A stretch of 64,000 bases of DNA. Origin: Escherichia phage nomo. A model generated the notes under the pieces. The model saw only the letters and a list, made by a program, of their open reading frames with translations, was not told where the DNA came from and did no database searches. Positions within the stretch are counted from its first letter, which is position 1. Every line of letters starts with the position of its first letter. The stretch lies in the sequence record MN850578.1. One strand, given 5' to 3'. This document shows, piece by piece, positions 1-64,000 of this stretch. The translations under genes and the position numbers were made by a program.

Positions 1-2061
1 GAGAAGCCGAAAGGGTTCAAGAAAATCACCTGGAAGAACGCATTACGCCGAGGCATGCTGCAGCACTTCCTGATGGAGCTGCAGGCCCGTCAGGGTGTGT
101 ATTTCGACATAGATGGGGCTATTGCTTTACGTGACCGTTGCGATGCGTGGATGAAAGAGATCGCTGATCGTGTTGAACCTCAACTTCCTTTAAAAGAGTT
201 GTCAATGTCTCAGCGGCCCAAGTTCCCTGAAAAGCCGTTTAACCAAGATGGGACAATCTCCAATAATGGTTGGAAATGGTTAAAAGATAAGCTTGGCTAT
301 CCTGTAGACATGAGCGCTTTAGAATTCAAAGCCCCGCCTAAGCGAGCATTTACCTCCACAGGAGATGTCAGCAAGATGGGGATAAAATGGTGCGAAGAGA
401 TGGGCTGCAAAGACCCCGACAAGATGGCTGATTTCTTGAGAGGTTATATTAAGGGCACCTCCACACCACAACCTTTACCTAAAGAGCTGATGGATCAGGC
501 AATAAGTGATCTGCAGCAGAAGCGAATGCCTGACTGCAAGATACCTATGAAAATCAGCAATCAGGACGACATTAAGCGATACCTGATCAGTGCTGGTTGG
601 CTTCCGACAATGTGGAGAACTAAGGATGTAACTAAGGACAGCAAGAAGAAAGCTCTACCTGATGCAGATGTTGATGCACGAGTATATGCATACATGGACG
701 AGCTTTTAGAGTCAGAGTATTGTGACCTAATTATCAACTTCTGGAACAAAACTGATGCTAAGTTTCAGACAACAGTGCACAAGTTCCGAAGCTTTCCTAA
801 CTCCGAAAGGATTAAAAAGGAAGTGTTCGGGAAAATACGCAGAAAAGCCAGGGCACTTATTACTTCTCCGCAACTGAAAGATACGTTTGGACACCTATGT
901 CCGAATCTTGAAAAATTGAACGGAGAGATGGCTAAAGATATCGTCTTGTGGTTATCATTGCGAAACCGCAGATCGGTCCTTGATCCAATCAAGGAGGATA
1001 AGGTTGATACTGGTCTTCTTAATCACCCACGTTTGAAGATTGACCATAAGCTTCCTGCTAAAAGCTCTGGATTAACAAACACTTCCCGACAGAAACACAG
1101 TATTTGTGCAAACATGCCTAAACCATCTCCTAAAGTGGTTATGGGTAAAGAGATGCGTAGCTTGTGGGGTGTTCCTCCTGGATACTTTGAGATCGGTATT
1201 GACGGGTCCAACTTAGAGCAGCTTATCGGGGCTTGGGGTGCCTTTGAGTTCGACAACGGCTTGTACTATGATGTTGTAAGTAACGGGGACGCACACCAAA
1301 ACAATGCTGAGGCATATACAAAAGTAGCAGGCAGAGAGGTGTCTCGTAACGACGGTAAACCTATCACGTATGGGGTTATGTACGGGGCACAAAAAGATAA
1401 AGTTGCAGATATGCTGGATATCTCCCCAGAGTTAGGGCAAAGAGTGATCGATGCACTTTGGGATGCCAACCCCGGTCTTAAGGGGCGCAAAGAGGATCTG
1501 GAGAAATTCTGGGAAGCAACAGGTAAGAAGTTTATCTACTCTTTTGATGGTCATGCTATCTGGACCCGATCTAAACACTCTTTACTTAATGCATACCAAC
1601 AAAATGGTGGTGCATCGCTGTGTGACTTAGTTGGGATACTCATGCACCACCAAATGGTGAAGCGTGGGTGGTACGATGAAGGTGTCCGTCGTATTATCTA
1701 TTACCATGACGAATATCAGCTTCAAGTGCCTGACACACCGAAGTATAAGACTGTGTACACCTTCGACACAATTGAAGAACTGGAAGCATTTAAGGCAGAG
1801 CAGGAAGCCAAACTTCATGTGTTCGACGGTCATAAGTACAAAAAGGCACGCAAGGATGAGGACGGAAACGAAGTGGTTGACAGAGACGGAAACACGGTGT
1901 ACGATCCTATCCTGAACGATGACGGAAAGCTTGAACTTATCTGGAGCCCTGTGGGTGAAATGGTGGTGCATTGCTTCTGGCAAGCTTCTAAAATGATGGG
2001 AGTCCCGTTCCAGATCACAGGTGAATACTTGTGTGGTCGTAACTGGGGTGATTGTCACTAA
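1..2061 (+). CDS. DNA polymerase, family A (PolA-like), C-terminal portion; 5' end lies outside the window
   Basis: Reading frame open from position 1; translation has motif B-like RNDGKPITYGVMYGAQ and motif C-like YYHDEYQ typical of family A polymerases. Confidence 0.85.
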   Translation, partial: EKPKGFKKITWKNALRRGMLQHFLMELQARQGVYFDIDGAIALRDRCDAWMKEIADRVEPQLPLKELSMSQRPKFPEKPFNQDGTISNNGWKWLKDKLGYPVDMSALEFKAPPKRAFTSTGDVSKMGIKWCEEMGCKDPDKMADFLRGYIKGTSTPQPLPKELMDQAISDLQQKRMPDCKIPMKISNQDDIKRYLISAGWLPTMWRTKDVTKDSKKKALPDADVDARVYAYMDELLESEYCDLIINFWNKTDAKFQTTVHKFRSFPNSERIKKEVFGKIRRKARALITSPQLKDTFGHLCPNLEKLNGEMAKDIVLWLSLRNRRSVLDPIKEDKVDTGLLNHPRLKIDHKLPAKSSGLTNTSRQKHSICANMPKPSPKVVMGKEMRSLWGVPPGYFEIGIDGSNLEQLIGAWGAFEFDNGLYYDVVSNGDAHQNNAEAYTKVAGREVSRNDGKPITYGVMYGAQKDKVADMLDISPELGQRVIDALWDANPGLKGRKEDLEKFWEATGKKFIYSFDGHAIWTRSKHSLLNAYQQNGGASLCDLVGILMHHQMVKRGWYDEGVRRIIYYHDEYQLQVPDTPKYKTVYTFDTIEELEAFKAEQEAKLHVFDGHKYKKARKDEDGNEVVDRDGNTVYDPILNDDGKLELIWSPVGEMVVHCFWQASKMMGVPFQITGEYLCGRNWGDCH

Positions 2062-2110
2062 TGTAAACTATCAGCACAGGGAGGTGCTGTTGAGCAAAGA
2101 GGAGACTTTT

Positions 2111-2395
2111 ATGGTAGTAGAGCCAACAAAAACATTTACATCCATGACCATTCCTGTTATTATGCAGGTGGAGTGTGTTCAGGTATCTCAAGTGTGGCCT
2201 GGCACCAAAATCCCAACAGGGCCTGATTTCTTTCAGGTTGGGAAAGTGTACAATGTCTGGAAGGCACCAGATTGTTACCCTTTCATTAAAGATGACCGTG
2301 GGATGCTGTGGTATCTTGGAAATGACTTGACACTGCACCTTGGGAATGCTATTATTGCAGTATTCAGACTTAACAAGAAGGAGACCGATCAATGA
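2111..2395 (+). CDS. hypothetical protein (94 aa)
   Basis: ORF with RBS agaggag 7 nt upstream of ATG; co-oriented tightly packed array. Confidence 0.4.
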   Translation: MVVEPTKTFTSMTIPVIMQVECVQVSQVWPGTKIPTGPDFFQVGKVYNVWKAPDCYPFIKDDRGMLWYLGNDLTLHLGNAIIAVFRLNKKETDQ

Positions 2396-2619
2396 CGACT
2401 TTGGTTAAAGCTACTTTTGTAGAAGAAAAGATGACAGACCTGTCATTCTTTAAAGAAGGAAAGACCTACGAGGTTTATTACGATAAAGCTCGTGCAAACA
2501 AAATGATTAAAGATGAGGAAGGGGTTGCCTGGTATATCTCTCACCTGGCAAACGGTGAGTATCATATCTACGGAACCACTTTGCTTGCCAAGTTTGTAGT
2601 TGTTGAAGAGGACCTATGA
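2392..2619 (+). CDS. hypothetical protein (75 aa)
   Basis: ATGA start/stop overlap with upstream ORF; RBS aaggag. Confidence 0.45.
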   Translation: MTTLVKATFVEEKMTDLSFFKEGKTYEVYYDKARANKMIKDEEGVAWYISHLANGEYHIYGTTLLAKFVVVEEDL

Positions 2620-2810
2620 AAGTAAAGTATCTTGCTGAAGGTATGAATAGGTATTTTACCCTTGGGGAAGAATATTGGCCCTTTACAAACAACGGTGATG
2701 TCTACGTGAAAGATAATTTCGGCACGCCGTGGTTTCTGCACTCTAATGGGCTGGGATACTCCATTTACTGCGGTGCAGTGAACAACACAACTCTTGCAGA
2801 GTTCGTTTAG
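2616..2810 (+). CDS. hypothetical protein (64 aa)
   Basis: ATGA overlap with upstream ORF (translational coupling). Confidence 0.4.
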   Translation: MKVKYLAEGMNRYFTLGEEYWPFTNNGDVYVKDNFGTPWFLHSNGLGYSIYCGAVNNTTLAEFV

Positions 2811-2820
2811 AGGAGGTAGG

Positions 2821-3192
2821 ATGTTAGTAAAAGGTACCCACACAGTCAAACAACGTATTGAAGTTGAGATTGATGATTGTGAGCTGAAGCATATTTTACG
2901 GTCATGCTCCAACGTTTTGCTCCTTAGTATTCTTCAGGAGCGAGCGGAGAACGAGTTCTTAAATGCATTGGCAGGCCGTCCCGGTGACTTCTGTGTGCGT
3001 AAGCGTGGTGACAACAAGTCATGGTTGTGGGAAATCGATGCCGACTGGGATTACCACAAAAATGAGGGTATAGATGAGCCTATTCGTGAACTGACTGACA
3101 AAGAGATTCAGATGTACAATGAAGTTTGTCATTGGGCAACACGCCAACAAATTTACCTAGACCCTGTGTGGCTGATTGAAAATAGCCATTGA
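2821..3192 (+). CDS. hypothetical protein (123 aa)
   Basis: ORF with strong RBS agaggagg directly upstream of ATG at 2821. Confidence 0.45.
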   Translation: MLVKGTHTVKQRIEVEIDDCELKHILRSCSNVLLLSILQERAENEFLNALAGRPGDFCVRKRGDNKSWLWEIDADWDYHKNEGIDEPIRELTDKEIQMYNEVCHWATRQQIYLDPVWLIENSH

Positions 3193-3268
3193 CAAGAAGT
3201 AAGATTAGATATAAGATGCTTCGCACAAACAGAGTGTTGATTTTTAAATAACTAAGGAGACTGCTAAG

Positions 3269-3523
3269 ATGAAAATTACTTTGAAGTCAGAATGCGTTGC
3301 AAATGACCGAGCTTTTAAAGATTGCACAGTCGGTGCAATTTATGAAGCAGAGTTTTGTGAGAACCCTCTGGTAAAAGCCCTCCTGGAAGAAGGGGCCCCT
3401 TTATCACAAGAAGAGATCGATGAGCTGGAAAACTCAGCACAGTGCCTTACCTTTAAAGATGATGAAGGAGACTCTGTATGGTGCACTGTTAATGAAGTAG
3501 TTTTTGTAAAACCTGAACATTAA
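3269..3523 (+). CDS. hypothetical small Cys-containing protein (84 aa), paralog of 3587-3847
   Basis: RBS taaggag; shares F(K/R)DCT...DDxGDxV(W/F)CT pattern with the next ORF. Confidence 0.5.
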   Translation: MKITLKSECVANDRAFKDCTVGAIYEAEFCENPLVKALLEEGAPLSQEEIDELENSAQCLTFKDDEGDSVWCTVNEVVFVKPEH

Positions 3524-3526
3524 TAC

Positions 3527-3555
3527 TTGACAACAGTGATGGGGCCTAATATAAT
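3527..3555 (+). promoter_or_regulatory. sigma70-type promoter (TTGACA-17-TATAAT)
   Basis: Perfect -35 ttgaca 3527-3532, 17-nt spacer, perfect -10 tataat 3550-3555, upstream of ORF 3587. Confidence 0.6.
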
Positions 3556-3586
3556 GGCCCTATCAAAACGAAAGGGGACCACAGCA

Positions 3587-3847
3587 ATGACCAAACAATA
3601 CCAACGAATTAAAGCCAAGGTTAAGCCAGACTATCTGGAGAAAGACTCTGCTTTTCGGGACTGCACAGCCGACAAAGTTTACACAGGGGCTGTCCTGTTG
3701 AACGATAAACTTGAAGTAGATGTGCTGGGTAAAGAGGCCGTTATCGAGGATGACAACGGTGACTGTGTTTTCTGCACCACACGGGAGCTAGAAGTCTTAG
3801 AATACTTCGGTGAAATCTTCAACTCTTTAGACGACGAGGAAGCGTGA
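3587..3847 (+). CDS. hypothetical small Cys-containing protein (86 aa), paralog of 3269-3523
   Basis: ATG downstream of consensus promoter; RBS aaagggga; sequence similarity to preceding ORF. Confidence 0.5.
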   Translation: MTKQYQRIKAKVKPDYLEKDSAFRDCTADKVYTGAVLLNDKLEVDVLGKEAVIEDDNGDCVFCTTRELEVLEYFGEIFNSLDDEEA

Positions 3848-4236
3848 TGAAAAATATTTGGGATATTGATATCTTTGAAGCCTCTAAGCTTGACGGTGCT
3901 GATGGAGTTATTATGGTGTCTGATGGCAAGGCAACACTAACTTCCGGAGATATCATCTATGCCTTGGACGAGCTGGCGCTTCTGAAATCTACCGGTAACA
4001 CTTTAGAGGAGCGTCTTCAAGGCTTCGCCTTCAAAGAAGGCACAAATACCGCCATGATGTGCACCACACGGACAGTTCAGGTTGGTAACGGTGTCTATAT
4101 GATCATTGCGGTGTGTCCTAAATTCAGCAACGTCAATAAAGATGATGCTGACGCTGTCAACGATGTGGTTGTTCTCTTCGTAGGTGACGCTATGGCAGAC
4201 CTGATGAATGCAGGAGAAGCGGCAAATGAAGACTGA
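3844..4236 (+). CDS. hypothetical protein (130 aa)
   Basis: ORF overlapping stop of upstream gene (GTGATGA). Confidence 0.45.
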   Translation: MMKNIWDIDIFEASKLDGADGVIMVSDGKATLTSGDIIYALDELALLKSTGNTLEERLQGFAFKEGTNTAMMCTTRTVQVGNGVYMIIAVCPKFSNVNKDDADAVNDVVVLFVGDAMADLMNAGEAANED

Positions 4237-4528
4237 AAACATTACCCCAGCAGGGTTCTTAAAAGTATACCGTGAACTGCTATATACTACAGAGGACAGT
4301 GTTCTAGAGTATCCAGAATATCTTTTGCTGTATAAGTATCTGCAGGAGGCTGGTGAAAATCTGCCAGTTAGTGCAGAAGGTGGTCCGAACTGGATATACA
4401 GCGCATGGAGAAAGGTTGACATTCTCCCAGATCCAGGTAAAGATATGGTAGTTTGGCAGCTTATCAACAACATTGGGATTCCAATCTTTGATGAAGCTGT
4501 TAAAATCTATTTTGAACTTGACGATTAA
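4226..4528 (+). CDS. hypothetical protein (100 aa)
   Basis: ORF with RBS aggag upstream of ATG 4226. Confidence 0.4.
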   Translation: MKTENITPAGFLKVYRELLYTTEDSVLEYPEYLLLYKYLQEAGENLPVSAEGGPNWIYSAWRKVDILPDPGKDMVVWQLINNIGIPIFDEAVKIYFELDD

Positions 4529-4545
4529 TATCAGGAGACCTTAAG

Positions 4546-4791
4546 ATGACTGAAGTAGTTGCTCGCGCAGGACAGAAAGTACGTTGTGTTGAAGTAGGTT
4601 TTGGTGGCAAAGGGTGTCAAAACTTGACTCAAGGTAAGGAATATGCTGTTATTTCTGGTGGTGGCGACGAAAGTATTGTGTTCGAGGGCCACATCCTGGA
4701 TGCTGAAAACTTTGAAATCTTTGACGACGATGGGGATCCAATCACCTGCCTGCTGGACGGGAATTGGGGAACTTTCGAAGTGATTGGCTAA
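4546..4791 (+). CDS. hypothetical protein (81 aa)
   Basis: ORF with RBS caggag upstream. Confidence 0.45.
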   Translation: MTEVVARAGQKVRCVEVGFGGKGCQNLTQGKEYAVISGGGDESIVFEGHILDAENFEIFDDDGDPITCLLDGNWGTFEVIG

Positions 4792-4874
4792 CAAATACCT
4801 ATTGTAATTTGCAGAAGGGGATGCTAAAATAGTGTCTCCTTCTATGTTGTTCAAATAAAATCGGAGATTCCATA

Positions 4875-5240
4875 ATGGAACAAATGAACGATCAAGCGTC
4901 GGTTGCGATGAACGAGCAAGAACAACCTCAAGAATTTTTCTTAGGGTTAAGTAAAGATCAAGTGTCTCTTCTGCTAGTGCTTTCTTCTTTCATGGGAAGA
5001 CTTCAGGAGCTCACACAACAACCAGAGGCTGAACAATTATTTCAAGCTCTGCGTGAAGAAGAAAAATATCGTCGTTTGGACTATGCCTTAGGTTGGGTAG
5101 CTCAACAACGAGATATGCTGATGGCCCTCTCTGGGACCACAAGTTTTGCAATGGGGCTGTTGGCTCAAGTTCAGGACAAATTAATTCAAGCAGGGTTTGC
5201 ACACACGGCAAACACTAACGAAGAACAAGGAGACAAATAA
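4875..5240 (+). CDS. hypothetical protein (121 aa)
   Basis: ORF with RBS ggag upstream; stop overlaps start of next gene (TAATG). Confidence 0.45.
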   Translation: MEQMNDQASVAMNEQEQPQEFFLGLSKDQVSLLLVLSSFMGRLQELTQQPEAEQLFQALREEEKYRRLDYALGWVAQQRDMLMALSGTTSFAMGLLAQVQDKLIQAGFAHTANTNEEQGDK

Positions 5241-6466
5241 TGAGCGTTATTCAACAATTCGCTAACCCGATGAATCCGCGTGAAACTGTTTTACTGGCTC
5301 ACGGCATGATTAAACGTGTCAGCATCAAGCCTATCAAAGGTGCTGATCCTACAACAGGTATTAAAACCACTGTGTGGCAAGGTAAGAAAATTGAATCCAG
5401 CCACACCATCTCTTTACTGATTTCTGAACTGGATTCCTCTGATAACCTGCTTCAAGGTGGTGAAGAAGTTTGGATCAGCATGGGTGATAAGCTGCTTAAA
5501 CCTGGTCATCAAGACTCTGTCTCTGTTAAAATTGATGACAAGTGGGAAACCGTAACGCCGGGATGGATCGTAAATATTCCTTTGAAGGCAAACGAGCATA
5601 ACGGTAAGACCTATTACAAAGGCTCACTGGCTAAGATGGTCAAGCTGGGTGCAGGAGAGGCTCCAGCAGCGACTCAGCAGCAAAAACAGCAACAAGGTGC
5701 ACAATCACAAGGCCAGAAGCAGAAACCTCAGCAGAATGCCAATCAGGACGTTTTACGCATCTATGGCGATGTGACTCAGATTGTTGGCAACGTGGTTACT
5801 GTTAATGACCACAAGATTGGCGAAGGTGCTATGGTTGTAACTGATGAGCAGCTTAAAGACCTGGTGGTAGGTGGTCGTGTTGCAGCCATTGTTGACAAAG
5901 ACACCGGAAACATTATCAGTGGTTTCAAAGCCTATCCCCCTAAGGCAGAGAACGGCACTCAAGGCTCCGGTGGCAAGCGTAAATCCTCTTACGACCCTAT
6001 CGGTGTGGAAACGGGGCATAGCATCAATGCGTTGCAGATCATCCTGGATCGCGGGTTTAAGGTAGACGACCCACTGGGCGTGGCTAAAACACTGCACGTA
6101 GTCACCATTGAGCTTAAGAAAGAGTATGCTCAAGCCACCAACCGAACTGAAGATGAAGTAGGTGCCAGTGTCGGTAATGCGGTGTTGAACGCTTGTCGCC
6201 GTATTGACAAGAAAACGAAAGTTGATGATTTTGCAGCGGCAATTACTGCAGAAGCAAAAGATGTCTTGACTAATCTGGCTGAACCGTTGTACGATTGGAT
6301 CAAGAACGGTGCTGGGTCAACTGACTATCAAGAACCCCAGGCTGCCAAACAGGAAGCAGCTCCACAGCAAAACACTGTAGACGCTCCTCCTGTAAATGAT
6401 GAGGAAGATGACCCAATGGATCAGAATCCAGCACAGTATACCTTTGATGATGACATCCCTTTTTAA
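5240..6466 (+). CDS. putative single-stranded DNA-binding protein with Gln-rich linker and acidic C-terminal tip DDDIPF
   Basis: Translation ends ...YTFDDDIPF, identical to the conserved C-terminal tip of bacterial SSB; central QQQKQQQGAQSQGQKQKPQQ low-complexity linker. Confidence 0.55.
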   Translation: MSVIQQFANPMNPRETVLLAHGMIKRVSIKPIKGADPTTGIKTTVWQGKKIESSHTISLLISELDSSDNLLQGGEEVWISMGDKLLKPGHQDSVSVKIDDKWETVTPGWIVNIPLKANEHNGKTYYKGSLAKMVKLGAGEAPAATQQQKQQQGAQSQGQKQKPQQNANQDVLRIYGDVTQIVGNVVTVNDHKIGEGAMVVTDEQLKDLVVGGRVAAIVDKDTGNIISGFKAYPPKAENGTQGSGGKRKSSYDPIGVETGHSINALQIILDRGFKVDDPLGVAKTLHVVTIELKKEYAQATNRTEDEVGASVGNAVLNACRRIDKKTKVDDFAAAITAEAKDVLTNLAEPLYDWIKNGAGSTDYQEPQAAKQEAAPQQNTVDAPPVNDEEDDPMDQNPAQYTFDDDIPF

Positions 6467-6481
6467 CATCTAGTTAACATA

Positions 6482-6509
6482 GCCCTGCCCGAAAGGGTGG
6501 GGCATTTTT
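6482..6509 (+). terminator. rho-independent terminator candidate
   Basis: GC stem with GAAA loop (gccctgcccgaaagggtggggc) followed by atttttg, just after SSB-like gene stop. Confidence 0.5.
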
Positions 6510-6528
6510 GTATAAGGAGATCTGAAAA

Positions 6529-6945
6529 ATGACATTAGAAGATATCATTGTTAAGCCTGAGAACTATGACCAATACAACCTGTCAACTCAATCTGTAGAC
6601 CTTGGATGCGCCACGGTCAGTGCGTGGCTGGTTAACGGAAAAGAGCTGGATAAATGCTTAGAAGCTCACATGTCTATTAACAAGTTTCTGGATGAAAATA
6701 CTCACTGGCTTGAGGGTGCAGGCGTATATGCTTCATGGTTGGATAGTATGGGATTCGACTACCAATCTGAAGAGGGGTGGTGGAGCTATTTAGCTATCTG
6801 TCCAGAGACGCTACAATGCTTCATGAAATATTCTGAAGATTTGGAGTACCGGGCGGTGGTTGATAGTGCTATTGCCCGTTATAGCCGTAAACCTTTTTCC
6901 CACGACATTAAAACTGTGGAAGAATTTGTTGAAGTTTTCTGTTGA
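6529..6945 (+). CDS. hypothetical protein (138 aa)
   Basis: ORF with RBS taaggag upstream. Confidence 0.5.
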   Translation: MTLEDIIVKPENYDQYNLSTQSVDLGCATVSAWLVNGKELDKCLEAHMSINKFLDENTHWLEGAGVYASWLDSMGFDYQSEEGWWSYLAICPETLQCFMKYSEDLEYRAVVDSAIARYSRKPFSHDIKTVEEFVEVFC

Positions 6946-7041
6946 CACAGATTGAAAGGTGTGCAATTATAACTTCATAGAACGGGAGGACGTGATGAAC
7001 GAAGAAAACTGGGATGTATAACTAACAGGAGGCCACTGCCC

Positions 7042-7239
7042 ATGATTTATCGAATCCGTGTAAGAGAAGATGCACCAGGCTGTTACTTTGACTGGCGTGG
7101 GTGGTGGTTTATCCACCCAATGGATGGACTCACAGATAGAATGCTGGATGCTGCCCTTTACACAGATACCGACATAGAATATAATCTCTATCTGAAGGAC
7201 GGTATAGATAACGGCCTGTTTGAAGCAATTCCTGTGTAA
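7042..7239 (+). CDS. hypothetical protein (65 aa)
   Basis: ORF with RBS caggagg upstream. Confidence 0.4.
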   Translation: MIYRIRVREDAPGCYFDWRGWWFIHPMDGLTDRMLDAALYTDTDIEYNLYLKDGIDNGLFEAIPV

Positions 7240-7307
7240 GAGACTGTGATAGCTATGTTTTATGATCTTCCTGTAGCGCCACCACCTGTTGAACCAGGAG
7301 AACTAAG

Positions 7308-7733
7308 ATGATCTATGAAATGCCAAAACTGATTCGTGACGATGCCCAAAACGCTCACACCATTATTATGGGCAAACGCATGGATATTATTTGTCATAAA
7401 GATTTCTGGGAAGGAAGTTACTTCACAGAGTATTTTGGTAAACTGGACAATGGTCTGCTGATCCAGTTCTACACCGATGCGGAAAACAACATTCCCTGGG
7501 AGTTCGAAACTGAAGATGTCCATAAACTTTTCACCTTCCTCGGTATTAAGGTTAAGGCCAAGTTTGAAGAAGGTGAGTGCGACGATTGTGGATTTTATGA
7601 GGTAACAGATTTCTACCTTCCTAGCGGTAAGAACCTTTACTATGAAAGCCACTTCGGTAACTCCAATATGCCACAGTGCTGGACTGAGTTTTTTGAAATT
7701 GCGGAAGAGGAGCTGGCTTACCGTGATTATTGA
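7308..7733 (+). CDS. hypothetical protein (141 aa)
   Basis: ORF with RBS caggag upstream. Confidence 0.5.
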   Translation: MIYEMPKLIRDDAQNAHTIIMGKRMDIICHKDFWEGSYFTEYFGKLDNGLLIQFYTDAENNIPWEFETEDVHKLFTFLGIKVKAKFEEGECDDCGFYEVTDFYLPSGKNLYYESHFGNSNMPQCWTEFFEIAEEELAYRDY

Positions 7734-8181
7734 TACTGTAGAGGGGGATTTAATCTCCCTTTTTAAGAGCGGTGCTGGTCACCTGATCCACGGTTGTAAC
7801 TGCTTCCACACAATGGGCAAGGGTATAGCAAAACAGATTGCCCGTGAGTTTCCTCAAGCACTGTCAGCCGACAAAGAGACTAGATACGGTTGCCTAAGTA
7901 AACTGGGTGCGTTCTCCCGATGGGAGCACTTATCTCCGATAGGTATTGTCTACGGAATCAATCTATATACCCAGTTCTACCCAGGACCTAATGCTGAGTA
8001 TTTCTCAATCCTGAAAGGCTTTGAGCTAGTCAATGAAGTATTCAGCGGATCGACTTTACCATTCTACATCCCTAAGATCGGGTGCGGCATAGGCGGTTTG
8101 AAGTGGGAACACGTAGAGGACGTTATTAACCTTGCCACTTTCGACATAGATATTGTCGTGGTGGAGTACAAAAAGTGTTGA
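7723..8181 (+). CDS. macro-domain protein (ADP-ribose binding / processing); start codon uncertain (GTG 7723, or ATG 7642 with 92-nt overlap)
   Basis: Translation contains GHLIHGCNCFHTMGKGIAKQI, matching the conserved macro-domain core; RBS gaagaggag precedes GTG. Confidence 0.6.
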   Translation: MIIDTVEGDLISLFKSGAGHLIHGCNCFHTMGKGIAKQIAREFPQALSADKETRYGCLSKLGAFSRWEHLSPIGIVYGINLYTQFYPGPNAEYFSILKGFELVNEVFSGSTLPFYIPKIGCGIGGLKWEHVEDVINLATFDIDIVVVEYKKC

Positions 8182-8432
8182 CGACCATCTTCTGAGGTGA
8201 TATAGTTTCCACGACAACTAAGAGAGGAGAGCACTGTGGAGACTAAAATCTTAATTCTTGCTGTGGTAGATACAACCGAAGGAGCTATATTCGAATCTGC
8301 AGGAGGGTATTTCTACCTACCATACGGAAAAAGAACTTCCGAGCCAAGTAAAGATTCAATCATCAAAGTGTTCCCGTGTGCTTTCTGGCTGGAGATTTTG
8401 GTATAAGATTGCAGAGGATTTGGGAGAGAATT

Positions 8433-8627
8433 ATGAGAAACAAGAAAGAACTTTACTCCGGTGAGTGGATCAACGATCAACAGGTGGGAGAGGTAACCTG
8501 CTTCCGATGTTTTACCAGGTACAATCTTAAAACTGCACCAAAAAGTGTTCCAAAGACTGACGGTTACTACATAAAAGAACCTCATTGCCCAAAATGTAAA
8601 TGCCGATTGTACTGGAGCAATCTGTAA
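8433..8627 (+). CDS. small zinc-ribbon protein (64 aa)
   Basis: ORF with CxxC...CxxC pattern (CFRC ... CPKCKC). Confidence 0.4.
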   Translation: MRNKKELYSGEWINDQQVGEVTCFRCFTRYNLKTAPKSVPKTDGYYIKEPHCPKCKCRLYWSNL

Positions 8628-8631
8628 GAGG

Positions 8632-8659
8632 TTGACATCTGAAAACTGCAGTGTATAAT
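8632..8659 (+). promoter_or_regulatory. sigma70-type promoter (TTGACA-16-TATAAT)
   Basis: ttgaca 8632-8637 and tataat 8654-8659, upstream of ORF 8691. Confidence 0.6.
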
Positions 8660-8690
8660 ATACGCATAAACTAACAGAGGGTGATGTATT

Positions 8691-8882
8691 ATGGTAATTT
8701 TTAACCGGGATGGTATCATAGTTAGACAGCACCCGTTCCTTGAATACTATCAAATTGAGCAATGGTGCTACGGGGATTGCAGTCACTCCTATGGGCAAAG
8801 TTGGGGATATCGTACAGTTTTTGAATCCACAGACCTTGACAAAGTAAAACAGAAAGTTTTAGAACTTCTTAACAACAAGTGA
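8691..8882 (+). CDS. hypothetical protein (63 aa)
   Basis: ORF downstream of consensus promoter; RBS agagggtg. Confidence 0.45.
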   Translation: MVIFNRDGIIVRQHPFLEYYQIEQWCYGDCSHSYGQSWGYRTVFESTDLDKVKQKVLELLNNK

Positions 8883-8892
8883 GTATCGTGCC

Positions 8893-9225
8893 ATGGTAAC
8901 ATTGGAAAGACGTAAAGCTATTGCCGCCACACTGGCAGACATCTTTTGGGATTGTAATTTAAAATCTACCCGAAATTGTGGTGCATCTGTAGATGTATTA
9001 TTCCCACGGCCTACTATTGTTGCAATGGGCAACCTGCTCGATGTGGTATATGGAGCATGGGACAAGGAAGGTGGATTCTATATCTGGCAACCTGACTACG
9101 GGACTTGGAAAGAGGTTAGTGGTTCTTCGGACTTCACTCCTGCAGTGGCTAAAATGGATGGCTGGAAAATCTATGTCGGTAACGACATGGAACTGAAAGG
9201 CGAAATTGTTTACTGGTTACCTTAA
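8893..9225 (+). CDS. hypothetical protein (110 aa)
   Basis: ORF in co-oriented array. Confidence 0.45.
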   Translation: MVTLERRKAIAATLADIFWDCNLKSTRNCGASVDVLFPRPTIVAMGNLLDVVYGAWDKEGGFYIWQPDYGTWKEVSGSSDFTPAVAKMDGWKIYVGNDMELKGEIVYWLP

Positions 9226-9246
9226 GAAAGTCCAGGAGATAAAGTT

Positions 9247-9492
9247 ATGAACAAAGGGTGGACATTTGTAGACGGCGTTAAAAACATGCCTCTAGGAAAG
9301 TATATTGTAGCCATGGCAGATGAGAATGGCAAGGTTGATTTCGGAGTTTGCGAGGTTGTTCTTGCAGGATCTGGTGACTATGCTCACAAAACTGGGATAA
9401 TTAACGGTCATTTCTACTTTGATTACAACCCTGTTGTGGCGTATATGGCTATGCCAGAGTTCGAGCTCCCAAAGGAAGGTGCAGATGTTTAA
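9247..9492 (+). CDS. hypothetical protein (81 aa)
   Basis: ORF with RBS caggag upstream. Confidence 0.45.
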   Translation: MNKGWTFVDGVKNMPLGKYIVAMADENGKVDFGVCEVVLAGSGDYAHKTGIINGHFYFDYNPVVAYMAMPEFELPKEGADV

Positions 9493-9682
9493 GCTTAAAT
9501 CTGCATGGAACATCGCTGTGGGGGACGAGATCCGTATCCCAGGTGGAAAGACCATTATGAAAATATCTCGTATCGAGTACGAAGGTGATCGTGTATTTCA
9601 TATCTTTGCAGAAGATGGTCGAGAAATTTATATACAGGCAGGCTCTCACATCTATATTCGTAAGAAAGGGGAGGACAAATGA
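9485..9682 (+). CDS. hypothetical protein (65 aa)
   Basis: ATG 9485 with RBS ggaaggtg; overlaps neighbours by a few nt. Confidence 0.4.
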   Translation: MFKLKSAWNIAVGDEIRIPGGKTIMKISRIEYEGDRVFHIFAEDGREIYIQAGSHIYIRKKGEDK

Positions 9683-10008
9683 CAGAGATCATCATTTCAA
9701 CTGCAGGGTATGTATTCCTGACAATCATTGCGCTGGCTATTCTGGTGGCGGTGTATGGATTTGTTATCCTTCCTATCCTTGAGACATTTAGTTTGTGTCG
9801 GTGTTGGAGAAAAGCTTACGGTCCACAACCATGGAAGGACTGGCCCCACCTGGTGCGCTTAGCGTTCTCTTATGCTTACGATCACTCCAGTAGTGCATGC
9901 ATAACCGGATACCACGCCAACAACTGGAGCTGGGAAGGGTTGAGGAAATGGAATGTTACAAAGACCATACCTCTGCGCATGTACAAACCTAAAAACAAAG
10001 ACAACTGA
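9679..10008 (+). CDS. hypothetical membrane protein (109 aa, N-terminal TM helix)
   Basis: RBS aaaggggagg; hydrophobic segment VFLTIIALAILVAVYGFVILPIL. Confidence 0.45.
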   Translation: MTEIIISTAGYVFLTIIALAILVAVYGFVILPILETFSLCRCWRKAYGPQPWKDWPHLVRLAFSYAYDHSSSACITGYHANNWSWEGLRKWNVTKTIPLRMYKPKNKDN

Positions 10009-10039
10009 TACTTGAAAATTCCTGGCATATCAAGTATAA

Positions 10040-10500
10040 GGGGGATTTCTAAAATGGATTTCCTCCTTTTGATATTTCACCGGGCTGGATATTTTAAAAT
10101 TCTTAGAAAATCAGAAAATGGATCGAAAACTAAAATGGATTTTTCAGAGTAGGCGCGACAAGCTGAATAACTCATCCTATCGTTTGCACCATATTCCAGG
10201 CCACCATTATAGATTTCCCACACATGCTAACCTCCCTCTACTAGAACTTCCTCCACTTACCCTTGACCTTCTATGGTAACAATCTAACCGCTATCTTGAA
10301 GTTGCGGTGCAGCTTTCCAGGTACTCGATCTACTTTTCATTTCAGGGCTTGGATTTTCTGAAAATTTTTCTCGATAAATTTCTCAGTACTCGATCTGTTT
10401 TTCGTCTTCTGAATCGGATTTTCTGGAAATCGTTCCGGCTCTCAACCTGAAATTTTTGGGGACGAAATCGATTTTTCGTTTTCAGAAATGGATTTTTAAA
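10040..10500. repeat. iteron-like direct repeat region (AAATGGATTT x4; ~50-bp units GTACTCGATCT...GGATTTTCTGRAAAT x2-3)
   Basis: Direct repeats read at 10051, 10117, 10133, 10487 and tandem units 10317-10367 / 10382-10432; no ORF. Confidence 0.6.
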
Positions 10501-10610
10501 ATTTCTATATGGGAATATTTTAGTGGATACTATTTTATAGTAAATTGTTACGGAGGGTAATTAGCGTGCTAATTAAATTTATTAAATGCGAGGAGTTCTC
10601 ATTTAGAATC

Positions 10611-10629
10611 TTGAATGATAATCATTCTC
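10611..10629 (+). promoter_or_regulatory. Fur-box-like operator 1
   Basis: ttgaatgataatcattctc: 15 of 16 core positions match Fur consensus AATGATAATCATTATC. Confidence 0.55.
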
Positions 10630-10642
10630 GTTTGCAGAATAA

Positions 10643-10682
10643 CGGGCAGGCCCGGTGATTGTCTCCCGGCCCCTGTTGCCCC
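10643..10682 (+). repeat. conserved GC-rich element copy 1 (GGCAGGCCYGGTGATTGTCTCCC...CCTGTTGCCC)
   Basis: Near-identical copy in reverse orientation at 20262-20300 and diverged copy at 10787-10810. Confidence 0.5.
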
Positions 10683-10746
10683 GGCTTGTTATTATAGTAT
10701 CACACAGGACAAAGAAAGCAAGGATTTTTTTTTGCATAAATTTTTA

Positions 10747-10765
10747 AATGATAATGATAACCGTT
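10747..10765 (+). promoter_or_regulatory. Fur-box-like operator 2
   Basis: aatgataatgataaccgtt: 11 of 12 match to GATAATGATAAT half of Fur consensus. Confidence 0.5.
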
Positions 10766-11024
10766 CTCATTTTATGCAGCGCTCATCCCTGGTGGTTGTC
10801 TCCCCCGTCACCGGTGCCTGCCGTCCTTTCGATAGGTATATTGTGCCACCTGTCGGGGCCGCTGTCAACACTTTTCAAAAAATTTTTCTAACCTGATGCG
10901 CTAACCGCTGCAACCTGGCGGGGCCAGCCTGGCAGGACCTAACTGACCAGGTGGGAGAGGGTGAAATCTTGCAAACCTGGTAGGCCCATGCTGTAGGGTA
11001 AACAATTGAAGAGGAGGTACAAAA

Positions 11025-11150
11025 ATGAAAGGTAATGCTACTCACCTGGGAAATGTAGTGATTAATGATACAGAAGCGCGGGAACATAAAGAAGAGTACG
11101 AAAAAATGGTGGTTAACCTGGCGGGGGGCGGCAGGTGGATTCTATCATAA
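11025..11150 (+). CDS. hypothetical micro-protein (41 aa)
   Basis: Strong RBS gaggagg 6 nt upstream of ATG; below ORF-track size cutoff. Confidence 0.3.
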   Translation: MKGNATHLGNVVINDTEAREHKEEYEKMVVNLAGGGRWILS

Positions 11151-11247
11151 AAATAATTTAAAATAATCGTTGACAACAAGGTTAATCATGGTATTATTAC
11201 CCTACAAGGTGAACAACACCGCACTAACCAGTAAAGAGGATAAATTT

Positions 11248-11445
11248 ATGAACGCATACGGGATCAAAGTACGTCGCAACACTCGCCAGGTGGTCACCGA
11301 TCAAATGGTTTGCCAGGTGGACGTAACCATCAACAACGGGCAAGGCCTTTATAAATTCCGTCGCGGTCAGAGCTATACCCGGCAACAGCTTAATCGTTGC
11401 GCCCTGACAAAAGGACAGATCAACCACTGGTTTAATAAAAAATAA
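11248..11445 (+). CDS. hypothetical protein (65 aa)
   Basis: Promoter ttgaca at 11171; RBS aagagga upstream of ATG 11248. Confidence 0.45.
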   Translation: MNAYGIKVRRNTRQVVTDQMVCQVDVTINNGQGLYKFRRGQSYTRQQLNRCALTKGQINHWFNKK

Positions 11446-11509
11446 GTATTGACATATAGTCCGACACCAAATACACTAAAAGCACAAAAGACACTAAGAG
11501 GATAAAATC

Positions 11510-11908
11510 ATGAAAACCACTACCTTTAATTTTGATAATGCGGACTTTTCTTTTTCTGATGTCAAGAACTACCGCCGTGATCGTGGATTTTACAAGGCTT
11601 ATAATCTGGTGGGCCTGGACGATGACAATAATTTGCACGAAGTAGCTGAGATCCGGTATTATGCCGCCGCCAGCGGGAACACTCACTACTGCGTGTTTTG
11701 GATTCACGACAACAAGAACAATAAGTACGGTTATACTGGCGGCAAGGCGAGCGGTCACGGTTACGATAAAGCTAACGCAGCACTTGAGAGCGCATTAAAT
11801 GCTATGGGGATCACTGCCGACGGCTGGATCTACGAAGAAGAGTTTTTGTCGGCACTTGCTGACCACCTGGGCTATAAAAAACACATTGTAACATGCGCCC
11901 ACGAATAA
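11510..11908 (+). CDS. hypothetical protein (132 aa)
   Basis: Promoter ttgaca at 11450; RBS taagagga. Confidence 0.5.
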   Translation: MKTTTFNFDNADFSFSDVKNYRRDRGFYKAYNLVGLDDDNNLHEVAEIRYYAAASGNTHYCVFWIHDNKNNKYGYTGGKASGHGYDKANAALESALNAMGITADGWIYEEEFLSALADHLGYKKHIVTCAHE

Positions 11909-11990
11909 AAATCATTGACACGCTGCAAAATTTAAGTAAACTAGACACAAAAGGCGGGAATGTTTCCCGCCAGCACAAAGGAAAAAGATC

Positions 11991-12386
11991 ATGAATAAGA
12001 ACGTACGCCGCATCATGAACGAACTGGCAAACGATGAAAAAATTATTGATATGCATTTGGTCAACATTTGCCGCCGTTGTGTAACATATAACAACCGCGC
12101 CGCAAAAGCGTGTGAGATGAACGCAAAAGGCACCTTAAAGCCCTTTCAGGTGGTTGTAAAATCTATAACTAGCGCAGCAGGCCAGGCGCAGGACCACAAC
12201 AACGAGAGCGCTAATATTGATCCGTCTTACGTAATGAAACGGATCCGGACTTGCAAGAATAAAGAGCAGGTATATAACGTCATAGATTGGCTGGACTCCC
12301 TGGGCGATGTGGTTTACAATAGGTTTTCTGCAGCTATCGAGATCCAGCTTGACAGATTGGACGGGAAAGTACTAAAAACTTATTGA
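11991..12386 (+). CDS. hypothetical protein (131 aa)
   Basis: Promoter ttgaca 11915; 5' stem-loop ggcgggaatgtttcccgcc; RBS aaaggaaaaag. Confidence 0.5.
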   Translation: MNKNVRRIMNELANDEKIIDMHLVNICRRCVTYNNRAAKACEMNAKGTLKPFQVVVKSITSAAGQAQDHNNESANIDPSYVMKRIRTCKNKEQVYNVIDWLDSLGDVVYNRFSAAIEIQLDRLDGKVLKTY

Positions 12387-12387
12387 G

Positions 12388-12434
12388 TTTATTTTTAGAT
12401 GGCCTTGACACCAGGGCCATCAATAAAGTAAACT
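12388..12434 (+). promoter_or_regulatory. repeated ~47-bp promoter/palindrome element, copy 1
   Basis: tttatttttagatggccTTGACAccagggccatcaataaagtaaac; inverted repeat gatggcc/ggccatc flanks -35. Confidence 0.5.
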
Positions 12435-12466
12435 AACCACAGTTGAGCGGAAAAGGAGGCTTAAAG

Positions 12467-12586
12467 ATGAGCACTACACGCCAGCACACAAAGGTAACCA
12501 TCATCGTTTGCATCATTGGGTACATCCTGGCGCAAATGTTGATGGGTAGCGCCAACGGTGTCGCAAAATTTTTCTTAAACTTTTAA
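12467..12586 (+). CDS. small hydrophobic peptide (39 aa, one predicted TM helix)
   Basis: RBS aaaaggagg; translation MSTTRQHTKVTIIVCIIGYILAQMLMGSANGVAKFFLNF. Confidence 0.3.
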   Translation: MSTTRQHTKVTIIVCIIGYILAQMLMGSANGVAKFFLNF

Positions 12587-12665
12587 TTGACAAGCTAACT
12601 TAAATCGATATAATAAGCACATAAACGGGAAAACTTCCCAGAACACACAAAAGGAGAAAAACACC

Positions 12666-13007
12666 ATGACTACTATGACCGCCTCAGAAAAAGCTATGCA
12701 GATCGCTGAACTGAAAAAACAGATCGCAGACCTTGAGAATAAGATCGATAACTTTGAAATCGACGAGGACAAGTACGACGAAAACTATGATGAATGGTTA
12801 GACGAGATCTACGGAGAAATTATGATCGGAAACATTTCTTTTCTTCCGTCGCGTATCCTCAAGGAGCTAGATCCTATCGCTTACCGCTGCGGATTTAGCG
12901 ACTACATCGACAGCCTGGATATTGAGGACGATGAAGAATACCAGGAATTACAGACAGAGTTAGAAGAAGCAAAAGAAGAGCTTGCGGAGCTGGAAGAAAA
13001 CGAGTAA
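12666..13007 (+). CDS. hypothetical acidic protein (113 aa)
   Basis: Promoter ttgaca 12587 with tataat; RBS aaaggag; highly acidic, coiled-coil-like. Confidence 0.5.
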   Translation: MTTMTASEKAMQIAELKKQIADLENKIDNFEIDEDKYDENYDEWLDEIYGEIMIGNISFLPSRILKELDPIAYRCGFSDYIDSLDIEDDEEYQELQTELEEAKEELAELEENE

Positions 13008-13009
13008 GC

Positions 13010-13054
13010 TTATTTTTAGATGGCCTTGACACCAGGGCCATCAATAAAGTAAAC
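13010..13054 (+). promoter_or_regulatory. repeated ~47-bp promoter/palindrome element, copy 2
   Basis: Identical to 12388-12434 over about 45 nt. Confidence 0.5.
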
Positions 13055-13096
13055 TTTATACTGTTAACACTGAACTAATGCATAGGAGTTAAAACC

Positions 13097-13342
13097 ATGG
13101 CAGCACTAATCACCAAATATTATGCCCCTACCAACACCAAAAGCGCCCGTATCATGGTAAAAGGCTTCGGACGTAAAAAGGTGTACACCTGGGATTATGC
13201 CTTAGACACGGAAGACAACTACACCAACGCAATGACCGATTTTATTAATGAACTAAATAAGCAGATCTTGACAAGTTATAAAGTGACTGATATTGCTTAT
13301 ATAGGTGAAGGCGGGATCTGTTTTGTAGGCATTGTGAAATAG
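13097..13342 (+). CDS. hypothetical protein (81 aa)
   Basis: ORF downstream of repeated promoter element; RBS ataggag. Confidence 0.5.
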   Translation: MAALITKYYAPTNTKSARIMVKGFGRKKVYTWDYALDTEDNYTNAMTDFINELNKQILTSYKVTDIAYIGEGGICFVGIVK

Positions 13343-13416
13343 TTATTTTTTCGGTGGTCCTGGCTGCAGGGCCATCTATAAAGATAATTTATCAACACCA
13401 TGAAAGGAGAAAGTAC

Positions 13417-13770
13417 ATGATCAGCGGGGCTAGTTTTATTATTGGCGCTATTGCTACGGCTTTAATTGTAAACAAGATCCAATCTAAAAACGAAAAAGAT
13501 AGCAACGCGCTCACAGAATACCCATTTTGGGTATTCAACGACAACGAAGACTACATAATCAAGTACAAAGATGAGAGAGGCGACCAGGTAACACCGCGAC
13601 CGATCCCAGCTTACAAGATGCAGGAAACACTATACCGCCTAAAGGCCGGAGGCGCAAAGATCGTAGACTTTTGGGGATATGATTGCAAGGATCAGGAGGT
13701 CATAAAACGTCGTATCCGGGCGATTCAGGCAAATATTGAAATTAGTAAAGGGGAAATTTATGAAAATTAA
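13417..13770 (+). CDS. hypothetical membrane-anchored protein (117 aa)
   Basis: RBS aaaggag upstream of ATG 13417; N-terminal hydrophobic helix. Confidence 0.45.
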   Translation: MISGASFIIGAIATALIVNKIQSKNEKDSNALTEYPFWVFNDNEDYIIKYKDERGDQVTPRPIPAYKMQETLYRLKAGGAKIVDFWGYDCKDQEVIKRRIRAIQANIEISKGEIYEN

Positions 13771-13957
13771 TTTCGAAAAAATTGTAAAGCGCCCCCACGA
13801 TTCCGAAGAGCTGCCGGAACGCCGCCAGCGTAACAATAAACTGAATAAACCGAAAAGGTTCGGGAAGATCTGGAGGAATCACTATGATCGCAAATTACCG
13901 GGCCTGCTTTTGGAACGTGAACGACAGGCGGAACGATACCGCCACAAAGGCAAATAA
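13760..13957 (+). CDS. hypothetical basic protein (65 aa)
   Basis: RBS aaagggga; Arg/Lys-rich translation. Confidence 0.35.
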   Translation: MKINFEKIVKRPHDSEELPERRQRNNKLNKPKRFGKIWRNHYDRKLPGLLLERERQAERYRHKGK

Positions 13958-13963
13958 CAACCA

Positions 13964-13994
13964 ACGCCCCGCCATTGTGCGGGGCTTTTTATTT
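13964..13994 (+). terminator. rho-independent terminator
   Basis: Hairpin gccccgccattgtgcggggc followed by tttttattt. Confidence 0.6.
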
Positions 13995-14127
13995 CTATCC
14001 TACGAATAGCGCCCCTGGTTGGCACCACAAACGCCACAAAAGCCCCTACCTATGCAATCCCCTTTCTTAGCCTGAAAACATCACCCAGGACCGTTTTATG
14101 GTGTTAAAAATATCTTTTATTTAAAGC

Positions 14128-14156
14128 TTGACACCTTGGAATCGCCTGGATATACT
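14128..14156 (+). promoter_or_regulatory. sigma70-type promoter (TTGACA-17-TATACT)
   Basis: ttgaca 14128-14133, tatact 14151-14156, upstream of ORF 14192. Confidence 0.55.
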
Positions 14157-14191
14157 AACCACATCAAAGCAAGAAGAAAGGAGTAAACGCC

Positions 14192-14452
14192 ATGCGTAAA
14201 TTAAAAAATTTTGATAAAGTCGATGTTGTCCTGAATAATTTTTACTACTGCAATAATAAGGCCGTTTGGTGGCGTGATAGTTCCACCGATAAAGTTAAAG
14301 CGCGCTTTCTCCAGGGGCACTGGCAAGGCCGCCCAGTGATTAAGATCCGGGGGCAATTGGTAGCGTTTAAAAATTGCCGCCGTGTTGATGACGTTGAAGA
14401 GATTCTAAACATTTTACGCCACAATAATTTAAAAAATAGTGTTGACAAGTAA
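14192..14452 (+). CDS. hypothetical protein (86 aa)
   Basis: RBS aaaggag upstream. Confidence 0.5.
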   Translation: MRKLKNFDKVDVVLNNFYYCNNKAVWWRDSSTDKVKARFLQGHWQGRPVIKIRGQLVAFKNCRRVDDVEEILNILRHNNLKNSVDK

Positions 14453-14526
14453 GCCTCAATAAGTATACTTAAACACACAGGCGGGAAAACTTCCCGCCAC
14501 TAACAAAGAAAATAGGAGAAAATATC

Positions 14527-15150
14527 ATGACCACCGTTAACATTACCGCAGGTTACAATTTATCTTTCGACGTGCTGACCGACGAACAAAAAGAAAAAGC
14601 CGTTGAAATGGTCCGCGAAAGAGAAGAACACAGCGGGGATAACTTTTTTGCAGAAAGTGTAATTGAATACTATAAAGAATATGTTTTTCCAGAGTATGGC
14701 CTTGAAGATACCGAAGTACATTGGTCAGGCTTTTGGTGCCAGGGTGACGGCGCGTCAATCAGTGCTGAAAACGTGGATTTAGAAAAATTTTTGCGTAAAG
14801 TAAAGGCCCTGACCAAGTTCCGATCAATTCGTCACTTGTTCGGCACAATGCACGATGGCGAGTTATCAGCCAGTGTTGAGCGTGATCCATATAGCCGCTA
14901 TAGTCACGAAAACACTGTAAGCGGATACATTGATACCACCTGGCTAGATCTGACCGCCAAACAAGAAAACAAAGTGGAAGACTTGGAAGAGCTGATCACC
15001 GAGACGGTACGGGAGCTATCCCGCAAGGTTTACGTAGACCTGGAGGAGGCCTATCTTGAACAGTTTACTACCGAAAACCTGATCGGCCTTATTGAGGCCA
15101 ATGATTGGCGGTTTGATGTGGATGAATATGGCGAGATGACTTTTTCATAA
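14527..15150 (+). CDS. hypothetical protein (207 aa)
   Basis: Promoter ttgaca 14442; 5' stem-loop ggcgggaaaacttcccgcc; RBS aataggag. Confidence 0.5.
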   Translation: MTTVNITAGYNLSFDVLTDEQKEKAVEMVREREEHSGDNFFAESVIEYYKEYVFPEYGLEDTEVHWSGFWCQGDGASISAENVDLEKFLRKVKALTKFRSIRHLFGTMHDGELSASVERDPYSRYSHENTVSGYIDTTWLDLTAKQENKVEDLEELITETVRELSRKVYVDLEEAYLEQFTTENLIGLIEANDWRFDVDEYGEMTFS

Positions 15151-15239
15151 ATAAAGTGTTGCAATAACCTAAAAACCTGCTATATTAAAACTCAAGGGGG
15201 CAAGACGTTTGCCCCACACAAAACAAAGAGGAAAACATT

Positions 15240-15620
15240 ATGAAAAACACTACCAAGGCTATTGACACCGTTATGTTTAACCTGGTTACATTCCGTGAAG
15301 ATATGAAAGATCTTCCACGTGAAACAGTGTGCGATCACATTGAAAACTATCGCAAACTAATCAAAGAGTTGCCCCTAAAACGTGACCAGTATGCGGCTAA
15401 CGCTATGCTCAACGCCATGATCAAAAAGATGATCCAGTGTGATTTAACCCTGGCCTATGACTATGCGGGTGGTCGTTTTGCAGTATACAATCAGCCCGTG
15501 CCCGGTATGGGCACCACCGAAGAATTGCACGCGCTCAATCTAAAACAAGACGTATGGGATAACATGCCCCGCGTGGTGGTGTGGGCAGAAAGCGGAAAGA
15601 TTTACGGCGATAATTTTTAA
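15240..15620 (+). CDS. hypothetical protein (126 aa)
   Basis: 5' stem-loop ggggcaagacgtttgcccc; RBS aaagagga. Confidence 0.5.
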   Translation: MKNTTKAIDTVMFNLVTFREDMKDLPRETVCDHIENYRKLIKELPLKRDQYAANAMLNAMIKKMIQCDLTLAYDYAGGRFAVYNQPVPGMGTTEELHALNLKQDVWDNMPRVVVWAESGKIYGDNF

Positions 15621-15684
15621 TCAGGTAACAGGCGGCATATTTGCCGCCTTATTGTTAAACAGAACTGCAAAAGAGGTACATAGA

Positions 15685-16056
15685 ATGGAATTTATTATTT
15701 TGGCTGTAGTAGTTGCCTTGTTCAACGCCTGGATCGCTGGCAAGATGGGTAGATCCGCCTTTTTATGGTTTATTATATCTATTTTCCTGGGGGTGGTTGC
15801 AACTATTGTACTTGTTATCCTTGCAATTGTTGACAAGGGGAATAATAGAAAGGGTAAAGTATTTTCAGACCTGTACGACGCTCAAACGTTTGTCAACGCC
15901 TATTATAGTGATCTTCCAGTCTCCCTACGCTGCAGCCTGGCACAACAAGTTTTCGATGAGGCTAAAACCAGAGATCAAGCCCATGAGATATGTTTAACTG
16001 AGGCGGATCGCCTATTTGAGAGGAATAGAAAATATGTGGGCCAACCGTTTAAATAA
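15685..16056 (+). CDS. hypothetical membrane protein (123 aa, two predicted TM helices)
   Basis: RBS aaagagg upstream of ATG 15685; hydrophobic helices. Confidence 0.45.
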   Translation: MEFIILAVVVALFNAWIAGKMGRSAFLWFIISIFLGVVATIVLVILAIVDKGNNRKGKVFSDLYDAQTFVNAYYSDLPVSLRCSLAQQVFDEAKTRDQAHEICLTEADRLFERNRKYVGQPFK

Positions 16057-16541
16057 TGCCACGTTAATTAATCCCTTTAGTGAAGATTTGAAGCCAGCCG
16101 CCTGGCGTGATGGATTCAATAACGAACGCTTTATTTTCAAGCCTGATCTTGAGGAATTTTATAACAATGGATCGAACAACGACAGAGATAATTTTTCTTG
16201 TGGTGTGCGTAGTGATGGTACTCCTGGGGGCCATTGTAAACCACGTCGCTACTAACAGGGGGAAAGGGGGAGACGATGACACCCAAGGATAAGCCCCGCA
16301 CCGATAAGGCGCGCCGTGTTATGGTATGGCTTGAGATCATCGCCCTTGAAATATTGTTAGGGGTAGGGATGTACTTTATCGCTGTAAGTAACTAAGAACG
16401 GCCCCCCGATCATGGGGGCCTATCTTTAAAAAAAAAAAAAATTCTTCCGGGGTGTTGCAATCCGGTCCGGAATGTGGATAATAACAATCAACGGGGAGAC
16501 ACTCCCCACCGCATAGACAAAGTTCCAAAAGGAGAAACAAA

Positions 16542-16742
16542 ATGAGCAACAATATCCGCGTTATTAACTTCAAAAAAGAAGAAAAAATTGCCGTGCTGAT
16601 TGACGGTCAAGAAATCTTTAAAGGTGATTATGAAGATCATCAAACGGCGATTAGTATCACTCGCGTGATTGGTTACCATAATTTTTACCCTCAAGGCGCT
16701 GAGGCAGCAGTAAAACGAATTAAAGAGATTGTAGGCCTGTAA
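16542..16742 (+). CDS. hypothetical protein (66 aa)
   Basis: Promoter ttgcaa-17-taataa; RBS aaaaggag. Confidence 0.5.
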   Translation: MSNNIRVINFKKEEKIAVLIDGQEIFKGDYEDHQTAISITRVIGYHNFYPQGAEAAVKRIKEIVGL

Positions 16743-16743
16743 A

Positions 16744-16790
16744 ATTTATTTTTAGATGGCCTTGACTCCAGGGCCATCAATAAAGTAAAT
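16744..16790 (+). promoter_or_regulatory. repeated ~47-bp promoter/palindrome element, copy 3
   Basis: tttatttttagatggccttgactccagggccatcaataaagtaaat; one mismatch in -35. Confidence 0.5.
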
Positions 16791-16833
16791 TTAAACCCTG
16801 TTAAAATAATCAGTGCAAAAAGGAGTAATGATC

Positions 16834-17133
16834 ATGTTTATCCAGGCTAATAATCTTTATTTCTTTGATGGTCAGATCGTAGACGGCGTGGAGGTGGAAA
16901 TCACCGGGTGCCCTGGCGGTCAGGTTATGACTTTTCGGAATAATGCCTTTGATGATTCTCATATCGTTATGAGAATGGAAGTTAGTAAGCTGGATGACAA
17001 GAAAACACTTATCGACTATTCCGTCAAAGATCATCCAGACTACCACATGATCTATGGTGATTTGTGCATTGTTGACCGTGACAAGGTGGGCGGCATTGTG
17101 ATCGCTATTGTGAACGATGTTTTCTCAAACTAA
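16834..17133 (+). CDS. hypothetical protein (99 aa)
   Basis: RBS aaaaaggag about 8 nt upstream of ATG 16834. Confidence 0.45.
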   Translation: MFIQANNLYFFDGQIVDGVEVEITGCPGGQVMTFRNNAFDDSHIVMRMEVSKLDDKKTLIDYSVKDHPDYHMIYGDLCIVDRDKVGGIVIAIVNDVFSN

Positions 17134-17150
17134 TTTCAGCAGGTGATTTT

Positions 17151-17501
17151 ATGAAAGTAAAACTATATTACCTTAATGAGCTTAACCCCCTTGCCCAGGT
17201 CCGCGCCCTGGCTAATACCTTGATTTGTGAGAAATCTGTATATTGTGTTGAGCTTAACGCCATGCGTGAACGTCTCAAAGGTGGTTACTTTGACATCCAT
17301 GCTGCAATCAACGGCCTGAATATAGAATTTATCCGCTTACGTAACAGCCGCCAGAATCTGGCAAGAATGGAACAAGATCCGGCCCACCTTCGTAAGCTGG
17401 TTATTGAAAATCATCTGATGTTTAATGCCGATGGTGATTATTACCATTTTCACCGTAAACGCTGGTACCGTGGCGGCAATACAGGCAAGAATGCAAAATA
17501 A
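17151..17501 (+). CDS. hypothetical protein (116 aa)
   Basis: ORF with RBS caggtg upstream; hairpins follow the stop. Confidence 0.5.
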   Translation: MKVKLYYLNELNPLAQVRALANTLICEKSVYCVELNAMRERLKGGYFDIHAAINGLNIEFIRLRNSRQNLARMEQDPAHLRKLVIENHLMFNADGDYYHFHRKRWYRGGNTGKNAK

Positions 17502-17702
17502 GGCCCCAGGCAGGGCCTGCAGCGATATAATCACATAAAGGCTATGCGGTTGCATGGCCTTTATTATTTTAGCGTTACAGCGGCCCCAAGGCGCTTAAAA
17601 AATTTTTAAAGAAGTACTTGCATCAAGTCCTACAATATGGATAATAGGACGTGTCAGGGGGGCGGCCCCCAATCATTAACCGGATAGATAGGAGTTAAAA
17701 TC

Positions 17703-17987
17703 ATGGCTATTGTCACCGTTGGCGATGTAGTGGAAATGGAAGCAAAATACTTAAAAGCGGGTATGCATATCCTACGGAATGATCAAGAATTGTTATTAAC
17801 GATGGTAGACTATAATCCCGGCCAGGATTATCCAAGCATCGACTACTTTTTTGAGTATGTTGATGAAGAATTGAAAGAGGATGAGGCTTATCAGGGTGAA
17901 TTCTGCAATTTCTTTTGCCCTGATGAGGTTGTAAAAGTTATCTATCAACCTGGAGTACCTTTCCCGCTGCACGCTATCAATAAATAA
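17703..17987 (+). CDS. hypothetical protein (94 aa)
   Basis: Promoter ttgcat 17615; 5' hairpin gggggcggccccc; RBS taggagt. Confidence 0.5.
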   Translation: MAIVTVGDVVEMEAKYLKAGMHILRNDQELLLTMVDYNPGQDYPSIDYFFEYVDEELKEDEAYQGEFCNFFCPDEVVKVIYQPGVPFPLHAINK

Positions 17988-18041
17988 ACCTGGCGGGGCC
18001 GAAAAGGCCCCAATTATGAAAATAAAGAGAGGTAAATCATC

Positions 18042-18275
18042 ATGATGGAACAAATTAAACGCGCTGAGGCTATTAATGGCAATGTGATCTATTTTGTCAG
18101 CAAAAACGAAAAAGGCGTACCATATGCGGCGGTAATAGTACAACCTGACGGCGATTATTGGTTTACTGTATACGGATCTTATTCTTTCGGGCGTCCGGTT
18201 CATGATAGAATTTTGAAAGTAGCAAATCCGACCGGGAAAAATATCACAGCAGAAAAATTTTTTGAAAATAGTTGA
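18042..18275 (+). CDS. hypothetical protein (77 aa)
   Basis: 5' hairpin ggggccgaaaaggcccc; RBS agagagg. Confidence 0.5.
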   Translation: MMEQIKRAEAINGNVIYFVSKNEKGVPYAAVIVQPDGDYWFTVYGSYSFGRPVHDRILKVANPTGKNITAEKFFENS

Positions 18276-18351
18276 CATGACCATATAAGACTGTAATATA
18301 TAAATCAAAGGGGGGCAACAAGCCCCACCAACCACAAAGAGGATAAAAATC

Positions 18352-18531
18352 ATGGCTATTATTGCAAAGACTGAGATCGTAGGCTTAGATTCTATTCTCC
18401 TCGCATATGAGGAAGCTATAGAAATGTATGTGGTTTCCTATGGTGAATATATCCGTGAATATAAATCTATTGATCTAGCTTTTGAATGTTATATTCGCCA
18501 GGTCAATAAAGCATATGATGATTATCGTTAA
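18352..18531 (+). CDS. hypothetical protein (59 aa)
   Basis: Promoter ttgaca 18272; 5' hairpin; RBS aaagagga; below ORF-track cutoff. Confidence 0.4.
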   Translation: MAIIAKTEIVGLDSILLAYEEAIEMYVVSYGEYIREYKSIDLAFECYIRQVNKAYDDYR

Positions 18532-18613
18532 AATAGTTTGACAACAGTCAACAATCTGGTAAAGTGTACTACATAGCGCGGGAATACTTCCCGCCATTAA
18601 TGAGGGTAATTTA

Positions 18614-18751
18614 ATGAAAACTTTCAACGCAACAGCCTCGACAATTGGTTATATTATTACAGTACAAGCCGTGGATCTGGTAGCAGCAGCAAACAAGATT
18701 AAAAAGATGATTCCGCCAGGTAGTGAATTTTCCGTTTGGGAAGTAAAATAA
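18614..18751 (+). CDS. hypothetical micro-protein (45 aa)
   Basis: Promoter ttgaca 18538; 5' hairpin gcgggaatacttcccgc; RBS tgagggt. Confidence 0.3.
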   Translation: MKTFNATASTIGYIITVQAVDLVAAANKIKKMIPPGSEFSVWEVK

Positions 18752-18940
18752 ATCTTGACAATAATTTATTACTTGATAGACTGTATTTCGTAGTGCGGGG
18801 CAATAAGGCAACGCCCATTAATGAGGGTAGAATCATGTTAGAGAAAATTTTCACGGTTGTAGTAGTTGGCCTGGCATTATCGGTTGGATGGGTTGCAACT
18901 ATGGCTAACATGATCCTATCTTCCCACGGTATCGGTTAAA

Positions 18941-19165
18941 GTGAATCAAATGATCACGAATAAAACAGGTAAAACGGAATTCTTGCGCGGCTTGCAGGTC
19001 GGCAAGCCTGAGATCTGGCATTGCACTAAAACACCACGTGACGAAATGAAAGACTTCACCGCCACGCTGCAACGGGTAAAGATATCCATCACGCAGAAAA
19101 AGGCCTTGATAGTGGTGGAAGGTGAGATCCCTCAAACCGTTGTTATAGTTGAGCGTACAGCATAG
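18941..19165 (+). CDS. hypothetical protein (74 aa); start may be ATG 18950
   Basis: ORF in array; start codon ambiguous. Confidence 0.4.
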   Translation: MNQMITNKTGKTEFLRGLQVGKPEIWHCTKTPRDEMKDFTATLQRVKISITQKKALIVVEGEIPQTVVIVERTA

Positions 19166-19256
19166 TTTAATTTATACCGATACCCGAAAATTAACCAACA
19201 AAGCATAAACAGGCGGTTACCGCCGCCTTAAACGTAGCAGAAAGAGGATAGACACA

Positions 19257-19541
19257 ATGAAAAAGATGATCGCAGTGGTTGCCCTGGTTGTTGGACTTAA
19301 TGCGCCTGTAATGGCTAAAGAGCTGGCAAAAGAGGTTAATCTAACGGATATCCATGCCGTCAATCAAATCGGGGTTACTTATCGCTTATGCCTTGCCGCT
19401 AAAACTTTTAATGACGGTACAACAGAGTACTACGGATTCGAGGGTATCCGGTGCGGTGAGCTTGCTCGCGACCTTAAGGAAGATCCAGACCTGGAGGATC
19501 TACCCATAACCGTGAACGGTAAAGCTTACTTTAACCGTTAA
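19257..19541 (+). CDS. hypothetical secreted/periplasmic protein (94 aa) with N-terminal signal peptide
   Basis: RBS aagagga; translation starts MKKMIAVVALVVGLNAPVMA (signal-peptide-like, AxA cleavage motif). Confidence 0.5.
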   Translation: MKKMIAVVALVVGLNAPVMAKELAKEVNLTDIHAVNQIGVTYRLCLAAKTFNDGTTEYYGFEGIRCGELARDLKEDPDLEDLPITVNGKAYFNR

Positions 19542-19690
19542 CCGTGAAAAAGATAATCATTACCTTGGGGATTGTGGCGGGATCGCTGGCGCTCTTTCCC
19601 CTTATGGTTAGATATGTGCTGATCAGTATTGTCCTGGTGGTCAGTGATCTACTAGAAACGGTTGGCACCTTGTTTTAAAGAGCGATAAAA

Positions 19691-19882
19691 ATGAATGTTG
19701 AACAAGTTAGAAAGGTATTGGCGGTACTGCGTTATCATAATCATTGCAAGGTGAAGAATGATCCTGATTATCTTGATTCATCCCTTGAAGAGGATACACT
19801 ACAAGCCATAAGCAACATGCAAGAATTGCTTAAGCGTATGACAGAGAAAAACCGACCGGACTACATAGGGGGTAAAATATGA
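19691..19882 (+). CDS. hypothetical protein (63 aa)
   Basis: ORF in array. Confidence 0.4.
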   Translation: MNVEQVRKVLAVLRYHNHCKVKNDPDYLDSSLEEDTLQAISNMQELLKRMTEKNRPDYIGGKI

Positions 19883-20190
19883 TCGCTATTACGCCAACCG
19901 TTTTAGATTGGTATCGGCAACGCATAGCGCCTCCGCTGGCTATCTTCAAAGATGCGGAAGCAAAACAACGCCGGATCTCAATACATGAGATCATCAACCT
20001 TAACGCTGGAGGCACACCATACCGCCCAGGACCTGGCCGTGAGATGGACAATACGTTAGCGATCCTGAAGATACGCCGTAAACGGTCCTCCCTTACGCTG
20101 GACTCATTACACACAATGCAGCCTCCGTTCCAGGTGACCGGGAAACGGATCGCCAGGTCCTGGACAAAGGCCAATGATCGGACCGTATAA
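19879..20190 (+). CDS. hypothetical protein (103 aa)
   Basis: ATGA overlap with upstream ORF. Confidence 0.4.
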   Translation: MIAITPTVLDWYRQRIAPPLAIFKDAEAKQRRISIHEIINLNAGGTPYRPGPGREMDNTLAILKIRRKRSSLTLDSLHTMQPPFQVTGKRIARSWTKANDRTV

Positions 20191-20261
20191 ATAAAAGTGT
20201 TTTGGTACTGATTTTGGGGTTGACTTGTTCGGCCCCTTTTGCTATTCTTATTAAACGGGCG

Positions 20262-20300
20262 GCACTTGGGAACAGGGGGAGACAATCACCAGGCCTGCCT
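20262..20300 (-). repeat. conserved GC-rich element copy (reverse orientation) matching 10643-10682
   Basis: Reverse complement reads ggcaggcctggtgattgtctccccctgttccc. Confidence 0.5.
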
Positions 20301-20407
20301 GTCATATAAGAACTATAAAAACCGTTGACATCTGCCATGGGGTGAGGTAACATTTATCTTGAAGGGGCAAAAGTGCCCACACAACAACCAGAAGAGAGGA
20401 AAACATT

Positions 20408-20680
20408 ATGTCAAGCTGGATTAATCAAGAAGTCGAATCACGTTTTAATGCTATTTGGGATCTCATCGAAAAAGAGGACGGAACATCAAGCCCTTATCTC
20501 AATAATCTTGAATTCCATTTCGTGGAAGCGATGAACGCAGAACATGATCACGAAGGTGGTGCGGATGAGTTCGCTAAAGGGTATGGCTTCAACAATGCCA
20601 ACGAAATGATCGAGGCGGTTGTACTCCAGGCTGAGGAAGATTATCAATTAAAAACGCTTGAATTCTGCCGCCGTAAGTAA
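20408..20680 (+). CDS. hypothetical acidic protein (90 aa)
   Basis: Promoter ttgaca 20325 - 17 - taacat; 5' hairpin gggcaaaagtgccc; RBS agagagga. Confidence 0.5.
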   Translation: MSSWINQEVESRFNAIWDLIEKEDGTSSPYLNNLEFHFVEAMNAEHDHEGGADEFAKGYGFNNANEMIEAVVLQAEEDYQLKTLEFCRRK

Positions 20681-20742
20681 TAAGATAATGACACGGGCCA
20701 AAAGGCCCACTAAACAAAAACCACATAAAGAGGAAAAACATC

Positions 20743-21006
20743 ATGAAACGTCTTGACCAGCTCAAACTAGTTCAATATATGGCTTATCGTGTTCTGGAAG
20801 TCCAGAAAGGTAGCAAAAAAGAGGTTTGCGAGAAAGCTTATAAGATCTTTACCCGCAAAAAAGATGACTGGATGCTACGCCAGACCAAAAAGGCTGACAT
20901 CTTGGGGTACCTGGAAGAAGAGATCCGACTTGAAGAACAAGAAGAGATCCGCCGTAGTGAGGCAGATTATCAGGCAGCTTGGGAAAACTGGATGAGCAAC
21001 AAATAA
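20743..21006 (+). CDS. hypothetical protein (87 aa)
   Basis: 5' hairpin gggccaaaaggccc; RBS aaagagga. Confidence 0.5.
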   Translation: MKRLDQLKLVQYMAYRVLEVQKGSKKEVCEKAYKIFTRKKDDWMLRQTKKADILGYLEEEIRLEEQEEIRRSEADYQAAWENWMSNK

Positions 21007-21025
21007 TACAACAAGATGAACGGTC

Positions 21026-21050
21026 AGGGGCTTAAAGCCCCTTTCTTTTT
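21026..21050 (+). terminator. rho-independent terminator ending the + strand gene block
   Basis: Hairpin aggggcttaaagcccct followed by ttcttttt. Confidence 0.65.
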
Positions 21051-21059
21051 GTCTTCTCT

Positions 21060-23500
21060 TTTCCTACCATAAACGGCCCTACCTGGCAAGTGGAATAATT
21101 GACGAGCCATCAATCCCACACACTGTACAAATATACATGGAAAATAACTATTGCATAATTTTTCATTGTGTGGTAGCAAGGCCATTTTTACACGTTTTTC
21201 CTTCCAAAATTGCACGTAATGCAGCATTTGCACAAAATTTAACCTGATGCATATCTTCAATAGCTTGTCAACAACTAAAAATCTTTATAAGTCATACACT
21301 TACATAACTACAAAAACGTTTTCTACGTGAAAAATCGAGTATAACTATAGCCGCCAGATCTCAGAATTTACGTACGCTCGCCATTCTATAGCCTGCTAAG
21401 CATTTATTCCAACCATAGAATAACTGAATAGTCAATACCTGCATAAAATAATTATTCGTGTAAACTGCATAACATAAATCGGCCCAGGTGTCAACATTTT
21501 TCGTAAACAGTCTGGAATTGTCACGTTAGGTTACCATAAGTAGAGAAATCTTTAGTCGTCTAATGTTTACTGTACGTTACTATATTAACTGAAATCATTA
21601 GATGACTAATAGAAAGATAAGAAATAATTAACAATACAATTATTTTATCTGTAACAATAAGGCAACTATGCAAACGAATGGCATGGCGCGACGGAGTCGC
21701 GACATAATATAAAAGCAGTAACCATCACCCCCGTGATAGTTTGTCTGCAAACTATTAATCAGATCATAGTTGCCTTGTATTTAGTTAATCATGACATAAC
21801 AAGCAAGGCAACTATAGATCTGCTAATAGTTGCCCTGCTTTTATATTATGTCATGCTAATTATAATCAGTGCGATTATTGTCATGTATAATTATTGTCAT
21901 GCAAACGAATGGCATGGCTGATTATCGGTGTGTAAACAGTCAATCATGTAAATGGTTAGCATGTGAACAATCAGGAATGTAAACAATCCAGTGTGTAAAC
22001 TAATAGGTGTGTAAAAGTGTCATGTTGTGTCAGTTAGGTCACATTATGTCAGACAAGTTTTTCTCCTCTTTGTCAAGTGCTGCATGAAAAATTTACAAGC
22101 TTGTATGGTAGCATTTTTGCGGCCCTGTTTACATTCAGGAGTGTATGTATAATCCTTGTTGTGTGGGCGTTTAGACGTCTGGACGGTCAGAAGTCTGCAG
22201 GTCAATATCTAATCTATTGGCTGCTAACTATATCCCCCACAAATAATAAGAAATATAATTGTTATGTGCGTAAACAGTAACCCATGTTATCAATCCCTGT
22301 ATGTATCGCCAGTTGTGCGCATAATGGGTATTATGTTAAATTGCCCGTAATGATAACTATTCTCACAATGATAGGTATTCTCATTCACCCCCACAAGATA
22401 GGTTGCAAATGTTGTGCCACTGTGTGAACGGCCTCACCTATTAATTTGCCTCACTGCCTCGATATTTGAGAATTGTTATAAGAATGAGAAGTATTCCCAT
22501 TCCGTCCGCCTGGCAGCACTCCAGTCGCTACGGCTCCTGACAGGGCAGCACTCCTGTAGGTCAGGTCAAAATCGTGGTAGAACTGGACCTGTTCGGATAT
22601 TTCTGGCTGACTCTTCAGGTCTGTGTGGGAAAAGCCAACCCCTCCGGCGGGGCAGGGGATATCTGCAGGAAAATTGCAGGTCAATTAAAAATTTACGTGG
22701 TGTATGAAGCGCTCTTCAGGCAAGGCATGTATTAGAGGATGAAACCCTCTTCAGGCAATGATATTTGTGGGTGGGATATTTGCTGGAAAGCCAGATATGA
22801 CGGGACTCCCGGCGGGGCAGGGGTAGTACAGACAGGGAAAATATGAGGATGTAATTGGGGAAATTGATCAGACAGGTAGAGTATGGAATATGTTACAGGT
22901 ATGTTAAATATGGAGGTTGAATATCTGTAGGATTTGTGTGTAAAATCAAAGACTTAAGGGGTGTTGTGGTATTTTCTATAAATAATTCAAGTTTAATAGG
23001 CAATATTTGTCTCTATCCGCTTTGTGTGGTAAACAGATTCAGATGAAATTGGTTTACAAGTGTATACATAATATACAAATTAAAGATACAAGAAACCCCC
23101 CTCCCCCCTCGGCTACCATTCACCTTTTCCTCTGACTGGTACTTAAACACTTATTCAGACTCTTCAGGTTATCACCCATATATCATATGGCAGTGACTGG
23201 TGTCCTCCGGCCCCTCTTTCGTCACCCGTCCGCTTCGCCATGCTAATGCCATAGCCAATGGTTCGGTTGTTCACCCTGTTCACTCAGGTGTATCTCCATA
23301 CCCCTTCAAACCGAAGAGAACAGAAAACCCGAATTACTCGGTAAAAGAAAAGAGAAGAACTTAATTTTATCAGGATAGGCAAGAATGTCAAGGCATGACT
23401 GCTCACTAAACAAGCAAACAGTCATGTGTGGAAGGTAAGTGATTGTGGTGGTGGGAAATTTAGTTGAAAGATGTGTTATAGGTGCGCTTCCAGCACTTTA
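21060..23500. other. 2.5-kb non-coding convergence region with several repeat families
   Basis: No convincing ORF; repeats gcaaacgaatggcatggc (x2), tgtgtaaac-like array 21928-22016, ctcttcagg...ccggcggggcagggg units 22606-22840. Confidence 0.55.
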
Positions 23501-23520
23501 GCCTGGCAGCTAATTGTGTG

Positions 23521-23736
23521 TCAGTCCAGCGGTTCATCCTCTACTTCACTGAAATCAATGTTCATGGTCTCTTCCCAACCATCGATCTCAGCACAAGAGT
23601 GGAGTTCTTTAGGGTTTACTCCCAAAGCCTCAGCAACAGAGTCTATATTTAACACCTCTGGTAGGTATGATTCATCGAATTCAAGGTAAATCAGGCCACG
23701 AGTGTTGTCAGCCCCACCAAATATTTCTATCTTCAT
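23521..23736 (-). CDS. hypothetical small acidic protein (71 aa), MKIEI-type N-terminus
   Basis: ORF with RBS; first gene of leftward block. Confidence 0.4.
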   Translation of the reverse strand: MKIEIFGGADNTRGLIYLEFDESYLPEVLNIDSVAEALGVNPKELHSCAEIDGWEETMNIDFSEVEDEPLD

Positions 23737-23857
23737 GAAATCTCCTCTGGAAATGAGAGTGTGAACAGGGTTTTATACGTTCCAATGCACAAGAATTATA
23801 CACGTTTGCCTCTTCAGGCCATGCTTTAGCATGAGGAACCTGTGTGGGCTCGGTGCT

Positions 23858-24073
23858 TCATAGTCTACCACCTCTGAACTCTTCGTGCTCAGGCATAATA
23901 GAGAACCAGATATCTACGATGTCTCCCCACGTCAGGTCATCAGCCTCAGGATCTATCTGGGACGAAGATGAAGAGTCATCAGAATCTAAGTTTTCCTCTT
24001 TCACTGGCTCAGCCAATGGACAACATATGGTCACTCCTTCAGATGTCTCTTCAGATGCATGCGTGTTGATCAT
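23858..24073 (-). CDS. hypothetical acidic protein (71 aa); start uncertain
   Basis: ORF downstream of - strand consensus promoter (ttgaca...tagtat near 24215-24245). Confidence 0.3.
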   Translation of the reverse strand: MINTHASEETSEGVTICCPLAEPVKEENLDSDDSSSSSQIDPEADDLTWGDIVDIWFSIMPEHEEFRGGRL

Positions 24074-24433
24074 GTTCCACCCGTGAGTATTCCGGCAACA
24101 GCCGCTATGGACGTAATGATCATCAGGATCACCACTAAAACTTCGGACAATGTTCTCATTGTGTATCCCATATTCTCCAAACGATGTGTGGATACTATCA
24201 CTGGAACGGTAATGTGTCAACAGAAACGCCGCGAGGGTTTGGTTAAAATCCGAGCGTATGGTGATTTGGGTCAAAACGGACGTGCGTTCTCGCTACGCTC
24301 GAAAGAGAGATTTGTTTGTAGGAAGCTCTTAAACGCTCTGTAATGAGATTATCTGTCCAAGGTATGCAATCGTGCACCAGATAAAGAAAAGGACGCCACA
24401 GAGCGTCCTAGGTGTCTTAAATTTGATATTTTG

Positions 24434-24745
24434 TTATACCCATGAGGGTTTATCAAGGTTGGAGTAGCTGAAAGGTGTCAAAAGGTGATTGTCAAAATCT
24501 CTCAAACTATCCAGATCTTTCTCCTCGTCCTGACACCATCTGTGCCTACATTTATTGTTGTAGTGCATAGAATGCATAGCGTTCTGCAACTTAACAGGTA
24601 CAAGTGATTCAGGAGTAGATAGTATTGTTGGGTATGCCAGAACCACCTCAAACAGTGGAAACACATCGAAACTAAAGTCTACCTCTGCAGAGGTTGATGG
24701 CATATAGGAGTATTTAGCCGCCTTTGTAGACATAATCCACCTCAC
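24434..24745 (-). CDS. hypothetical protein (103 aa)
   Basis: ORF in co-oriented array; ATGA overlap with upstream gene. Confidence 0.4.
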   Translation of the reverse strand: MRWIMSTKAAKYSYMPSTSAEVDFSFDVFPLFEVVLAYPTILSTPESLVPVKLQNAMHSMHYNNKCRHRWCQDEEKDLDSLRDFDNHLLTPFSYSNLDKPSWV

Positions 24746-25074
24746 ACAGGTTTGATAATACCTTCACCGAATAGCTCTTCGTATCTAATCTTGTCCGGAT
24801 CCCACTCCTGGATAATTTCGAAGACAATATCCAACCCAGGAACAATCACTTCTCCAGTGTCAAGCTTAGCAAGAACAAAACCTGAAGGTTGAATGGTTTC
24901 CCAGTTACGGCGATCAGAATAAAATACTTCGAAAATATCACCAACCTCAATCCGTTTCTGTTGCTCAAGATGCTCAAGGTTCTCTTTCATACGGATGCAG
25001 CGTATTTTTCGTGCAGGCCATAGACCACCTGCATCACGTTCATTCAATTCTTTTACAGTGATCGGTATACCCAT
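24742..25074 (-). CDS. hypothetical protein (110 aa)
   Basis: ORF in co-oriented array. Confidence 0.45.
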   Translation of the reverse strand: MGIPITVKELNERDAGGLWPARKIRCIRMKENLEHLEQQKRIEVGDIFEVFYSDRRNWETIQPSGFVLAKLDTGEVIVPGLDIVFEIIQEWDPDKIRYEELFGEGIIKPV

Positions 25075-25129
25075 CTCAAATCTCCTTCATAGATAGTAAA
25101 AAGAGGGGCCCAAGCCCCTCTCTTTGTCA

Positions 25130-25435
25130 TTATTCTACAGAGCGTTTGAACAGAATGTCTGCCTCGGACATGTGCTCAACCTCTTCTTCGATTTTAGCTC
25201 GACGTTTTTCAGCCTCATAGCGAATATCGAACTCGGTAGCCACCAGAGATTTGATGAATTTAGGAGAATACAGGTGATCCTGCTTCTCAACGAGAATGAT
25301 ATCCTTAATGGCATCTTTCAGATCTTTAATCTGAAGTTGGAGTTCCACCAGTTCTTCGATTGTCTTGCGAAGGCGATCACGCTCTGCAGTGTCAGAAGGA
25401 AGAGAGGTGAACAGTTCAACTTTAGATTTAGCCAT
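25130..25435 (-). CDS. hypothetical protein (101 aa)
   Basis: ORF with RBS; charged, helical-looking translation. Confidence 0.45.
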   Translation of the reverse strand: MAKSKVELFTSLPSDTAERDRLRKTIEELVELQLQIKDLKDAIKDIILVEKQDHLYSPKFIKSLVATEFDIRYEAEKRRAKIEEEVEHMSEADILFKRSVE

Positions 25436-25463
25436 AGTAAGAGTCTCCTTATGTTGTTTTAAA

Positions 25464-25715
25464 TTAACGTTCTACAAAAATACCGTTCAGTTCAATAACC
25501 AGGAATTTCTGGTCTTCACTGTCGTCTCGTGCCAGCACCTCACAGACGTATCGGTCATCTCCATCATCATCGCAGTCAAATACAAGACTGAGGACTTTAT
25601 CATGATAAACCTTCGCCACTACCGCCTCGTAAGTATTGCCGATTGTGAATCCAAGATAATCTCCGATGCATTTGACAACAACATGGTCGCCAGCATTCAA
25701 GTCAATCTTCGTCAT
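25464..25715 (-). CDS. hypothetical protein (83 aa)
   Basis: RBS aaggag upstream of ATG at 25715. Confidence 0.45.
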   Translation of the reverse strand: MTKIDLNAGDHVVVKCIGDYLGFTIGNTYEAVVAKVYHDKVLSLVFDCDDDGDDRYVCEVLARDDSEDQKFLVIELNGIFVER

Positions 25716-25870
25716 TACTGCGCTCCTTGGGTAATAATACTGTATGTAAAACTTTAACCAGAGATGTGAATAACGCCCCAAAACACACCGATAGCGCTAA
25801 AACAGACAAGGCCATCATCAAAGCTTCAGTAAAATCAGTCATTCCTCACCTCTTGTTAGTCACTATACTA

Positions 25871-26134
25871 TCATTTATCCTTGCCGTCAAGAACTTTTTT
25901 AAATCTTTCAGGGATATCCCCCGTTCTTAGATAGTTCATGACCTCACAAGGTTCCCACTTGAATTTCTTACAGAGCAGGGCGGCTGAGATTGTTTCATTG
26001 CGAAAAGAAAGGATATTAATATCCCACTCTGAGAACCCCAACTTCCGAAGGGTAGCTACAGAAATCCTCACCGCAACCCAGCAGCAAAAACATGCAACAA
26101 ACGCCACTGCTACAACCCACATCAGGATGTTCAT
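25871..26134 (-). CDS. hypothetical membrane protein (87 aa)
   Basis: N-terminal hydrophobic helix MNILMWVVAVAFVACFCCWVAV. Confidence 0.4.
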   Translation of the reverse strand: MNILMWVVAVAFVACFCCWVAVRISVATLRKLGFSEWDINILSFRNETISAALLCKKFKWEPCEVMNYLRTGDIPERFKKVLDGKDK

Positions 26135-26223
26135 ATAAGCACCTTACTGAAATACAAGACACAGTGTTAAGGTTACTGACCAGCAAATAATTAACAGTGC
26201 CGTTGCAACCTTGGCAAGATTTA

Positions 26224-26511
26224 TCATAGTGCCTCTAAGATTTCATACCCTTCGGGTCGGAATACAAGCCACTCCGTGGCTCCGTTTGGTCGATACGCTT
26301 TATACAGAACAACCTGGTCTCGGCACATGCACATGGCTACATAGTTTTCATCCACACCTGCAGCCTGCATTGCATCTTCTTCTCCGGCAACTGCTTTGCT
26401 TACAACTTCCTTGGTAGGCAGGTGTGCGATCAGCTCGTCACCATCATTAATTCCAAAATGGCTGAGTTCGCCGTTGGTATCTTTAATCTTAATCTTAACC
26501 AGATCTTTCAT
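26224..26511 (-). CDS. hypothetical small acidic protein (95 aa)
   Basis: Translationally coupled array (TAATG/ATGA overlaps). Confidence 0.45.
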   Translation of the reverse strand: MKDLVKIKIKDTNGELSHFGINDGDELIAHLPTKEVVSKAVAGEEDAMQAAGVDENYVAMCMCRDQVVLYKAYRPNGATEWLVFRPEGYEILEAL

Positions 26512-26840
26512 TAGTCTTCCCCCAGGTTCAAAGGTCCTAAGATTTCATATGCCAGATTAGAAGTTACCAGAGGGTCTTCTGCATCTTTAGTATTGTACCA
26601 CCCGTGAATAACCAGAGTCCCACTTTGTTTCATATCCAACTGGAACTGTTCTGCAGTTTCCTCATCCATCTCTAAGATCTCCATGAGGTATTTGATGTTA
26701 GGAAGGTATGCAGCTGTTACAGTTCCCTCCACCAAACCTTCGGGCCAACCTACATCCGGATGACAAGTAGGAACCAGATTAGTCAGCTTAATAGTGTACG
26801 CTTTTTCTGCACGAGCCTTCAGTAACGGGTCAATCTTCAT
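26511..26840 (-). CDS. hypothetical protein (109 aa)
   Basis: TAATG overlap with neighbours. Confidence 0.45.
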   Translation of the reverse strand: MKIDPLLKARAEKAYTIKLTNLVPTCHPDVGWPEGLVEGTVTAAYLPNIKYLMEILEMDEETAEQFQLDMKQSGTLVIHGWYNTKDAEDPLVTSNLAYEILGPLNLGED

Positions 26841-27190
26841 TATTCGTCCTCCTCTTCGGTGCCTGCTTCCAGTAATAAGTTAAGAATATCTTCTGCACAA
26901 GGTTCATAGAACTCTTGGCCTTCATTATCGATGATTTTGTAGTCATCTCCACGAATAATCAGGGGATCACTCTCAAAATTATCGAGACCTTTAACAACTA
27001 CAACACGATCGATTGCCATCATCGTAAGAACTTTATCGACATCTTCCTCTGCTACACCATACTGCAGCAGAATGTCTTTGGTAGGAGGAACAGCATCCAC
27101 CACAACGCCGTTACCAAAACCTTCTGGAAGTTTAGCTAAAATATCTTCCGGAACCACATTCACATCAAAACCGGTAATTTCTACTTTCAT
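26840..27190 (-). CDS. hypothetical small acidic protein (116 aa), MKVEI-type
   Basis: Tightly packed array; N-terminal MKVEITG shared with other members. Confidence 0.45.
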   Translation of the reverse strand: MKVEITGFDVNVVPEDILAKLPEGFGNGVVVDAVPPTKDILLQYGVAEEDVDKVLTMMAIDRVVVVKGLDNFESDPLIIRGDDYKIIDNEGQEFYEPCAEDILNLLLEAGTEEEDE

Positions 27191-27451
27191 TTACAGCACC
27201 TCTTCGTCAACTACTTCATAAAAATGGCCTGGGATTGCAATAGCGTTCTCACCTTCACCTACAAACACAGTTCCGTCAAGAATCAACATCATAAGAATTT
27301 CTGTAATATCCTCTTCCGGAACGTTGCCAAAACCTTTAATCAGCTCGTAGGTTGGAATATTTACCTCTAAGATGTCACCATCTTTAGAACGGAAATCAAC
27401 ACCGTCCTGAATCTCTGCCTTTTCAAGGTTTTTCAATTTAATCTTCATCAA
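27191..27451 (-). CDS. small acidic protein, paralog family A (86 aa)
   Basis: N-terminal MMKIKL and C-terminal FYEVVDEE pattern shared with 28615, 30135, 30379, 34029. Confidence 0.45.
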   Translation of the reverse strand: MMKIKLKNLEKAEIQDGVDFRSKDGDILEVNIPTYELIKGFGNVPEEDITEILMMLILDGTVFVGEGENAIAIPGHFYEVVDEEVL

Positions 27452-27527
27452 TCGGTCTCCTGTCTTGTTAAGATGAAGGTATTATTTCACACAGGGTTGG
27501 CGTTGTCAACACCTGTGTGCAAGAAAA

Positions 27528-27923
27528 TTACTGAAACAGTGCGGATAAATTACCTTCTGGTGGGAACTTATCTGCCAAAAACGGTGTTAGCACAGTAGCC
27601 TTCTGAAGATCTGGGGTCCACTCGTTGTTCAGAACATCCCAGTAGTACGCAATGTTGCTGTGTGGGTGCCGCATTACGAACTTTTTCCCTTCGTAGTCAT
27701 CTGAAACCTCTACAGAAGAAATAACAACAGAATCTTCAAGGGTTTCTTCATAGAAAGATCCGCCTTCAAATTTCCAACGAGATGCAAGAGCCCCTGCCTT
27801 GAACGCTGCAGATAACGGACTGTCGGCAAGAACATACATTTCTTGCACTCTGTCGCTGCGATCTTTGCTTCTTACGTTGTATACAGTATCTGAGCTATAC
27901 TCAACACGGTATAGGCTTACCAT
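27528..27923 (-). CDS. hypothetical protein, paralog family B (131 aa)
   Basis: Shares HPxS...YW...WTP...AT.L motif with 29735-30133. Confidence 0.45.
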   Translation of the reverse strand: MVSLYRVEYSSDTVYNVRSKDRSDRVQEMYVLADSPLSAAFKAGALASRWKFEGGSFYEETLEDSVVISSVEVSDDYEGKKFVMRHPHSNIAYYWDVLNNEWTPDLQKATVLTPFLADKFPPEGNLSALFQ

Positions 27924-28255
27924 TACCGCACCTCCTCAATAACTTCCACATCTGAACCTACCACAAATGCAAAAGGACAGGTTTCATGAAAGACATCCGG
28001 ATCGCCGCCAAGCTTGCTAACAATCTCTCCACCACTAATAAACACAAGCTCACCGATATTCATCAGATTGCTGAAATAGTACCCATAATGATTAAAGAAT
28101 GCAGCAGGGTCAGGTAGATTAGTAGCCTCAAGCACTACATCGGTTGAGGTTACTTTCTTATCATAACCTCTCGCCTTTTGAGATGCAAGATCTGCAGAAT
28201 CCTCAGGCGACCGGAGATGCACAGGAATTGTTTCACCAATAAAGCGTACTTTCAT
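27923..28255 (-). CDS. small acidic protein, paralog family A (110 aa)
   Basis: Starts MKVRFIG, ends SDVEVIEEVR. Confidence 0.45.
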   Translation of the reverse strand: MKVRFIGETIPVHLRSPEDSADLASQKARGYDKKVTSTDVVLEATNLPDPAAFFNHYGYYFSNLMNIGELVFISGGEIVSKLGGDPDVFHETCPFAFVVGSDVEVIEEVR

Positions 28256-28259
28256 ATTA

Positions 28260-28523
28260 TCACCCAACAACCATAGCTTCAAAAGGAGTCATGAACGAAT
28301 AAACGGCATCATCATCTGCTTCAGGGAATGCTCCCAAAGACTTCATATCTGAGCCCTTGACAAATACAAGGTTTTGATCAAAGGCTTCTTGGGGGTCAAT
28401 CCGATACATATTTCGTAAAATATCGCTTACCTCCTCATCAAGAGGTGAGTATGCTGTGCACGTTTTTCCGATCAAGCTTTGAGAATCAGGGTATCCACCT
28501 GAAGTTTTAAAATAAACAATCAT
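28260..28523 (-). CDS. hypothetical protein (87 aa)
   Basis: ORF in array. Confidence 0.4.
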   Translation of the reverse strand: MIVYFKTSGGYPDSQSLIGKTCTAYSPLDEEVSDILRNMYRIDPQEAFDQNLVFVKGSDMKSLGAFPEADDDAVYSFMTPFEAMVVG

Positions 28524-28614
28524 ATAGTATCACCTCTGGTAAGAGATTGGGACTCCTTTCCCACAAATAATTACAAATCTTCCTTAGCGAGGAAGTATGC
28601 TAATCCAAGCAGGA

Positions 28615-28884
28615 TTATTCCTCTACAATCTCATACACATCAGGAGTTACAATCAACTCTTCTCCGTTACCCGGTGCAACAAACACCACCAAACCTTCAG
28701 GTGTGTGCTTTTTAGCCATCTCGATAACATCTTCTCGCAGAGCTGGCTCCATCAGATCAAAACCTTCACCTAGGGCATCACGAACCACCTTCATATAGTC
28801 CACTGGTTGTGCTTCAACAATCATGCCTTCAACCAGTCCACAGTTTTTGTCTGCCAGCTCAGTTTTGAATAATTTAATTTTCAT
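28615..28884 (-). CDS. small acidic protein, paralog family A (89 aa)
   Basis: Starts MKIKLFK, ends PDVYEIVEE. Confidence 0.45.
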   Translation of the reverse strand: MKIKLFKTELADKNCGLVEGMIVEAQPVDYMKVVRDALGEGFDLMEPALREDVIEMAKKHTPEGLVVFVAPGNGEELIVTPDVYEIVEE

Positions 28885-29021
28885 TTAGAGGTCTCCTCAA
28901 TTATTTGATATTAATAGCCGTAACCTAACACATTAACTACAACTGCGATTGCAAACATAATTTCAAAGCATGCAATCTCTACATTTGGGACTAATTTCTT
29001 AATCACACCCATTGTAGCACC

Positions 29022-29342
29022 TCATTCTCCAAAGTCAATCTTTACTTTGCCTTTCCCCTTACCTTTCTTTCCACCGCATTTAGCCAGCTGACGTGCTGCG
29101 ACATCTACCATACGGTCAGTTGCCTCGTAAGCATCACTGACTTTAGCCTTGGCAATAACTTCTTTTCCAGAATTGTCAAAAATGAACGCCATAACTTCCT
29201 GGTGATCATTTTCAACTTTTACACTCACACGTGCATAGTTAACAGAGGGATGTAAACGCTCCAGCTTGGACATTTTGCGGGAAATAAAAGATACCATACC
29301 TTCTGTGATTTCTACATTGTTGCCAGTGATTTCAATTTGCAT
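29022..29342 (-). CDS. ribosome hibernation factor homolog (RaiA/YfiA/HPF family)
   Basis: Translation begins MQIEITGNNVEITEG, nearly identical to the conserved N-terminus of bacterial RaiA/HPF (MQLNITGNNVEITEA), with further conserved positions. Confidence 0.75.
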   Translation of the reverse strand: MQIEITGNNVEITEGMVSFISRKMSKLERLHPSVNYARVSVKVENDHQEVMAFIFDNSGKEVIAKAKVSDAYEATDRMVDVAARQLAKCGGKKGKGKGKVKIDFGE

Positions 29343-29426
29343 AACGTGTTCCTTTTAAGGAAGAGGGAATAACTATCTCTCTTTGAAAACAATGATACTA
29401 AATCTGAAGCGTTGTGTCAACAGTTT

Positions 29427-29717
29427 TTACAGCTTGTTGTCGATAGTTTTTAAAATATCCACAGCAAGATCTGCCATTTTTCGAACATACTCTGCAAACT
29501 CAACAGGATCCTTGATCAAAGAATTCACAGGGTCGTACCCTAGAGCGTTTAAAATGGCTGCAGCATCTACAACCTTCTCATCATTTGCGAAGATCTCTCC
29601 GTCAAACTTGTAGGTCCATTTTGAGTCAACCTTAGCAGAGCAGGGTTTGTCCATGCTTGTTACACCATCGTCTTTAAACTCTCCTGCGTTATCAATATTT
29701 AGAATTAAATCCATCAT
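29427..29717 (-). CDS. hypothetical protein (96 aa)
   Basis: ORF in array. Confidence 0.45.
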   Translation of the reverse strand: MMDLILNIDNAGEFKDDGVTSMDKPCSAKVDSKWTYKFDGEIFANDEKVVDAAAILNALGYDPVNSLIKDPVEFAEYVRKMADLAVDILKTIDNKL

Positions 29718-29734
29718 GGTGACACCTCACTGTT

Positions 29735-30133
29735 TCAGTCTAGCTTTTCTTCAACAACCCCATAACTTGGGGCAGAGTCAAGAGCTTTCTGGTTTAAAAG
29801 TGGCGTAGCAGAATCTGCAAACGGTGTCCAAGTTTTTGTTCTGGCATTCCAGTAATGCTTCACTCTGGAATCTGGATGCACTATAACAAAAACTTTTTCA
29901 CTTGTCAACACATTAATTTCTTCTACACCCTTGCTGATAATTTCTCCGTCGTAGCCCCCAGTCTGGTATCCTTCGTACCAGGTTCTTGCATAGGCATAGC
30001 CAGCCTGCCAGCATGCAGCCTCCTCCGAGGTGGAGACTACGTAGAAGTCTTTCTCAAATTCCGGAATACGCCCTTGCTTTACGCTCCAAGCTCCGCGAAT
30101 TTTCATTGTTACTTTGAAAAGCTTGTTCTTCAT
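29735..30133 (-). CDS. hypothetical protein, paralog family B (132 aa)
   Basis: HPDSRVKHYWNARTKTWTP matches HPHSNIAYYWDVLNNEWTP of 27528-27923. Confidence 0.45.
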   Translation of the reverse strand: MKNKLFKVTMKIRGAWSVKQGRIPEFEKDFYVVSTSEEAACWQAGYAYARTWYEGYQTGGYDGEIISKGVEEINVLTSEKVFVIVHPDSRVKHYWNARTKTWTPFADSATPLLNQKALDSAPSYGVVEEKLD

Positions 30134-30134
30134 A

Positions 30135-30389
30135 CTACCGCTCTACAATCTCTACGTCTGTTCCTACACCGAAGGCATAGTAATGTTCTTCCCCAAAGTA
30201 ATACTTGGGGACACCCGCTTTGATCAGATCTAACCCGCGAATAAATACCACACCGTGTGATACAGTGGAATGCTTCTGACGCACAGGATCGTTGTCAGGC
30301 AACCATTCAAAGTACACCGCAGGTACAACCTTTCCCTTCAGGAAGGATTGTCCCAAGTAGACGTTAGAATCAAGAATTTTAACCTTCAT
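30135..30389 (-). CDS. small acidic protein, paralog family A (84 aa)
   Basis: Starts MKVKILDSNVYLGQ, ends TDVEIVER. Confidence 0.5.
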   Translation of the reverse strand: MKVKILDSNVYLGQSFLKGKVVPAVYFEWLPDNDPVRQKHSTVSHGVVFIRGLDLIKAGVPKYYFGEEHYYAFGVGTDVEIVER

Positions 30390-30606
30390 TCTCGTCCTCC
30401 ACTATCTCTACATCCTCACCAAGGGCAAAGTTGTAGGTCCACTGGCTGTCAAAGCAGTCCTGAGATGCACCAGCGGCAATAAGATCTGCACCTTTTATTT
30501 TTAAAAGGTCAGGATAATCTTCGTTAGGGATAGCGGTAAACACTTTCCCCACTAAGGGCTCCTGACCAATATAGAAGCTTGAATCTAAAACTTTAACTTT
30601 CATCAA
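30379..30606 (-). CDS. small acidic protein, paralog family A (75 aa)
   Basis: Starts MMKVKVLDSSFYIGQ, ends EDVEIVEDENEG. Confidence 0.5.
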   Translation of the reverse strand: MMKVKVLDSSFYIGQEPLVGKVFTAIPNEDYPDLLKIKGADLIAAGASQDCFDSQWTYNFALGEDVEIVEDENEG

Positions 30607-30890
30607 CGGTCTCCCTCAGGCGGTTGTGGGACGTAAACACTGTTACGAATATCGTCAGCAGTGTAGTAATAAGTGGTTCCAACCCTATCTCGGGCTGCAA
30701 TGTACTCTGCTATACCAACAAGTGCCATTGATTTGGTGGCGTATCTTCCCCACTCGTTAGCTCCCCAGTAGAATTTAGACCAGTAGGGAATAAGACCGAA
30801 CAAATATACCTTTTGACGAACTTCCCAGTAAGTGCCTTTTCCGACAAGTTTAAACTCTACTTCACTACTGTTAATCTTTTTCATTATCAA
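30603..30890 (-). CDS. hypothetical protein (95 aa)
   Basis: ATGA overlap with neighbours. Confidence 0.45.
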   Translation of the reverse strand: MIMKKINSSEVEFKLVGKGTYWEVRQKVYLFGLIPYWSKFYWGANEWGRYATKSMALVGIAEYIAARDRVGTTYYYTADDIRNSVYVPQPPEGDR

Positions 30891-31183
30891 TCTCCCTCTA
30901 CCGTGGTCGGATTGTCAGTAAGAAATTGAGCATTGGCTGGAGGCACGCCTGACATTTTCCACACAACCATAAGTTTATAACCAGGCACTCTATTAAGTGC
31001 AGATCGAGTAGAGTTTGTGCACGTATACTTTCGCTTTCCAAACCCGTTCTCCATCATAATCCAGTACCCAGTATCTTTGTCACCAGGTATCGGTAGACCA
31101 CCTTCATCAACCCACTGAATTGACCACGGCACGATGGCTACAGCTTTATATTTAAACTTTTTAAACCACTCAAAAAGTTTCAT
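30887..31183 (-). CDS. hypothetical protein (98 aa)
   Basis: ORF in array. Confidence 0.45.
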   Translation of the reverse strand: MKLFEWFKKFKYKAVAIVPWSIQWVDEGGLPIPGDKDTGYWIMMENGFGKRKYTCTNSTRSALNRVPGYKLMVVWKMSGVPPANAQFLTDNPTTVEGD

Positions 31184-31278
31184 AATTCAGCCCCGCATAG
31201 ACATAATCACTATAAACAGGCAAACAATGAATCCGAATGCCACGCCACCCATAAACGTTAATATTGATGCAATCATAG

Positions 31279-31464
31279 TCAATCAGCCTCGCCTGGCAAC
31301 TCTTCTACCTTAACATGCCGAAAAGTGTTACCGTAATGGTTGATCCATGACATCAGCTCACTTTCTTGCTCTTCCTCTGGGATGAACTCTCGAATACTGA
31401 CAAGTTTTAAGAAAACCCAATCACAATCTGCACCCATTCTACCAGACAGACAATAGTGCTTCAT
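31279..31464 (-). CDS. hypothetical protein (61 aa)
   Basis: Strong RBS gggaggg upstream of ATG at 31464. Confidence 0.4.
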   Translation of the reverse strand: MKHYCLSGRMGADCDWVFLKLVSIREFIPEEEQESELMSWINHYGNTFRHVKVEELPGEAD

Positions 31465-31483
31465 AAAAACCCTCCCGCCCGGT

Positions 31484-31678
31484 TTAGAATATTGCTTCTT
31501 CCATTGCGCCTGAGAGCAACAAAGAGGTGATCTGGCTAACATTCATCTCAGACTCTACTTCCTCCCCTTTGAAAGGTTCGCGGCAGAATAGGACTGTTTC
31601 AGGACTTTTACTTCGAACAATATAATACAAATCATTCAATGTGTTGTAGTAATAAGTGTTAAAACGTAAGTTTTTCAT
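31484..31678 (-). CDS. hypothetical protein (64 aa)
   Basis: ORF in array. Confidence 0.4.
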   Translation of the reverse strand: MKNLRFNTYYYNTLNDLYYIVRSKSPETVLFCREPFKGEEVESEMNVSQITSLLLSGAMEEAIF

Positions 31679-31962
31679 TTTCTAGTCCTCTTCTTAGATT
31701 TTTGGGGAGAAACGCTTTCTGCAATACGAGACAGACGTTCTTCTGAAGCCTTACCTACTCCAGGTTTTTTGAGTGGATTATCTTTATGACCACAATCCAA
31801 CTGGATATTGGATACCTCTCCAACTTTGTAAGTCAATTCTAGCAAAAGGTTGTCGTCCTTGTCAAATGTTTTTACGATAAATTTTTTATCGTTCTCCTGA
31901 ACTTCATATCTGGTACCTGCAGTATACAGCATGGTGCCATCAGCATAGGATATCCAGATCAT
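31675..31962 (-). CDS. hypothetical protein (95 aa)
   Basis: ATGA overlap with neighbours. Confidence 0.45.
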   Translation of the reverse strand: MIWISYADGTMLYTAGTRYEVQENDKKFIVKTFDKDDNLLLELTYKVGEVSNIQLDCGHKDNPLKKPGVGKASEERLSRIAESVSPQKSKKRTRK

Positions 31963-32306
31963 TGAGCCTCCTTTTGCTGCAACAGCATTAACTCTTTGTT
32001 AGAGATCTTTACTGCTGTTTTTATTGTTCCATCTTCACGAAACCACGACCAGAACTCTACAGTGTCACCACTATCAAGTAAAGCATGCCCATGGTAAAAA
32101 TCTTTGTCCTTAGACAGTTTCTCATCTATATCTGCATCAACACATTCGTGATCCAGAGCATTTTGCCTGAACGCATCGGTTATGCCAATGCACGCCTTGC
32201 TCTCAAGACTGGTATATCCGATATCTTTTAATTCAGTTTCCCAAGTCCAGTACCCTATAAAAGCTAAAACAGCTACCCACAGTAATAACGTTTTAATCTT
32301 TGGCAT
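31959..32306 (-). CDS. hypothetical exported or membrane protein (115 aa)
   Basis: N-terminal hydrophobic segment MPKIKTLLLWVAVLAFIGYWTW. Confidence 0.45.
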   Translation of the reverse strand: MPKIKTLLLWVAVLAFIGYWTWETELKDIGYTSLESKACIGITDAFRQNALDHECVDADIDEKLSKDKDFYHGHALLDSGDTVEFWSWFREDGTIKTAVKISNKELMLLQQKEAQ

Positions 32307-32368
32307 TCTCTCTACCTCTTTCTTAGTTTATTTCACTATGGCATATCCTTTGTGCCATATCTCAACTA

Positions 32369-32839
32369 CTACTTAAATAGTAGTTCAAAATAGTGCAAAA
32401 TTAACAGAAGTTGAACTACACCTAGTGCAACGGCGAGTATGTTAATCTTAGAATCGAAAAACTTCTTAACTTTTACTCTAAAAGGTTCCTTAATGTCCTT
32501 TACGATCCTATCTATAGATGACCTCATATCTCTGATTACCATCCTGAACATTAAAGACGGATGCTCCCCCATCTCTGTAACGGAATCGAAAACATACTCT
32601 CTTCGGTCATAAGGGCCGCCAGCTCTGCGTATTAACCTCTCCACAGAGACCTCGAACGTCACACCTGTAACGTAATCATCTATAACAAGTCGTGACGGGT
32701 CTTTACCTTTACTATCAAGAGGTATCAAAGTTATCTTTCCAGATTTTGTTAAAATTTCCCCTTTTTCAAGCAAGGTGTACCAATGCTCTCTGCCAAGACT
32801 GTTGAGGCACGTTTTTACATATTTAACAAACATCGTCAC
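32369..32839 (-). CDS. hypothetical protein with C-terminal TM helix (156 aa)
   Basis: C-terminal INILAVALGVVQLLLILHYF hydrophobic segment. Confidence 0.45.
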   Translation of the reverse strand: MTMFVKYVKTCLNSLGREHWYTLLEKGEILTKSGKITLIPLDSKGKDPSRLVIDDYVTGVTFEVSVERLIRRAGGPYDRREYVFDSVTEMGEHPSLMFRMVIRDMRSSIDRIVKDIKEPFRVKVKKFFDSKINILAVALGVVQLLLILHYFELLFK

Positions 32840-33039
32840 CCCTCATCGCACGTCTGATATAACCACTCTATAAAATCTTGATACCATTCGCCCTCTGAGC
32901 GCTCCGTAGGCCAATAATCTTCACCCTCTCGTGCATTAAAATCTGAGTATTCAACTTTCCACTCCTTTACCAGCTCGTGGAGAAGGTTTTCAGCCTGCTC
33001 TAAAGATTTATTTTTTACCATTACTGTCTCCTTTTTCAA
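32836..33039 (-). CDS. hypothetical protein (67 aa)
   Basis: ATGA overlap with downstream gene. Confidence 0.4.
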   Translation of the reverse strand: MKKETVMVKNKSLEQAENLLHELVKEWKVEYSDFNAREGEDYWPTERSEGEWYQDFIEWLYQTCDEG

Positions 33040-33240
33040 GATAGTTATACATCAGAACTGCACCACCTAAGATGGCTACCAGTAACAATATCCCAGATAG
33101 CATCTCAATAAACATGGCTTGAAACACTGGAAGGTCTCCCTAAATTAACGCACCATTTTAAATACATGCTCTTTTCCCATAAAGGTGCCTGGCTAAGATC
33201 TGCGTAGAACGCAATCTCTTTAAGAACAGTATAGATAGTT

Positions 33241-33468
33241 TTAGGTGCGGTCTCCATCCCTACTCTCCTTCCTGATATTCTTGTAGTAATCAACTAGGCA
33301 CATTATTACGATGAAGATAACAACAGGCCAAAAAGGTGCAGCAGTGATGATGGTGATAAAATCATCAAACTTCACCCTTCGTCTGGACACGATGCATACA
33401 CCTGTCAAGAATACCGCTGTTATAACGGACATTACCAGGTAACCTATTAGCACAACATTTATACTCAT
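33241..33468 (-). CDS. hypothetical membrane protein (75 aa, two TM helices)
   Basis: Two hydrophobic helices in translation. Confidence 0.45.
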   Translation of the reverse strand: MSINVVLIGYLVMSVITAVFLTGVCIVSRRRVKFDDFITIITAAPFWPVVIFIVIMCLVDYYKNIRKESRDGDRT

Positions 33469-33498
33469 TGGTCCTCCCTTTGTAGGTTAAATTGTATA

Positions 33499-34032
33499 CT
33501 ACAAATGGTCGCTGAGGGTGTCAAGAAAATTATCCCGTTCTTTCTCAGAGTTTTCATGTGTGTAGCTGAAAAACATATCGAGAATAACCTTATTGATATA
33601 TTCCAGCTCCTCTGTGTTCAGATGCTTAGCAGGATCTACAATGACATCCCAAATATCATACAGACCACACTCATGATACCCATAACGCCACTCAATTGTC
33701 AAGCTGAGCGGCAAATCTTTACCTTCACAAACAACCTTCCATCTACATATGTTGGTATCTGGTCGTACCTGTGCACGGTACACCTGCACAAAATCCAATT
33801 TGAATTTGAGGTACTCGTCATACAATTTAAGCACAAAGCTCTCGATTTGTGGAGACACTTTTGCAGCAAACTGTGCGTATTTGTACTTGCACTGGATGAT
33901 CTTTCTGCGTTTTGCAGTTAAATTTTTTGCCGCCAGTTGTTCTTCAGTGTATCTCCACCTACGATCAACAAACGCAACAGGGTCTTTGTCCCCATATAGG
34001 TCTTCCCAGTTAATCAGAAGCATACCTGTCAC
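33499..34032 (-). CDS. hypothetical protein (177 aa)
   Basis: ORF in array. Confidence 0.5.
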   Translation of the reverse strand: MTGMLLINWEDLYGDKDPVAFVDRRWRYTEEQLAAKNLTAKRRKIIQCKYKYAQFAAKVSPQIESFVLKLYDEYLKFKLDFVQVYRAQVRPDTNICRWKVVCEGKDLPLSLTIEWRYGYHECGLYDIWDVIVDPAKHLNTEELEYINKVILDMFFSYTHENSEKERDNFLDTLSDHL

Positions 34033-34262
34033 TCCTCCACAACTTCAAGGCCTTTACCGCCTCGCTCTGGCAGATTACTTAAAGATAGGTAATACATATA
34101 ATCAGGAGAGATCCTGCCAGACTCTGCACCTGCAGCTAGTAAATCCTTCCCTTTAACCAGGACAACATTCTCGTTTGCAGATAGCCGTTTTGCTTCCACA
34201 ATTTTACCAACACAGTCAACCAAGGAAGGGTACCCTAAATCTGTAAGAAATTTAACTTTCAT
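34029..34262 (-). CDS. small acidic protein, paralog family A (77 aa)
   Basis: Starts MKVKFLTDLGY, ends GLEVVEE. Confidence 0.45.
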   Translation of the reverse strand: MKVKFLTDLGYPSLVDCVGKIVEAKRLSANENVVLVKGKDLLAAGAESGRISPDYMYYLSLSNLPERGGKGLEVVEE

Positions 34263-34299
34263 GCTACCTCCTACCTACCGTCCCTGGTGAGATAAATTA

Positions 34300-34698
34300 T
34301 TACTGAACAGAGCGCGGTGCTGGGAAGGATAACTCTTCTAAAGAGAAGATTTCATTTCCTACCACCCAAGTTGCTGGGTCATCTGGATCAACAGGTTGGA
34401 TAATCATTACCTCATCCGCCTCGCACACACGTTTCCCACCCATAGTAGCGTCAGCCACTAACATACGCGGCTCTTCAGAAATGCACAGGTAGCCACCTCG
34501 GCCCACTGTTCCTTCCACGGGATCCTGCCCTTTGACCACAATGAATACCTTCTCTCCTGTGGCGATATTACTTTTCACACTAACAGTTTGACCAACTTTA
34601 GATGTACCGATCTTGGTGGCTTCAAACATTAAATCCCGAATTACTGTTGCATAGTTGCCGGACACTTTCTTACCTTCTTTAGTAATCTCAATCTTCAT
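34300..34698 (-). CDS. hypothetical protein (132 aa)
   Basis: ORF with RBS; MKIEIT N-terminus. Confidence 0.45.
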   Translation of the reverse strand: MKIEITKEGKKVSGNYATVIRDLMFEATKIGTSKVGQTVSVKSNIATGEKVFIVVKGQDPVEGTVGRGGYLCISEEPRMLVADATMGGKRVCEADEVMIIQPVDPDDPATWVVGNEIFSLEELSFPAPRSVQ

Positions 34699-34970
34699 AA
34701 TCTAGGCTCCTTAAATGAATCTATGTAATCAATTAAATCCCAAGCATCGCGATGGGCTGTCAGAGGGTATACTTCTCCGAGAGGGATCATAGCAATAAGT
34801 CTATCAAAAACCCAGTCTGGACGCAACATTTTATGGTGATATTCCCACTCACCTTCCACAGATTTTTTCTCAGTGATCAGGATCTCTGTGTAGTGTTTCG
34901 CCTGTCTTGAGTAGATTGAAAATGACTTGTACATAAATGACCCCCTCTTGTTGAAAACAACAATACACAA
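34695..34970 (-). CDS. hypothetical protein (91 aa)
   Basis: ATGA overlap. Confidence 0.45.
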   Translation of the reverse strand: MCIVVFNKRGSFMYKSFSIYSRQAKHYTEILITEKKSVEGEWEYHHKMLRPDWVFDRLIAMIPLGEVYPLTAHRDAWDLIDYIDSFKEPRL

Positions 34971-35285
34971 CTACCAGGTTACTGTCAAGTAGGCAACCGT
35001 ATTATTTTTCTCTGGGGAGATGCCAACAACATCTACCTGCAGACCTCCTGCCCTTAAATCTCCAACAATGTGCGGGAAGTAATCTGAGAGATGCGAGGGT
35101 AGATTTATCGAAAATCCGCACCCCAGAAAGCCTGCTAACGCTTTATTTTGTATCTCCCCTACAATCGCATCATAAATGGAGTTAAGCTCGTCAGGGAGCG
35201 TTACAGGACGTTTTAGCGCTAACTGGTGTAATTTGTCCTTAGCACTCATTTTCATTTCAGGTCTACCTCTGGTGGTGCCAACCAC
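34971..35285 (-). CDS. hypothetical protein (104 aa)
   Basis: ORF in array. Confidence 0.45.
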   Translation of the reverse strand: MVGTTRGRPEMKMSAKDKLHQLALKRPVTLPDELNSIYDAIVGEIQNKALAGFLGCGFSINLPSHLSDYFPHIVGDLRAGGLQVDVVGISPEKNNTVAYLTVTW

Positions 35286-35785
35286 ATAAATGGCGGCAAG
35301 CCTAAACGGTTTTTCTTATCCCACACAAAATATGCATATGCTTGCCCGTCAGTTCTGCCATTTGATTGAAAAGATGGACGCTTAGATATTGTGATCACAG
35401 TGGTAGGTGCATTATCAAGCCACCATTCAAATCTGGCTTTGCTTTCCAGAAAATTAAGACGCAAAAGCATAATAACTACGTCAGCATCTTTCAACGCCTT
35501 GTCTACAAACTCACGAGCCAAACTGTATGGTGGGTTGGTGATAATACAGTCAACATGGTTGTATTCTGTATTCAGATAGTCAACACCTTCTTGGATTTCT
35601 CCCCATGCAGATCCTAACGGCATACGGGAGTAGAACACACCTGAGGCACTATTCCTGCAAGGCTCTAAGTAGGTCCAGTCTTCTGGGAACGGAATAAGGT
35701 CATACAGCCCTTCTGCACACCACTCCGGTGTCACATACTCATCGTAGGCGTTACGTTGTTCATCAGGTTTTCGAGCACAAGTCAT
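35252..35785 (-). CDS. DNA N6-adenine methyltransferase, small phage Dam-like
   Basis: Translation contains IITNPPY (motif IV NPPY of amino-methyltransferases) in a ~177-aa protein. Confidence 0.6.
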   Translation of the reverse strand: MTCARKPDEQRNAYDEYVTPEWCAEGLYDLIPFPEDWTYLEPCRNSASGVFYSRMPLGSAWGEIQEGVDYLNTEYNHVDCIITNPPYSLAREFVDKALKDADVVIMLLRLNFLESKARFEWWLDNAPTTVITISKRPSFQSNGRTDGQAYAYFVWDKKNRLGLPPFMWLAPPEVDLK

Positions 35786-35836
35786 GCAAATCTCCAGATC
35801 ATAAAAGCCCTCCGAAGAGGGCTTTAGAATTAATGT

Positions 35837-36886
35837 TTAAGCTTCTTCGACAATCCCTGCACCCAGGATTTTTTCATTGAGCTCTTTTGCTGTTTTAATA
35901 ATATTGTCCACCAGACGCTTGCGAGTCTTATCTTTTACCTTAACCTCTTCACCGCCGTTCAGGGTTGTCTTCAATTGGGACAGAATGTCTTGAAGTTCAA
36001 CGACAGAGAATCGCTGCAGATCTTCTGAGGTAATCTCGCCTAAGGCAATCTTAACGGTCTCACCACTTTCCATCTGCAGGTTCAGGAACACAGTGTGAAC
36101 ATCACCTTTCGAACCACCCGCTTTTGCAGATTCAACAGCATGAACTAGCTCATCTAAAGAGGTGCACTGGTGAATCTCCGGAAGACCTGCTTCACCTAGC
36201 ACACCTTCTTCATCACCTTTTGCCAAAAGCTTTTTAGGTTTTTGTCCGTTCTGGATGCGTTGTATGTTGCCTTCATCCAGAATGATAGCTCCAGTTCGAG
36301 CTGCCAGCTCCTCTCCGTCCAACCACACTTCGCCACCAGCTGTGATGGATGCGATCTCATCTTCTGTCAGCACCCAACCGTAGTATTTTTCGATCAGGCG
36401 TTCGAAACGTTTTTTCCAGTAGCTGACCTGAGTATTCATGTTCACACCATTGCCATAAGTGCCGCCTTGATAGTAGTGGAACATAAACTCTGTGTCCGGA
36501 GCCACAGTGCGTTCTTTGCAACCCAGCCATAGGATTGTTCCAGCAGAGCAGCACATCCCTTCAGCATGTGCAACAACGCTTGCCTGAGACTCGCGGAATG
36601 CCTGTAGATAAGCCATTGCAATGTGCACGCAACCCCCAGGGCTATTGATGATCACACGAATGCTTTCTTCCGGCTGAGCCATACGGATCGTCTGCAGACG
36701 AGACATATGATCCTGCAGGTCCTCCAAATCGTCGATATAAAGAACGTGGTCAACAACAGGTGTTGGGTAGCTGTATGTTTCCATAATACCACCCGGCATA
36801 CCAAACATTTTATTACTCATAGGTTCGAAACCGTTCTGTTTTTCTTTCATGCCGTGTACCATGGTGCTGCGAGGTGTTAAATTCAT
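35837..36886 (-). CDS. ClpP-like serine peptidase (S14/S49 fold) with C-terminal extension
   Basis: INSPGG motif identical to the ClpP oxyanion-hole region; downstream GMCCSAGT resembles the catalytic Ser segment. Confidence 0.5.
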   Translation of the reverse strand: MNLTPRSTMVHGMKEKQNGFEPMSNKMFGMPGGIMETYSYPTPVVDHVLYIDDLEDLQDHMSRLQTIRMAQPEESIRVIINSPGGCVHIAMAYLQAFRESQASVVAHAEGMCCSAGTILWLGCKERTVAPDTEFMFHYYQGGTYGNGVNMNTQVSYWKKRFERLIEKYYGWVLTEDEIASITAGGEVWLDGEELAARTGAIILDEGNIQRIQNGQKPKKLLAKGDEEGVLGEAGLPEIHQCTSLDELVHAVESAKAGGSKGDVHTVFLNLQMESGETVKIALGEITSEDLQRFSVVELQDILSQLKTTLNGGEEVKVKDKTRKRLVDNIIKTAKELNEKILGAGIVEEA

Positions 36887-36946
36887 GAGAAATCCTTAAT
36901 ATTGGAAGTTGAAAGCTATTTATTTAAACCTGATTCACATTTACCT

Positions 36947-37258
36947 TTATTTAGCAATCACTATGGAATACTTACGATTGTCAGAAGCATCACAACTCAA
37001 TGATTGCCAGTCTACCACATACCACGTATCATTGTCAACAATTACTTTATCGCCTGTTCTGTAGCAGATGCTGCTTTCAATAATTCGAGACTCGATAAAG
37101 AATCTGTGTCGGCGCTCACGTAGCAACGCTAAGTTGATTATGTTACCACCGCTGTCCTTGATCCACACATTCTTGGATCCTTTATTTGCCAAAATTGTCT
37201 CGCCGTTATAGACAAACAGGCAGTATATTTTATTCAGTTTCTCTTGTATTGTAGCCAT
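36947..37258 (-). CDS. hypothetical protein (103 aa)
   Basis: ORF in array. Confidence 0.4.
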   Translation of the reverse strand: MATIQEKLNKIYCLFVYNGETILANKGSKNVWIKDSGGNIINLALLRERRHRFFIESRIIESSICYRTGDKVIVDNDTWYVVDWQSLSCDASDNRKYSIVIAK

Positions 37259-37359
37259 ACTGTCCTTCTCTCTGTTTTGTCCGATAATAATATCTAAAGT
37301 TTACCTATTTGTCAACAACTGTTTTAGATATTTAAGGGTGGAATAACCACCCTTCTGTA

Positions 37360-38148
37360 TTACTCGGAAACAGGGGTCCAAATATGATTTGCACGATCCT
37401 CAATAAGATTGAGTGCGATCTGACGACCCAACCCAGAACGAACGACATCGTCTGGACTATCAAAGCTGATCATTCCAACCTCAGGATCTGGATGACGAGT
37501 AAAGAAATCCGTCACCCATGCAAGGCCAGATTTACCAGGGATGTCACGTTGGCTATTATCACCCATAATTACAAGGGTGGCTTGATCAGAGATCCTTGTG
37601 ATAATTGACAACATTTCTTCAGGGTTAGTTTGCTGTGCCTCGTCAATCAGGACAAAGCATCGCTCATCGAAACTACGACCACGAATGCTTTCAACTTCAC
37701 AAATCTCGATACGGCTGTTCTGACCGTCTCCCAGCATTGCGGCAAAAGCACCTTTGCCAACACGACGACAAATCGTGTCCATCATGCTTCGAAGATAGGG
37801 CCACAGTTTCTGCATTGCATTTCCAGGTTTAAATCCTGAAGTCTTTCCTGTCTGAACGTAAGGACGTGCAACAATAATCTTATCAATCTCGTTCTTACGC
37901 AGAAGATCACCTGCATATGCAGATGCCATGAATGTCTTACCGGATCCAAACACACCGTTTACAATAATAATCTTACGTGACCCTAGATAATCAAGATACT
38001 TTTGCTGCTTCTTATTCATTGGTCGGAGAGCTGGAGCGGTGTGCTCTCTTTCGTCAGCAAATTTCTCAGCAGCCTTACGCAGGCGATCAGATTTGCGAGC
38101 CTCTCTAGCTTCATCACGCATGCGTTTTGTTTCTTTAGCTCGACCCAT
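37360..38148 (-). CDS. phoH: PhoH-like ATPase
   Basis: Walker A GVFGSGKT, DEAQ and GD..Q.D motifs in arrangement typical of PhoH family. Confidence 0.75.
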   Translation of the reverse strand: MGRAKETKRMRDEAREARKSDRLRKAAEKFADEREHTAPALRPMNKKQQKYLDYLGSRKIIIVNGVFGSGKTFMASAYAGDLLRKNEIDKIIVARPYVQTGKTSGFKPGNAMQKLWPYLRSMMDTICRRVGKGAFAAMLGDGQNSRIEICEVESIRGRSFDERCFVLIDEAQQTNPEEMLSIITRISDQATLVIMGDNSQRDIPGKSGLAWVTDFFTRHPDPEVGMISFDSPDDVVRSGLGRQIALNLIEDRANHIWTPVSE

Positions 38149-38186
38149 GTTGGGACTCCTTTCAGATTGAGATGTGCCAAGTACTT

Positions 38187-38537
38187 TTACTGCAACAGTT
38201 TTTCAATAGCCGCTTCCATGCTGCTTGCAACAGCCTGAACTCGGATATTCATCTCTTCTTGGTGGATCAGCTCCTTAAGCTCTTTAATGGTAAATTCTTT
38301 AGAGAAACCTTCCACCATAATCTTGTGCAAGGCTTCTTGCGTGTCTACTTGCAAGAACTTTTCCAGTTTGTTGGCAGAGGCTTCTAAATCAGCCCGAATA
38401 CGAGGGTCATCTGTGCGATTCAGCATTAGGCGTAAGCCATCAAGATTAGTAGAAATAGCATCTGCATGTTGAGTAACTAACCGTGGCAAAATGAGGTCTA
38501 CAAACTTATTAGCCAAATCGATACGTTCTTGTGTCAC
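38187..38537 (-). CDS. hypothetical protein (116 aa)
   Basis: ORF in array. Confidence 0.45.
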   Translation of the reverse strand: MTQERIDLANKFVDLILPRLVTQHADAISTNLDGLRLMLNRTDDPRIRADLEASANKLEKFLQVDTQEALHKIMVEGFSKEFTIKELKELIHQEEMNIRVQAVASSMEAAIEKLLQ

Positions 38538-38709
38538 TGTTGCACCCCCTCTTCATCTTCATGATGTTTCTTTTCACGCTTGTGTTTTTTCTTAAGCTCA
38601 AGCGCAATCTCTTTCTTGTACGCCTTCTTCAAGGCTTTTTTAGCCATTTGGCACCTCCTCTGCTTTCATTACGGCAATTATAACCAACTCAACAAAGCTT
38701 TGTCAACAA

Positions 38710-39183
38710 CTAGTCTACCTGAACCCAACCGCCTGATACTTTTTTAAACATTCTTTGGTTATCACTGCCTCGGAACGGTTTCTTGGTTGGTAAATCTTTT
38801 ACATACTTACCGTCAATGATGATATCAGCCAGTTTAAGAACATCACTAGAGATATGGTCAAATGTGAACCCAGTATATACAAGAATAGTTTTCTTGTCAC
38901 CAAATTTTTCCTTAATTTTCTCCATCAGGCTAATAATATCTGGCTCATTATAGTATGCTAAGGGTTCTCCACCCAGTAGAGAGATACCGCACACAGACGG
39001 GTTATCTAAATCTGACAAGATTTTTTGCAAGTCTTCTTCAGTGAACTTCCTCCCCTTATCTTTTGACCAAAATGCCTGATTAAAGCAACCAGGGCAAGCG
39101 TGTGGGCACCCAGATACCCACAAGGCAGTTCTAATACCTGGTCCTTCGGTGTAAGATATTTCTGTGTATCCAGCAATGTTCAT
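38710..39183 (-). CDS. nrdG: anaerobic ribonucleotide reductase activating protein (radical SAM)
   Basis: N-terminal GPGIRTALWVSGCPHACPGCFN cysteine cluster; adjacent to nrdD. Confidence 0.7.
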   Translation of the reverse strand: MNIAGYTEISYTEGPGIRTALWVSGCPHACPGCFNQAFWSKDKGRKFTEEDLQKILSDLDNPSVCGISLLGGEPLAYYNEPDIISLMEKIKEKFGDKKTILVYTGFTFDHISSDVLKLADIIIDGKYVKDLPTKKPFRGSDNQRMFKKVSGGWVQVD

Positions 39184-39296
39184 AGATACTCCGCATCACA
39201 TTTAGGGCAATGCCAAATAAAATCGTCTAGTGCCTTGCACCAACGAAGATTACAACTACAGCCGCACTTGCAAATTTTATAAATACCTGATGACAT
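39180..39296 (-). CDS. zinc-ribbon micro-protein (38 aa) between nrdD and nrdG
   Basis: Strong RBS aggagg; translation MSSGIYKICKCGCSCNLRWCKALDDFIWHCPKCDAEYL; stop overlaps nrdG start (ATGA). Confidence 0.4.
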   Translation of the reverse strand: MSSGIYKICKCGCSCNLRWCKALDDFIWHCPKCDAEYL

Positions 39297-39359
39297 ACTG
39301 CACCTCCTAGCTCACTGTGTGTCAATAATATGCCACATCCTTGTGGCTTTTGTCAAGAA

Positions 39360-40568
39360 TCAGCAACCACAACTTCCGTAGTGCTTAACTCGCTCGATAA
39401 CTTCCGCTTGCTTACCTTTATTGTAAGGACGGGAGTTAGGACTGGAAAGGTATCCAGACACACGTCGAATTACACTGATCGTTCCCTCTTCATGGTTTCC
39501 ACACTCTGGGCATACAAAGCCTTTAGCTGTTGCACTGAACTCACCAGAGAAACCACACTTGAGACATTTATCCACAGGTTGGTTAATACCAAAATACATA
39601 ATGTGTTTATACCCGAAGTCAACAAGAGCCTCTAAAGCATCCAGGTTGTTTTTCAGGTTAGGTGTTTCTACGTATCCGATGTTGCCACCAGAGGAGATCA
39701 TAGCAAAACCTTCCTCATACTCCCACTTATCAAAAGGAGAGCTATTTATCCATACTGGCTGATGGAAACTGTTGGTGAGATATTCATGCTCGTGCTTCAA
39801 CACTTCAGGATATTCACGATCCAGACAGGTTGCAGCTTTATAGCATAGACTCTCAGAAGGAGTGCCGTACAAGCTAAATGCTAGTCTACTTTCCTTCTTG
39901 TACCGCTCACAAGCATCTCTCATGTGCTGAAGGATTCCAAGAGCTAAAGCCTTGTCACCTTCTCTGCCCAAAATCTGACAGGTTTCATACACACCAATAT
40001 ACCCAATGCTGATGGAAGCGTACCCATCATAGAAGAGTTTATCAATACTTTCTTCAGGATCCAGGCGAGCAAGAGCGCCTTCACACCACATGATGGGGTT
40101 CTGCCCTGCCTTTGTTCCTTTTAGACGGTTAACCCTTACAAGGTGAGCCTCGTATGCAAGATCCAAGTATTCGTCAAGAACTGCAAAGAAATCAACACCT
40201 TCCGTCTTAGCTTTTGCCGCAATCATTGGCAGGTTAAGGCTAACAACGCCTAAGTTAAATCTGCCAAGGTATTTCTCCTCGCCTGTTTCCAAGTCATTGT
40301 ATTTGCTAAGAAAACTCCGGCAACCCATGCTCGTTACTTTGCCATCTGTCGAGCCTGTCACTTTCCTATTTAGTGGTACAGATACGAAGTCAGGATAGAT
40401 ACGTTCTGCACAGCATTCCAGAGCTAATCGTTTCAAATCATAGTTAGGATCTCCAGGGTTCATGTTGACACCCTCTTCTAGGAAGAACAGCACTTTAGGG
40501 AACACAGGTGTGATCCGTTCTTCACCAAGACCCATTTTGTGGACTTTCAAGTAATTTTTGGTAATCAT
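39360..40568 (-). CDS. nrdD: anaerobic ribonucleoside-triphosphate reductase, C-terminal part (glycyl-radical domain); true 5' boundary may lie upstream of the first ATG
   Basis: C-terminal RRVSGYL glycyl-radical motif and CxxC...C cluster; frame stays open upstream of annotated ATG. Confidence 0.7.
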   Translation of the reverse strand: MITKNYLKVHKMGLGEERITPVFPKVLFFLEEGVNMNPGDPNYDLKRLALECCAERIYPDFVSVPLNRKVTGSTDGKVTSMGCRSFLSKYNDLETGEEKYLGRFNLGVVSLNLPMIAAKAKTEGVDFFAVLDEYLDLAYEAHLVRVNRLKGTKAGQNPIMWCEGALARLDPEESIDKLFYDGYASISIGYIGVYETCQILGREGDKALALGILQHMRDACERYKKESRLAFSLYGTPSESLCYKAATCLDREYPEVLKHEHEYLTNSFHQPVWINSSPFDKWEYEEGFAMISSGGNIGYVETPNLKNNLDALEALVDFGYKHIMYFGINQPVDKCLKCGFSGEFSATAKGFVCPECGNHEEGTISVIRRVSGYLSSPNSRPYNKGKQAEVIERVKHYGSCGC

Positions 40569-41416
40569 TCTACCAAAGACCGAGGTATCCAGTCCTAAAC
40601 TTAATGTGATGAATGGAGTCTGCTGTCTCCTCCCTGTGTTTCCACAGGGCCAGACTATCTCTTACTCTACTTCAATAAGATAATAACCCTTTATTGTGAG
40701 ATGCTTACCTTCGGCATTTCCTTCAATAGCCCTATGAACGTTACCTACGTTCAAATTTAAGGCTTTTGCACAGGCATAGAGTGAAGGATATTCACCCACC
40801 AAGGTTTTCCCTTTGTATGCCTGCACTTTCCTATAGCACTTACCTGGACAAAGTCCTGTTCGGAAAGCATGTCTCTTATTATCTTCCGGCAAAACCCACT
40901 CTAGGTTAGACGGATGATCATTCAATGTATTGCCATCTTTATGATTCACTTCCCAGTTTTCAGGGTCTTCTGGGACATCCGGCAAACAATACAAGGCAAC
41001 AATCCTTGAGGTTTGGATTCGAATCTTTTTACCTTTGTGGTTGAAAGAGTACATATAACGGCGTTTAACATGCTTGTTACCTTTTCCATAACCTCCCCAC
41101 AATATTGGGTGTAGCATTCCACGTTTTCCGTATACGTTTCCAACCTCATCAATCACATAGTTTGATTCTTCACCATTAAGAATGATCTTTTTCATAGAGC
41201 CTCTCCATTTCGAAGTTAGTATTTCAACTAACCCCTACACTACTTGGTTCAGAAATGTTTGTCAAGCATTTCTGCCTTTCGTTAGTCGTTACAACCGTTC
41301 CAACTCCTGTAAGAACTAGTCACGGGATTGGCATAGCTTTCGCCTTAGCGTTCCCCGTTAGCCGGATTTACCGACCCCTCTTATGAGGTTAGGAGAGTTT
41401 TACAACGGCCAGTTTG
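40569..41416 (-). mobile_element. ~850-bp insertion splitting nrdD, carrying an HNH homing endonuclease gene; candidate group I intron
   Basis: Separates the N- and C-terminal nrdD reading frames; contains free-standing HNH ORF; flanking segments non-coding. Confidence 0.5.
40662..41195 (-). CDS. HNH homing endonuclease
   Basis: Translation contains EVNHKDGNTLNDHPSNLEWV (HNH motif); located inside nrdD. Confidence 0.65.
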   Translation of the reverse strand: MKKIILNGEESNYVIDEVGNVYGKRGMLHPILWGGYGKGNKHVKRRYMYSFNHKGKKIRIQTSRIVALYCLPDVPEDPENWEVNHKDGNTLNDHPSNLEWVLPEDNKRHAFRTGLCPGKCYRKVQAYKGKTLVGEYPSLYACAKALNLNVGNVHRAIEGNAEGKHLTIKGYYLIEVE

Positions 41417-42280
41417 TTAACCGTTGACAGAAGTTAATGTATTGATTTGATAGAGCAAAGTCTGCATGCTGTCAAATACGTCTTTATCTGTCATTTGCAT
41501 TGCAACAGTTTCAGCATCCGGCAACCAATGTTCCTGGCAAAATTTAAGGTTCTTCTCATAGGTTGCTTCAGCATACTGTGCCAGATAATGATCAATATGG
41601 CTCATAGTCTGACCACCATATTGAGCACTAGCTACCGCACTAGAGATTTGGCTAAGGATTGTTGTTGCAACCCCTATTGACTTCGGCTTACTGACATGGG
41701 CGTTACCAATGTTGAATCCGTTTTCCAACATATCTGGATAATTTACCAAACAACAGTTTGTTAACGGACTGATCAAGTAGTCAAGATCATGCACATGGAT
41801 GAATCCTTTATTGTGCTCTTCGGAGACACGGTCTGGCAGGATCTGTGTTGATGCAAGGTGTTTGCTAAGAATACCTGCAAGCAGGTCGCGATGAGTGTGT
41901 ACATGATTAGTAGGCTTATTTGCGTTTTCTTTTGTAAATTCATCACAAGTTCGATCCAAGAAGCCACTAATATCTGCAAGCAGTTTTCCACCTGCCTCTC
42001 TGTTATTATCTCTTGTCTGTCTATACTGGATGTATTCTCTGGCTGCACATTTTAAACCCATATCCATAAGAGCATCTTCAACAAGGATATGGATATTTTT
42101 TACAGAGATCGTGCACTGGTCGGTTGGTAGATTGTTAGCAACAACTTCATTAACCGCGCAGGCGATCCGGTAAGCTTCTTCTTCAGTATGTCCAGACTCA
42201 AGTAAGGCGGACTCTGCCGCCTTGATCACCTTAATTCCGTTATAGAACTCTTCTCTACCGTCCCGTTTTACAACTTTCAC
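41417..42280 (-). CDS. nrdD: anaerobic ribonucleoside-triphosphate reductase, N-terminal part (ATP-cone)
   Basis: Starts MKVVKRDGREEFYNGIKVIKA (ATP-cone-like); frame terminates at the insertion. Confidence 0.7.
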   Translation of the reverse strand: MKVVKRDGREEFYNGIKVIKAAESALLESGHTEEEAYRIACAVNEVVANNLPTDQCTISVKNIHILVEDALMDMGLKCAAREYIQYRQTRDNNREAGGKLLADISGFLDRTCDEFTKENANKPTNHVHTHRDLLAGILSKHLASTQILPDRVSEEHNKGFIHVHDLDYLISPLTNCCLVNYPDMLENGFNIGNAHVSKPKSIGVATTILSQISSAVASAQYGGQTMSHIDHYLAQYAEATYEKNLKFCQEHWLPDAETVAMQMTDKDVFDSMQTLLYQINTLTSVNG

Positions 42281-42555
42281 TTTTTCTCTCCAAAACCATT
42301 CTTAACAAAAGAGATGAAATCGTCGGCACCGCCTATATGGACACTGTCAAGATCGCTTTCTAAGAAGATCTGCGGCAACGTTCTGGGGACAATTGGACTG
42401 CACTTCTTAATAAGCTCTTCTTTTGTGTAGCCCTCGCCAAGTGTCTTATATACAAAAGGCAGACCTTTGCTGATTGCAAATTCTTTTGCTCTGACACAAT
42501 GTGGGCAGTTATCCTTACCGTAAATGATGATGAAAAAAGATTTTTCGCAGCTCAT
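42277..42555 (-). CDS. glutaredoxin/thioredoxin-like protein
   Basis: IIIYGKDNCPHCVRAK active-site CxxC in thioredoxin-fold context; adjacent to nrdB. Confidence 0.6.
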   Translation of the reverse strand: MSCEKSFFIIIYGKDNCPHCVRAKEFAISKGLPFVYKTLGEGYTKEELIKKCSPIVPRTLPQIFLESDLDSVHIGGADDFISFVKNGFGEKK

Positions 42556-42558
42556 ATA

Positions 42559-43647
42559 TTAAAACTCCCAAATTTCTTCTTCAGCGTCGTTAACAGTTGT
42601 GTTGACGCGGTAGTCAGTGTTCGACATTTCTTGGTTCGCCGTCTGTTGTAATGAAGGTTTCATCCACACCTGCATAAACGGTAGCGGGTCCTTTGTTGGC
42701 GGCACAAAGTCTTTGTCGATGTCGTAGTAATCATAAATCGGTGAGCAGTTATAGTCAACCCACTCTTTAAGCAACGGTGAGTTAAGACCTATAATCGCTC
42801 TTCCTTCGCTGAAAATATAGTCACTCCAACCGTACTCTTTGGTTCGTACTTCATCAAGAATCTCTTTTAACTCCCCTTTTATCTCCAGGAAGCTTTTCTC
42901 CCATGCGGGATCGTTAAGCAAGATATCAATGATGGCAAAATCACCTTTCGAATGTAGCATTTCGTCAAGCATGATTTTTTGAACAAGCTGCGCCACCTGA
43001 ACAAAAATACCCTGTTCAGCTACTGCGAAAGTGCATGCAAAACTTGCAATAAACTCAATACTTTCCAGGGCTAAAAGTGCAAAAAGCGCTCTAAGAATGC
43101 ATTTCCGCACAATATCTTCTTCAACACTAGAAGGATCCAGTCGGTATTTTGCACCAATAACCTCAAGCTCTTGCATGTATTTGACAATAACGCCAGATCT
43201 GCTCAGAACGTTTTGGTTTTCCTGAATCTCTTCTATAATCTCACGGGCATTGGGGAGGCATTGTCTAACAATCTCTGAGTAAGTTAGTGCGTGAAGAACT
43301 TCAATCTCTGACTGTTTCATCAATAGAGTGAAAAGCTCACTATTAGTGATGAATGGTGAAAAGAGGCAGATGATCGATCTTGCCGCAACGCTATCAGCCT
43401 CCCATTGCCACATCAAGGTCTGCACCATCACGTCATAAGTTGACTTTGAGCATGTTACAAAATCTGAAATAGATTGCGACAAATCCACTTCATCCTCTGC
43501 CCAATCTTGCTCTTTTTGTTTTTTGTATAGTTCAAACAGTTGTGGATATTTTTTGTTGATAGAGTCGTACATACCCATTTGCTGTCCCAGAAACAGCGGA
43601 TAGTCACCAGTTTTATGAGCGGTGTTCTCAGCATTAAATACAGCCAT
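42559..43647 (-). CDS. nrdB: ribonucleotide reductase class I small subunit
   Basis: Ferritin-like ExxH motif (EVLHALTYSEIV); RBS agagg upstream of ATG at 43647; downstream of nrdA. Confidence 0.75.
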   Translation of the reverse strand: MAVFNAENTAHKTGDYPLFLGQQMGMYDSINKKYPQLFELYKKQKEQDWAEDEVDLSQSISDFVTCSKSTYDVMVQTLMWQWEADSVAARSIICLFSPFITNSELFTLLMKQSEIEVLHALTYSEIVRQCLPNAREIIEEIQENQNVLSRSGVIVKYMQELEVIGAKYRLDPSSVEEDIVRKCILRALFALLALESIEFIASFACTFAVAEQGIFVQVAQLVQKIMLDEMLHSKGDFAIIDILLNDPAWEKSFLEIKGELKEILDEVRTKEYGWSDYIFSEGRAIIGLNSPLLKEWVDYNCSPIYDYYDIDKDFVPPTKDPLPFMQVWMKPSLQQTANQEMSNTDYRVNTTVNDAEEEIWEF

Positions 43648-43685
43648 TATTCTACCTCTAAAATGGGGCCGAAGCCCCTTTAAAA

Positions 43686-46001
43686 TTATAGTGCACAGCT
43701 TTCGCAATACGGATCTTCAACTGAACTATCTGCAATCAAAGGATAGTTCTTTCTGGTTTCATCTTCAGCCTGTTTCTTGGCATGGAGTTCCTCTGCCAAG
43801 GAGTCACCAGCACCAACCCTAGAGTTTAAATAATACCATGTCTTCATCCCGAATTTAGTGGCACGGATAAGGTACCCTAGCTGCTCCTTCATTGAAATTT
43901 TACCATCTTTCAACTTGGTGTAGTCTATGTATAAATCCGCGCTGATTGCCTGACCTGTGAATTTTTGAATCACAGCATACATATCGATCATGTCGTTAGT
44001 ATCAACGTCCCAAGCCGAAGTGTAATACTCTTTCAACTCATCGTATTCAGGAACGATAAACAGCACCTGCCCTTGTGGCGACTTTTTAAAGATAATGTGC
44101 TCACGGACAGGATAAACCCCGTTAGTGGTGTTTGTTGCCAGAGAAGAGCTTTCATTAGGCATATATGCTTCAAGAACGCTATTACGTAGCCCACCATTTT
44201 CAATGATTTCTTTACGTAACCCTTCCCAATCCTGTTTAAGAGAAGGATCTTTCACCACACTATCGACCTCTTTGTTATAAGTGTCGATTGGTAACCAACC
44301 TTCTGGATATTTTGTTTTATACATCCACTCGCAGACACCACGCTCTTTTGCCAACCGTAAACTTGCCTTATGCAAGCTGTAGCTGTGAAGTTCTGCAAGA
44401 TCGTGAACAAGCTGTTTACTTTCAGGAGATCCGTAAGTAACCTTGTGGCTGGCAATAAAATGTGCAACATTGGTAAGGCCAACCCCGATGGATCTGCGTT
44501 TTTTAACAGTACTCTCCATGTTTTCATACGGATATGTCATGATTTCCATAACATTGTCAATCATAAGCACCGTGTAGTATGCAACATCCTCATACTCCTC
44601 TGGGGTAACCCTTCCAGCTACAAGAGATGACAGGAAGCACAATGCAACCTCACCATCATCAACATCGTACTTGAAGATATTACGCATATCTGAATAGCCT
44701 TTTGTCGGGAGGGCTATTTCTGCACACAGGTTGCTTGAATAGATCACATCTTTAAAAGGTGTATGTCTATTCATCTCATCTGTCCAGTATACGTACAGCC
44801 TTCCCACCTCAGTACGCTGCGTGATCAGCTCAACAGCAAGATCTCTAGCCCGGATCCATGTCTTAGGAATACTGTCATCTTTAGCAATACGCTCAACCTC
44901 TGCATCGAACTCCTCCATAGACATGGTGAAGATACCCTCATGCAGTTGAGGAGCGTGCTTATAAGAAACAAGCATCCAATCTAAATTCTTAGCCACACGG
45001 TTGATAAACGACCTATTAATACCGATGGAGTAGTCCATGGTGTTGATTCTTTTTGAAGCAACAGTCATAGGGTTTCTCAAACGGATTAGCTCATCAATCT
45101 GCGGGTCCAGTGCAAGGAATGATACTGTTGCAGAACCGCCACGTGATTGTTGTCTGTTCTCCTTAACACCAGCATCAATACCTCGATAATATGGAATCTT
45201 ACCCATGTGTTTAATAGTGTTACCGCGAACACCATCACCTGCAGATCTTGATGATAAATAGTAGCCGATACCTGCTTGGTTAACCGTCATTGTGTACGCA
45301 ACTTCACGTGCCACACCAATAGATTTTGCTGTATCGTCAGCTTTTATTACACAACAAGATGCATACCCTGTCTTACCTGTGCGCAGCCCGTTTAAGTACG
45401 GTGTCGGGGCATTGATCTTTAAGTCGGACAGATAAGTGTATAATTTTACAACATCGTTGATACGACGTTCTTTCGGCATATTCTTCATGACAGCCATTGC
45501 TATCCCCATAAACATCATCTGGGGAGATTCAAACAAGGTGTCTTTAAGAGTATCCTTGATCCCGTATTTGTCGCGAAACTGTTTAAGGACTGCATAGCCA
45601 TAACCGAGATCTTTACTGTGGTCAATAACAGCGTCTAAAGTGTTTAGCTCGGTAAAGCTATATCCCATATCCTCCCAATACCCTTTCTCAACCATGTCGT
45701 TGTAAAATGATGGTAAGGAAGGGATCTTTGTAAACCCTCCAAAAGCCTCTTTATAAATCTGACCAATAAGAACACGACCAGCCATACGGGAATGTGCTTC
45801 GTCTTTACGGCTAACACAGGAGTCTATGATAGCTTGGTTAACTTCTTTGGTTGTACATCCATCATACAGTCGTTTGTATGCATCCAGTGCAATATGTGAC
45901 CAATTGCCGTTACCGTCGTCACCGAAAATAGCTGCCTTATTTAAACGTTCTGGATCGAATGCCACTTCACATCCGTTGCTTTTAATTACCTTGGTGATCA
46001 A
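43686..46001 (-). CDS. nrdA: ribonucleotide reductase class I large subunit
   Basis: 771-aa ORF with ATP-cone N-terminus and NLCAEIALP active-site segment. Confidence 0.85.
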   Translation of the reverse strand: MITKVIKSNGCEVAFDPERLNKAAIFGDDGNGNWSHIALDAYKRLYDGCTTKEVNQAIIDSCVSRKDEAHSRMAGRVLIGQIYKEAFGGFTKIPSLPSFYNDMVEKGYWEDMGYSFTELNTLDAVIDHSKDLGYGYAVLKQFRDKYGIKDTLKDTLFESPQMMFMGIAMAVMKNMPKERRINDVVKLYTYLSDLKINAPTPYLNGLRTGKTGYASCCVIKADDTAKSIGVAREVAYTMTVNQAGIGYYLSSRSAGDGVRGNTIKHMGKIPYYRGIDAGVKENRQQSRGGSATVSFLALDPQIDELIRLRNPMTVASKRINTMDYSIGINRSFINRVAKNLDWMLVSYKHAPQLHEGIFTMSMEEFDAEVERIAKDDSIPKTWIRARDLAVELITQRTEVGRLYVYWTDEMNRHTPFKDVIYSSNLCAEIALPTKGYSDMRNIFKYDVDDGEVALCFLSSLVAGRVTPEEYEDVAYYTVLMIDNVMEIMTYPYENMESTVKKRRSIGVGLTNVAHFIASHKVTYGSPESKQLVHDLAELHSYSLHKASLRLAKERGVCEWMYKTKYPEGWLPIDTYNKEVDSVVKDPSLKQDWEGLRKEIIENGGLRNSVLEAYMPNESSSLATNTTNGVYPVREHIIFKKSPQGQVLFIVPEYDELKEYYTSAWDVDTNDMIDMYAVIQKFTGQAISADLYIDYTKLKDGKISMKEQLGYLIRATKFGMKTWYYLNSRVGAGDSLAEELHAKKQAEDETRKNYPLIADSSVEDPYCESCAL

Positions 46002-46228
46002 TTTGCTTCCTCCACTTCATCAACGTATTTATCAAGGCAGGTATCAGTATCTTGCTGGATAAAGGTATCCTCTTCTACAGAGATATTTATAATTTTGCCT
46101 GTATACTCGTCATAATAAACATCATCATACATTTTAATATCGTTTGTCAGGCCGTTGAACCAAAGCCAACCAACATACTCTGACCGACTTGCAAAACCAA
46201 GATCCTTCCACTTGGAGTTATGACTCAT
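45998..46228 (-). CDS. hypothetical protein (76 aa)
   Basis: RBS aaggtgg upstream of ATG at 46228; ATGA overlap with nrdA. Confidence 0.4.
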   Translation of the reverse strand: MSHNSKWKDLGFASRSEYVGWLWFNGLTNDIKMYDDVYYDEYTGKIINISVEEDTFIQQDTDTCLDKYVDEVEEAN

Positions 46229-46238
46229 CTTCACCACC

Positions 46239-46739
46239 TTAGCTTTCAATACCGAATAATTTTTCCAGGCGATGCAGATCTTCAAAATTGAAAGGTTCAT
46301 CAACAATATGAATATCTTCAGCCTTTTCAGATTGTTTTGTATACTTTCTTACATTAACACGATCCTCTACAGGAATATCATACGGAAGATCTTGAACAAG
46401 CATTGCCTCACCAGGTGCTTTATCCACATCTAAAATATCTACACCGTTATACATTTGCGGGTATCTAAAGTCTGCACGCATGACACCAGCAAATACATCT
46501 GCCTTTCGATAATGTGTTGGCTTATTTTTGCATCGAACGTTTTTTCCACGAAGAACATCAATACTTTTTAAATCAAACCCTACGGCAAAGAGTGCAGCTC
46601 GGAGACCGTTTCGTGTGCGAACGTTAAACCCGGGAACGGTAGATAGGAAATCCAAAGTAACTGAAATAAATGTCTTTTTAGGAATCATAACATTACTCAT
46701 ATCTGTCTCCATTTCTGGCTCACCAACAAAGTGAGCCAT
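46239..46739 (-). CDS. hypothetical protein (166 aa)
   Basis: ORF in nucleotide-metabolism cluster. Confidence 0.45.
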   Translation of the reverse strand: MAHFVGEPEMETDMSNVMIPKKTFISVTLDFLSTVPGFNVRTRNGLRAALFAVGFDLKSIDVLRGKNVRCKNKPTHYRKADVFAGVMRADFRYPQMYNGVDILDVDKAPGEAMLVQDLPYDIPVEDRVNVRKYTKQSEKAEDIHIVDEPFNFEDLHRLEKLFGIES

Positions 46740-46798
46740 TATTATAGATTATCTAATACTATTAGTCAACACAAAAGTTACCTATCGCTGTGATAGGA

Positions 46799-47782
46799 TT
46801 AACCTTTCACGAAGTGGTTATTAAGCAGTTGTCTGTGCTGAACCCACCCACAAAAGTTGGCAGACCAGAATTTACCATCACGGTCTTGATGGGTTACACC
46901 TTCCTGCCAAGTACTGATGTCTTGTGTGATTTCACATGAAGACAGGTAGTAGTTTAAACGTTCCATTGCGTTATCGTGATCCATAGGTGTTGCCTGGTGC
47001 TCGTAAGGGCTTGCATGAATACGATCCCCACCAATCAATTTTTTAGCCACACTGTCTGCCTTTTCAAACGTGCTGTCAATATTTCGATAAGATACTTGTG
47101 CACAGCAACTAGCACTGATAGACAGAGCTTCTTTAGTATCGAGAATGCAGAGCTTTCCTTCTGTGTCACGTACAGCGTAGTTAAACTCCCCGTCCAAATA
47201 AACGTGCTCTACATATGGAGTGTGCCATTGACCCGGTTTAAGGATTTCAGGAGTGCTATTCACAAGAGCCTCCCACATACAATTAGCTAACATCTGAATC
47301 GTAGGATCCGCATCGTGCCAGCAACGGAGGTGGAAAAAATTATTCCACTCGGTGCTTGTTACAACTGTTTTCATGCGCTGAAAAGGCTCCACTAAGCGGT
47401 TACATACTTGCTTATGGTAACCAGCAAGGGCAAACTTCTCTGCATGCCAAGCGGCGTTTTTTGCAGCTTCTTTCCAAAACTCTTCCGGAGTTAGCTCCAT
47501 ATCAGTGTACTCTACACGGATCTTTTGATCGTGTTCCCCACCATCTTCCATTCCTCGCTTATTTACACCGAAGCGAACTGGCATTGCCGGATTCTCCACA
47601 ATCTGTTGCAGCATCTTTCCGACAGGCACTGCACGGGAAGACATGGCGTTTCGGCTGAACACTCGGTGCGTCATAAGCTCTGAGTGAATAATTCGAGGAT
47701 ACTCTAGCTCAAAAGTGGTGATGCGCTTACCTTTCTCGGAAATGCTGTCAGCAATGATCTTTGCAGTGCACAGTTTTAGCAT
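46799..47782 (-). CDS. thyX: flavin-dependent thymidylate synthase
   Basis: ThyX signature (R/T)HRx7S present as ELMTHRVFSRNAMSSRA. Confidence 0.7.
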   Translation of the reverse strand: MLKLCTAKIIADSISEKGKRITTFELEYPRIIHSELMTHRVFSRNAMSSRAVPVGKMLQQIVENPAMPVRFGVNKRGMEDGGEHDQKIRVEYTDMELTPEEFWKEAAKNAAWHAEKFALAGYHKQVCNRLVEPFQRMKTVVTSTEWNNFFHLRCWHDADPTIQMLANCMWEALVNSTPEILKPGQWHTPYVEHVYLDGEFNYAVRDTEGKLCILDTKEALSISASCCAQVSYRNIDSTFEKADSVAKKLIGGDRIHASPYEHQATPMDHDNAMERLNYYLSSCEITQDISTWQEGVTHQDRDGKFWSANFCGWVQHRQLLNNHFVKG

Positions 47783-47982
47783 TATTTAGCTCTCCTTGTT
47801 TTAATTTTGGAAATTTCGTCTGGGTTTATGTTGGCCTTAAATGCAAGGTATCTGTTGAACATATCGGAGCACATGTCTTGGGTGATCCTGGAGGCATACA
47901 CCAGCTTACCTCCCAGATCATACACCTCTAGCCAGTCACCGTATCTGACTACAGGATCGCCACCTTTAGAACATCTGCCCAT
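47782..47982 (-). CDS. hypothetical protein (66 aa)
   Basis: ORF abutting thyX. Confidence 0.4.
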   Translation of the reverse strand: MGRCSKGGDPVVRYGDWLEVYDLGGKLVYASRITQDMCSDMFNRYLAFKANINPDEISKIKTRRAK

Positions 47983-47983
47983 T

Positions 47984-48577
47984 TCAAATACCTTCTAAAA
48001 ACTTTCCTATTTTATACCAGCTATTAGCGGTATAGTCAACACTGACCTTTAACTCCTCAAATTGCTCATAAGGCGTATCTTTTAGGATTTTAATAACTTC
48101 AGGGCGTGAAGCGAATTGGTTCAGGTATTCATGCCTGTCGTCAATTATAACATCTACAGCCACATTTCCCTTGAAATGCGTGGCGTAGAAGCCGTGACCC
48201 TGGGTGTGATCGTCCAGATCCATAAAATCACTAGTCCAACGCTTTAAGAACCTTGATTTAGATGCAAGGTGACCTTTCTTGCATACCGAGATAAATGCAA
48301 GCTTGTGACCACGAGCCACCAAATCTTTCATAACCTCAATAGCCCCCTCTTCAGGCTTAAGAAAGTCGTAGAGGAACGGGTCACTCCAGAAATCAAAAGG
48401 TCCTATGATGTTTTCTTTGGGGCGATCAGGCCAATACTTTGACAGATCGTAATACATTAACCCATTAGAAGGTTTAGTGACTGTCTTACTGGCTGGACCA
48501 TATAAACGCTCCAACCACTCCCACCATGCTGTTCCTGAATCTACCAGTGTCAAATCTACATCAATACCGATTAACAT
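47984..48577 (-). CDS. HAD-superfamily hydrolase (putative nucleotidase/phosphatase)
   Basis: N-terminal IGIDVDLTLVD resembles HAD motif I (DxDxT). Confidence 0.45.
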   Translation of the reverse strand: MLIGIDVDLTLVDSGTAWWEWLERLYGPASKTVTKPSNGLMYYDLSKYWPDRPKENIIGPFDFWSDPFLYDFLKPEEGAIEVMKDLVARGHKLAFISVCKKGHLASKSRFLKRWTSDFMDLDDHTQGHGFYATHFKGNVAVDVIIDDRHEYLNQFASRPEVIKILKDTPYEQFEELKVSVDYTANSWYKIGKFLEGI

Positions 48578-49188
48578 TCTTCTTGGGCCTCTTTAGCATC
48601 AATATACTTGCACACAATCTCCGATGCACATTCCCAAGGTGCACCTTCAGGGTTTACAACATCTAACTCAATTCCTTTTATTCCGTTCTTTTCCAGACTT
48701 AGATAGGTTCTGGAATCATTTCCCCAGTCATATCCGACACGGTGAATACGGAACAACAACAGATCTCCACCTGTGCTGTACGCGTACTCGCTAAGGCATG
48801 CCAGCTCCTCTTTGAATCCACCATCGGAGTAAACAACAACCCCTTTACCTTTAGGGAAATCTTTCTTCAAAGATGCGACTGCGGCTTTACCGAAAGCATC
48901 TTCACCAAAGATAGGTTTAATCAGATTTTCACTACAATGGATCATCCATTCTCGCGGAGAAACATGCTTGCCGTCTATCATTAAGAAAGGGCAAGGCTCT
49001 TCTTTGTAGTGGCGGTCATAAAGTGCATTCCAGAGTTGAGGAGTTACACCAGCTGCCTTAATTGCCACACTGAAGAGCATCTCCTTAACCTCACGGTGGT
49101 GTGAGTTAGGAATAGCTTCCAACAAGAGATCTGCAATGTGATCCTTACCACTGCTGGGTGGGGCGTTAAGAACAATAATATCCATCAA
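48571..49188 (-). CDS. P-loop kinase, putative deoxynucleoside monophosphate kinase
   Basis: N-terminal IIVLNAPPSSGKDHIAD resembles the P-loop of phage dNMP kinases. Confidence 0.4.
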   Translation of the reverse strand: MMDIIVLNAPPSSGKDHIADLLLEAIPNSHHREVKEMLFSVAIKAAGVTPQLWNALYDRHYKEEPCPFLMIDGKHVSPREWMIHCSENLIKPIFGEDAFGKAAVASLKKDFPKGKGVVVYSDGGFKEELACLSEYAYSTGGDLLLFRIHRVGYDWGNDSRTYLSLEKNGIKGIELDVVNPEGAPWECASEIVCKYIDAKEAQEEC

Positions 49189-49388
49189 AAACCTCCGTGG
49201 TATTCTTCAACTGCATCAATAATACTTTTACACTTATCTACCAGCTCGTTAGCCACTACAGCATCGTCTTCCCAAACAGCTTCCTCGATCTGATCAAGCA
49301 ATGATCGCATCTTACCCATCATTTCTGGGATAAAGTCTTCTGAAAAGCTGTCTGGAATTGTTAACTTTAGTGTCATTGCGTTCTCCAA
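49185..49388 (-). CDS. hypothetical protein (67 aa)
   Basis: ATGA overlap with downstream gene. Confidence 0.4.
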   Translation of the reverse strand: MENAMTLKLTIPDSFSEDFIPEMMGKMRSLLDQIEEAVWEDDAVVANELVDKCKSIIDAVEEYHGGF

Positions 49389-49403
49389 TCATACTATGCG
49401 TTA

Positions 49404-49862
49404 TTAGAAGTTTGTTTTTACACGTCCCTTTTCATCAACCTCGTTGTTGGCTAGAAGCGTTACAAAGTCTGTGAAACGGACATGAAGAACTCTTTTCTTA
49501 TCAAGGTATCCTAAAGCCACCCCTGAGAAATTTAGCATCAAAGGGGCTAAAGAAGCTCTGGCACTGAAATGCTGTTGTTCTACCCTTCCAACACCCTTAG
49601 TGTAGGATGGGTTAAGATTGTAAGTTCTGAATCCCAGTTTTGTTGGAGCTTTAGAATTAAAAACAACTTTATAGCGTTTCTTACTCAACTTATGCTCCAG
49701 GATAAGCATTCCCTTATCACCCTTGATAAGTTGAAAATCTGTAAAGTGCTCTTTTAATACGAAAGGTAGTGCCAGTCCCATCGCCTGCCCCCTTTGTACC
49801 GCTGTCTCACCAAAAGCTTTTGCATCAGTAAGTTCTTTGGTCAAGTCTATGCTTTTGATCAT
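49404..49862 (-). CDS. hypothetical protein (152 aa)
   Basis: ORF in array. Confidence 0.45.
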   Translation of the reverse strand: MIKSIDLTKELTDAKAFGETAVQRGQAMGLALPFVLKEHFTDFQLIKGDKGMLILEHKLSKKRYKVVFNSKAPTKLGFRTYNLNPSYTKGVGRVEQQHFSARASLAPLMLNFSGVALGYLDKKRVLHVRFTDFVTLLANNEVDEKGRVKTNF

Positions 49863-50673
49863 ACCTAGTCTCCAAAATGTATTGTAGTTCTTTCTTACCT
49901 ATACTCTTCATTCCGGCAGTCTTACCTGCTTCTTCTTGAAAAGAAGAATAGCATTCAGCAAACACTCTGTCAACACCGTCAACTAAAGATTTTATGAAAT
50001 ATGTTGATTCTTCAGATTTTGGGTCATCCTCCCCCAATACTTTTCCAGCATTATACCCAACACGTCTTACACAGAAGTCGTAGTCATCTGGAGTGCTAAA
50101 AGAAAATAACTTATTCTCCCCAATCTCTACAGGATCCCTGTTGCACGCCTTTTTCTCCCAAATTTGGAAAACACACGGCACGTCATAAGGTTTGCCATTA
50201 AGTAGAAACGAGTTCTTAGGGCACCTTTCACTGTAGACAAGGTGCATCGACATGTCCAGTTTGTTTGCAAAAAATATTTTTTCAAATGTCCGTGGCAAGA
50301 TGAAGGCTATAGCCCCTCCAAGCTCTAGCAATGATGCACAATGGTTAAAGAATTTGCAAGCTAAAGATGAATTCTTGCCAAATGGTGGGTTACCTATGAA
50401 GACATCTGCCTTGGGATGCACCTCCAAGAAGTTTGCCTGAATGCACGGTGTTGGTCCTTCAAATTCAGGATCTGGTACTAGATCGTAAGACAGTATCTCT
50501 GAAAATAGTTTTGAAAAAGAACCCCTTCCAGCAGAAGGCTCAACGTATGCACAATTTCCATACTTATCTTTTACTTTACCAACAAGATATTCTGCATACT
50601 CAGGGTTTGTGTAATATTTGTCGTTGGACTCTTTCTTGCTCAAAGTGCCTCCAAAAGGAAAAGGGAGGCGCAA
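49825..50673 (-). CDS. DNA adenine methyltransferase (NPPF-type)
   Basis: VFIGNPPFG motif IV and N-terminal YYTNP segment. Confidence 0.55.
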   Translation of the reverse strand: MRLPFPFGGTLSKKESNDKYYTNPEYAEYLVGKVKDKYGNCAYVEPSAGRGSFSKLFSEILSYDLVPDPEFEGPTPCIQANFLEVHPKADVFIGNPPFGKNSSLACKFFNHCASLLELGGAIAFILPRTFEKIFFANKLDMSMHLVYSERCPKNSFLLNGKPYDVPCVFQIWEKKACNRDPVEIGENKLFSFSTPDDYDFCVRRVGYNAGKVLGEDDPKSEESTYFIKSLVDGVDRVFAECYSSFQEEAGKTAGMKSIGKKELQYILETRYDQKHRLDQRTY

Positions 50674-50689
50674 GCCTCCCTATACTTGA

Positions 50690-51679
50690 TTAGATTATCT
50701 GAATCAGGGTGTTTTTCATTTCTTCTCTGGTACGGATGTTGTTACGGTCACGAACAACAGATCCACAACCTTCGCAGCGATATGTTTTAAATGCACTCAG
50801 TTGAGTATACGCCAAAGCTTCTTCCTCGTGAAGGTGTTCTCCACCGCAGCGTGGGCAACGAACTTTTGGCTCCTCATCATGGTAGTACAATGACATGTTG
50901 GGGTGCTGCTTAGCAAACGGGCGTGCCAGCAAATACAGGCCTTCCAGAGATAGGATATCACCAACATTGTACTCCCGCATCTGTTTAAACGCCTCAAGAT
51001 CACCATGAACACACTTGATCCACATTTCAAATGTGTGGTCAATCAGTTTCTGTCGGGCAAGTTGGAAGTATTTGCATGCATACTCCAAAGTGTTTGCATT
51101 CAAACGGAATGCCTTCTTGATCATTTTAAGGGTGTCAACCTCTTTGTATGGGCTTGTTGGAGGCAACCCGTGAAATGCAAATCGTTGGTTTGCCCACCCA
51201 CAGTCAAAACCTGAATTGTGGGCTACTGCGACATCACATTTATCCAGATAATACCACAAGTCCTGAATCAATTCGAGGTCATTGTGAATATCCTCATCCC
51301 ACATTTTGTAATCGGGAAGAGCGCAGTCAACCACACTAGGACTGTCTAACCACTTACCTGCGAAAGTTAGCATATAGGGCATAATTTCAATACCGCAGGT
51401 TTGAATGTTGGTCTTATAGTGCCCAAAGAACCAGCCGTTTGTTGGTGATGTTTCTGTATCATACACCCAAACTTTAGCTCCTTTGTGTTCTTCAAGGAAG
51501 CGCTCCGTTGCTTCTCCTACAATCTCTGACATATTCTCTTGTGCACGTTTAAGCTGTAGTCGGATCCAACTCTCACGTGACTCACGGCCTAAAAATTCAC
51601 GAGCAATTTGTCTATTAGTGTATCCCTGCTGCTTTAGTGTTAAAATTTGCTCAAGAGTTAACTTTGTCATCATCGTCAA
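50690..51679 (-). CDS. DEDD-family 3'-5' exonuclease with N-terminal HTH and C-terminal zinc ribbon
   Basis: VWVYDTETS (Exo I), AHNSGFD (Exo II), C-terminal CPRCGG...CEGCG. Confidence 0.5.
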   Translation of the reverse strand: MTMMTKLTLEQILTLKQQGYTNRQIAREFLGRESRESWIRLQLKRAQENMSEIVGEATERFLEEHKGAKVWVYDTETSPTNGWFFGHYKTNIQTCGIEIMPYMLTFAGKWLDSPSVVDCALPDYKMWDEDIHNDLELIQDLWYYLDKCDVAVAHNSGFDCGWANQRFAFHGLPPTSPYKEVDTLKMIKKAFRLNANTLEYACKYFQLARQKLIDHTFEMWIKCVHGDLEAFKQMREYNVGDILSLEGLYLLARPFAKQHPNMSLYYHDEEPKVRCPRCGGEHLHEEEALAYTQLSAFKTYRCEGCGSVVRDRNNIRTREEMKNTLIQII

Positions 51680-51685
51680 AATTCC

Positions 51686-51907
51686 TTAGTAAAACTGAAG
51701 AATGTCTTTTAAAGCGAAGTCACGATATTCGCCCTTGTCTACATCAAAGGCATGCATCAACCACTGCTCTTCTTTATGATACTCTGTAGAGCCAAACCAT
51801 AAATTAGGCTCAGTAACGCAGCGATCTGCAACAACACCTTTCCAGTTACGGTATTTCATCCTGATCAGGACTGAGTCGCAAGGATTGAATACCTTTTTCA
51901 TCCCCAT
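51686..51907 (-). CDS. hypothetical protein (73 aa)
   Basis: ORF overlapping 3' end of upstream gene. Confidence 0.35.
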   Translation of the reverse strand: MGMKKVFNPCDSVLIRMKYRNWKGVVADRCVTEPNLWFGSTEYHKEEQWLMHAFDVDKGEYRDFALKDILQFY

Positions 51908-52451
51908 AGAAATCTCTCTCCTCAGTTTTCTTTATAAACTCCTGCATGTAGGACTCAATAGCCTCATGCTTGGTGCACTCTGGATTAATGACAAGATTGA
52001 GATCTGATTCTGCTCGTGCAATAATCGTAGCTTTAGAGCATCTCCTCAAGAACTTTGTCATATCATCTCTGTAGTTTTTGTGGAGCGGGAAGTCGCTGTA
52101 GTCTTTCTCCAGATAGTCAGCCATCCGGCGCAACGCCTCTGATAAACTGCAATCTGTATACTCGTTACAGTATTTCATCCAGTATTTAAGCACATACCCC
52201 TCAAAGGTATTAGTGCACTGAGACAAAACACCCCTGCAACGACCAGTCAGATGATCATGATCTAAACAAGGCTTACGGAGTGGCTCGCACAAGATCGGAT
52301 CAAGACCATCCTGCTCCTCTGACAATTCTTTTCGAAAGTTGGCTATGTCCTTAGAATCTTTTAGCCACCCGCTATGAACGGGGGCTTTGACAGCTTTCTT
52401 TCTTATTTTACGCTTTGCGATAACCCCTCCAGATGCGCCCTGCCTATCCAA
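51846..52451 (-). CDS. endonuclease VII-like (His-Me finger) junction-resolving nuclease
   Basis: CEPLRKPCLDHDHLTGRCRGVLSQCTN resembles T4 endonuclease VII Zn/HDH core. Confidence 0.55.
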   Translation of the reverse strand: MDRQGASGGVIAKRKIRKKAVKAPVHSGWLKDSKDIANFRKELSEEQDGLDPILCEPLRKPCLDHDHLTGRCRGVLSQCTNTFEGYVLKYWMKYCNEYTDCSLSEALRRMADYLEKDYSDFPLHKNYRDDMTKFLRRCSKATIIARAESDLNLVINPECTKHEAIESYMQEFIKKTEERDFYGDEKGIQSLRLSPDQDEIP

Positions 52452-53032
52452 TAAGCATCTGCGAGATCGGCCTTACCTTGTACCAAATTGATCCCATCTA
52501 GGAACCCTGGTTCAGATACTTCGCAGGCCTTAACCATCAACTTTTTATCCATCGTAACAGGTTTCTTCACAGTATGCTCTTTACCTGTCTTTTTGTCAAG
52601 CTTTTTCTTCTCCTCAAAAGCAAGTTCTTCAGGAAGATGACTACGAGCAAACTTTTTGGCAGTTGTTGGTGTCACTGTGTGAACCTTAAACAGGCCGTCA
52701 TTTTCACAATCAGCTAAAGCATCCCAAAGCATAACTTCGAGACCGTAAAACAACCCAGCCAGTTCACGTGTGGCATCCCCGCGAGATCCGAAGGAAAGTC
52801 CTTCCATAACCACGGTGTCAACTCCGTGCGTGTGGATATAATATCTGACCTGTTTGCAGATCCAGTCAATACGCTCAGCAGCTGTTGCAAAAGAAACCGT
52901 CCCTGGTTTCTTCTCTTTTGCAGATGAGCTTTGAGTTCGTAACACAACCTTATGAACAGGCTTTCCATCGTCCCATACAACGCAAGCTGTGTGTGTCAAC
53001 GACTGGTCTATGGATAATAGACGCTCTCTCAT
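52403..53032 (-). CDS. RuvC-like Holliday junction resolvase
   Basis: N-terminal LLSIDQSLTHTACVV, VVMEGLSF and DLADAYWIGR segments match RuvC catalytic D/E/D positions. Confidence 0.55.
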   Translation of the reverse strand: MRERLLSIDQSLTHTACVVWDDGKPVHKVVLRTQSSSAKEKKPGTVSFATAAERIDWICKQVRYYIHTHGVDTVVMEGLSFGSRGDATRELAGLFYGLEVMLWDALADCENDGLFKVHTVTPTTAKKFARSHLPEELAFEEKKKLDKKTGKEHTVKKPVTMDKKLMVKACEVSEPGFLDGINLVQGKADLADAYWIGRAHLEGLSQSVK

Positions 53033-53364
53033 ACTTCCTCATCCTCCTCTCCTTCATCAGGAGCATAAGCCTTATCTTTGAACAAGACGAGAGAGCAAAG
53101 CTTAACATCTGTTTCCACACTGGTGAACATGCATAACCGCTCGCCCTCAATCAGTTCACAATCCTCTTTTAAAACAGCAGACCATACACGGTCATCTGCG
53201 TAATCATCAGTGTACAGGATGTATGAAATGGTGTCATCTTCATACAACCGCCACATACCTGTGGCAACAACGAATGTATTTTTTGTTTTAAGTGTCCCTG
53301 TTGTATGATCATCCTCAAAAACAGCTTCCATAATTGCACTATCTACAGAATTTTTAGTCATCAA
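53029..53364 (-). CDS. hypothetical acidic protein (111 aa)
   Basis: ATGA overlaps on both sides. Confidence 0.45.
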   Translation of the reverse strand: MMTKNSVDSAIMEAVFEDDHTTGTLKTKNTFVVATGMWRLYEDDTISYILYTDDYADDRVWSAVLKEDCELIEGERLCMFTSVETDVKLCSLVLFKDKAYAPDEGEEDEEV

Positions 53365-54500
53365 ATTGCTCCAACATTTCTAAGAACGTTAACAAGTTTT
53401 GTTTGATCATTGAATGTTCGCTTCATATACAAACAGTCAAAAATTATACTCATCCACTGACCTACGGAAATTCTACGATCAACACCATTGAAGTCAGTAT
53501 ACTTAACAACACCTTTCGGGAACCACTTCTTGTACTGATCAATAATAGCCACCCACATCTCCTTTGGAGTGCTGCACTGAGACAGTAGGTAGAATGCTGA
53601 GGCATCCCCGAACTTACCCTTACCGATAAGTCCTTGATACGGCTTGATATTGTCGGCAGAGTCACCACACAGCATTTGGTATCCGAAGAACAGCATTCCG
53701 TAACCACCAACCTCTCCATTAGGCTTCATGAAGATGTTCCCCATACCGTTATCGATCAGCATAGGGGTTTCCCTTACAAAATCTCCCTTATCGTTTCGCA
53801 TGGGATCGAACACAAGCCCCGGCAGTGTTCTTTGGTCCTTATCAATAGAGATAATAAACTTGTTGAACTTACCTGTTTTTTGGTAGTGGTTCCAACCTTC
53901 AAATTGCTGGATAGCTAACCAGTCGTCAGCCTCGATACCGTTGATCACTTGAGCATTATACTGCTTTTGGAGATACTGTCTTGCATCTCCAAGCAGCAGT
54001 GGTCGAAGAGTATTGTTACGGTTGGCTTTATATCTTTCCGGCATGGGAAGATCTAGTCTGAAATTACCTGTGCCTCCAAGTACCCCCACGCACCGATCTT
54101 CCGGAATACCGAGATAATTAAGGACTGCATTCGCTTTACACTTAATTGTGTGCAAGCAGTTCTCTACAGGATCAGGGGTTTGGATATCCAAGACATCGAA
54201 ATCTTCTCGTGTCCACGGAATAAACTCCTTGCCAGCCTTTTTACATGCAGCTTCACGGTTGGTATTCTCAGCTTTTAACCAACCACCAACTGTGTTCTTC
54301 TGCCGCCCCCAGAACTCTGTTCGTGTTTTAAACATCTTCTTACGTCCGGAGGCTTTGTGTGTTACCTCAATTGTCCTTTTTTCACAACTTGCTGCAGCTT
54401 GATATGCAACCTGATCGAAGTCATAATAAACTATAGCGTCAGGTTCAAGAAGATCAGCCAGACAATCTATGGACTCAATAAGTGGATATTCTCTACTCAA
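53361..54500 (-). CDS. RNase H / flap endonuclease (5'-3' exonuclease family, T4 rnh-like)
   Basis: GIEADDWLA and MLCGDSADNIKPY resemble FEN-family acidic-cluster and H3TH motifs. Confidence 0.55.
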   Translation of the reverse strand: MSREYPLIESIDCLADLLEPDAIVYYDFDQVAYQAAASCEKRTIEVTHKASGRKKMFKTRTEFWGRQKNTVGGWLKAENTNREAACKKAGKEFIPWTREDFDVLDIQTPDPVENCLHTIKCKANAVLNYLGIPEDRCVGVLGGTGNFRLDLPMPERYKANRNNTLRPLLLGDARQYLQKQYNAQVINGIEADDWLAIQQFEGWNHYQKTGKFNKFIISIDKDQRTLPGLVFDPMRNDKGDFVRETPMLIDNGMGNIFMKPNGEVGGYGMLFFGYQMLCGDSADNIKPYQGLIGKGKFGDASAFYLLSQCSTPKEMWVAIIDQYKKWFPKGVVKYTDFNGVDRRISVGQWMSIIFDCLYMKRTFNDQTKLVNVLRNVGAI

Positions 54501-54801
54501 AGACCCTCCTGTTAGTTATTCTGCAAGATGGTTGGATGCTGTAATGGAATGCATCATCACTCTCTGCAATAAGTGACTCAACATCCCAATACTTTTCAAA
54601 AAGGAACGGATTAGACCCCCAGTGGTGGGTTATTTTCATCAAGGAGTCTGGTATCATATAACCACAGATCTTAATTACATCGCCAGGTTGAATTGTGTTT
54701 TCATGAAGGTTGCTTGCCTTCTTCAGAATCATACCTTTATGATTCTCGTTTGCATACAACTGGACAATATCTTTATCTTCAACAATAAAAATTTTAAGCA
54801 T
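54493..54801 (-). CDS. hypothetical protein (102 aa)
   Basis: ORF in array. Confidence 0.45.
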   Translation of the reverse strand: MLKIFIVEDKDIVQLYANENHKGMILKKASNLHENTIQPGDVIKICGYMIPDSLMKITHHWGSNPFLFEKYWDVESLIAESDDAFHYSIQPSCRITNRRVFE

Positions 54802-54860
54802 ATCTAGTTCTCCTAGTTTATAGATATCTGACCGATAATATCAGATTAATAACACTTTTG

Positions 54861-55154
54861 TCAAGACTTTTTAGTCTTTCTTGGAGAGCTTTTTGTTGAT
54901 CTTTTCCTTTTGTGGTAGATTCCAAGTGCAGCGTTTTCTTGGGCGCACGTTTTAACAGTTCTCAGAGAAGAACTTTCAGCTTTAGGCAGGTTTAACTCCC
55001 ACCAACCGAGCCAGTAAAGTTCTGATTCCGACAGCTGCTCAGATTCAGCCTTCCGATACAATGATTGCATACCTCTAATGATGTCGTCCAGAGGTGTATC
55101 GAATACAAAAGCTGTCTTATCGAATTTCTCTTTTACAGGTCTCTTAGCCATCAA
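54861..55154 (-). CDS. hypothetical basic protein (97 aa)
   Basis: ORF; Lys/Arg-rich C-terminus. Confidence 0.4.
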   Translation of the reverse strand: MMAKRPVKEKFDKTAFVFDTPLDDIIRGMQSLYRKAESEQLSESELYWLGWWELNLPKAESSSLRTVKTCAQENAALGIYHKRKRSTKSSPRKTKKS

Positions 55155-55590
55155 GGTAACCCTCTATCCACGAAAAGTCAGTCTTCCATTCTGGAACTTT
55201 ACTAAGCTCACGCCACTCTGCAAAGCAGTCTCGGTAATACGCCTCTGCCATACTCTTGGTGATCTTATTCACCTTAGCCAACTGATTAACTGCCTGAGCA
55301 TACTTTCCACGGATATTTGCTAACCCAGGATGCACCGATGTGTGACAATCCGGGCACAGTGCTATCAGTCCGACAAGCCGGATCACTCCCTCTTCGAAAG
55401 TGTAAAGTTCATGACACTCCACTGGGTGTTTGCTGCCTTTACCGCCGCACACCTCACAAGTGTAGTTGGCTTCTCTATAGCACTTCTTACGTATCTTATC
55501 CCACTCACTCTTCTTCACAGCGTTTCGGAGGTTATTATACCAAGCTGTTTCTGGGATCAGTTGCACAATAAGCCTGCGTTCAGACTTCAT
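55144..55590 (-). CDS. zinc-finger protein, possible HNH-type nuclease; start uncertain (55590 or 55659)
   Basis: CEVCGG...H...CPDCH pattern. Confidence 0.3.
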   Translation of the reverse strand: MKSERRLIVQLIPETAWYNNLRNAVKKSEWDKIRKKCYREANYTCEVCGGKGSKHPVECHELYTFEEGVIRLVGLIALCPDCHTSVHPGLANIRGKYAQAVNQLAKVNKITKSMAEAYYRDCFAEWRELSKVPEWKTDFSWIEGYLDG

Positions 55591-55618
55591 TAAACGTCCG
55601 TCTTCCACGTGTTCTCTC

Positions 55619-55825
55619 TCATTCAAAGAAATGGGTGCGAGGGCAGGAACCTGCCTCACCTTGTTTCACAAGCTCGTAGAGCTCACCTTGACTTGTCTCA
55701 TAAAGGCAAATACGTTTACCATTGTCCCGATATACATCGACAAGATACGCTGTTTCACCTGCAAACACGACACCACAGGACAGACATGCTACCATGAACA
55801 AAATTGCCAACAGAAAATCTTTCAT
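55619..55825 (-). CDS. small secreted protein or lipoprotein (68 aa) downstream of endolysin
   Basis: Signal peptide MKDFLLAILFMVACLSCGVVFAG with possible lipobox. Confidence 0.4.
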   Translation of the reverse strand: MKDFLLAILFMVACLSCGVVFAGETAYLVDVYRDNGKRICLYETSQGELYELVKQGEAGSCPRTHFFE

Positions 55826-55888
55826 GGTTAAGCCCTCCTAAACATTTTATGAGGTAACAATACCACGTCCGTGTGGTTATGTCAATGA

Positions 55889-56359
55889 TCAATCAAGGAC
55901 AACACCGCCTGCCTTTTTAAACACCTCGATCAACTTCTCGATCTTCTGTTCATGCTGACCATATCCAGCACCAGGTAACGAAGCCCAGCGGGAACGGCAT
56001 TTATGGATAGCCTCGTGGATACGCCCTTCGTCAATGTCGGCGAGAGCCTTGCACTCACGGATCAGTTGCAACGCAATCTTGTCCTGACTGGCGGGGCCAA
56101 AATCTGGCAATCCTAACTGTTCCATGTAGTGTTTAGCAAACTTCTCCAAAACCTGGTAACGACCAGCAGCGGAGGAGGTAAGTTTAGCATTTAGCTTAAC
56201 GTACACACCTGGATGCTTGCTGTAATCGCTAAACAGCTTGCCACCAACTATGACATCGTATCCCCGATCCTTAGTGGGTTGCCTACCATTATCTGTGCCT
56301 TCCGAATATGCGATCATGTCCAAGAAAGCTTTTCGTTGAACATTTTTATCAAGTTTCAT
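55889..56359 (-). CDS. endolysin, lambda R-type lytic transglycosylase
   Basis: QRKAFLDMIAYSEGTDNGRQ...GYDVIVGG...RWASLPGAGYGQ closely matches lambda R lysozyme. Confidence 0.9.
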   Translation of the reverse strand: MKLDKNVQRKAFLDMIAYSEGTDNGRQPTKDRGYDVIVGGKLFSDYSKHPGVYVKLNAKLTSSAAGRYQVLEKFAKHYMEQLGLPDFGPASQDKIALQLIRECKALADIDEGRIHEAIHKCRSRWASLPGAGYGQHEQKIEKLIEVFKKAGGVVLD

Positions 56360-56482
56360 TTTTCATACTCTCCAGTTTACTCATAACTAACACGATCAAC
56401 AACACTACACAGTGTGGTTATGTAGGTGCCGATTGAAAACCATCATTCAATTGGCTACCGTTACCTACTGAACCTTCCTACA

Positions 56483-57766
56483 TCATTCAAGCACCTCCCA
56501 AGTGTCTGGGTTAACATTTCGGACGCAGATACCGACAGGGAATTGGTAGTTGTTGTCTTCTGTCCTTGCTTGGTATTTGAAGGTGACAAACTTGCCGATC
56601 ATTTCCTGCATCCTGTCATAGCTACGCTCCTCGTGCGTGCCTTTCATCTTCATTTTAACAACAACACCTTCCTTGTCAACACAGATAAGAACACCTTCAT
56701 CATTCTTATCTTTCTCAACGTCAATAACTTTCACCTCTGCGTCGTTGAACTTTTTCCATTTCAATGCTTCAGATGTTCGCTGACCATACTCATATTTACC
56801 GCAGAAATTACGCATGATAGTACCTTCATATCCTTCGGACATGAATATACCAACAGATTCTTCGCAATGATCAACTGTGTACGCAAGCTCTGCGTCAACA
56901 ACCTTGATATGATCAAGCATCAGAGTGGTAACGGTATCCTCTGCATCCATAAGATCCTTGCAGCGTCCAGACTCTGTTTCTGGATCCCACCACACCTTGT
57001 CGCTAGGAATATCAAAAATGTGATACTCCAGATCGTAGCTACAGTATCCACCGTAACGCAAATCATCACGAACAGGCTCAACATCGACAGGAATATCTAC
57101 CTTGTTGAAGTTTTTGTATGTTGATAAGCCTGCCTTAATTGCTGCATGACGGCGTTTTTTATCTGCCTCATAGTCTTTATCGATCTCGGCCTGAATCTCT
57201 TCCTGTGTGCGCCACCGTTTAGCAAGAGACACTATTTTCTGCAAAGGAAGACCATGAATGTATAGTTCCCCATCAAGTTGTTTAATCCCAGTGGTAGAAT
57301 GGAAAGAACGAAGTTGCTCTAAAAGCTTTCCTTGAATAGGGTAGGACTTATTACCACGGGAAATAAATTTAGGCTCACCATTTTGGAAAACAACAAGCAG
57401 ACGAAGGCCATCTAACTTACGCAAGATCCAGCAAGGTAATTTAAGTGCCTTGCCACGCTTCAGGTAGTCATGCACCAGCATAGGTAAAAGATCAACACCC
57501 TGCTCGCAATCTTCCATGTTTTCAACATACCCCAGACGGACTTGTTTTTCCCACTTGCTGATAGCCTCAAGCTCGGCCTGTTGCTCAGCTGTAGTCTCGT
57601 TGGCACGACCTACGTTTTTAGGTGTACATACCGTCTCTTTGTACTGCAATTTACCGTCAAGCTTGCCAAACTCTACGATAACCTTTTCGCCATCAGTGAA
57701 TACTTTCCACTGTTGGTAGCTGCCATCTTTGTTCAGTGCGTACAGTGTTGTTTTGATTTGATGCAT
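56483..57766 (-). CDS. ATP-dependent DNA ligase
   Basis: Nucleotidyltransferase motif I KLDGLR, motif III DGELYIHG, motif IV EGTIMR, motif V LKWKK. Confidence 0.7.
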   Translation of the reverse strand: MHQIKTTLYALNKDGSYQQWKVFTDGEKVIVEFGKLDGKLQYKETVCTPKNVGRANETTAEQQAELEAISKWEKQVRLGYVENMEDCEQGVDLLPMLVHDYLKRGKALKLPCWILRKLDGLRLLVVFQNGEPKFISRGNKSYPIQGKLLEQLRSFHSTTGIKQLDGELYIHGLPLQKIVSLAKRWRTQEEIQAEIDKDYEADKKRRHAAIKAGLSTYKNFNKVDIPVDVEPVRDDLRYGGYCSYDLEYHIFDIPSDKVWWDPETESGRCKDLMDAEDTVTTLMLDHIKVVDAELAYTVDHCEESVGIFMSEGYEGTIMRNFCGKYEYGQRTSEALKWKKFNDAEVKVIDVEKDKNDEGVLICVDKEGVVVKMKMKGTHEERSYDRMQEMIGKFVTFKYQARTEDNNYQFPVGICVRNVNPDTWEVLE

Positions 57767-58035
57767 TACTCGGCCTCTTCCTTAAAAATTTTAAACATCT
57801 CTTCTTTACTCATTACCAACCAGTCTCCCATAAAGTCAACTAACCAATCTCCCTGGTACAAAACCAAGTTGCCAAACGGCTCAACAAGCTCACACATGCG
57901 ACGAATATCTCTGGTCCGAACAGGTGACGATGTAAACACACCTGTATCAATCCACCGTTGCAGATCAGATACTGATGAAGAGCTTCCATCAAACTGGTGT
58001 GCTTCTACAGGTTTAGCAAGATTAAATAACGGCAT
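57766..58035 (-). CDS. hypothetical protein (89 aa)
   Basis: ORF abutting ligase gene. Confidence 0.4.
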   Translation of the reverse strand: MPLFNLAKPVEAHQFDGSSSSVSDLQRWIDTGVFTSSPVRTRDIRRMCELVEPFGNLVLYQGDWLVDFMGDWLVMSKEEMFKIFKEEAE

Positions 58036-58330
58036 TGCAGTCCTCCTTCTGTAGTAGGTCTTTTATAGGATAAACAAGTAAGTGTGGATCGGAATAACGT
58101 ATAGTCCTATTCTGCCACACTATGAACTTTATTACAACCAAATTTACAATATCTTTATCACCATGTAGCCCAACACACACATTTGTCCATATTTTGTGGT
58201 TGAAGATCTTGCTATCGATGTAGATTTTAGTGTCAAACTTATCTTCCATTCTACCTATAAGTTTGATCAGCTCCTTCATCTGGTCGCCAAACACAGCATC
58301 TTTTTCAAGATCTCTGGAATGCTTGTACAT
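58022..58330 (-). CDS. hypothetical protein (102 aa)
   Basis: ORF in array. Confidence 0.4.
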   Translation of the reverse strand: MYKHSRDLEKDAVFGDQMKELIKLIGRMEDKFDTKIYIDSKIFNHKIWTNVCVGLHGDKDIVNLVVIKFIVWQNRTIRYSDPHLLVYPIKDLLQKEDCNAVI

Positions 58331-58392
58331 AACTAACTACCTCACTGCATACTTTCCATAATAAGTAAAGCCGGGTAATCCCGGCTATGTTG

Positions 58393-59106
58393 TTAAATAT
58401 ACTCTGTTACATCCTTGAAGCTCGAAGGCTTCATAATCTTACCTTTACTGTCAAGGAATATAATAACTTTATTACCGTTGTAGAACTCCTCTTTAGCAAC
58501 GAAACCTTCGTAGCGACCACCAAAACGACGCTCAAGATCTTCAATCTCTAACTCTATGAGCAATTCAGTAGACATATCTGCACTGGCACCGTGAGAATAT
58601 CGTAGATGGTTGATCCGTGCAAACTTGCTGTCATTAGATTTGAGAACCTTCCGCATCATCCCACACACATCGCCGCGAAGCTGGAACAGCAAAGCTGTTG
58701 ACAACTCCGCTAAGCGGTAAGCTGACGCTCTTTGCTTGGATGTGTTTTTCGCAGCGATCAGTGTATCATAGAACTCACCGATCTTGAACTTAAGACCTCG
58801 TGGATTATCAAACAGGTTTGACCACTTTTCGTGATTATCATTAACAAGATAAGCGGCATAACTTGTGACAACGTGAAGATCGCAGGCCTCTTTTAGCAGG
58901 TGATCTCCACCATCACCTTTCTCCAGCTCTTCCAAAACCTCATTGAACTCTTCCTCAATGAAGCTAAGCTGTAATTCGAATGGTGTGTATGATTTTTTCA
59001 CTTTAGCTGCCACACGGTTCCAGTTTTCCACCCAGTTGGCAGACCAAAGGTAGTTTTCAGGCTGAGACAGTTTTTCCAGGTTGTCGATCAGTTTAGTATT
59101 CAGCAT
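58393..59106 (-). CDS. MazG-like nucleotide pyrophosphohydrolase (putative)
   Basis: EEEFNEVLEELEKGD...EACDLHVV resembles MazG EExxE...D motif region. Confidence 0.4.
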   Translation of the reverse strand: MLNTKLIDNLEKLSQPENYLWSANWVENWNRVAAKVKKSYTPFELQLSFIEEEFNEVLEELEKGDGGDHLLKEACDLHVVTSYAAYLVNDNHEKWSNLFDNPRGLKFKIGEFYDTLIAAKNTSKQRASAYRLAELSTALLFQLRGDVCGMMRKVLKSNDSKFARINHLRYSHGASADMSTELLIELEIEDLERRFGGRYEGFVAKEEFYNGNKVIIFLDSKGKIMKPSSFKDVTEYI

Positions 59107-59119
59107 TAAAGGTCTCCTT

Positions 59120-59881
59120 TTAAAGTTCCATAAAGTTTTCTACGGTCTCAATGAATGTTTTATCAGAGAAAGCGTCAACCGCCCCGTTAAACCAAACCGG
59201 GATGCCGCGATCCTCGTACTGGTAAATATCACTACGTGAAATGCCATTCTCCTCTAGATGCTGTGAGTCGTATTTGTTAACGATCAGCAGTTTGGTGCCC
59301 TTATTGCAGGCAGGGAATAGCTCCCAGTTAAAATTGATAACTGTGTTGGAACACCCTACAAGGATAACCATATCATTGCTTGTAAGAGAAGTCAACAGGT
59401 CATACATGTCTGTATACTTCGGAGCTACTTCTCCGAAGAACACCACATTAGGTTTAACCCAGGTATACTTTCCTGCATCTACCTCAGAGTATCCAATGTC
59501 CTTAATGACGTCACTTCCTTCATCGTCCTCATAGACTATTTCTGGCAAATACCCGTGAACATGTAAAATATCTTCATGTTTTACACCAGCACGCTCCAGC
59601 AAATCATCTACATTGGTGGTAAGGTTGATCACACGACCAGACCAGCGGGAATACCACTCAGCGATCCGAAGATGTGCAAGGTTAGGCTCAACACCGCCTA
59701 GAGCTACACGACGTGCATTGTAAAAGTCATGCACCTTGTAGTAGTTCTTGGCAAAGGTGTGGATGTTGCACACCTCATCGATGCTGAAATTCTCCCACAT
59801 TGCAGTGCTACCAGATCGGAAAGTGGGAATACCAGATTCAGCGCTCAAACCAGCACCGGAGATAATAATCAGTCGTCGCAT
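59120..59881 (-). CDS. Sir2-like (sirtuin-fold) NAD-binding protein lacking the canonical zinc ribbon
   Basis: GAGLSAESGIPTFR matches sirtuin NAD-binding signature; no CxxC...CxxC module seen. Confidence 0.65.
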   Translation of the reverse strand: MRRLIIISGAGLSAESGIPTFRSGSTAMWENFSIDEVCNIHTFAKNYYKVHDFYNARRVALGGVEPNLAHLRIAEWYSRWSGRVINLTTNVDDLLERAGVKHEDILHVHGYLPEIVYEDDEGSDVIKDIGYSEVDAGKYTWVKPNVVFFGEVAPKYTDMYDLLTSLTSNDMVILVGCSNTVINFNWELFPACNKGTKLLIVNKYDSQHLEENGISRSDIYQYEDRGIPVWFNGAVDAFSDKTFIETVENFMEL

Positions 59882-59889
59882 AAGTGTCC

Positions 59890-60240
59890 TCAGTAGATGT
59901 TTTGTTTAATCTCTATTCCAAACTTTTTAAACGAGTCAGCTGCAAGCATGAATTTACGAGCCGCTGATGGGTTAGAAGTATGCACGAAAATCTTCACGTT
60001 GTCAACTACAGGGGGCTTACCAAATACAAATTTTTCCTCCAACATAGATAGGCAATCGTACCCTTCGAACAACTCTCCAAGGTCGTTGTCCATGTGCCAC
60101 TCAGAAACGCGTCTGTAGAGCTTTCCCCTATCGTTAATAAAATCTATAAACTCGGAGGAATTCTTTAGCCAAATAGCGTCGGGGAGCCCATAATTTGACG
60201 GATCTCTCAAGTCATCCAGCCACACAATCAACTTCTTCAT
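59890..60240 (-). CDS. hypothetical protein (116 aa)
   Basis: ORF between Sir2-like and ligase-like genes; ATGA overlap. Confidence 0.4.
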   Translation of the reverse strand: MKKLIVWLDDLRDPSNYGLPDAIWLKNSSEFIDFINDRGKLYRRVSEWHMDNDLGELFEGYDCLSMLEEKFVFGKPPVVDNVKIFVHTSNPSAARKFMLAADSFKKFGIEIKQNIY

Positions 60241-61172
60241 TGCATATAGTTCTCGTTGTGGAAATAGTAATCAAGTATCTCACGGCGTTCCTGCTCCAGG
60301 AGGCAGTTCCACACATCTTCTGTGTAATTGTTACGAATGAAGTTTACCATGCCGTAAAACTCTTCGTCAACACGTTTAAAGATATCATCATCCCAAATCT
60401 TCCAAGCTTTACCCCTCATTACGGCCTTCCGTGCCAGGTAGTATGGAGACTTGATCTTCAGCTGCAGGTCATAAGGGTAGTAAGGCTTACGGATCATATA
60501 CCCTTCGCCCCTTGTTTCTGCGGCTAATTCTTTTGCATAGCTGAACGGGATTTCACGCACAGTGTGAGGACGTTTTGCACCAAGGTATTTGGCAATCCCA
60601 TCTAAAGCTGCTTCTGGTAGCATTATTCCAGAATCATTATATCTGCAACCTATCAAATATGCGCCATGGTCTTCTTGAACAATATGCGGATCTGAAGGGT
60701 GACAAATTTCAAACATGAATGTCATGTTTTCATTGCCCATAACCTTCTTGATAAGATCTAAATTACCACATTGCTCTTGGATGGTTTCCTTTGCAAGGTT
60801 ACAATATGGAGAATCAAGAGACCCGGTTGTTGAGAACAATAGGTCACCTTTATGAGATGATACCACACCAAGGAATCCGTTCTTTTTCTCTACCGCAGTC
60901 ACAAGCTTATTGTCAGGCAGGTTGGTGGAGTTTTCTCCCAAGTTAAACACTTTTGTGAAGGGCCATGCCACAACATTTCCTTCATTACCTACAACAATGC
61001 CTCGGCACTCCAGTAAACGAGGGGACAAATGCCATAAATTGTTGTAAAATACTTTTCTAGCATATTTATAGATCTTTAACCCGAGATCTGGGTAATACCT
61101 ACTGGTTACAAGACCTTTGTCAACCAGGTCGTCTGCATTAAAATACTTCATTATACGTTCCTCATTTGTCAT
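60237..61172 (-). CDS. RNA-ligase-like nucleotidyltransferase (putative RNA repair ligase)
   Basis: Motif I-like EKKNG, motif IV-like EGYMIR, motif V-like LKIK; distinct from the DNA ligase at 56483. Confidence 0.5.
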   Translation of the reverse strand: MTNEERIMKYFNADDLVDKGLVTSRYYPDLGLKIYKYARKVFYNNLWHLSPRLLECRGIVVGNEGNVVAWPFTKVFNLGENSTNLPDNKLVTAVEKKNGFLGVVSSHKGDLLFSTTGSLDSPYCNLAKETIQEQCGNLDLIKKVMGNENMTFMFEICHPSDPHIVQEDHGAYLIGCRYNDSGIMLPEAALDGIAKYLGAKRPHTVREIPFSYAKELAAETRGEGYMIRKPYYPYDLQLKIKSPYYLARKAVMRGKAWKIWDDDIFKRVDEEFYGMVNFIRNNYTEDVWNCLLEQERREILDYYFHNENYMQ

Positions 61173-61272
61173 TTTGTCAGTCTATCCTGCCACACAAATA
61201 ACCTAGTGTCAACACTTGAAATTAACAAAACAGTTAGGTATACTACCGTTGAAATTAAAACGGAGGGTCACT

Positions 61273-61683
61273 ATGTCTAAAATGCTATATATCGTGCGTG
61301 GTCTACCAGGGTCTGGCAAATCAACACTGGCGAATGCGCTATCTTTAGAGGGTCTGTATCCACATTTTGAGAACGACATGTTCTGGTATGACGATGACGG
61401 CAATTACAACTGGGATGCAAGTAAAGTAACACTCGCAGCAAAATGGTGCAAAGATAACGTAGAAGATATGATGCGTATGGGATACGACCGTATCGTGGTA
61501 AGTAATACGTTTACAAAAGAAAAACATGTGCAGGAATATGTTGACATGGCAATCAGTCATGGGTATAGTTATACCGTGATCGTGGTTGAAAACCGCCACG
61601 GTAATAAAAGCATTCATGATGTTCCAGACAAGGTTGTGGATCGTATGGAACGCCAGCTTAAAAACTGCATTAAACTTAAATGA
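61273..61683 (+). CDS. P-loop kinase (polynucleotide kinase-like)
   Basis: Walker A GLPGSGKST near N-terminus; RBS ggaggg upstream of ATG 61273; small kinase-only protein. Confidence 0.55.
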   Translation: MSKMLYIVRGLPGSGKSTLANALSLEGLYPHFENDMFWYDDDGNYNWDASKVTLAAKWCKDNVEDMMRMGYDRIVVSNTFTKEKHVQEYVDMAISHGYSYTVIVVENRHGNKSIHDVPDKVVDRMERQLKNCIKLK

Positions 61684-61690
61684 GGAATGT

Positions 61691-62245
61691 ATGAAATACT
61701 TTGTAACAAGCGACACACACTTTCTCCACCAGCGGGTCATGGAGTTTGATTCATGTCAAAAACACAGATCTCAGTATGATCACAATCTTGACAGTATGAA
61801 TGCTGGAATCATCGCCGAGTGGAACTCTGTTGTGTCACCTGCAGACACTGTGTTCCACTTGGGAGATATTGCGTGCACTAATGATAAGAATATCAACAAC
61901 TTACTTCCAGATATTCTAAATATGTTGAACGGACATATTATTCTTGTTCGTGGCAACCATGACACAAGGACGACTGTCAGAATTATGAAAGAGTTCGGTC
62001 ATGAGGTTGTAGATTATTACGAGCTTCGCCACAACAAGAATTTGATCTGTATGAGCCATTACCAGTTTGCAAAGTGGAACAGAAAGCCTCACGGATCAGT
62101 CCAACTGTTCGGTCATGCTCACGGAACCACACAACAGTTGTTTGGCAGGCAGCTTGATGTCGGTTGGGATGTGTGGGGGAGACTCTTACCATTAGAAGAG
62201 GCATACCGTATTGCAATGAGTTTTGATATTGACAGCAGGGAGTAA
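61691..62245 (+). CDS. calcineurin-like metallophosphoesterase
   Basis: SDTHF, HLGDIA, RGNHD motifs of metallophosphoesterases; RBS gagga upstream of ATG 61691. Confidence 0.6.
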   Translation: MKYFVTSDTHFLHQRVMEFDSCQKHRSQYDHNLDSMNAGIIAEWNSVVSPADTVFHLGDIACTNDKNINNLLPDILNMLNGHIILVRGNHDTRTTVRIMKEFGHEVVDYYELRHNKNLICMSHYQFAKWNRKPHGSVQLFGHAHGTTQQLFGRQLDVGWDVWGRLLPLEEAYRIAMSFDIDSRE

Positions 62246-62292
62246 TCCCTGCTATTTTAAAGAAAATTGCCACACAAGGAGAATCAGGAGAT

Positions 62293-62643
62293 ATGAAAGA
62301 TGGGGATAAGCTGCTATATCTTAAAGTCCCCCTTGAAATACTATCTATGTCAAAAGTTTTGAATGACACAACTGGGGAGGTTGTTGTTCTTGACTTGTAT
62401 GACAAGATCGTATACTGCTACCTGCACAACTGGTATAAGCTTGGAGGAAATTCACGCTTCACACCAAGCACAAGGAAAATTGCAGCAGATGTTGGGATAA
62501 AGAAAACAAAAGCAGCAGCGTGCGTTAAAACTTTAGAATGTGCAGGAGTGGTTGAAACATCCACACAAGGGAGAGGTAAAAGATGCACATTTTCCAAAGT
62601 TTTGCCACCAGAAGAAGTTATTCGGATGTCAACAACTGGTTAG
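62293..62643 (+). CDS. putative winged-helix DNA-binding protein (116 aa)
   Basis: RBS aaggag; segment STRKIAADVGIKKTKAAACVKTLECAGVV resembles an HTH. Confidence 0.4.
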   Translation: MKDGDKLLYLKVPLEILSMSKVLNDTTGEVVVLDLYDKIVYCYLHNWYKLGGNSRFTPSTRKIAADVGIKKTKAAACVKTLECAGVVETSTQGRGKRCTFSKVLPPEEVIRMSTTG

Positions 62644-62699
62644 ACCAGTAAAAACTTAAATATCTGTACTATAAGGATTCGTATGTTTTATGTTCGCCA

Positions 62700-62890
62700 T
62701 GGAACGGATACTATTAACTGTCCGTCACGCGGACACATCTGCCCGTAATACGGACACTAACTGTCCGTGATACGGACACATAAAGAATATAACTAAAATA
62801 ACTAAATAATAAAAAATAAAAGATCTAGTACTTATGGTACTAAGTACATATACTTAACTTATGTAGAATATACTAGATCCTAAGTACCAT
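62700..62890. repeat. palindrome cluster: GTCCGT/ACGGAC dyads (e.g. tgtccgtgatacggaca), AT-rich spacer, and long dyad around agatctagtact...agtactagatc
   Basis: Inverted repeats read directly; intergenic. Confidence 0.55.
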
Positions 62891-63282
62891 GTTTTAAATT
62901 TATTACTTACTATGGGCAGTGTCGGCCCTTCATTGGCACTCGCCTACGAGGGGCGAGATGCCGGGCCTCCTTGGTGCACACAATAACAGAAGTTCATACA
63001 TGCAGGTCTGTTAACATGTGTGGGAGCGAAGCGATAGCGCAGGCCAAAGGCCGAGCACTGATGTGGACCACCGACGAAAGCTTGCCAGCGCCGTAAGGAG
63101 TCGGTTGAGAGTCTCCCGCGCGAGCTTGGATGAAGTTTATGTGTGGAAACTGACAAGAAGGCCCCTAAATCGCTCCACAGCTATATAAACTATACCAGGT
63201 AATGCAATCGCACCAGTTTGATAGAAAAGCTCGTTACAAAGCGATACAGTGAGTTTTTCTATAACTTGAAGAGGAGGCAGCT

Positions 63283-63861
63283 ATGGGTTCACGCAAAGAT
63301 GACCGTGAAAAGATTGCAAAACGTTATCAGAATGAAGAACAGATGGAGAAAACTTTCAAGTGGAAGCCCGGTTTCCAGCGTAATCATTCTAACGCTCGTG
63401 ATCGTAAGCATCCGGATAAGTGGCTAACACCGCCAAATGATGGCATGCAGGTTGGGGATGAGAAGGAGATGTCGCCTGGAAAAGATGGCAACTACATTCG
63501 CACTAAGGACGCTGGTCCAAAGGATGACAGCTATCTTGTAGATAAGGTTCTTGATGGTATCAATGTAGATGTTGACACTGCACGAAACCTTTTTCTTGGG
63601 TGGTATCGCACAGGTTTTTTCGACATCAAGGCTATTCGTCGTGTTTGTGATATTAAAAAGTCTGTATATGATGACGACTCGTTACATCGCACCCTGAGAC
63701 AATATTCAGAAAGATATGGTCATCCGGTTATCACTCTTGACGATGTTAACGAAGTGATGTATCATGCAGAGGTTGTTGCAGGAAGATTTGGTGATGCATA
63801 TCTTGATATCCTTTCTGCAAAGGATGAGGTAATGTTAAATAAGATTTACTATGAACGCTGA
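63283..63861 (+). CDS. hypothetical protein (192 aa)
   Basis: Strong RBS agaggagg upstream of ATG. Confidence 0.5.
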   Translation: MGSRKDDREKIAKRYQNEEQMEKTFKWKPGFQRNHSNARDRKHPDKWLTPPNDGMQVGDEKEMSPGKDGNYIRTKDAGPKDDSYLVDKVLDGINVDVDTARNLFLGWYRTGFFDIKAIRRVCDIKKSVYDDDSLHRTLRQYSERYGHPVITLDDVNEVMYHAEVVAGRFGDAYLDILSAKDEVMLNKIYYER

Positions 63862-63871
63862 GGAGCGCTTA

Positions 63872-64000
63872 ATGAACAACCCGGTAGCAAAGAACTGTAA
63901 TAAGTTCAACAAGTCTGCAATTCACACTGACAGGAAAAAGAGCTGGTCTCCTGACATTGACGAGGAGCTTGAGAGTTACTTTGAAGACCTGGTCACTAAT
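63872..64000 (+). CDS. hypothetical protein, 5' portion (continues beyond window)
   Basis: RBS gaggag upstream of ATG 63872; frame open to window end. Confidence 0.35.
   Translation, partial: MNNPVAKNCNKFNKSAIHTDRKKSWSPDIDEELESYFEDLVTN

Follow-up and report, generated by a model that had tools for sequence, protein, structure and literature searches.

The question raised by the nrdD locus is how NrdD can be made from a gene that is interrupted. The window, a 64,000-nt stretch of DNA from an rV5-like (Vequintavirus) E. coli phage, carries nrdD on the minus strand, split between an N-terminal ORF (41417-42280, 287 aa), which covers the ATP-cone and NRDD profile positions 1-154, and a C-terminal ORF (39360-40568, 402 aa). 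An HNH ORF of 177 aa (40662-41195, also on the minus strand) lies inside the interruption. All three ORFs were confirmed at the positions given by an earlier sequence-only reading. That reading had described nrdD as split with an HNH gene inside, and the NRDD, Gly_radical and HNH_3 profile matches agree with it; read from position 40622, the C-terminal half covers NRDD profile positions 156-562 and the Gly_radical domain. The same reading left two explanations standing, a self-splicing group I intron or a free-standing homing endonuclease gene that has divided nrdD into two polypeptides.

Comparison with uninterrupted alleles located the insertion exactly. The insertion had been put at about 850 bp, which holds for the distance between the two nrdD ORFs (848 nt), whereas the true insertion measured against empty-site alleles is 797 nt (41419..40623). 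Exactly these 797 nt are absent from the alleles of close relatives, rV5 and naam among them. The empty site in rV5 and naam reads GTCAACGGG followed directly by CAAACTCC, and in the window GTCAACGGT and CAGACTCC are separated by the 797 nt. Exon 1 (41420..42280, minus strand) opens with GTG, preceded 6 nt upstream by GGAGAG, codes for the ATP-cone plus the N-terminal region of NrdD, and has AAC GGU as its last codons. Exon 2 (39360..40622, minus strand) starts CAG ACU CCA (QTP...) and holds the glycyl-radical domain. Aligned to uninterrupted homologues, as the earlier reading had proposed, the two halves are contiguous: the N-terminal half ends at G190 of T4 NrdD and the C-terminal half resumes at Q191. 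Excision of the 797 nt restores an uninterrupted NrdD; both exons are undamaged, and the spliced ORF of 707 aa is gap-free and 99.3% identical to rV5 gp108. The insertion (40623..41419, minus strand) opens with UAA, which closes the exon 1 reading frame, and its last base is G40623, directly before CAG ACU, the terminal guanosine ahead of the 3′ exon that is typical of group I introns. The splice sites could be shifted by 1 nt with the same protein (between GG and GCAG), and the boundary was chosen by the U at -1 together with the terminal G, the sole register that satisfies both the 797-nt empty site and group I rules. An intein was considered and rejected, as the insertion starts with an in-frame stop codon.

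The non-coding flanks of the insertion fold into P1 plus P3-P9; a U.G pair marks the 5′ splice site, and the last intron base is a G (all elements on the minus strand). In P1 (41403..41426), seven contiguous pairs join the exon sequence CAACGGU (41426-41420) to GCCGUUG (41409-41403), the internal guide sequence, and include the U41420.G41409 wobble at the 5′ splice site. The P1 loop, UAACAAACUG, includes CUG, able to pair with the CAG of exon 2 as P10; at just 3 bp, this P10 is a point against the intron explanation. P1 of an ORF-less allele found in related phages (see below) is compensatory (AAACGGU/GCCGUUU). Both P1 strands co-change in that allele and in IMG/VR relatives, and P1 tracks each intron’s own exon. 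The 5′ strand of P3, CUCUCC (41392..41397, intron nt 23-28), pairs 6/6 with GGAGAG (41201..41206), which doubles as the Shine-Dalgarno sequence of the HNH ORF. P3 is likewise fully paired (6/6) at the equivalent place in ten related introns, which among them have seven different sequence combinations, and matching the strands with the partners of other introns lowered the score from 6/6 to 3.5/6 (10 introns). The core continues with J3/4, P4, P5/P5a and P6/P6a (41293..41360; J3/4 UAA, P4 CGGGG/UCCCG, a GAAA tetraloop on P5/P5a) and with the P7 5′ strand GACUA (41283..41287), which is invariant within the intron family and forms a pseudoknot with UAGUC (40657-40653). The segment 41212..41276 holds P7.1, an 8-bp hairpin (CAGAAAUG/CAUUUCUG), a GUAGGG motif, P7.2 (GGGGUUAG/CUAACUUC) and then CGAAAU. 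The 5′ strand of P8, GCUCUAU (41194..41200), overlaps the HNH AUG at 41195-41193, and the 3′ strand of P8, GUAGAGU (40664..40670), ends in the U with which the HNH UAA stop begins. The 3′ end (40632..40661) comprises J8/7 (AAGAGAU), the UAGUC strand of P7 and P9 (CCCUGUG-GAAA-CACAGGG, 40649-40632). The fold thus contains the conserved P3-P8 core with the P3/P7 pseudoknot, a J8/7-P7′ consensus (AAGAUAUAGUC-like) and P9.

Two hairpins, CCUC-AUAA-GAGG (nt 32-43) and GUCGG-UAAAU-CCGGC (nt 45-59), stand between P3 and J3/4 (41361..41388, minus strand). Both were found in 10/10 relatives analysed, with co-varying sequences. That this P2-less layout, with two co-varying hairpins between the P3 5′ strand and J3/4, characterizes a widespread phage group I intron family is a tentative proposal, which we would sooner doubt than accept. 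Literature searches gave no relevant description of hairpins between P3 and P4; if the layout is undescribed, these introns would form a structural subclass of their own among the IA2-like ones, which would partly explain the low scores of the Rfam model. The layout looks as though a peripheral domain had moved across the P3 strand.

Pairing within the family was examined in a cleaner five-sequence alignment (A2) and by anchor-based checks. No pair counts were taken from a MAFFT alignment of ten ORF-excised introns (A1), because it mis-registered the variable helices (the P3 5′ strand, and P7.1 to P8). Overall, 90.7% of cells were paired vs. 33-49% in slid registers, the former value being inflated since the consensus structure was derived from the sequences on which it was counted. 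Compensatory changes on both sides were seen in 29/57 pairs vs. 3-10 when slid, and none of 500 shuffles reached the observed value. The covariance-model search suggested by the sequence-only reading gave a divided result. At Rfam gathering thresholds nothing matched in the window; in a permissive scan RF00028 reached 27.7 bits in the window and 29.8 in the ORF-less allele vs. a gathering score of 50, an operational rather than a biochemical criterion. The RF00028 alignment ran partly into the HNH ORF, and the hairpins that follow P3 have no counterpart in the model. Phage introns with nuclease loops are reported to be under-detected by Rfam and GISSD models (PMC11878797). A family-specific model, R1, trained only on unrelated viral introns and on no Vequintavirus sequence, did match both flanks, with 82.4 bits (E = 8e-23) at 41427-41145, the 5′ flank, and 22.9 bits (E = 3e-5) at 40725-40614, and nothing else was significant over the 64-kb window. 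R1 also matched the ORF-less allele end to end (98.3 bits, E = 1.5e-27) and the T4 nrdD intron (41.5 bits, E = 1e-10). It found no match in intron-less rV5 or in the SPbeta bnrdF/yosQ intron, and in a staphylococcal Mre11 intron it matched the 3′ core only; these comparisons were aimed at linking the P3/hairpin layout to an intron studied by experiment, and neither provided such a link.

The element is polymorphic in sister phages: 27 records have the intron with the HNH gene (HNH+), 14 carry an ORF-less form and about 73 are empty. The ORF-less intron (e.g., HeinrichReichert, MZ501073) is 257 nt long and occupies the same insertion site. From P1 through P7 the two forms are about 86% identical, and they have J8/7, P7′ and P9 in common; P7.1, P7.2, the P3 3′ strand and P8 are of other sequence, and therefore the two are not related by simple deletion of the ORF. 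The ORF-less allele shows a co-conversion-like tract of dense synonymous differences in the exon flanks (-57 to +15). In HNH+ alleles the differences are at positions 0 and +3. No record outside the 27 intron-bearing Vequintavirus ones has an HNH copy at 95% identity or above. With roughly 117 nearly identical phages in empty, ORF-less or HNH+ state, nature provides a ready set for crosses on homing and co-conversion.

These data bear directly on the free-standing alternative, in which an HNH gene inserted into nrdD and two separately translated polypeptides reassemble. Such ‘genes in pieces’ have a precedent among phage ribonucleotide reductase (RNR) genes in nrdA and mobE of Aeromonas phage Aeh1 (PMC2988022), and the closing stop codon of the N-terminal half, the HNH ORF’s own Shine-Dalgarno sequence (GGAGAG) and the two nrdD CDSs annotated in most GenBank records all fit this arrangement. 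Aeh1 and the window share an HNH endonuclease gene within a phage RNR gene, but Aeh1 has no ribozyme and its halves are translated separately, whereas the window has ribozyme flanks with covariation and a C-terminal half that lacks start signals. Between the HNH stop (40664-40662) and ATG 40568 there is no in-frame ATG, GTG or TTG. Exon 2 begins at 40622, and the ATG 40568 that opens the mechanically called ORF comes 54 nt later; translation from this first AUG, which has no Shine-Dalgarno sequence before it, would drop 18 conserved residues. In a split gene each half should carry its own translation start and stop signals, and the C-terminal half has no start signals of its own. In addition, a free-standing endonuclease gene cannot account for the ORF-less intron at the same site. 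We therefore rejected this alternative as having almost no chance of being correct.

We put at roughly 93% the probability that the nrdD insertion is a mobile group I intron of phage IA2-like type, whose core resembles that of T4 nrdD/sunY and whose P8 loop holds an I-HmuI-type HNH gene. The self-splicing alternative of the sequence-only reading is strongly supported by the exact empty site, the P1/P3-P9 fold and the R1 scores. If nrdD contains such an intron, NrdD should be one protein made after RNA splicing, not two pieces. It can still be asked whether splicing was lost or is too poor to matter, leaving nrdD effectively a pseudogene that is tolerated since aerobic nrdAB suffice. All the evidence for splicing is comparative, P10 is weak, and relative V18 has a frameshift precisely at the intron site, indicating that the gene can be lost. 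Phages grown aerobically in the laboratory can probably do without nrdD, so an intron that no longer works could survive for a while. Yet every core helix is intact, as are the P7/J8/7 consensus, the U.G pair and the terminal G; the exons remain undamaged with a protein nearly identical to that of rV5, and 27 independent isolates retain the intron at 96.9-99.9% identity together with an intact HNH ORF (at least 95% at the protein level). We consider such a loss of effective splicing very improbable.

For the active group I intron, the features above suggest the following course. The pre-mRNA would be transcribed through the intron, and ribosomes would halt at its opening UAA. Once the ribozyme has folded, a guanosine bound in P7 would attack after U41420, and the freed 3′-OH would attack after G40623. 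Ligation of the exons as GGU to CAG (GUCAACGGU to CAGACUCC) would give one mRNA for a 707-aa NrdD with the predicted sequence ...INTLTSVNGQTPFITLSLGLDTSVFGR across the junction. The HNH protein would be translated from intron RNA. With the P3 3′ strand serving as the Shine-Dalgarno sequence of the HNH ORF and P8 containing its AUG, folding of the core and translation of HNH should be mutually exclusive. Scans of the intron gave no sigma-70-like promoter and just two terminator candidates, one the P7.1 hairpin read as its reverse complement, the other a weak stem within the ORF. The HNH enzyme may then nick or cut intron-less nrdD alleles of co-infecting relatives, with repair copying the intron plus neighbouring exon bases.

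At the comparative level, the production of NrdD appears settled as one spliced mRNA and one 707-aa protein. Most GenBank records of these phages wrongly show two nrdD genes and a ‘hypothetical protein’. The kind of intron is already known, since BASEL-collection records annotate the nrdD CDS as joined, with lengths that fit the 797- and 257-nt introns. In the rV5 genome paper, introns are mentioned for terL alone and not for nrdD, and neither rV5 nor FV3 appears in a phage RNR survey (PMC3653736). The element is of a textbook type and changes no concept.

The HNH gene product was compared with I-HmuI, encoded in the SPO1 DNA polymerase intron. I-HmuI is reported to nick one strand. The HNH ORF scored 29.3 bits against Pfam HNH_3 (cut-off 24.8) over residues 78-107, where the catalytic motif lies, and PDB 1u3e (I-HmuI) aligned to it almost over the full length (residues 8-160 vs. 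8-159). Both proteins are intron-encoded and similar in length (174 aa for I-HmuI vs. 177 aa). The I-HmuI architecture, in which a NUMOD-like DNA-binding tail comes after an N-terminal HNH domain, is tentative for the 177-aa protein, whose PF22083 match of 18.4 bits lies below the cut-off of 27. The two resemble each other only weakly in sequence (E = 2.7e-4) and come from different host genes and phages. The 177-aa product, with its gene in the P8 loop, is a predicted I-HmuI-like HNH homing endonuclease.

The analogy with the nrdD introns of T4-type phages, drawn in the earlier reading, stands in part. The T4 nrdD (sunY) intron interrupts the same conserved stretch of the same gene, opens with UAA, has a related core and shares the 5′ layout of P1, UAAAA and then P3 with no P2; it lacks the two hairpins between P3 and J3/4. 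The analogy is only partial because the T4 intron interrupts codon Y180, 31 nt upstream of the site after G190 used in the window, and encodes I-TevII, a GIY-YIG endonuclease located near the 3′ end of a 1033-nt intron, whereas that of the window is an HNH enzyme in P8. Given this different site and endonuclease family, an orthologue of the T4 nrdD intron was rejected. The window adds another nrdD insertion site, acquired independently and 31 nt from the classical one of T4, in keeping with recurrent targeting of the same conserved RNR stretches by homing elements.

The minus strand of the window carries three successive open reading frames. The first (287 aa, GTG start, 42280-41417) contains the Pfam ATP-cone and positions 1-154 of the NRDD profile, the second (177 aa, 41195-40662) matches Pfam HNH_3, and the third (402 aa, 40568-39360), when read from 40622, covers NRDD positions 156-562 and the Pfam Gly_radical domain. 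Comparison with the solved structure of T4 NrdD showed that the N-half stops at G190 and the C-half picks up at Q191; the two halves are thus exactly contiguous parts of one NrdD. The ORF coordinates, the domain content and this contiguity bear out the sequence-only reading of an nrdD gene interrupted by an insertion with an HNH ORF inside. Joining 42280-41420 to 40622-39360 gave a 707-aa protein, 99.3% identical and gap-free against the uninterrupted 707-aa NrdD of phage rV5. The BASEL collection records place the nrdD start at codon 72, the ATG at 42067. The rV5 start corresponds to the GTG at 42280, which has GGAGAG 6 nt ahead of it and overlaps the glutaredoxin stop. As the first 71 codons (window 42067-42280) account for the greater part of the ATP-cone (Pfam residues 1-91; PDB 9d3x aligned from residue 1), the longer NrdD is more likely than the form starting at 42067.

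The nrdD region is 94-99.8% identical to that of Vequintavirus (rV5-like) E. coli phages, and among about 117-120 Vequintavirus records we observed three allele classes at the site. The whole insertion is present in 27 records, a much shorter insertion without the ORF occupies the same place in 14 (257 nt in phage HeinrichReichert), and the remainder, including rV5, have an empty site (284 nt vs. 1081 nt in the window, a difference of exactly 797 nt). At base level, the empty site in rV5 and naam reads GTCAACGGG/CAAACTCC and the window GTCAACGGT/797 nt/CAGACTCC. A 1-base slide of the boundary (GG/GCAG) leaves the protein unchanged; we chose the register in which U precedes the 5′ splice site and the intron ends in G, both of which group I chemistry demands. 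The GGU/UAA start is common to all relatives. BASEL records annotate nrdD as a joined CDS, with and without the HNH gene, and their lengths (2708 - 797 = 2168 - 257 = 1911 nt) agree with the boundaries set here; comparative genomics was used to set intron boundaries in the BASEL paper (Methods). Most records outside BASEL show nrdD as two genes. Across nrdD, about 18 GenBank MG0656xx entries that bear the name 'Campylobacter phage' and give C. jejuni as host share 95-99% identity with rV5-like E. coli phages; they are probably mislabelled or stem from contaminating coliphages.

The sequence-only reading had left open whether a free-standing endonuclease gene splits nrdD into two polypeptides, as in the Aeh1 mobE precedent (PMC2988022). 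This would call for a C-half with start signals of its own, yet no ATG, GTG or TTG occurs in the exon-2 frame from the HNH stop (40664-40662) to the ATG at 40568, which lies 18 codons within conserved sequence (QTPFITLSLGLDTSVFGR) and is not preceded by a Shine-Dalgarno. Moreover, no free-standing endonuclease gene can account for the ORF-less 257-nt insertion at this site, which would simply kill nrdD unless spliced out. On these two grounds the Aeh1 precedent does not apply and the split-gene explanation fails. The HNH ORF and nrdD exon 2 share a reading frame, with the HNH stop (40662-40664) as the only stop between them; this is probably coincidental (a one-in-three chance).

At the RNA level, the elements of a group I ribozyme are present in the 224 nt that precede the HNH ORF and the 39 nt that follow it. 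These are P1 (exon CAACGGU/GCCGUUG, whose splice-site pair is U.G), P3 (CUCUCC/GGAGAG), J3/4 (UAA) and P4 (CGGGG/UCCCG), P5/P5a with a GAAA tetraloop followed by P6/P6a, P7 (GACUA/UAGUC), P7.1 and P7.2 on either side of a GUAGGG motif, P8 (GCUCUAU/GUAGAGU), J8/7 (AAGAGAU), P9 (CCCUGUG-GAAA-CACAGGG) and the terminal G as last intron base. Scanning IMG/VR, we found the P4...P4′ core motif at 39 loci, many of which have the same wider layout. In ten introns P3 formed 6/6 pairs at the homologous position through seven different sequence pairs, vs. a mean of 3.5/6 with other introns' partners; P1 matched each intron's own exon, and local segments all folded to the same helices despite different sequences. 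In a five-sequence alignment including no Vequintavirus sequence, 90.7% of cells were paired vs. 33-49% in slid registers, and 29/57 pairs had compensatory changes vs. 3-10 when slid, with the structure taken from these same sequences; none of 500 shuffles came up to these values.

R1, the covariance model built from this alignment, matched the window at 41427-41145 (82.4 bits, E 8e-23) and 40725-40614 (22.9 bits, E 3e-5), the ORF-less allele end to end (98.3 bits, E 1.5e-27) and the T4 nrdD intron (41.5 bits, E 1e-10), all E-values being rough. The T4 intron is known to self-splice. R1 gave no match on intron-less rV5 and no other significant match across the rest of the 64-kb window. While the covariance search on the flanks of the ORF succeeded with R1, Rfam RF00028, the sole family match in the whole window, stayed at 27.7 bits, below its gathering score of 50, in an alignment running partly into the HNH ORF; it reached 29.8 bits on the ORF-less allele. 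Rfam and GISSD models are reported to be similarly weak on Bastillevirinae phage introns with nuclease loops (PMC11878797, 2025). The precise 797-nt insertion, the ribozyme helices, the R1 scores and the restored NrdD uphold the group I intron option, with splicing predicted from sequence.

The entire HNH ORF forms the loop of P8: its AUG overlaps the P8 5′ strand, its UAA stop overlaps the P8 3′ strand and J8/7, and the P3 3′ strand supplies the GGAGAGG found 5 nt ahead of the AUG. Folding of the ribozyme core and translation of the HNH protein would therefore be expected to be mutually exclusive. RBS occlusion is known for other phage homing endonuclease genes (PMC2988022). Residues 8-160 of the 177-aa protein align with I-HmuI (PDB 1u3e, 174 aa; E = 2.7e-4). 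Copies at least 95% identical are confined to the 27 intron-bearing phages; after these come I-HmuI-type HNH genes from many phages, at no more than 38% identity.

Compared with rV5, the ORF-less allele has 15 differences from -57 to +15 of the site, with the protein unchanged there, and its -100 to 0 bin holds 12 differences vs. 1-2 in adjacent upstream bins. Two changes are consistent in the two HNH-bearing alleles examined: GGG to GGU at position 0, from which the U.G pair gets its U, and CAA to CAG at +3, which brings in the third P10 pair (CAG with CUG). These exon-flank differences are circumstantial and may reflect homing, as they form the pattern expected from co-conversion. Phage V18 (L007, NC_041937) has no intron, yet carries the diverged exon tract (-57 to +15) of the ORF-less-intron alleles; 2 nt (CA) are missing exactly at the insertion site (equivalent to window 40622/41420), causing an nrdD frameshift, no CDS is annotated there, and its alignment to rV5 spans 680 nt with 7 gaps. 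Imprecise loss of the intron, a scar left by repair or an error in sequencing could each explain the missing CA. The IMG/VR contigs L017 and L023 share one intron and exon context and form a clean pair of ORF gain or loss, the P6 region being 22 nt in L017 and 888 nt with an ORF in L023; the two versions differ in P7.2 by a compensatory change (GGCCAC/GUGGUU vs. GGUCAC/GUGACU). JEP1 (L003, MT740314; 2279-3048) has a second insertion of ~770 nt with another HNH gene, ~300 nt into exon 2 (window about 40313-40323), with group I scores of 32.9 bits (Rfam) and 33.5 bits (R1); it is also found in phita32 and 'Campylobacter phage C2' and is absent from the window. In WalterGehring (L001, 3595-3848), nrdD and nrdG are separated by an extra free-standing gene for a 'putative homing endonuclease'; the same interval in the window (39184-39359) is only a 176-nt spacer. 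In Vequintavirus, homing elements appear to have a hot spot in the nrd cluster.

Sequence comparison leads us to regard the element, with a probability of roughly 0.93, as a mobile group I intron whose P8 contains an I-HmuI-like HNH gene, NrdD being made as a single protein after the predicted splicing. It is a further case of a well-known kind with boundaries already in GenBank; the present analysis adds evidence at the RNA level and shows where the ORF is placed. The rV5 genome paper (PMC3606486) reported introns only in terL. In the window intron and its IMG/VR relatives the P3 5′ strand directly follows P1, and two co-varying hairpins (window 41361-41388; also loci L009, L012, L014, L017, L020 and L037), replacing P2 between P1 and P3, precede the invariant J3/4 UAA. 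Most of the 39 IMG/VR introns are arranged in this way. We found no description of this layout in the literature, within limited coverage, and no characterised introns sharing it; the T4 nrdD intron lacks the two hairpins between P3 and J3/4. In T4, the nrdD (sunY) intron interrupts codon Y180, 31 nt upstream of the window site, and the endonuclease encoded close to its 3′ end is I-TevII, a GIY-YIG enzyme, whereas the window intron has its HNH gene in P8. The two introns have related cores and are alike at the 5′ end, with P1, UAAAA and P3 in that order and without P2; the different sites and enzymes indicate independent insertions into one conserved stretch.

Follow-up and report, generated by a model that had tools for sequence, protein, structure and literature searches.

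Three genes in the window (the whole stretch of DNA analysed here, 64,000 nucleotides of Escherichia phage nomo, record MN850578.1) encode a stand-alone kinase, a metallophosphoesterase and an Rnl1-type RNA ligase, and this triad is the conserved core of the surrounding gene neighbourhood. The protein folds, the intact catalytic motifs, the operon structure and the linkage of the genes across phage lineages were observed directly. The initial annotation had proposed that the kinase, phosphoesterase and ligase make up a set for RNA healing and sealing, and by homology and context this is the best-supported reading of the triad, with a probability of about 0.6; the RNA that is healed would most likely be tRNA.

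The window was 99.9% identical to published rV5-like Vequintavirus phages and belongs to this well-known group of E. coli phages. The rV5-like RNA-repair neighbourhood has itself been in print as a computational prediction since 2022, when Iyer, Burroughs, Anantharaman and Aravind (Viruses 14:1977, PMC9503650) described a sirtuin-centred RNA-repair neighbourhood, "type 2", with Escherichia phage V5 and Proteus phage Mydo as prototypes. It was defined (section 3.7.3) by a sirtuin, a T4-like ligase, cREC (cyclic-phosphate processing receiver-like protein), a kinase and MazG, with or without a calcineurin-like esterase, and was read by those authors as NAD-using RNA repair. All six genes were found within positions 58393–62245, in agreement with the type 2 definition, and the gene content is the same as that of V5 and Mydo, from the same phage group. 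To this the present survey adds that the conserved core is the esterase–ligase–kinase triad, that cREC tracks the ligase, and that of all the components the sirtuin is the most loosely linked. The genes of the rV5-like locus are already annotated in public records; with the annotation and the system-level prediction both available, the locus adds little as a discovery. A literature search found no experimental papers on any of the six module proteins.

Gene content and layout of the locus

The locus was initially annotated as four adjacent genes, encoding the sirtuin (59120–59881, minus strand), the ligase (60237–61172, minus strand) and, divergently, the kinase (61273–61683, plus strand) and the esterase (61691–62245, plus strand). 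All four open reading frames were recovered at these positions and on these strands, and each product scored above the Pfam curated cut-off for the fold assigned to it. Strict adjacency did not hold, as a gene for a 116-aa cREC protein (59890–60240, minus strand) lies between the sirtuin and ligase genes. The leftward operon, in the order ligase–cREC–sirtuin–MazG, thus holds two genes absent from the initial annotation, that for cREC and that for a 237-aa MazG-like protein (58393–59106, minus strand). The genes are closely packed: the first 4 nt of the cREC gene are also the last 4 nt of the ligase gene, cREC and sirtuin are separated by 8 nt, and sirtuin and MazG by 13 nt. Just past the MazG-like gene is a G+C-rich hairpin (58369–58386; 7 bp stem with 6 G-C pairs), terminator-like on both strands as a consensus match only, which is likely to mark the end of this transcription unit.

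On the other side, the kinase and esterase genes are separated by 7 nt. The 100 bp divergent intergenic region (61173–61272) contains a promoter-like TTGAAA-17-TATACT at 61216–61244 on the plus strand and, 5 nt before the ATG of the kinase gene, a GGAGG, both consensus matches only; promoter-like sites over this region showed no significant enrichment (18, versus 11.7 ± 3.4 expected). The divergent layout, at first taken as a notable feature, proved to be a rearrangement special to Vequintavirus, all genes being co-directional in the sister genus Mydovirus. A separate ATP-dependent DNA ligase gene was confirmed at 56483–57766 by family profile matches, as the initial annotation had it. No methyltransferase gene, Hen1-like or other, was found among the open reading frames and family profiles between 58.3 and 62.7 kb.

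The enzymes of the triad and their conservation

The 311-aa ligase matched PF09511 (RNA_lig_T4_1; E=1.1e-14; 55.3 bits, cut-off 28.3), which places it in the Rnl1/Trl1 clade of the covalent nucleotidyltransferase superfamily, as first proposed. Its best solved relative by sequence was T4 Rnl1 (2C5U/9DO4), matched by the ligase family profile with an E value of about 1e-13; Trl1 was not among the matches of this profile to solved structures. In 31 relatives at about 45% identity, K96-x-N98-G99 (motif I), E223-G224 (motif IV) and K239/K241 (motif V) were invariant, and K96 aligned with K99 of T4 Rnl1. The AlphaFold2 (AF2) model (pLDDT 92.4) gave Trl1-LIG, Rnl3 and T4 Rnl1 as top fold matches (E about 1e-11 to 1e-12) and showed a short C-terminal domain, with four helices and ~65 aa past the catalytic domain. 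A T4-like C-terminal tRNA-binding domain (~120 aa) was thereby ruled out, so that tRNA specificity cannot be assumed. Orthology to T4 RnlA was likewise ruled out by the TIGR02308 equivalog model (38.7 bits, cut-off 242); both points weigh against the healing and sealing reading.

The 136-aa kinase matched AAA_33 (PF13671, E=1e-10) and phrog_505, "polynucleotide kinase" (E=4.7e-10), and its P-loop (GxxGxGKS) and D35 were invariant. The initial annotation had suggested a polynucleotide rather than a nucleotide kinase, and this was borne out when the kinase family profile was aligned by hhalign with residues 1–108 of T4 Pnk (96.9% probability, E=1.8e-10), with D35 falling on D35 of T4 Pnk. Against the PDB, the profile ranked Pnkp1 (2.4e-5), T4 Pnk (7e-5), CthPnk (3e-4) and PSTK above nucleotide kinases, which were mostly above 0.01, the exception being one partial P-loop match to adenylate kinase 9. 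The P-loop, an aspartate general base at the D35 position and the greater closeness of polynucleotide kinases point to a polynucleotide 5'-kinase of the T4 Pnk/CthPnk clade, although the modest PDB-profile matches to polynucleotide kinases (E 2e-5 to 3e-4) count against healing and sealing. The protein consists of the kinase domain alone, and a T4-type bifunctional Pnkp, with a C-terminal DxDxT (HAD) 3'-phosphatase, was ruled out.

The 184-aa esterase, a small dinuclear metallophosphoesterase of the Aq_1665 type, matched Metallophos_2 and Metallophos above their cut-offs (E about 1e-6). The five metal-binding motifs of the superfamily (DxH, GD, GNH(D/E), H and GHxH) were all present, and in 40 relatives D8, H10, G58-D59, G88-N89-H90, H123 and G141-H142-x-H144 were invariant. 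Profile searches gave Aquifex aq_1665 (1XM7, E=3.4e-28), followed by GpdQ, YfcE, MJ0936 and Rv0805, and a fold search with the AF2 model (pLDDT 94.0) gave 1XM7, MJ0936 and Mre11; neither lambda-phosphatase nor the CthPnkp phosphatase was among the matches listed in these searches. It counts against healing and sealing that the nearest solved relative, Aq_1665, has no known function and that the next are generic phosphodiesterases and nucleases. A calcineurin-type phosphatase had at first appeared to be an oddity of this locus; such an enzyme is the norm in bacterial Pnkp (PMC2190708).

Nine loci were sampled from other phages (Phapecoctavirus, Plateaulakevirus, Pakpunavirus, Thalassavirus, Mydovirus and four metagenomic contigs, two of them Pakpunavirus-like in layout), representing about six lineages. 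In all nine, no more than about 1.5 kb separated the esterase, ligase and kinase genes, with proteins 31–48% identical to those of the window, and the ligase family as a whole was found in 664 phage records. The split layout, described initially as an unusual architecture, is therefore that of a common phage module.

The sirtuin, cREC and MazG-like proteins

In Vequintavirinae the ligase operon adds cREC, a zinc-less sirtuin and a MazG-like pyrophosphatase to the triad. The cREC protein matched PF20274 (cREC_REC; E=8.3e-15; 55.7 bits, cut-off 27); its receiver-like acidic pattern, DD...DxD...T/S...K, was kept in relatives, and WxDDxR, DNDLG, HTSNP and KFMLA were conserved in three cREC sequences of 54–64% identity. 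The subfamily was found in 347 phage records and adjoined the ligase wherever the listed records were annotated or the locus was inspected, including both outside loci that have cREC, in keeping with the linkage described in PMC7824862. The MazG-like protein, an all-alpha nucleotide pyrophosphohydrolase by its match to phrog_671 ("nucleotide pyrophosphohydrolase", E=5.7e-22), matched Pfam PRA-PH weakly (E=0.089), and an EExxE...ExxD motif could be read in its translation; in Mydovirus and ESCO13, homologues lay at a distance of 1–3 kb from the ligase.

The 253-aa sirtuin matched SIR2 (PF02146, E=5.5e-27; 95.3 bits, cut-off 24) and phrog_2162 (E=3e-109), and is related to class III sirtuins. 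The GAGxS, TTNVD, HG and FGE motifs were present, and GAGLSAESGIPTFR, TTNVDD and HVHG aligned with E. coli CobB. The lack of a zinc ribbon noticed initially was confirmed, as neither the window protein nor three clade relatives have any Cys in the stretch that aligns with the Cys-rich segment of CobB; assignment to the canonical class I–IV sirtuins, whose small domain carries a zinc ribbon of four Cys, failed accordingly. Orthology to the CobB deacylase was also rejected, as the prot_deacyl_CobB equivalog gave 102.7 bits (cut-off 320) and the best-scoring model overall, for a deacylase subfamily, gave 122.4 (cut-off 243). No PADLOC family matched at E<=0.01, those for the defence-type SIR2 NADases (Thoeris ThsA, DSR, SIR2-HerA and others) included.

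For such neighbourhoods, PMC9503650 proposed an NAD-dependent side branch of repair in which cREC opens the cyclic phosphate to leave a 2'-phosphate, the sirtuin moves ADP-ribose from NAD+ onto the 2'-phosphate and so removes it, in the manner of Tpt1/KptA, and the ADP-ribose by-product is then cleared by esterases. A link between the sirtuin and the repair module is plausible. That the sirtuin is a working part of RNA healing and sealing seems doubtful to us, and it is unlikely that it acts specifically as a functional analogue of Tpt1/KptA, removing the 2'-phosphate from RNA at the expense of NAD+ after cREC has opened the 2',3'-cyclic phosphate. Ligase preferences bear on this proposal: ends with a 2'-phosphate are not joined by T4 Rnl1 but are preferred by Trl1, through arginines in its C-terminal domain (PMC12440814), so that a Tpt1-like step is not obviously needed if the window ligase behaves like T4 Rnl1.

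It is possible instead that the sirtuin acts outside RNA repair, as a CobB-like NAD-dependent lysine deacylase or a protein ADP-ribosyltransferase that reprograms host or phage proteins and merely shares an early, nucleic-acid-metabolism block with the triad. Its best solved relatives were the protein deacylases CobB (1S5P) and SIRT5 (E about 5e-21), and the NAD loop, N/D pair, catalytic His and FGE substrate-backbone motif were all retained. Linkage to the ligase was weak, which counts against a role in repair: the sirtuin clade was found in 990 phage records, versus 664 for the ligase family, and in 287 Salmonella-phage records versus 14, such phages being T5-like among the matches listed. 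No RNA ligase was detected near the sirtuin in the one T5-like locus inspected. The sirtuin was beside the ligase only in Vequintavirinae, lying ~30 kb from it in phi92 and among unrelated genes of unknown function in ESCO5. Against a role outside repair, its scores were far under every CobB equivalog cut-off, and the clade is marked by TTNVD in place of TQNID, loss of the zinc ribbon and a conserved C-terminal extension. Moreover, RNA-end enzymes adjoin the sirtuin in two unrelated contexts, the ligase, cREC and kinase in Vequintavirinae and, in a T5-like phage, a HAD_SAK_2 "Swiss Army Knife RNA repair" phosphatase (E=4e-20) that follows a sirtuin of the same clade (58% identity). The T5-like pairing is a second, independent link of the sirtuin to RNA-end chemistry.

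Proposed pathway and relation to known repair systems

Homology and conserved gene linkage suggest a core pathway in which a host ribonuclease would break the RNA, so that one end carries a 2',3'-cyclic phosphate and the other a 5'-OH. The 136-aa Pnk-like kinase would phosphorylate the 5'-OH, the 184-aa metallophosphoesterase and/or the cREC protein would open and remove the cyclic or 3' phosphate, and the Rnl1-type ligase, adenylylated at K96, would seal the break. The enzymatic activities, the RNA substrate and the role in counter-defence are all predicted in this scheme.

Eukaryotic PNKP heals DNA ends by removing 3'-phosphates and phosphorylating 5'-OH groups, and T4 Pnk acts on DNA as well. 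The kinase and esterase could likewise serve the nearby ATP-dependent DNA ligase at nicks, leaving the Rnl1-like protein with another role; such a DNA ligase gene was present 1–4 kb from the triad in eight of the nine sampled loci, as well as in the window, and the esterase had weak matches to Mre11-type folds and to PdeM, the "ligase-associated DNA damage response endonuclease" (well short of its cut-off, at E=2.6e-4). We consider this very improbable, since the immediate neighbour of the kinase in the sampled loci was always the RNA-type ligase, not the DNA ligase, and a general nucleic-acid-metabolism gene block explains the proximity of the DNA ligase equally well. In Mydovirus, furthermore, cREC lies between the kinase and the RNA-type ligase, and the literature places cREC only in RNA-repair and ADP-ribose contexts (PMC9503650). 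That the Rnl1-like protein is mainly a tail-fibre attachment factor is barely credible, as the sole support is a name carried over from T4 gp63 and its second activity ("RNA ligase and tail fiber protein attachment catalyst") into many database annotations, whereas the gene lies in an early, metabolic block, tightly linked to the kinase and esterase and away from tail genes, and the product has invariant catalytic motifs and is no RnlA ortholog.

Read as an RNA healing and sealing module, the triad can be compared with three known systems. T4 Pnkp and Rnl1 repair tRNA and so counter the PrrC anticodon nuclease, and with these the window shares an Rnl1-type ligase, a Pnk-type 5'-kinase and the logic of healing before sealing. 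In contrast to T4, the window kinase has no fused phosphatase and the module lacks any phosphatase of the DxDxT (HAD) type, a metallophosphoesterase and cREC being present instead, and the ligase has a much shorter C-terminal domain. Bacterial Pnkp/Hen1 (e.g. Clostridium thermocellum Pnkp) likewise combines kinase, metallophosphoesterase and ligase, and the window kinase family matches CthPnk. However, those activities reside on one polypeptide and those of the window on three, the bacterial esterase is lambda-phosphatase-like and that of the window of the Aq_1665/MJ0936 type, and the window ligase is Rnl1-type; the three separate genes, the type of esterase and the lack of a Hen1-like methyltransferase gene in the module rule out membership of this system.

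If the proposal of PMC9503650 holds, the locus would share with fungal and plant Trl1 and Tpt1 a cyclic phosphodiesterase, a kinase, a ligase of the same Pfam family and an NAD-dependent 2'-phosphate remover, with cREC in place of the 2H phosphodiesterase and a sirtuin in place of Tpt1/KptA (ART fold). Trl1-LIG was among the top fold matches of the ligase, whereas the sequence profile found T4 Rnl1 and not Trl1; family-profile searches found neither 2H cyclic phosphodiesterase nor Tpt1/KptA 2'-phosphotransferase families among the proteins of the module. Were the sirtuin a Tpt1 analogue, rV5-like phages would possess a replica of the fungal Trl1–Tpt1 pathway that is fully split and non-homologous, with a new RNA-directed activity for the sirtuin fold and a first activity for the cREC domain, adding two new enzyme activities to RNA repair.

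Cleavage of tRNA is a widespread bacterial defence (PrrC, RloC, PARIS and OLD-family nucleases), and to our knowledge T4 is essentially the only phage for which repair of the resulting damage has been demonstrated. The triad, present in hundreds of phage genomes that include the therapeutic-candidate rV5-like, phi92-like and PaP1-like groups, is a good and simple target for gauging the generality of tRNA repair as a counter-defence. The healing and sealing reading is also favoured by a tRNA gene cluster that begins, in close relatives of the phage, ~2.5 kb beyond the esterase gene.

Gene content and layout of the locus

The initial annotation had proposed four adjacent genes, and all four were recovered at the same positions with the same folds, scoring above the Pfam curated cut-offs: on the minus strand a sirtuin (59120-59881; SIR2, E=5.5e-27) and an RNA ligase (60237-61172; RNA_lig_T4_1, E=1.1e-14), and on the plus strand a kinase (61273-61683; AAA_33, E=1e-10) and a metallophosphoesterase, hereafter the esterase (61691-62245; Metallophos_2/Metallophos, E ~1e-6). 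As a gene set, this list proved incomplete, with two members of the same operon missing. A 116-aa cyclic-phosphate processing receiver domain protein (cREC; 59890-60240; PF20274, E=8.3e-15) is encoded between the sirtuin and the ligase, and a 237-aa MazG-like pyrophosphohydrolase (58393-59106; phrog_671, E=5.7e-22) follows the sirtuin, both leftward. Packing is tight on the leftward side, where the ligase stop overlaps the cREC start by 4 nt, intervals of 8 nt and 13 nt separate the genes that follow, and a G+C-rich hairpin at 58369-58386 closes the series. In the rightward pair, the kinase and esterase genes are separated by 7 nt, and a GGAGG lies 5' of the kinase ATG. Sites returned by a promoter scan showed no significant enrichment. 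The window contains no tRNA genes; in close relatives, a tRNA gene cluster begins ~2.5 kb past the esterase gene, just outside the right end of the window. The window is part of an rV5-like Vequintavirus genome. From 58300 to 62700 it shares 99.9% identity with the Escherichia phages rV5_ev146, ime and phita32, and at least 80% of that interval is covered by 117 phage records.

RNA ligase, kinase and esterase

Searches of solved structures with the single ligase and kinase sequences were uninformative; therefore, family profiles were used instead. The ligase profile, built from 31 relatives (~45% identity), matched T4 Rnl1 (2C5U, 9DO4) at E ~1e-13, and no Trl1 entry appeared at E<=1. Residues K96-x-N98-G99, E223-G224 and K239/K241 are invariant among the 31 relatives, with K96 aligned to K99, the adenylylation lysine of T4 Rnl1. 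A fold search with the AF2 model of the ligase (pLDDT 92.4) gave Trl1-LIG, archaeal Rnl3 and T4 Rnl1 as best matches, all at ~1e-11 to 1e-12 and not separable from one another; the fold is therefore certain and the sub-type is not. Orthology to T4 RnlA was ruled out, the ligase reaching 38.7 bits against an equivalog cut-off of 242. Past the catalytic domain only ~65 residues remain, forming four helices, and a T4-like tRNA specificity is therefore not to be assumed. That the ligase serves as a tail-fibre attachment factor is a minor alternative, to be set against its invariant active-site residues.

The kinase belongs to a very large family of stand-alone ~130-aa proteins with at least 7,989 relatives. 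Full-length matches to its profile were led by polynucleotide kinases of RNA repair, in the order Capnocytophaga Pnkp1, T4 Pnk and C. thermocellum Pnk, with tRNA(Sec) kinase next; most nucleotide kinases fell above 0.01, the exception being adenylate kinase 9, which was matched partially over the P-loop. Alignment with T4 Pnk residues 1-108 (hhalign, 96.9% probability) placed the invariant D35 of the family on D35 of T4 Pnk, the essential general-base residue of that enzyme.

The five metallophosphoesterase motifs of the esterase are all invariant. Sequence (E=3.4e-28) and fold alike point to Aquifex Aq_1665, a protein with no assigned function, as its nearest solved relative; after this, the sequence search ranked GpdQ, YfcE, MJ0936 and Rv0805, and the fold search MJ0936 and Mre11. 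No characterised enzyme acting on RNA ends appeared in the fold search. In bacterial Pnkp the phosphatase is of the lambda-phosphatase type, which the phage esterase is not. Nevertheless, a calcineurin-type phosphatase is not the oddity it had been taken for, since the bacterial Pnkp phosphatase belongs to the same superfamily (PMC2190708).

Conservation across phages

The ligase family is present in 664 phage records. We sampled nine loci, from ESCO13 (Phapecoctavirus), 2L372X (Plateaulakevirus), PaP1 (Pakpunavirus), Achelous (Thalassavirus), VLCpiM5a (Mydovirus) and four metagenomic contigs, two of the latter with a Pakpunavirus-like layout. Although their proteins are only 31-48% identical to those of the window, esterase, ligase and kinase lie mutually within ~1.5 kb in all nine, the kinase usually directly after the ligase. 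The split triad is thus a common, conserved phage module, and the "unusual architecture" ascribed to it does not hold, while the functions assigned to its genes were right. In Mydovirus, the sister genus, the genes are all co-directional (esterase ... ligase-cREC-kinase-x-sirtuin-DNA ligase ... MazG); the divergent layout in rV5 thus results from the kinase-esterase pair having been rearranged locally. cREC is present in 347 phage records and, in the loci inspected and the annotated matches listed, is positioned after the ligase. An ATP-dependent DNA ligase is close to the triad in eight of the nine loci; that the kinase and esterase heal DNA ends is a minor alternative.

The sirtuin clade was found in 990 records and is ligase-adjacent only in the Vequintavirinae. 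In phi92 the sirtuin lies ~30 kb from the ligase, in ESCO5 its neighbours are genes without assigned function, and in the one T5-like locus inspected no RNA ligase was found near it. In the T5-like phage FFH1 (comparison locus L011, 4001-5491), the gene after the clade member (58% identity) encodes a 168-aa phosphatase of the HAD_SAK_2 family, "Swiss Army Knife RNA repair" (E=4e-20). Of all the components, the sirtuin is thus the one least firmly attached, although it stands beside RNA-end enzymes in two unrelated settings. The public record wrongly labels the FFH1 HAD_SAK_2 protein as a second Sir2.

Pakpunavirus-like and Thalassavirus loci carry NAD-salvage genes (ribose-phosphate pyrophosphokinase, NAMPT/NAPRTase) within 1-3 kb after the ligase-kinase pair (PaP1, L005, 6322-9148; Achelous, L006, 8322-10912; and two further comparison loci, L014, 7904-9823, and L016, 7565-11431), and one of these loci also has a Macro-domain gene. 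With the sirtuin of the Vequintavirinae added, these genes form a recurring link between NAD metabolism and the RNA ligase module. The annotation of one close relative showed none of the genes looked for there: NAD-salvage, Tpt1, 2H, Nudix, Macro or RtcB.

Proposed repair mechanism and neighbouring features

We propose, with a probability of about 0.6, that the triad performs RNA healing and sealing. The analysis shows the folds, the intactness of the active sites, the close packing of the operon and the linkage kept across phages, while all activities and the biological target are predicted. The kinase would act on 5'-OH ends, the esterase and/or cREC on 2',3'-cyclic or 3' phosphates, and the ligase would seal through a K96-AMP intermediate, the likely target being tRNA cut by host anticodon nucleases. 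cREC retains the receiver-like acidic pattern DD...DxD...T/S...K; the domain and its association with RNA ligases were defined in a 2021 jumbo-phage paper (PMC7824862) by the authors of the prediction discussed next, who describe the domain as experimentally uncharacterised.

The novelty implied by the initial annotation was not borne out: exactly this neighbourhood was described by Iyer, Burroughs, Anantharaman and Aravind (Viruses 2022, PMC9503650, section 3.7.3), and for this very phage group a computational prediction of the system is thus already in print. They proposed that the sirtuin uses NAD+ in the manner of KptA/Tpt1, stripping the 2'-phosphate left once the cyclic phosphate is opened, and that the associated esterases open the cyclic phosphate or clear an ADP-ribose cyclic-phosphate by-product. 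Our literature search found no experimental study of these proteins. What value remains in the locus is as a clean experimental target for two predicted enzyme activities.

The closest relatives of the sirtuin are E. coli CobB and SIRT5 (E ~5e-21). Of the sirtuin motifs it retains GAGxS, the N/D pair, the catalytic His and FGE; it lacks the zinc-ribbon cysteines and shares with its clade TTNVD in place of TQNID and a conserved C-terminal extension. The main rival to an NAD-dependent repair step, an independent CobB-like protein deacylase or ADP-ribosyltransferase, is consistent with these relatives and motifs; the sirtuin falls far under the CobB equivalog cut-offs, and we hold this role to be possible but doubtful. 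The NAD-dependent branch itself is possible but rather unlikely, and it faces a difficulty: T4 Rnl1 does not join 2'-phosphate ends, while Trl1 favours them via arginines of its C-terminal domain (PMC12440814). The short-tailed phage ligase may behave in either way. A defence-type or superinfection-exclusion NADase was rejected, since no PADLOC defence-type SIR2 model matched and CobB and SIRT5 are closest.

Several features around the triad were also recorded. An Rfam scan of 56-64 kb gave a single sub-threshold, chance-level match, to the Listeria sRNA rli43 (62736-62983; 21.9 bits versus a gathering score of 100, E=0.055). It falls in ~640 bp where no long ORF occurs, and chance is its most likely source. 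At 62715-62781, directly 3' of an HTH/"replication initiation protein"-like gene (62293-62643, phrog_12838), three ~22-bp tandem repeats, each with the palindromic core TGTCCG-N5-CGGACA, coincide with a GC skew sign change; they resemble iterons or operators and may therefore mark an origin or regulatory site. The ATP-dependent DNA ligase (56483-57766) shares 99.5% identity with its counterpart in phage Mangalyan and only 56% with the one in phage DrSchubert, whereas the genes on either side mostly show 95-100% identity to both phages. This pattern suggests allele replacement within the genus; homing-endonuclease genes lie nearby, and an HNH endonuclease gene is at 55144-55659.

Annotation errors are spreading in public records: matches to 59890-60240 (cREC) frequently carry the name "RNA ligase 1 and tail attachment protein", and matches to 61273-61683, the kinase-only protein, the name "3'-phosphatase, 5'-polynucleotide kinase". 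Among matches to 58300-62700, ~18-25 records titled "Campylobacter phage" are at least 90-95% identical to E. coli rV5-like phages, so that the host named there is probably mistaken or stems from contamination.

Follow-up and report, generated by a model that had tools for sequence, protein, structure and literature searches.

The 64,000-nucleotide stretch of DNA analyzed here, hereafter referred to as the window, is part of the genome of a Vequintavirus, i.e. an rV5-like myophage of E. coli. The 2.5 kb surrounding the repeat array described below are 98-99.8% identical to the corresponding region of more than 100 Vequintavirus genomes, including those of rV5, FV3 and the BASEL phage CarlMeissner/Bas48, in whose coordinates the array spans positions 133,950-134,009 (genome of 137,623 bp). 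A divergent strand switch is located at 61172/61216. The minus-strand genes in its vicinity encode Sir2, a protein with a cREC_REC domain (an assignment taken from precomputed Pfam hits on Logan homologues) and an RNA ligase. The plus strand carries, in this order, the genes of a P-loop kinase (PNK-like), a metallophosphoesterase and a 116-aa protein homologous to rV5 ORF 79, the last being followed by an intergenic region of 639 bp. Located 3′ of the intergenic region are ORF 63283-63861, which has no known function, small ORFs, tRNAs, spanins and the large terminase gene, the latter approximately 4 kb from the 116-aa protein gene, with roughly ten genes or tRNAs in between. The phage has genes of its own for a gp4-like primase-helicase and a polymerase. 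A tRNA scan of the 64-kb window found none, and Rfam searches of positions 55-64 kb at E values up to 1, and of the whole window at gathering thresholds, yielded a chance match to rli43 only. The features of the locus are listed in Table 1.

Table 1. Features of the winged-helix gene and of the intergenic region downstream of it (window coordinates).
Feature	Position	Strand	Remarks
Predicted sigma-70 promoter of the winged-helix gene	62229..62258	+	TTGACA, 18-nt spacer, TATTTT, upstream TG; 10/12 positions
Gene of the 116-aa winged-helix protein, candidate origin-binding initiator	62293..62643	+	Pfam, PHROG, AF2, Foldseek
Gene-array spacer	62644..62718	.	62644-62693 strongly conserved, 62694-62715 hypervariable (alignments)
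Dyad (iteron) 1, TGTCCGTCACGCGGACA	62719-62735	.	1 mismatch; variable at 62726 and at the centre, 62728-62729
Dyad (iteron) 2, TGCCCGTAATACGGACA	62740-62756	.	1 mismatch; sole variable site 62742 (C/T)
Dyad (iteron) 3, TGTCCGTGATACGGACA	62762-62778	.	0 mismatches; variable only at 62768-62769
AT-rich, A-rich tract, candidate DNA unwinding element	62779..62900	.	GC 0.22-0.28; stability minimum
oriC-type 13-mer GATCTTTTATTTT	62813..62825	-	Exact match to consensus GATCTnTTnTTTT
9-bp inverted repeat GATCTAGTA / TACTAGATC	62822-62830 / 62871-62879	.	Perfect arms; no role assigned
Conserved GC-rich non-coding block	62915..63240	+	GC 0.53-0.58; separates AT-rich tract and next gene

The phosphoesterase gene that precedes the 116-aa protein gene has a hairpin around its stop codon, and the predicted promoter of the 116-aa protein gene overlaps this hairpin; in rV5 (record DQ832317) the same site is annotated as 'Sigma70-type promoter; P76'. 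Since no terminator-like site was predicted between this promoter and the array, transcription probably enters the candidate origin discussed below. No sigma-70-like promoter matching at least 9 of 12 positions was predicted between 62258 and 63645, and neither the rV5 late motif nor the T4 late box found a match at the array; promoter prediction is, however, fallible. The GC-rich block that separates the AT-rich tract from the next gene could be a structured RNA or a leader. Its RNA fold has a z score of -2.0 on the plus strand and of -1.25 on the minus strand; several one-sided changes keep the pairing, no compensatory pairs were found in the block, and no Rfam family was assigned to it. ORFs 62919-63014, 63018-63188 and similar ones were considered as genes and rejected, codon periodicity being absent from them.

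The dyad array and the adjoining AT-rich tract

An earlier reading of this DNA from its letters alone (the sequence-only reading) had pointed to repeated GTCCGT/ACGGAC dyads downstream of the 116-aa protein gene, which stops 75 bp 5′ of the array. These dyads proved to be real and to exceed chance. Three copies of TGTCCGnnnnnCGGACA are present within 62719-62778, where three phased 17-bp dyads fit the pattern TGTCCGTnnnACGGACA with 1, 1 and 0 mismatches from left to right. Their centre-to-centre distances, 21 and 22 bp, amount to two helical turns. The third dyad, which adjoins the AT-rich tract, is indeed the perfect 7-3-7 palindrome tgtccgtgatacggaca that had been singled out in that reading. 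When up to 2 mismatches were allowed, 5 matches to the dyad pattern were found against an expectation of 0.16 per 64 kb, and none of 100 shuffles reached five. The two matches located outside the array, at 20034 and 49466, have 2 mismatches each and are probably due to chance. Apart from the array, no tandem repeat of the 64-kb window reaches a score of 60, and no dyad was found outside the array locus in the 137.6-kb genome of CarlMeissner.

The number of dyads varies from 2 to 4 among relatives. Most of them harbor a fourth, leftmost copy which is missing here at the hypervariable part of the spacer; three dyads are present in this window and in phages nomine and A147, and two in phage navn. 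The cores of the dyads, TGTCCG/CGGACA, are essentially fixed in 11 genomes, the changes falling in the dyad centres. That of dyad 1 (TGTCCG...CGGACA) displays no variation among the compared genomes, and the variant of dyad 2 found in phage JEP1 restores TGTCCG. Across the same 11 genomes, 13 variable sites were counted in the 160 bp of array and AT-rich tract versus 16 in the 40 bp of 62684-62723. Contig assemblies frequently break at the array, as they do at any tandem repeat, and existing records mark the array, the tract and the 13-mer merely as unexplained 'repeat_region' features.

The AT-rich stretch that had been noted beyond the palindromes is present as well. Nearest-neighbour scoring of duplex stability along the complete genome of CarlMeissner revealed that this tract has the lowest duplex stability, and is the most AT-rich, of the 137.6-kb genome in all windows of 50-150 bp. 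Its dG over 100 bp is -102.2 kcal/mol compared to a mean of -133.6 (standard deviation 5.8), i.e. 5.4 standard deviations below the mean, and the tract also ranks first within the 64-kb window. It contains few variable sites across the 11 genomes. Within the tract lies an exact match to GATCTnTTnTTTT, reportedly the consensus of the E. coli oriC 13-mers according to Bramhill and Kornberg, which is the only one in the window (0.14 expected) and in the whole genome. Neither a DnaA box (TTATNCACA, up to 1 mismatch) nor the IHF consensus (WATCAANNNNTTR) was found in 62600-63300.

The long dyad that had been described in the same segment did not hold up. Its perfect arms are only 9 bp long, which is not above chance, as 42 of 300 composition-matched shuffles of the segment (14%) contained a perfect inverted repeat of this length or longer. 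Moreover, the right arm quoted as 'agtactagatc' is absent, the actual sequence being 'atatactagatcc', and 'ggtactaagtac', given along with it, contains only a 5-1-5 palindrome. Both 9-bp arms are invariant in the 11 genomes, and the inverted repeat (62822-62879) holds two GATC sites, with no others in the intergenic region. In a neighbouring 11-nt dyad (62834-62844 / 62880-62890), changes that are non-compensatory were found in the Aya clade. A cruciform or hairpin formed by the long dyad was rejected as evidence in view of both the shuffles and these changes.

The winged-helix protein and its homologues

The HTH-like segment reported earlier in the product of 62293-62643 was borne out as a predicted winged helix by Pfam, PHROG and an AF2 model. 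The protein is a DNA-binding domain alone, consisting of a single winged HTH (wHTH) at about residues 35-100 with no further sequence beyond it. Its matches to the Pfam families DUF6945 (3.8e-6, score of 27.4 for a cut-off of 28) and HTH_36 (2.3e-5, score of 24.5 for a cut-off of 25) fall just under the cut-offs; two relatives (P0009 and P0011, on contigs of insufficient length to show their gene neighbourhood) score above them, and close homologues are precomputed as PF13730. The protein matches PHROG 12838, 'replication initiation protein', at 5e-80, a label that is an annotation and not a tested function, and has weaker matches to initiator PHROGs 8102, 428 and 270. Bridging homologues match 'replication initiation O-like' and DnaD-like families. 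Pfam Phage_rep_O did not match the 116-aa protein at E values up to 1, and no terminase match to it was obtained from PHROG, Pfam or structural comparisons. The gene is labelled 'putative transcriptional regulator' in many records and, automatically, 'replication initiation protein' in some.

The AF2 model, for which an alignment of approximately 30 family members from a profile search served as input, is of medium confidence (pLDDT of 69.7; 80-91 in the core). Its best Foldseek match was 4ro3 (E of 8.5e-4; E of 3e-6 in the sequence comparison), the N-terminal domain of a Vibrio cholerae protein of the DUF6945/HTH_36 type and the closest solved relative by both sequence and fold. Because the function of 4ro3 is unknown, this match is uninformative as to mechanism. 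Next came the RepA_N initiators 4pql, 4pt7 and 5kbj, the last of which is a Rep-DNA complex, with 111 of 116 columns aligned, a TMq of about 0.55 and E values of 1e-3 to 4e-3; ordinary wHTH repressors aligned over just 45-79 columns. Winged-helix domains are generic. Longer members of the family possess acidic C-terminal tails, several of which end in D-x-P-F like the tip of SSB. Such tails would fit replisome recruitment; the rV5-type protein of 116 aa is devoid of any tail.

The family is nearly an orphan among 1.8 billion representatives. Word-indexed and exhaustive searches with the single protein retrieved almost solely Vequintavirus matches, and a search of IMG/VR for loci related to that of the single protein yielded no relatives. 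Weak matches P0007, P0010 and P0012 were among the repeat or low-complexity artefacts and were discarded. Searching plasmids by tblastn returned only two matches, a weak one to GntR and one to a Vequintavirus genome that had been deposited as a plasmid, hence no plasmid replicon using the 116-aa protein.

Homologues sharing 20-35% identity with the protein were found in four other lineages, namely in phiPMW, in Barba-like phages and their metagenomic relatives, in KLEP7 and in the Seunavirus SPLA5a. In these lineages, too, the gene lies beside dyads or repeats with a GACA core, accompanied by an A-rich tract, which supports the link between protein and array that the sequence-only reading had proposed; the half-site core GACA/TGTC is common to all these arrays. 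In Pseudomonas phage phiPMW, synteny is the same as here (RNA-repair module, divergent switch, wHTH gene, small ORFs, tRNAs and large terminase gene), and 3 dyads (GGACAAAATGTCC) are found just upstream of the wHTH gene, followed by an A-rich tract. The phiPMW dyads are unique within the 46 kb examined (45% of the genome), and within this part the 50 bp adjoining the array are the least stable at a window of 50 bp only. The GC-skew minimum of phiPMW has been placed at 40,001 (PMC5587285), 1.8 kb from its array. The Rheinheimera phage Barba has 7 GAC-W5-GTC dyads upstream of the gene, mostly 23-24 bp apart and interleaved with an A-rich tract, and a single further such dyad in 80 kb; its AT tract is not the unique stability minimum of the genome, ranking as the third least stable. 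The metagenomic relatives of Barba-like phages show the same dyad pattern.

Pseudaeromonas phage KLEP7 displays GACA-containing sequences and an exact 13-mer beside its wHTH gene, with no clear array. Both in KLEP7 and in the Barba-like phages, a small ribbon-helix-helix (RHH) ORF separates the sites from the wHTH gene, an arrangement that by analogy resembles the cop-rep operon of plasmids, where the RHH protein is the regulator and not Rep. In SPLA5a, two wHTH paralogues are present, and the two tracts with the lowest stability in the 147-kb genome are located next to them, one at each. The sole exact 13-mer of this genome is found at one paralogue and the cumulative GC-skew minimum at the other, syntenic one; one of the two loci and the terminase gene are approximately 76 kb apart. 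When the rV5-like intergenic region was compared with Seunavirus locus B, just the AT tract could be aligned, and this in part, whereas the GC-rich blocks proved not to be homologous. The sites of phiPMW, Barba and Seunavirus locus A are found between divergent genes, in intergenic regions whose promoters are annotated or of the TTGACA type.

A candidate replication origin and the readings that compete with it

The sequence-only reading had left three roles open for the gene and its array, those of a regulator with its operator, a replication origin and a packaging site. The origin is now the best supported of the three, whereas the operator is weakened, lacking a promoter match, and a packaging site is unlikely. 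Because a repeat array, the weakest duplex of the genome with its 13-mer and an initiator-like protein together reproduce the anatomy of the origins of lambda and iteron plasmids, we consider it reasonably likely, though far from assured, that the region is an iteron-type replication origin of this kind, served by a cis-encoded initiator which consists of a DNA-binding domain only. The candidate is probably the main origin of rV5-like phages. Family annotation and the similarity of the modelled fold make the rV5 ORF 79 homologue a candidate for the initiator. Speaking against an origin are the lack of a helicase-recruiting domain in the protein, the generic nature of its fold, the absence of a DnaA box and an IHF site, and the AT tracts of Barba and phiPMW, which are not the unique stability minima of their genomes. 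In rV5-like genomes GC skew tracks the direction of transcription, and skew analysis left the origin of rV5 undefined, revealing transcription switches only (PMC3606486). In CarlMeissner, 1.4 kb separate the array from the cumulative GC-skew minimum (132.5 kb) and the main divergent strand switch; since skew follows gene orientation and is thus confounded, it was counted as weak support.

If the region is an origin, it could operate as follows. Host RNA polymerase would transcribe the winged-helix gene early from the promoter at 62229-62258 and run on into the array. Dimers of the protein would then bind the two to four dyads (TGTCCG-N5-CGGACA), as suggested by the symmetry of these sites, their phasing and their conserved co-location with the gene. 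The two-turn spacing would put the dyads on one face of the DNA, thereby leading to a wrapped complex like the lambda O-some or that of RepA with its iterons. Together with negative supercoiling, this nucleoprotein complex may melt the adjoining AT-rich tract with its oriC-type 13-mer. A helicase would load on the resulting bubble; more speculatively, and most economically, this could be the T7-gp4-like primase-helicase of the phage, which would need only single-stranded DNA, and on account of this modest requirement an initiator made of a DNA-binding domain alone might be sufficient. The protein may, in addition, act as a repressor or activator of nearby transcription, a property shared by many initiators. 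A broader reading would have the minimal initiator open the weakest duplex for a loader-free T7-gp4-like helicase, the GC-rich block belong to the origin as an R-loop or primer transcript or as a regulator of firing, and Seunaviruses run two origins, each with its own paralogous initiator. We regard this combination as a good deal less probable than the simple origin, and improbable as a whole.

The most serious competitor is an operator, in which case the protein would bind the dyads solely to control the downstream block (ORF 63283 onward, tRNAs, lysis and structural genes) and the AT-rich tract would be a promoter or UP-element. The position of the array between the winged-helix gene and the next block accords with this proposal, as do the 'putative transcriptional regulator' annotation of many records and the occurrence of wHTH repressors (ArsR/SmtB, MarR/SlyA, LexA and CodY) among the weaker sequence and structure matches of the protein. 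However, repressor folds align over 45-79 core columns as opposed to 111 for Rep initiators, and no sigma-70-like, rV5 late or T4 late match is found at the array, with the caveat that such predictions are fallible. The promoter-bearing divergent regions in which the sites of phiPMW, Barba and Seunavirus locus A are located are in line with an operator, and fit autoregulation too; in rV5-like phages, in contrast, the array lies downstream of the gene and therefore cannot act on the promoter from which the gene is transcribed. It would be unusual for an operator to comprise two to seven phased sites at a single locus per genome; nor does an operator need the weakest duplex or a 13-mer, and yet the stability minimum recurs at both Seunavirus paralogues. 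In Barba-like phages and KLEP7, the separate RHH ORF is better suited to the role of regulator. Given that initiators often autoregulate, a regulatory side-role of the protein is compatible with an origin. Overall, we view control of transcription as the sole function of the array as unlikely, albeit deserving of serious consideration.

Small terminases and lambda Nu1 use HTH or wHTH domains on repeated sites, which raises the question of whether the array might be a packaging initiation site (pac) recognized by a small-terminase-like winged-helix protein, with headful packaging beginning ahead of the late genes. The annotation of these genomes includes no small terminase, and in rV5-like phages, phiPMW and Barba the gene is located a few kb upstream of, and on the same strand as, the large terminase gene. 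The genome is, moreover, circularly permuted, which implies headful packaging (PMC3606486). We nevertheless hold this explanation to be very improbable: the gene is not adjacent to the large terminase gene but some 4 kb from it, the 116 residues, as modelled, would leave no room for an oligomerisation domain, terminase matches by PHROG, Pfam and structure are absent, one of the two Seunavirus loci is remote (~76 kb) from the terminase gene, and a pac site accounts for neither the extreme AT-rich tract nor the 13-mer. Equally hard to credit is a nucleoprotein site unconnected with initiation (centromere-like, anchoring or acting as a host-factor decoy), or a tandem repeat that is neutral and lies by an unrelated DNA-binding protein. 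The drift of the copy number from 2 to 4 and the breaking of contig assemblies at the array are what such a repeat would show; yet the dyad cores and the AT-rich tract are conserved while their immediate flank is hypervariable, the layout of protein, array and AT-rich tract recurs where the DNA no longer aligns, and no partition ATPase was found nearby.

In textbook descriptions, iteron plasmid origins and the oriC unwinding element are laid out in this way, with iterons, an AT-rich tract and a 13-mer. Relative to oriC, the element described here has one exact 13-mer instead of three and is devoid of DnaA boxes (up to 1 mismatch) and of the IHF consensus; it also differs from oriC and from iteron plasmids in residing in a lytic phage rather than in a chromosome or plasmid. 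RepA_N proteins are dimeric, with wHTH domains that bind iterons. The RepA_N initiators of staphylococcal multiresistance plasmids provide the best full-length match to the modelled fold after 4ro3, but sequence similarity to them is insignificant (residues 29-96, phmmer E of about 0.8), their C-terminal host-interaction domain has no counterpart in the 116-aa protein, and RepA_N iterons are direct repeats within the rep gene.

Lambda has four iterons, imperfect inverted repeats of 19 bp beside an AT-rich tract, and Stx phages have six, two being sufficient in vitro (PMC7466680); transcription runs into the lambda origin from an upstream promoter (PMC3017604). The region under study resembles lambda ori in comprising several imperfect inverted repeats (17 bp and 2-4 in number, compared to 19 bp and four) that flank an AT-rich unwinding tract, in the cis-encoded initiator candidate and in the transcription predicted to run in. 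It departs from lambda in that the array is situated downstream of the gene, whereas the lambda origin is inside the gene. Unlike lambda O, the 116-aa protein has no equivalent of the C-terminal domain through which O binds P-DnaB and no match to Phage_rep_O, and the phage carries a gp4-like primase-helicase and a polymerase of its own.

A literature search for a Vequintavirinae origin, iterons, transcriptome data or DUF6945 found nothing relevant. What is new is the proposal of the array, unwinding tract and 13-mer as a candidate origin, with the mild twist of a candidate initiator reduced to its DNA-binding domain. Vequintavirinae (relatives of rV5, FV3, PVP-SE1 and phi92) are widely isolated phages of broad host range that are represented in therapy and biocontrol collections, and for these phages our analysis provides an origin candidate of approximately 180 bp and a named candidate for the initiator gene, making the question directly testable. 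If the origin reading is true, it corrects the common 'transcriptional regulator' annotation, and the small ORFs that have been called in the array and in the GC-rich block are probably spurious. For engineering purposes, it marks a segment that should not be disrupted. The combination of a winged-helix gene, dyads with a GACA core and the least stable tract could serve as an origin search rule in related large lytic phages. Finally, a gene-free, repeat-rich and AT-rich region at approximately 21.0-23.5 kb of the window, corresponding to 91.8-94.3 kb in CarlMeissner, contains the second least stable site, and could be an alternative or additional origin, or a terminus.

Tails, companion ORF and A-rich tracts in the winged-helix family

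Inspection of the alignment of the winged-helix family (A5) revealed that its longer members (P0014, P0015, P0027-P0029, P0037, P0009, P0011 and KLEP7 gp58) carry an acidic C-terminal tail tipped by D-x-P-F, a feature absent from the rV5-type winged-helix protein. Because bacterial SSB has a similar C-terminal tip (DDDIPF), the longer members may, as their sequences hint, recruit SSB-binding replication proteins. In the Barba-like phages and KLEP7, a small conserved ORF with the motif RG-x-x-SRQAYIIECM and a ribbon-helix-helix-like pattern was found ahead of the winged-helix gene (see table), an order similar to that of plasmid cop-rep operons.

The A-rich tracts beside the arrays of phiPMW, the Barba-like phages and KLEP7 share a recurrent AAGATAGA / GATAGA motif. 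Since this motif is common to tracts of which the surrounding DNA is no longer alignable, the comparison points to the tracts being a specific element, more than AT-richness. In SPLA5a, each of the two winged-helix paralogues adjoins one of the genome's two least stable tracts, which suggests that this phage has either two origins or one origin module that was duplicated.

Features compared in phage nomo and its relatives
Feature	Location	Setting
Gene-free region, 2.5 kb	window ~21007-23520 (CarlMeissner 91.8-94.3 kb)	where two transcription blocks converge
18-bp perfect inverted repeat	window 21701-21718 / 21835-21852	inside the gene-free region
Hairpin CAGGGA-GTAA-TCCCTG	window 62233-62250	overlaps predicted promoter of winged-helix gene
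81-nt ORF bas48_0221	window 62690-62770	CarlMeissner annotation, directly over dyad array
Conserved GC-rich block	window 62915-63240	between AT tract and ORF 63283
Stem, 12 bp, 18-nt loop	window 63221-63262	directly 5' of strong ribosome-binding site of ORF 63283
Pair of small winged-helix paralogues labelled 'replication initiation'	L032 23080-23667; L013 3468-4036	Salmonella phage SPLA5a (Seunavirus)
Small conserved ORF, ~36-40 aa	L015 ~3293-3400; L026 ~4849-4960; L014 ~3340-3460	between dyad array and winged-helix gene
A-rich tracts	L012 3914-3965; L015 3086-3140; L026 4640-4710; L014 3085-3130	beside arrays

Hairpins, gene calls and the GC-rich block around the array

The hairpin upstream of the winged-helix gene, the loop of which holds the stop codon of the phosphoesterase gene and which is followed by CTATTTTA, may serve as a weak terminator or attenuator. 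On the other side of the array, the stem preceding ORF 63283 is 92% complementary and unchanged but for one G-U-preserving change; this element may affect translation or stability. The ORF annotated over the dyads themselves has almost certainly been called in error.

The block to the right of the AT tract has a GC content of 0.53-0.58, compared to ~0.43 for the genome, and is called as small ORFs in some records (rV5 ORF 78, bas48_0222/0223); substitutions across these annotated ORFs lacked codon periodicity. Folding of the + strand RNA yielded a z-score of -2.0, with pairing kept by several one-sided changes; compensatory changes and Rfam matches were absent from the block. It may correspond to a structured RNA or leader, or to part of the origin.

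A second AT-rich, gene-free region

The 2.5-kb region, which the rV5 paper shows as a 'non-coding' box, is abundant in repeats (TGTAAACAGTC-type, and AATGATAACTATTCTCA in three copies); its 100-bp stretch at 21560 is the second least stable in the genome. The cumulative GC-skew maximum (CarlMeissner ~95.5 kb) lies ~2 kb away. The region is a possible terminus, second origin or RNA locus.

Labels and assembly breaks in public records

Several public contigs (L021, L022 and L023) and GenBank MG065672 terminate within or right at the dyad array. Assembly breaks are typical of tandem repeats, and dyad copy numbers in short-read assemblies, such as the two of phage navn, may therefore have been collapsed. 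Eighteen GenBank MG0656xx records (e.g. MG065635, MG065672, MG065644) titled 'Campylobacter phage', one of which was seen to be tagged UNVERIFIED, share 93-99% identity with E. coli Vequintavirus across the array region and are probably mislabelled or contaminant assemblies. Finally, PLSDB entry CP057073.1 (137,565 bp), submitted as a 'plasmid' of E. coli from cattle faeces, has a gene at 102789-103136 for the winged-helix protein, with 97.4% identity. Judged by size and content, the entry is a complete Vequintavirus genome, and hence reflects either a carrier state or contamination.
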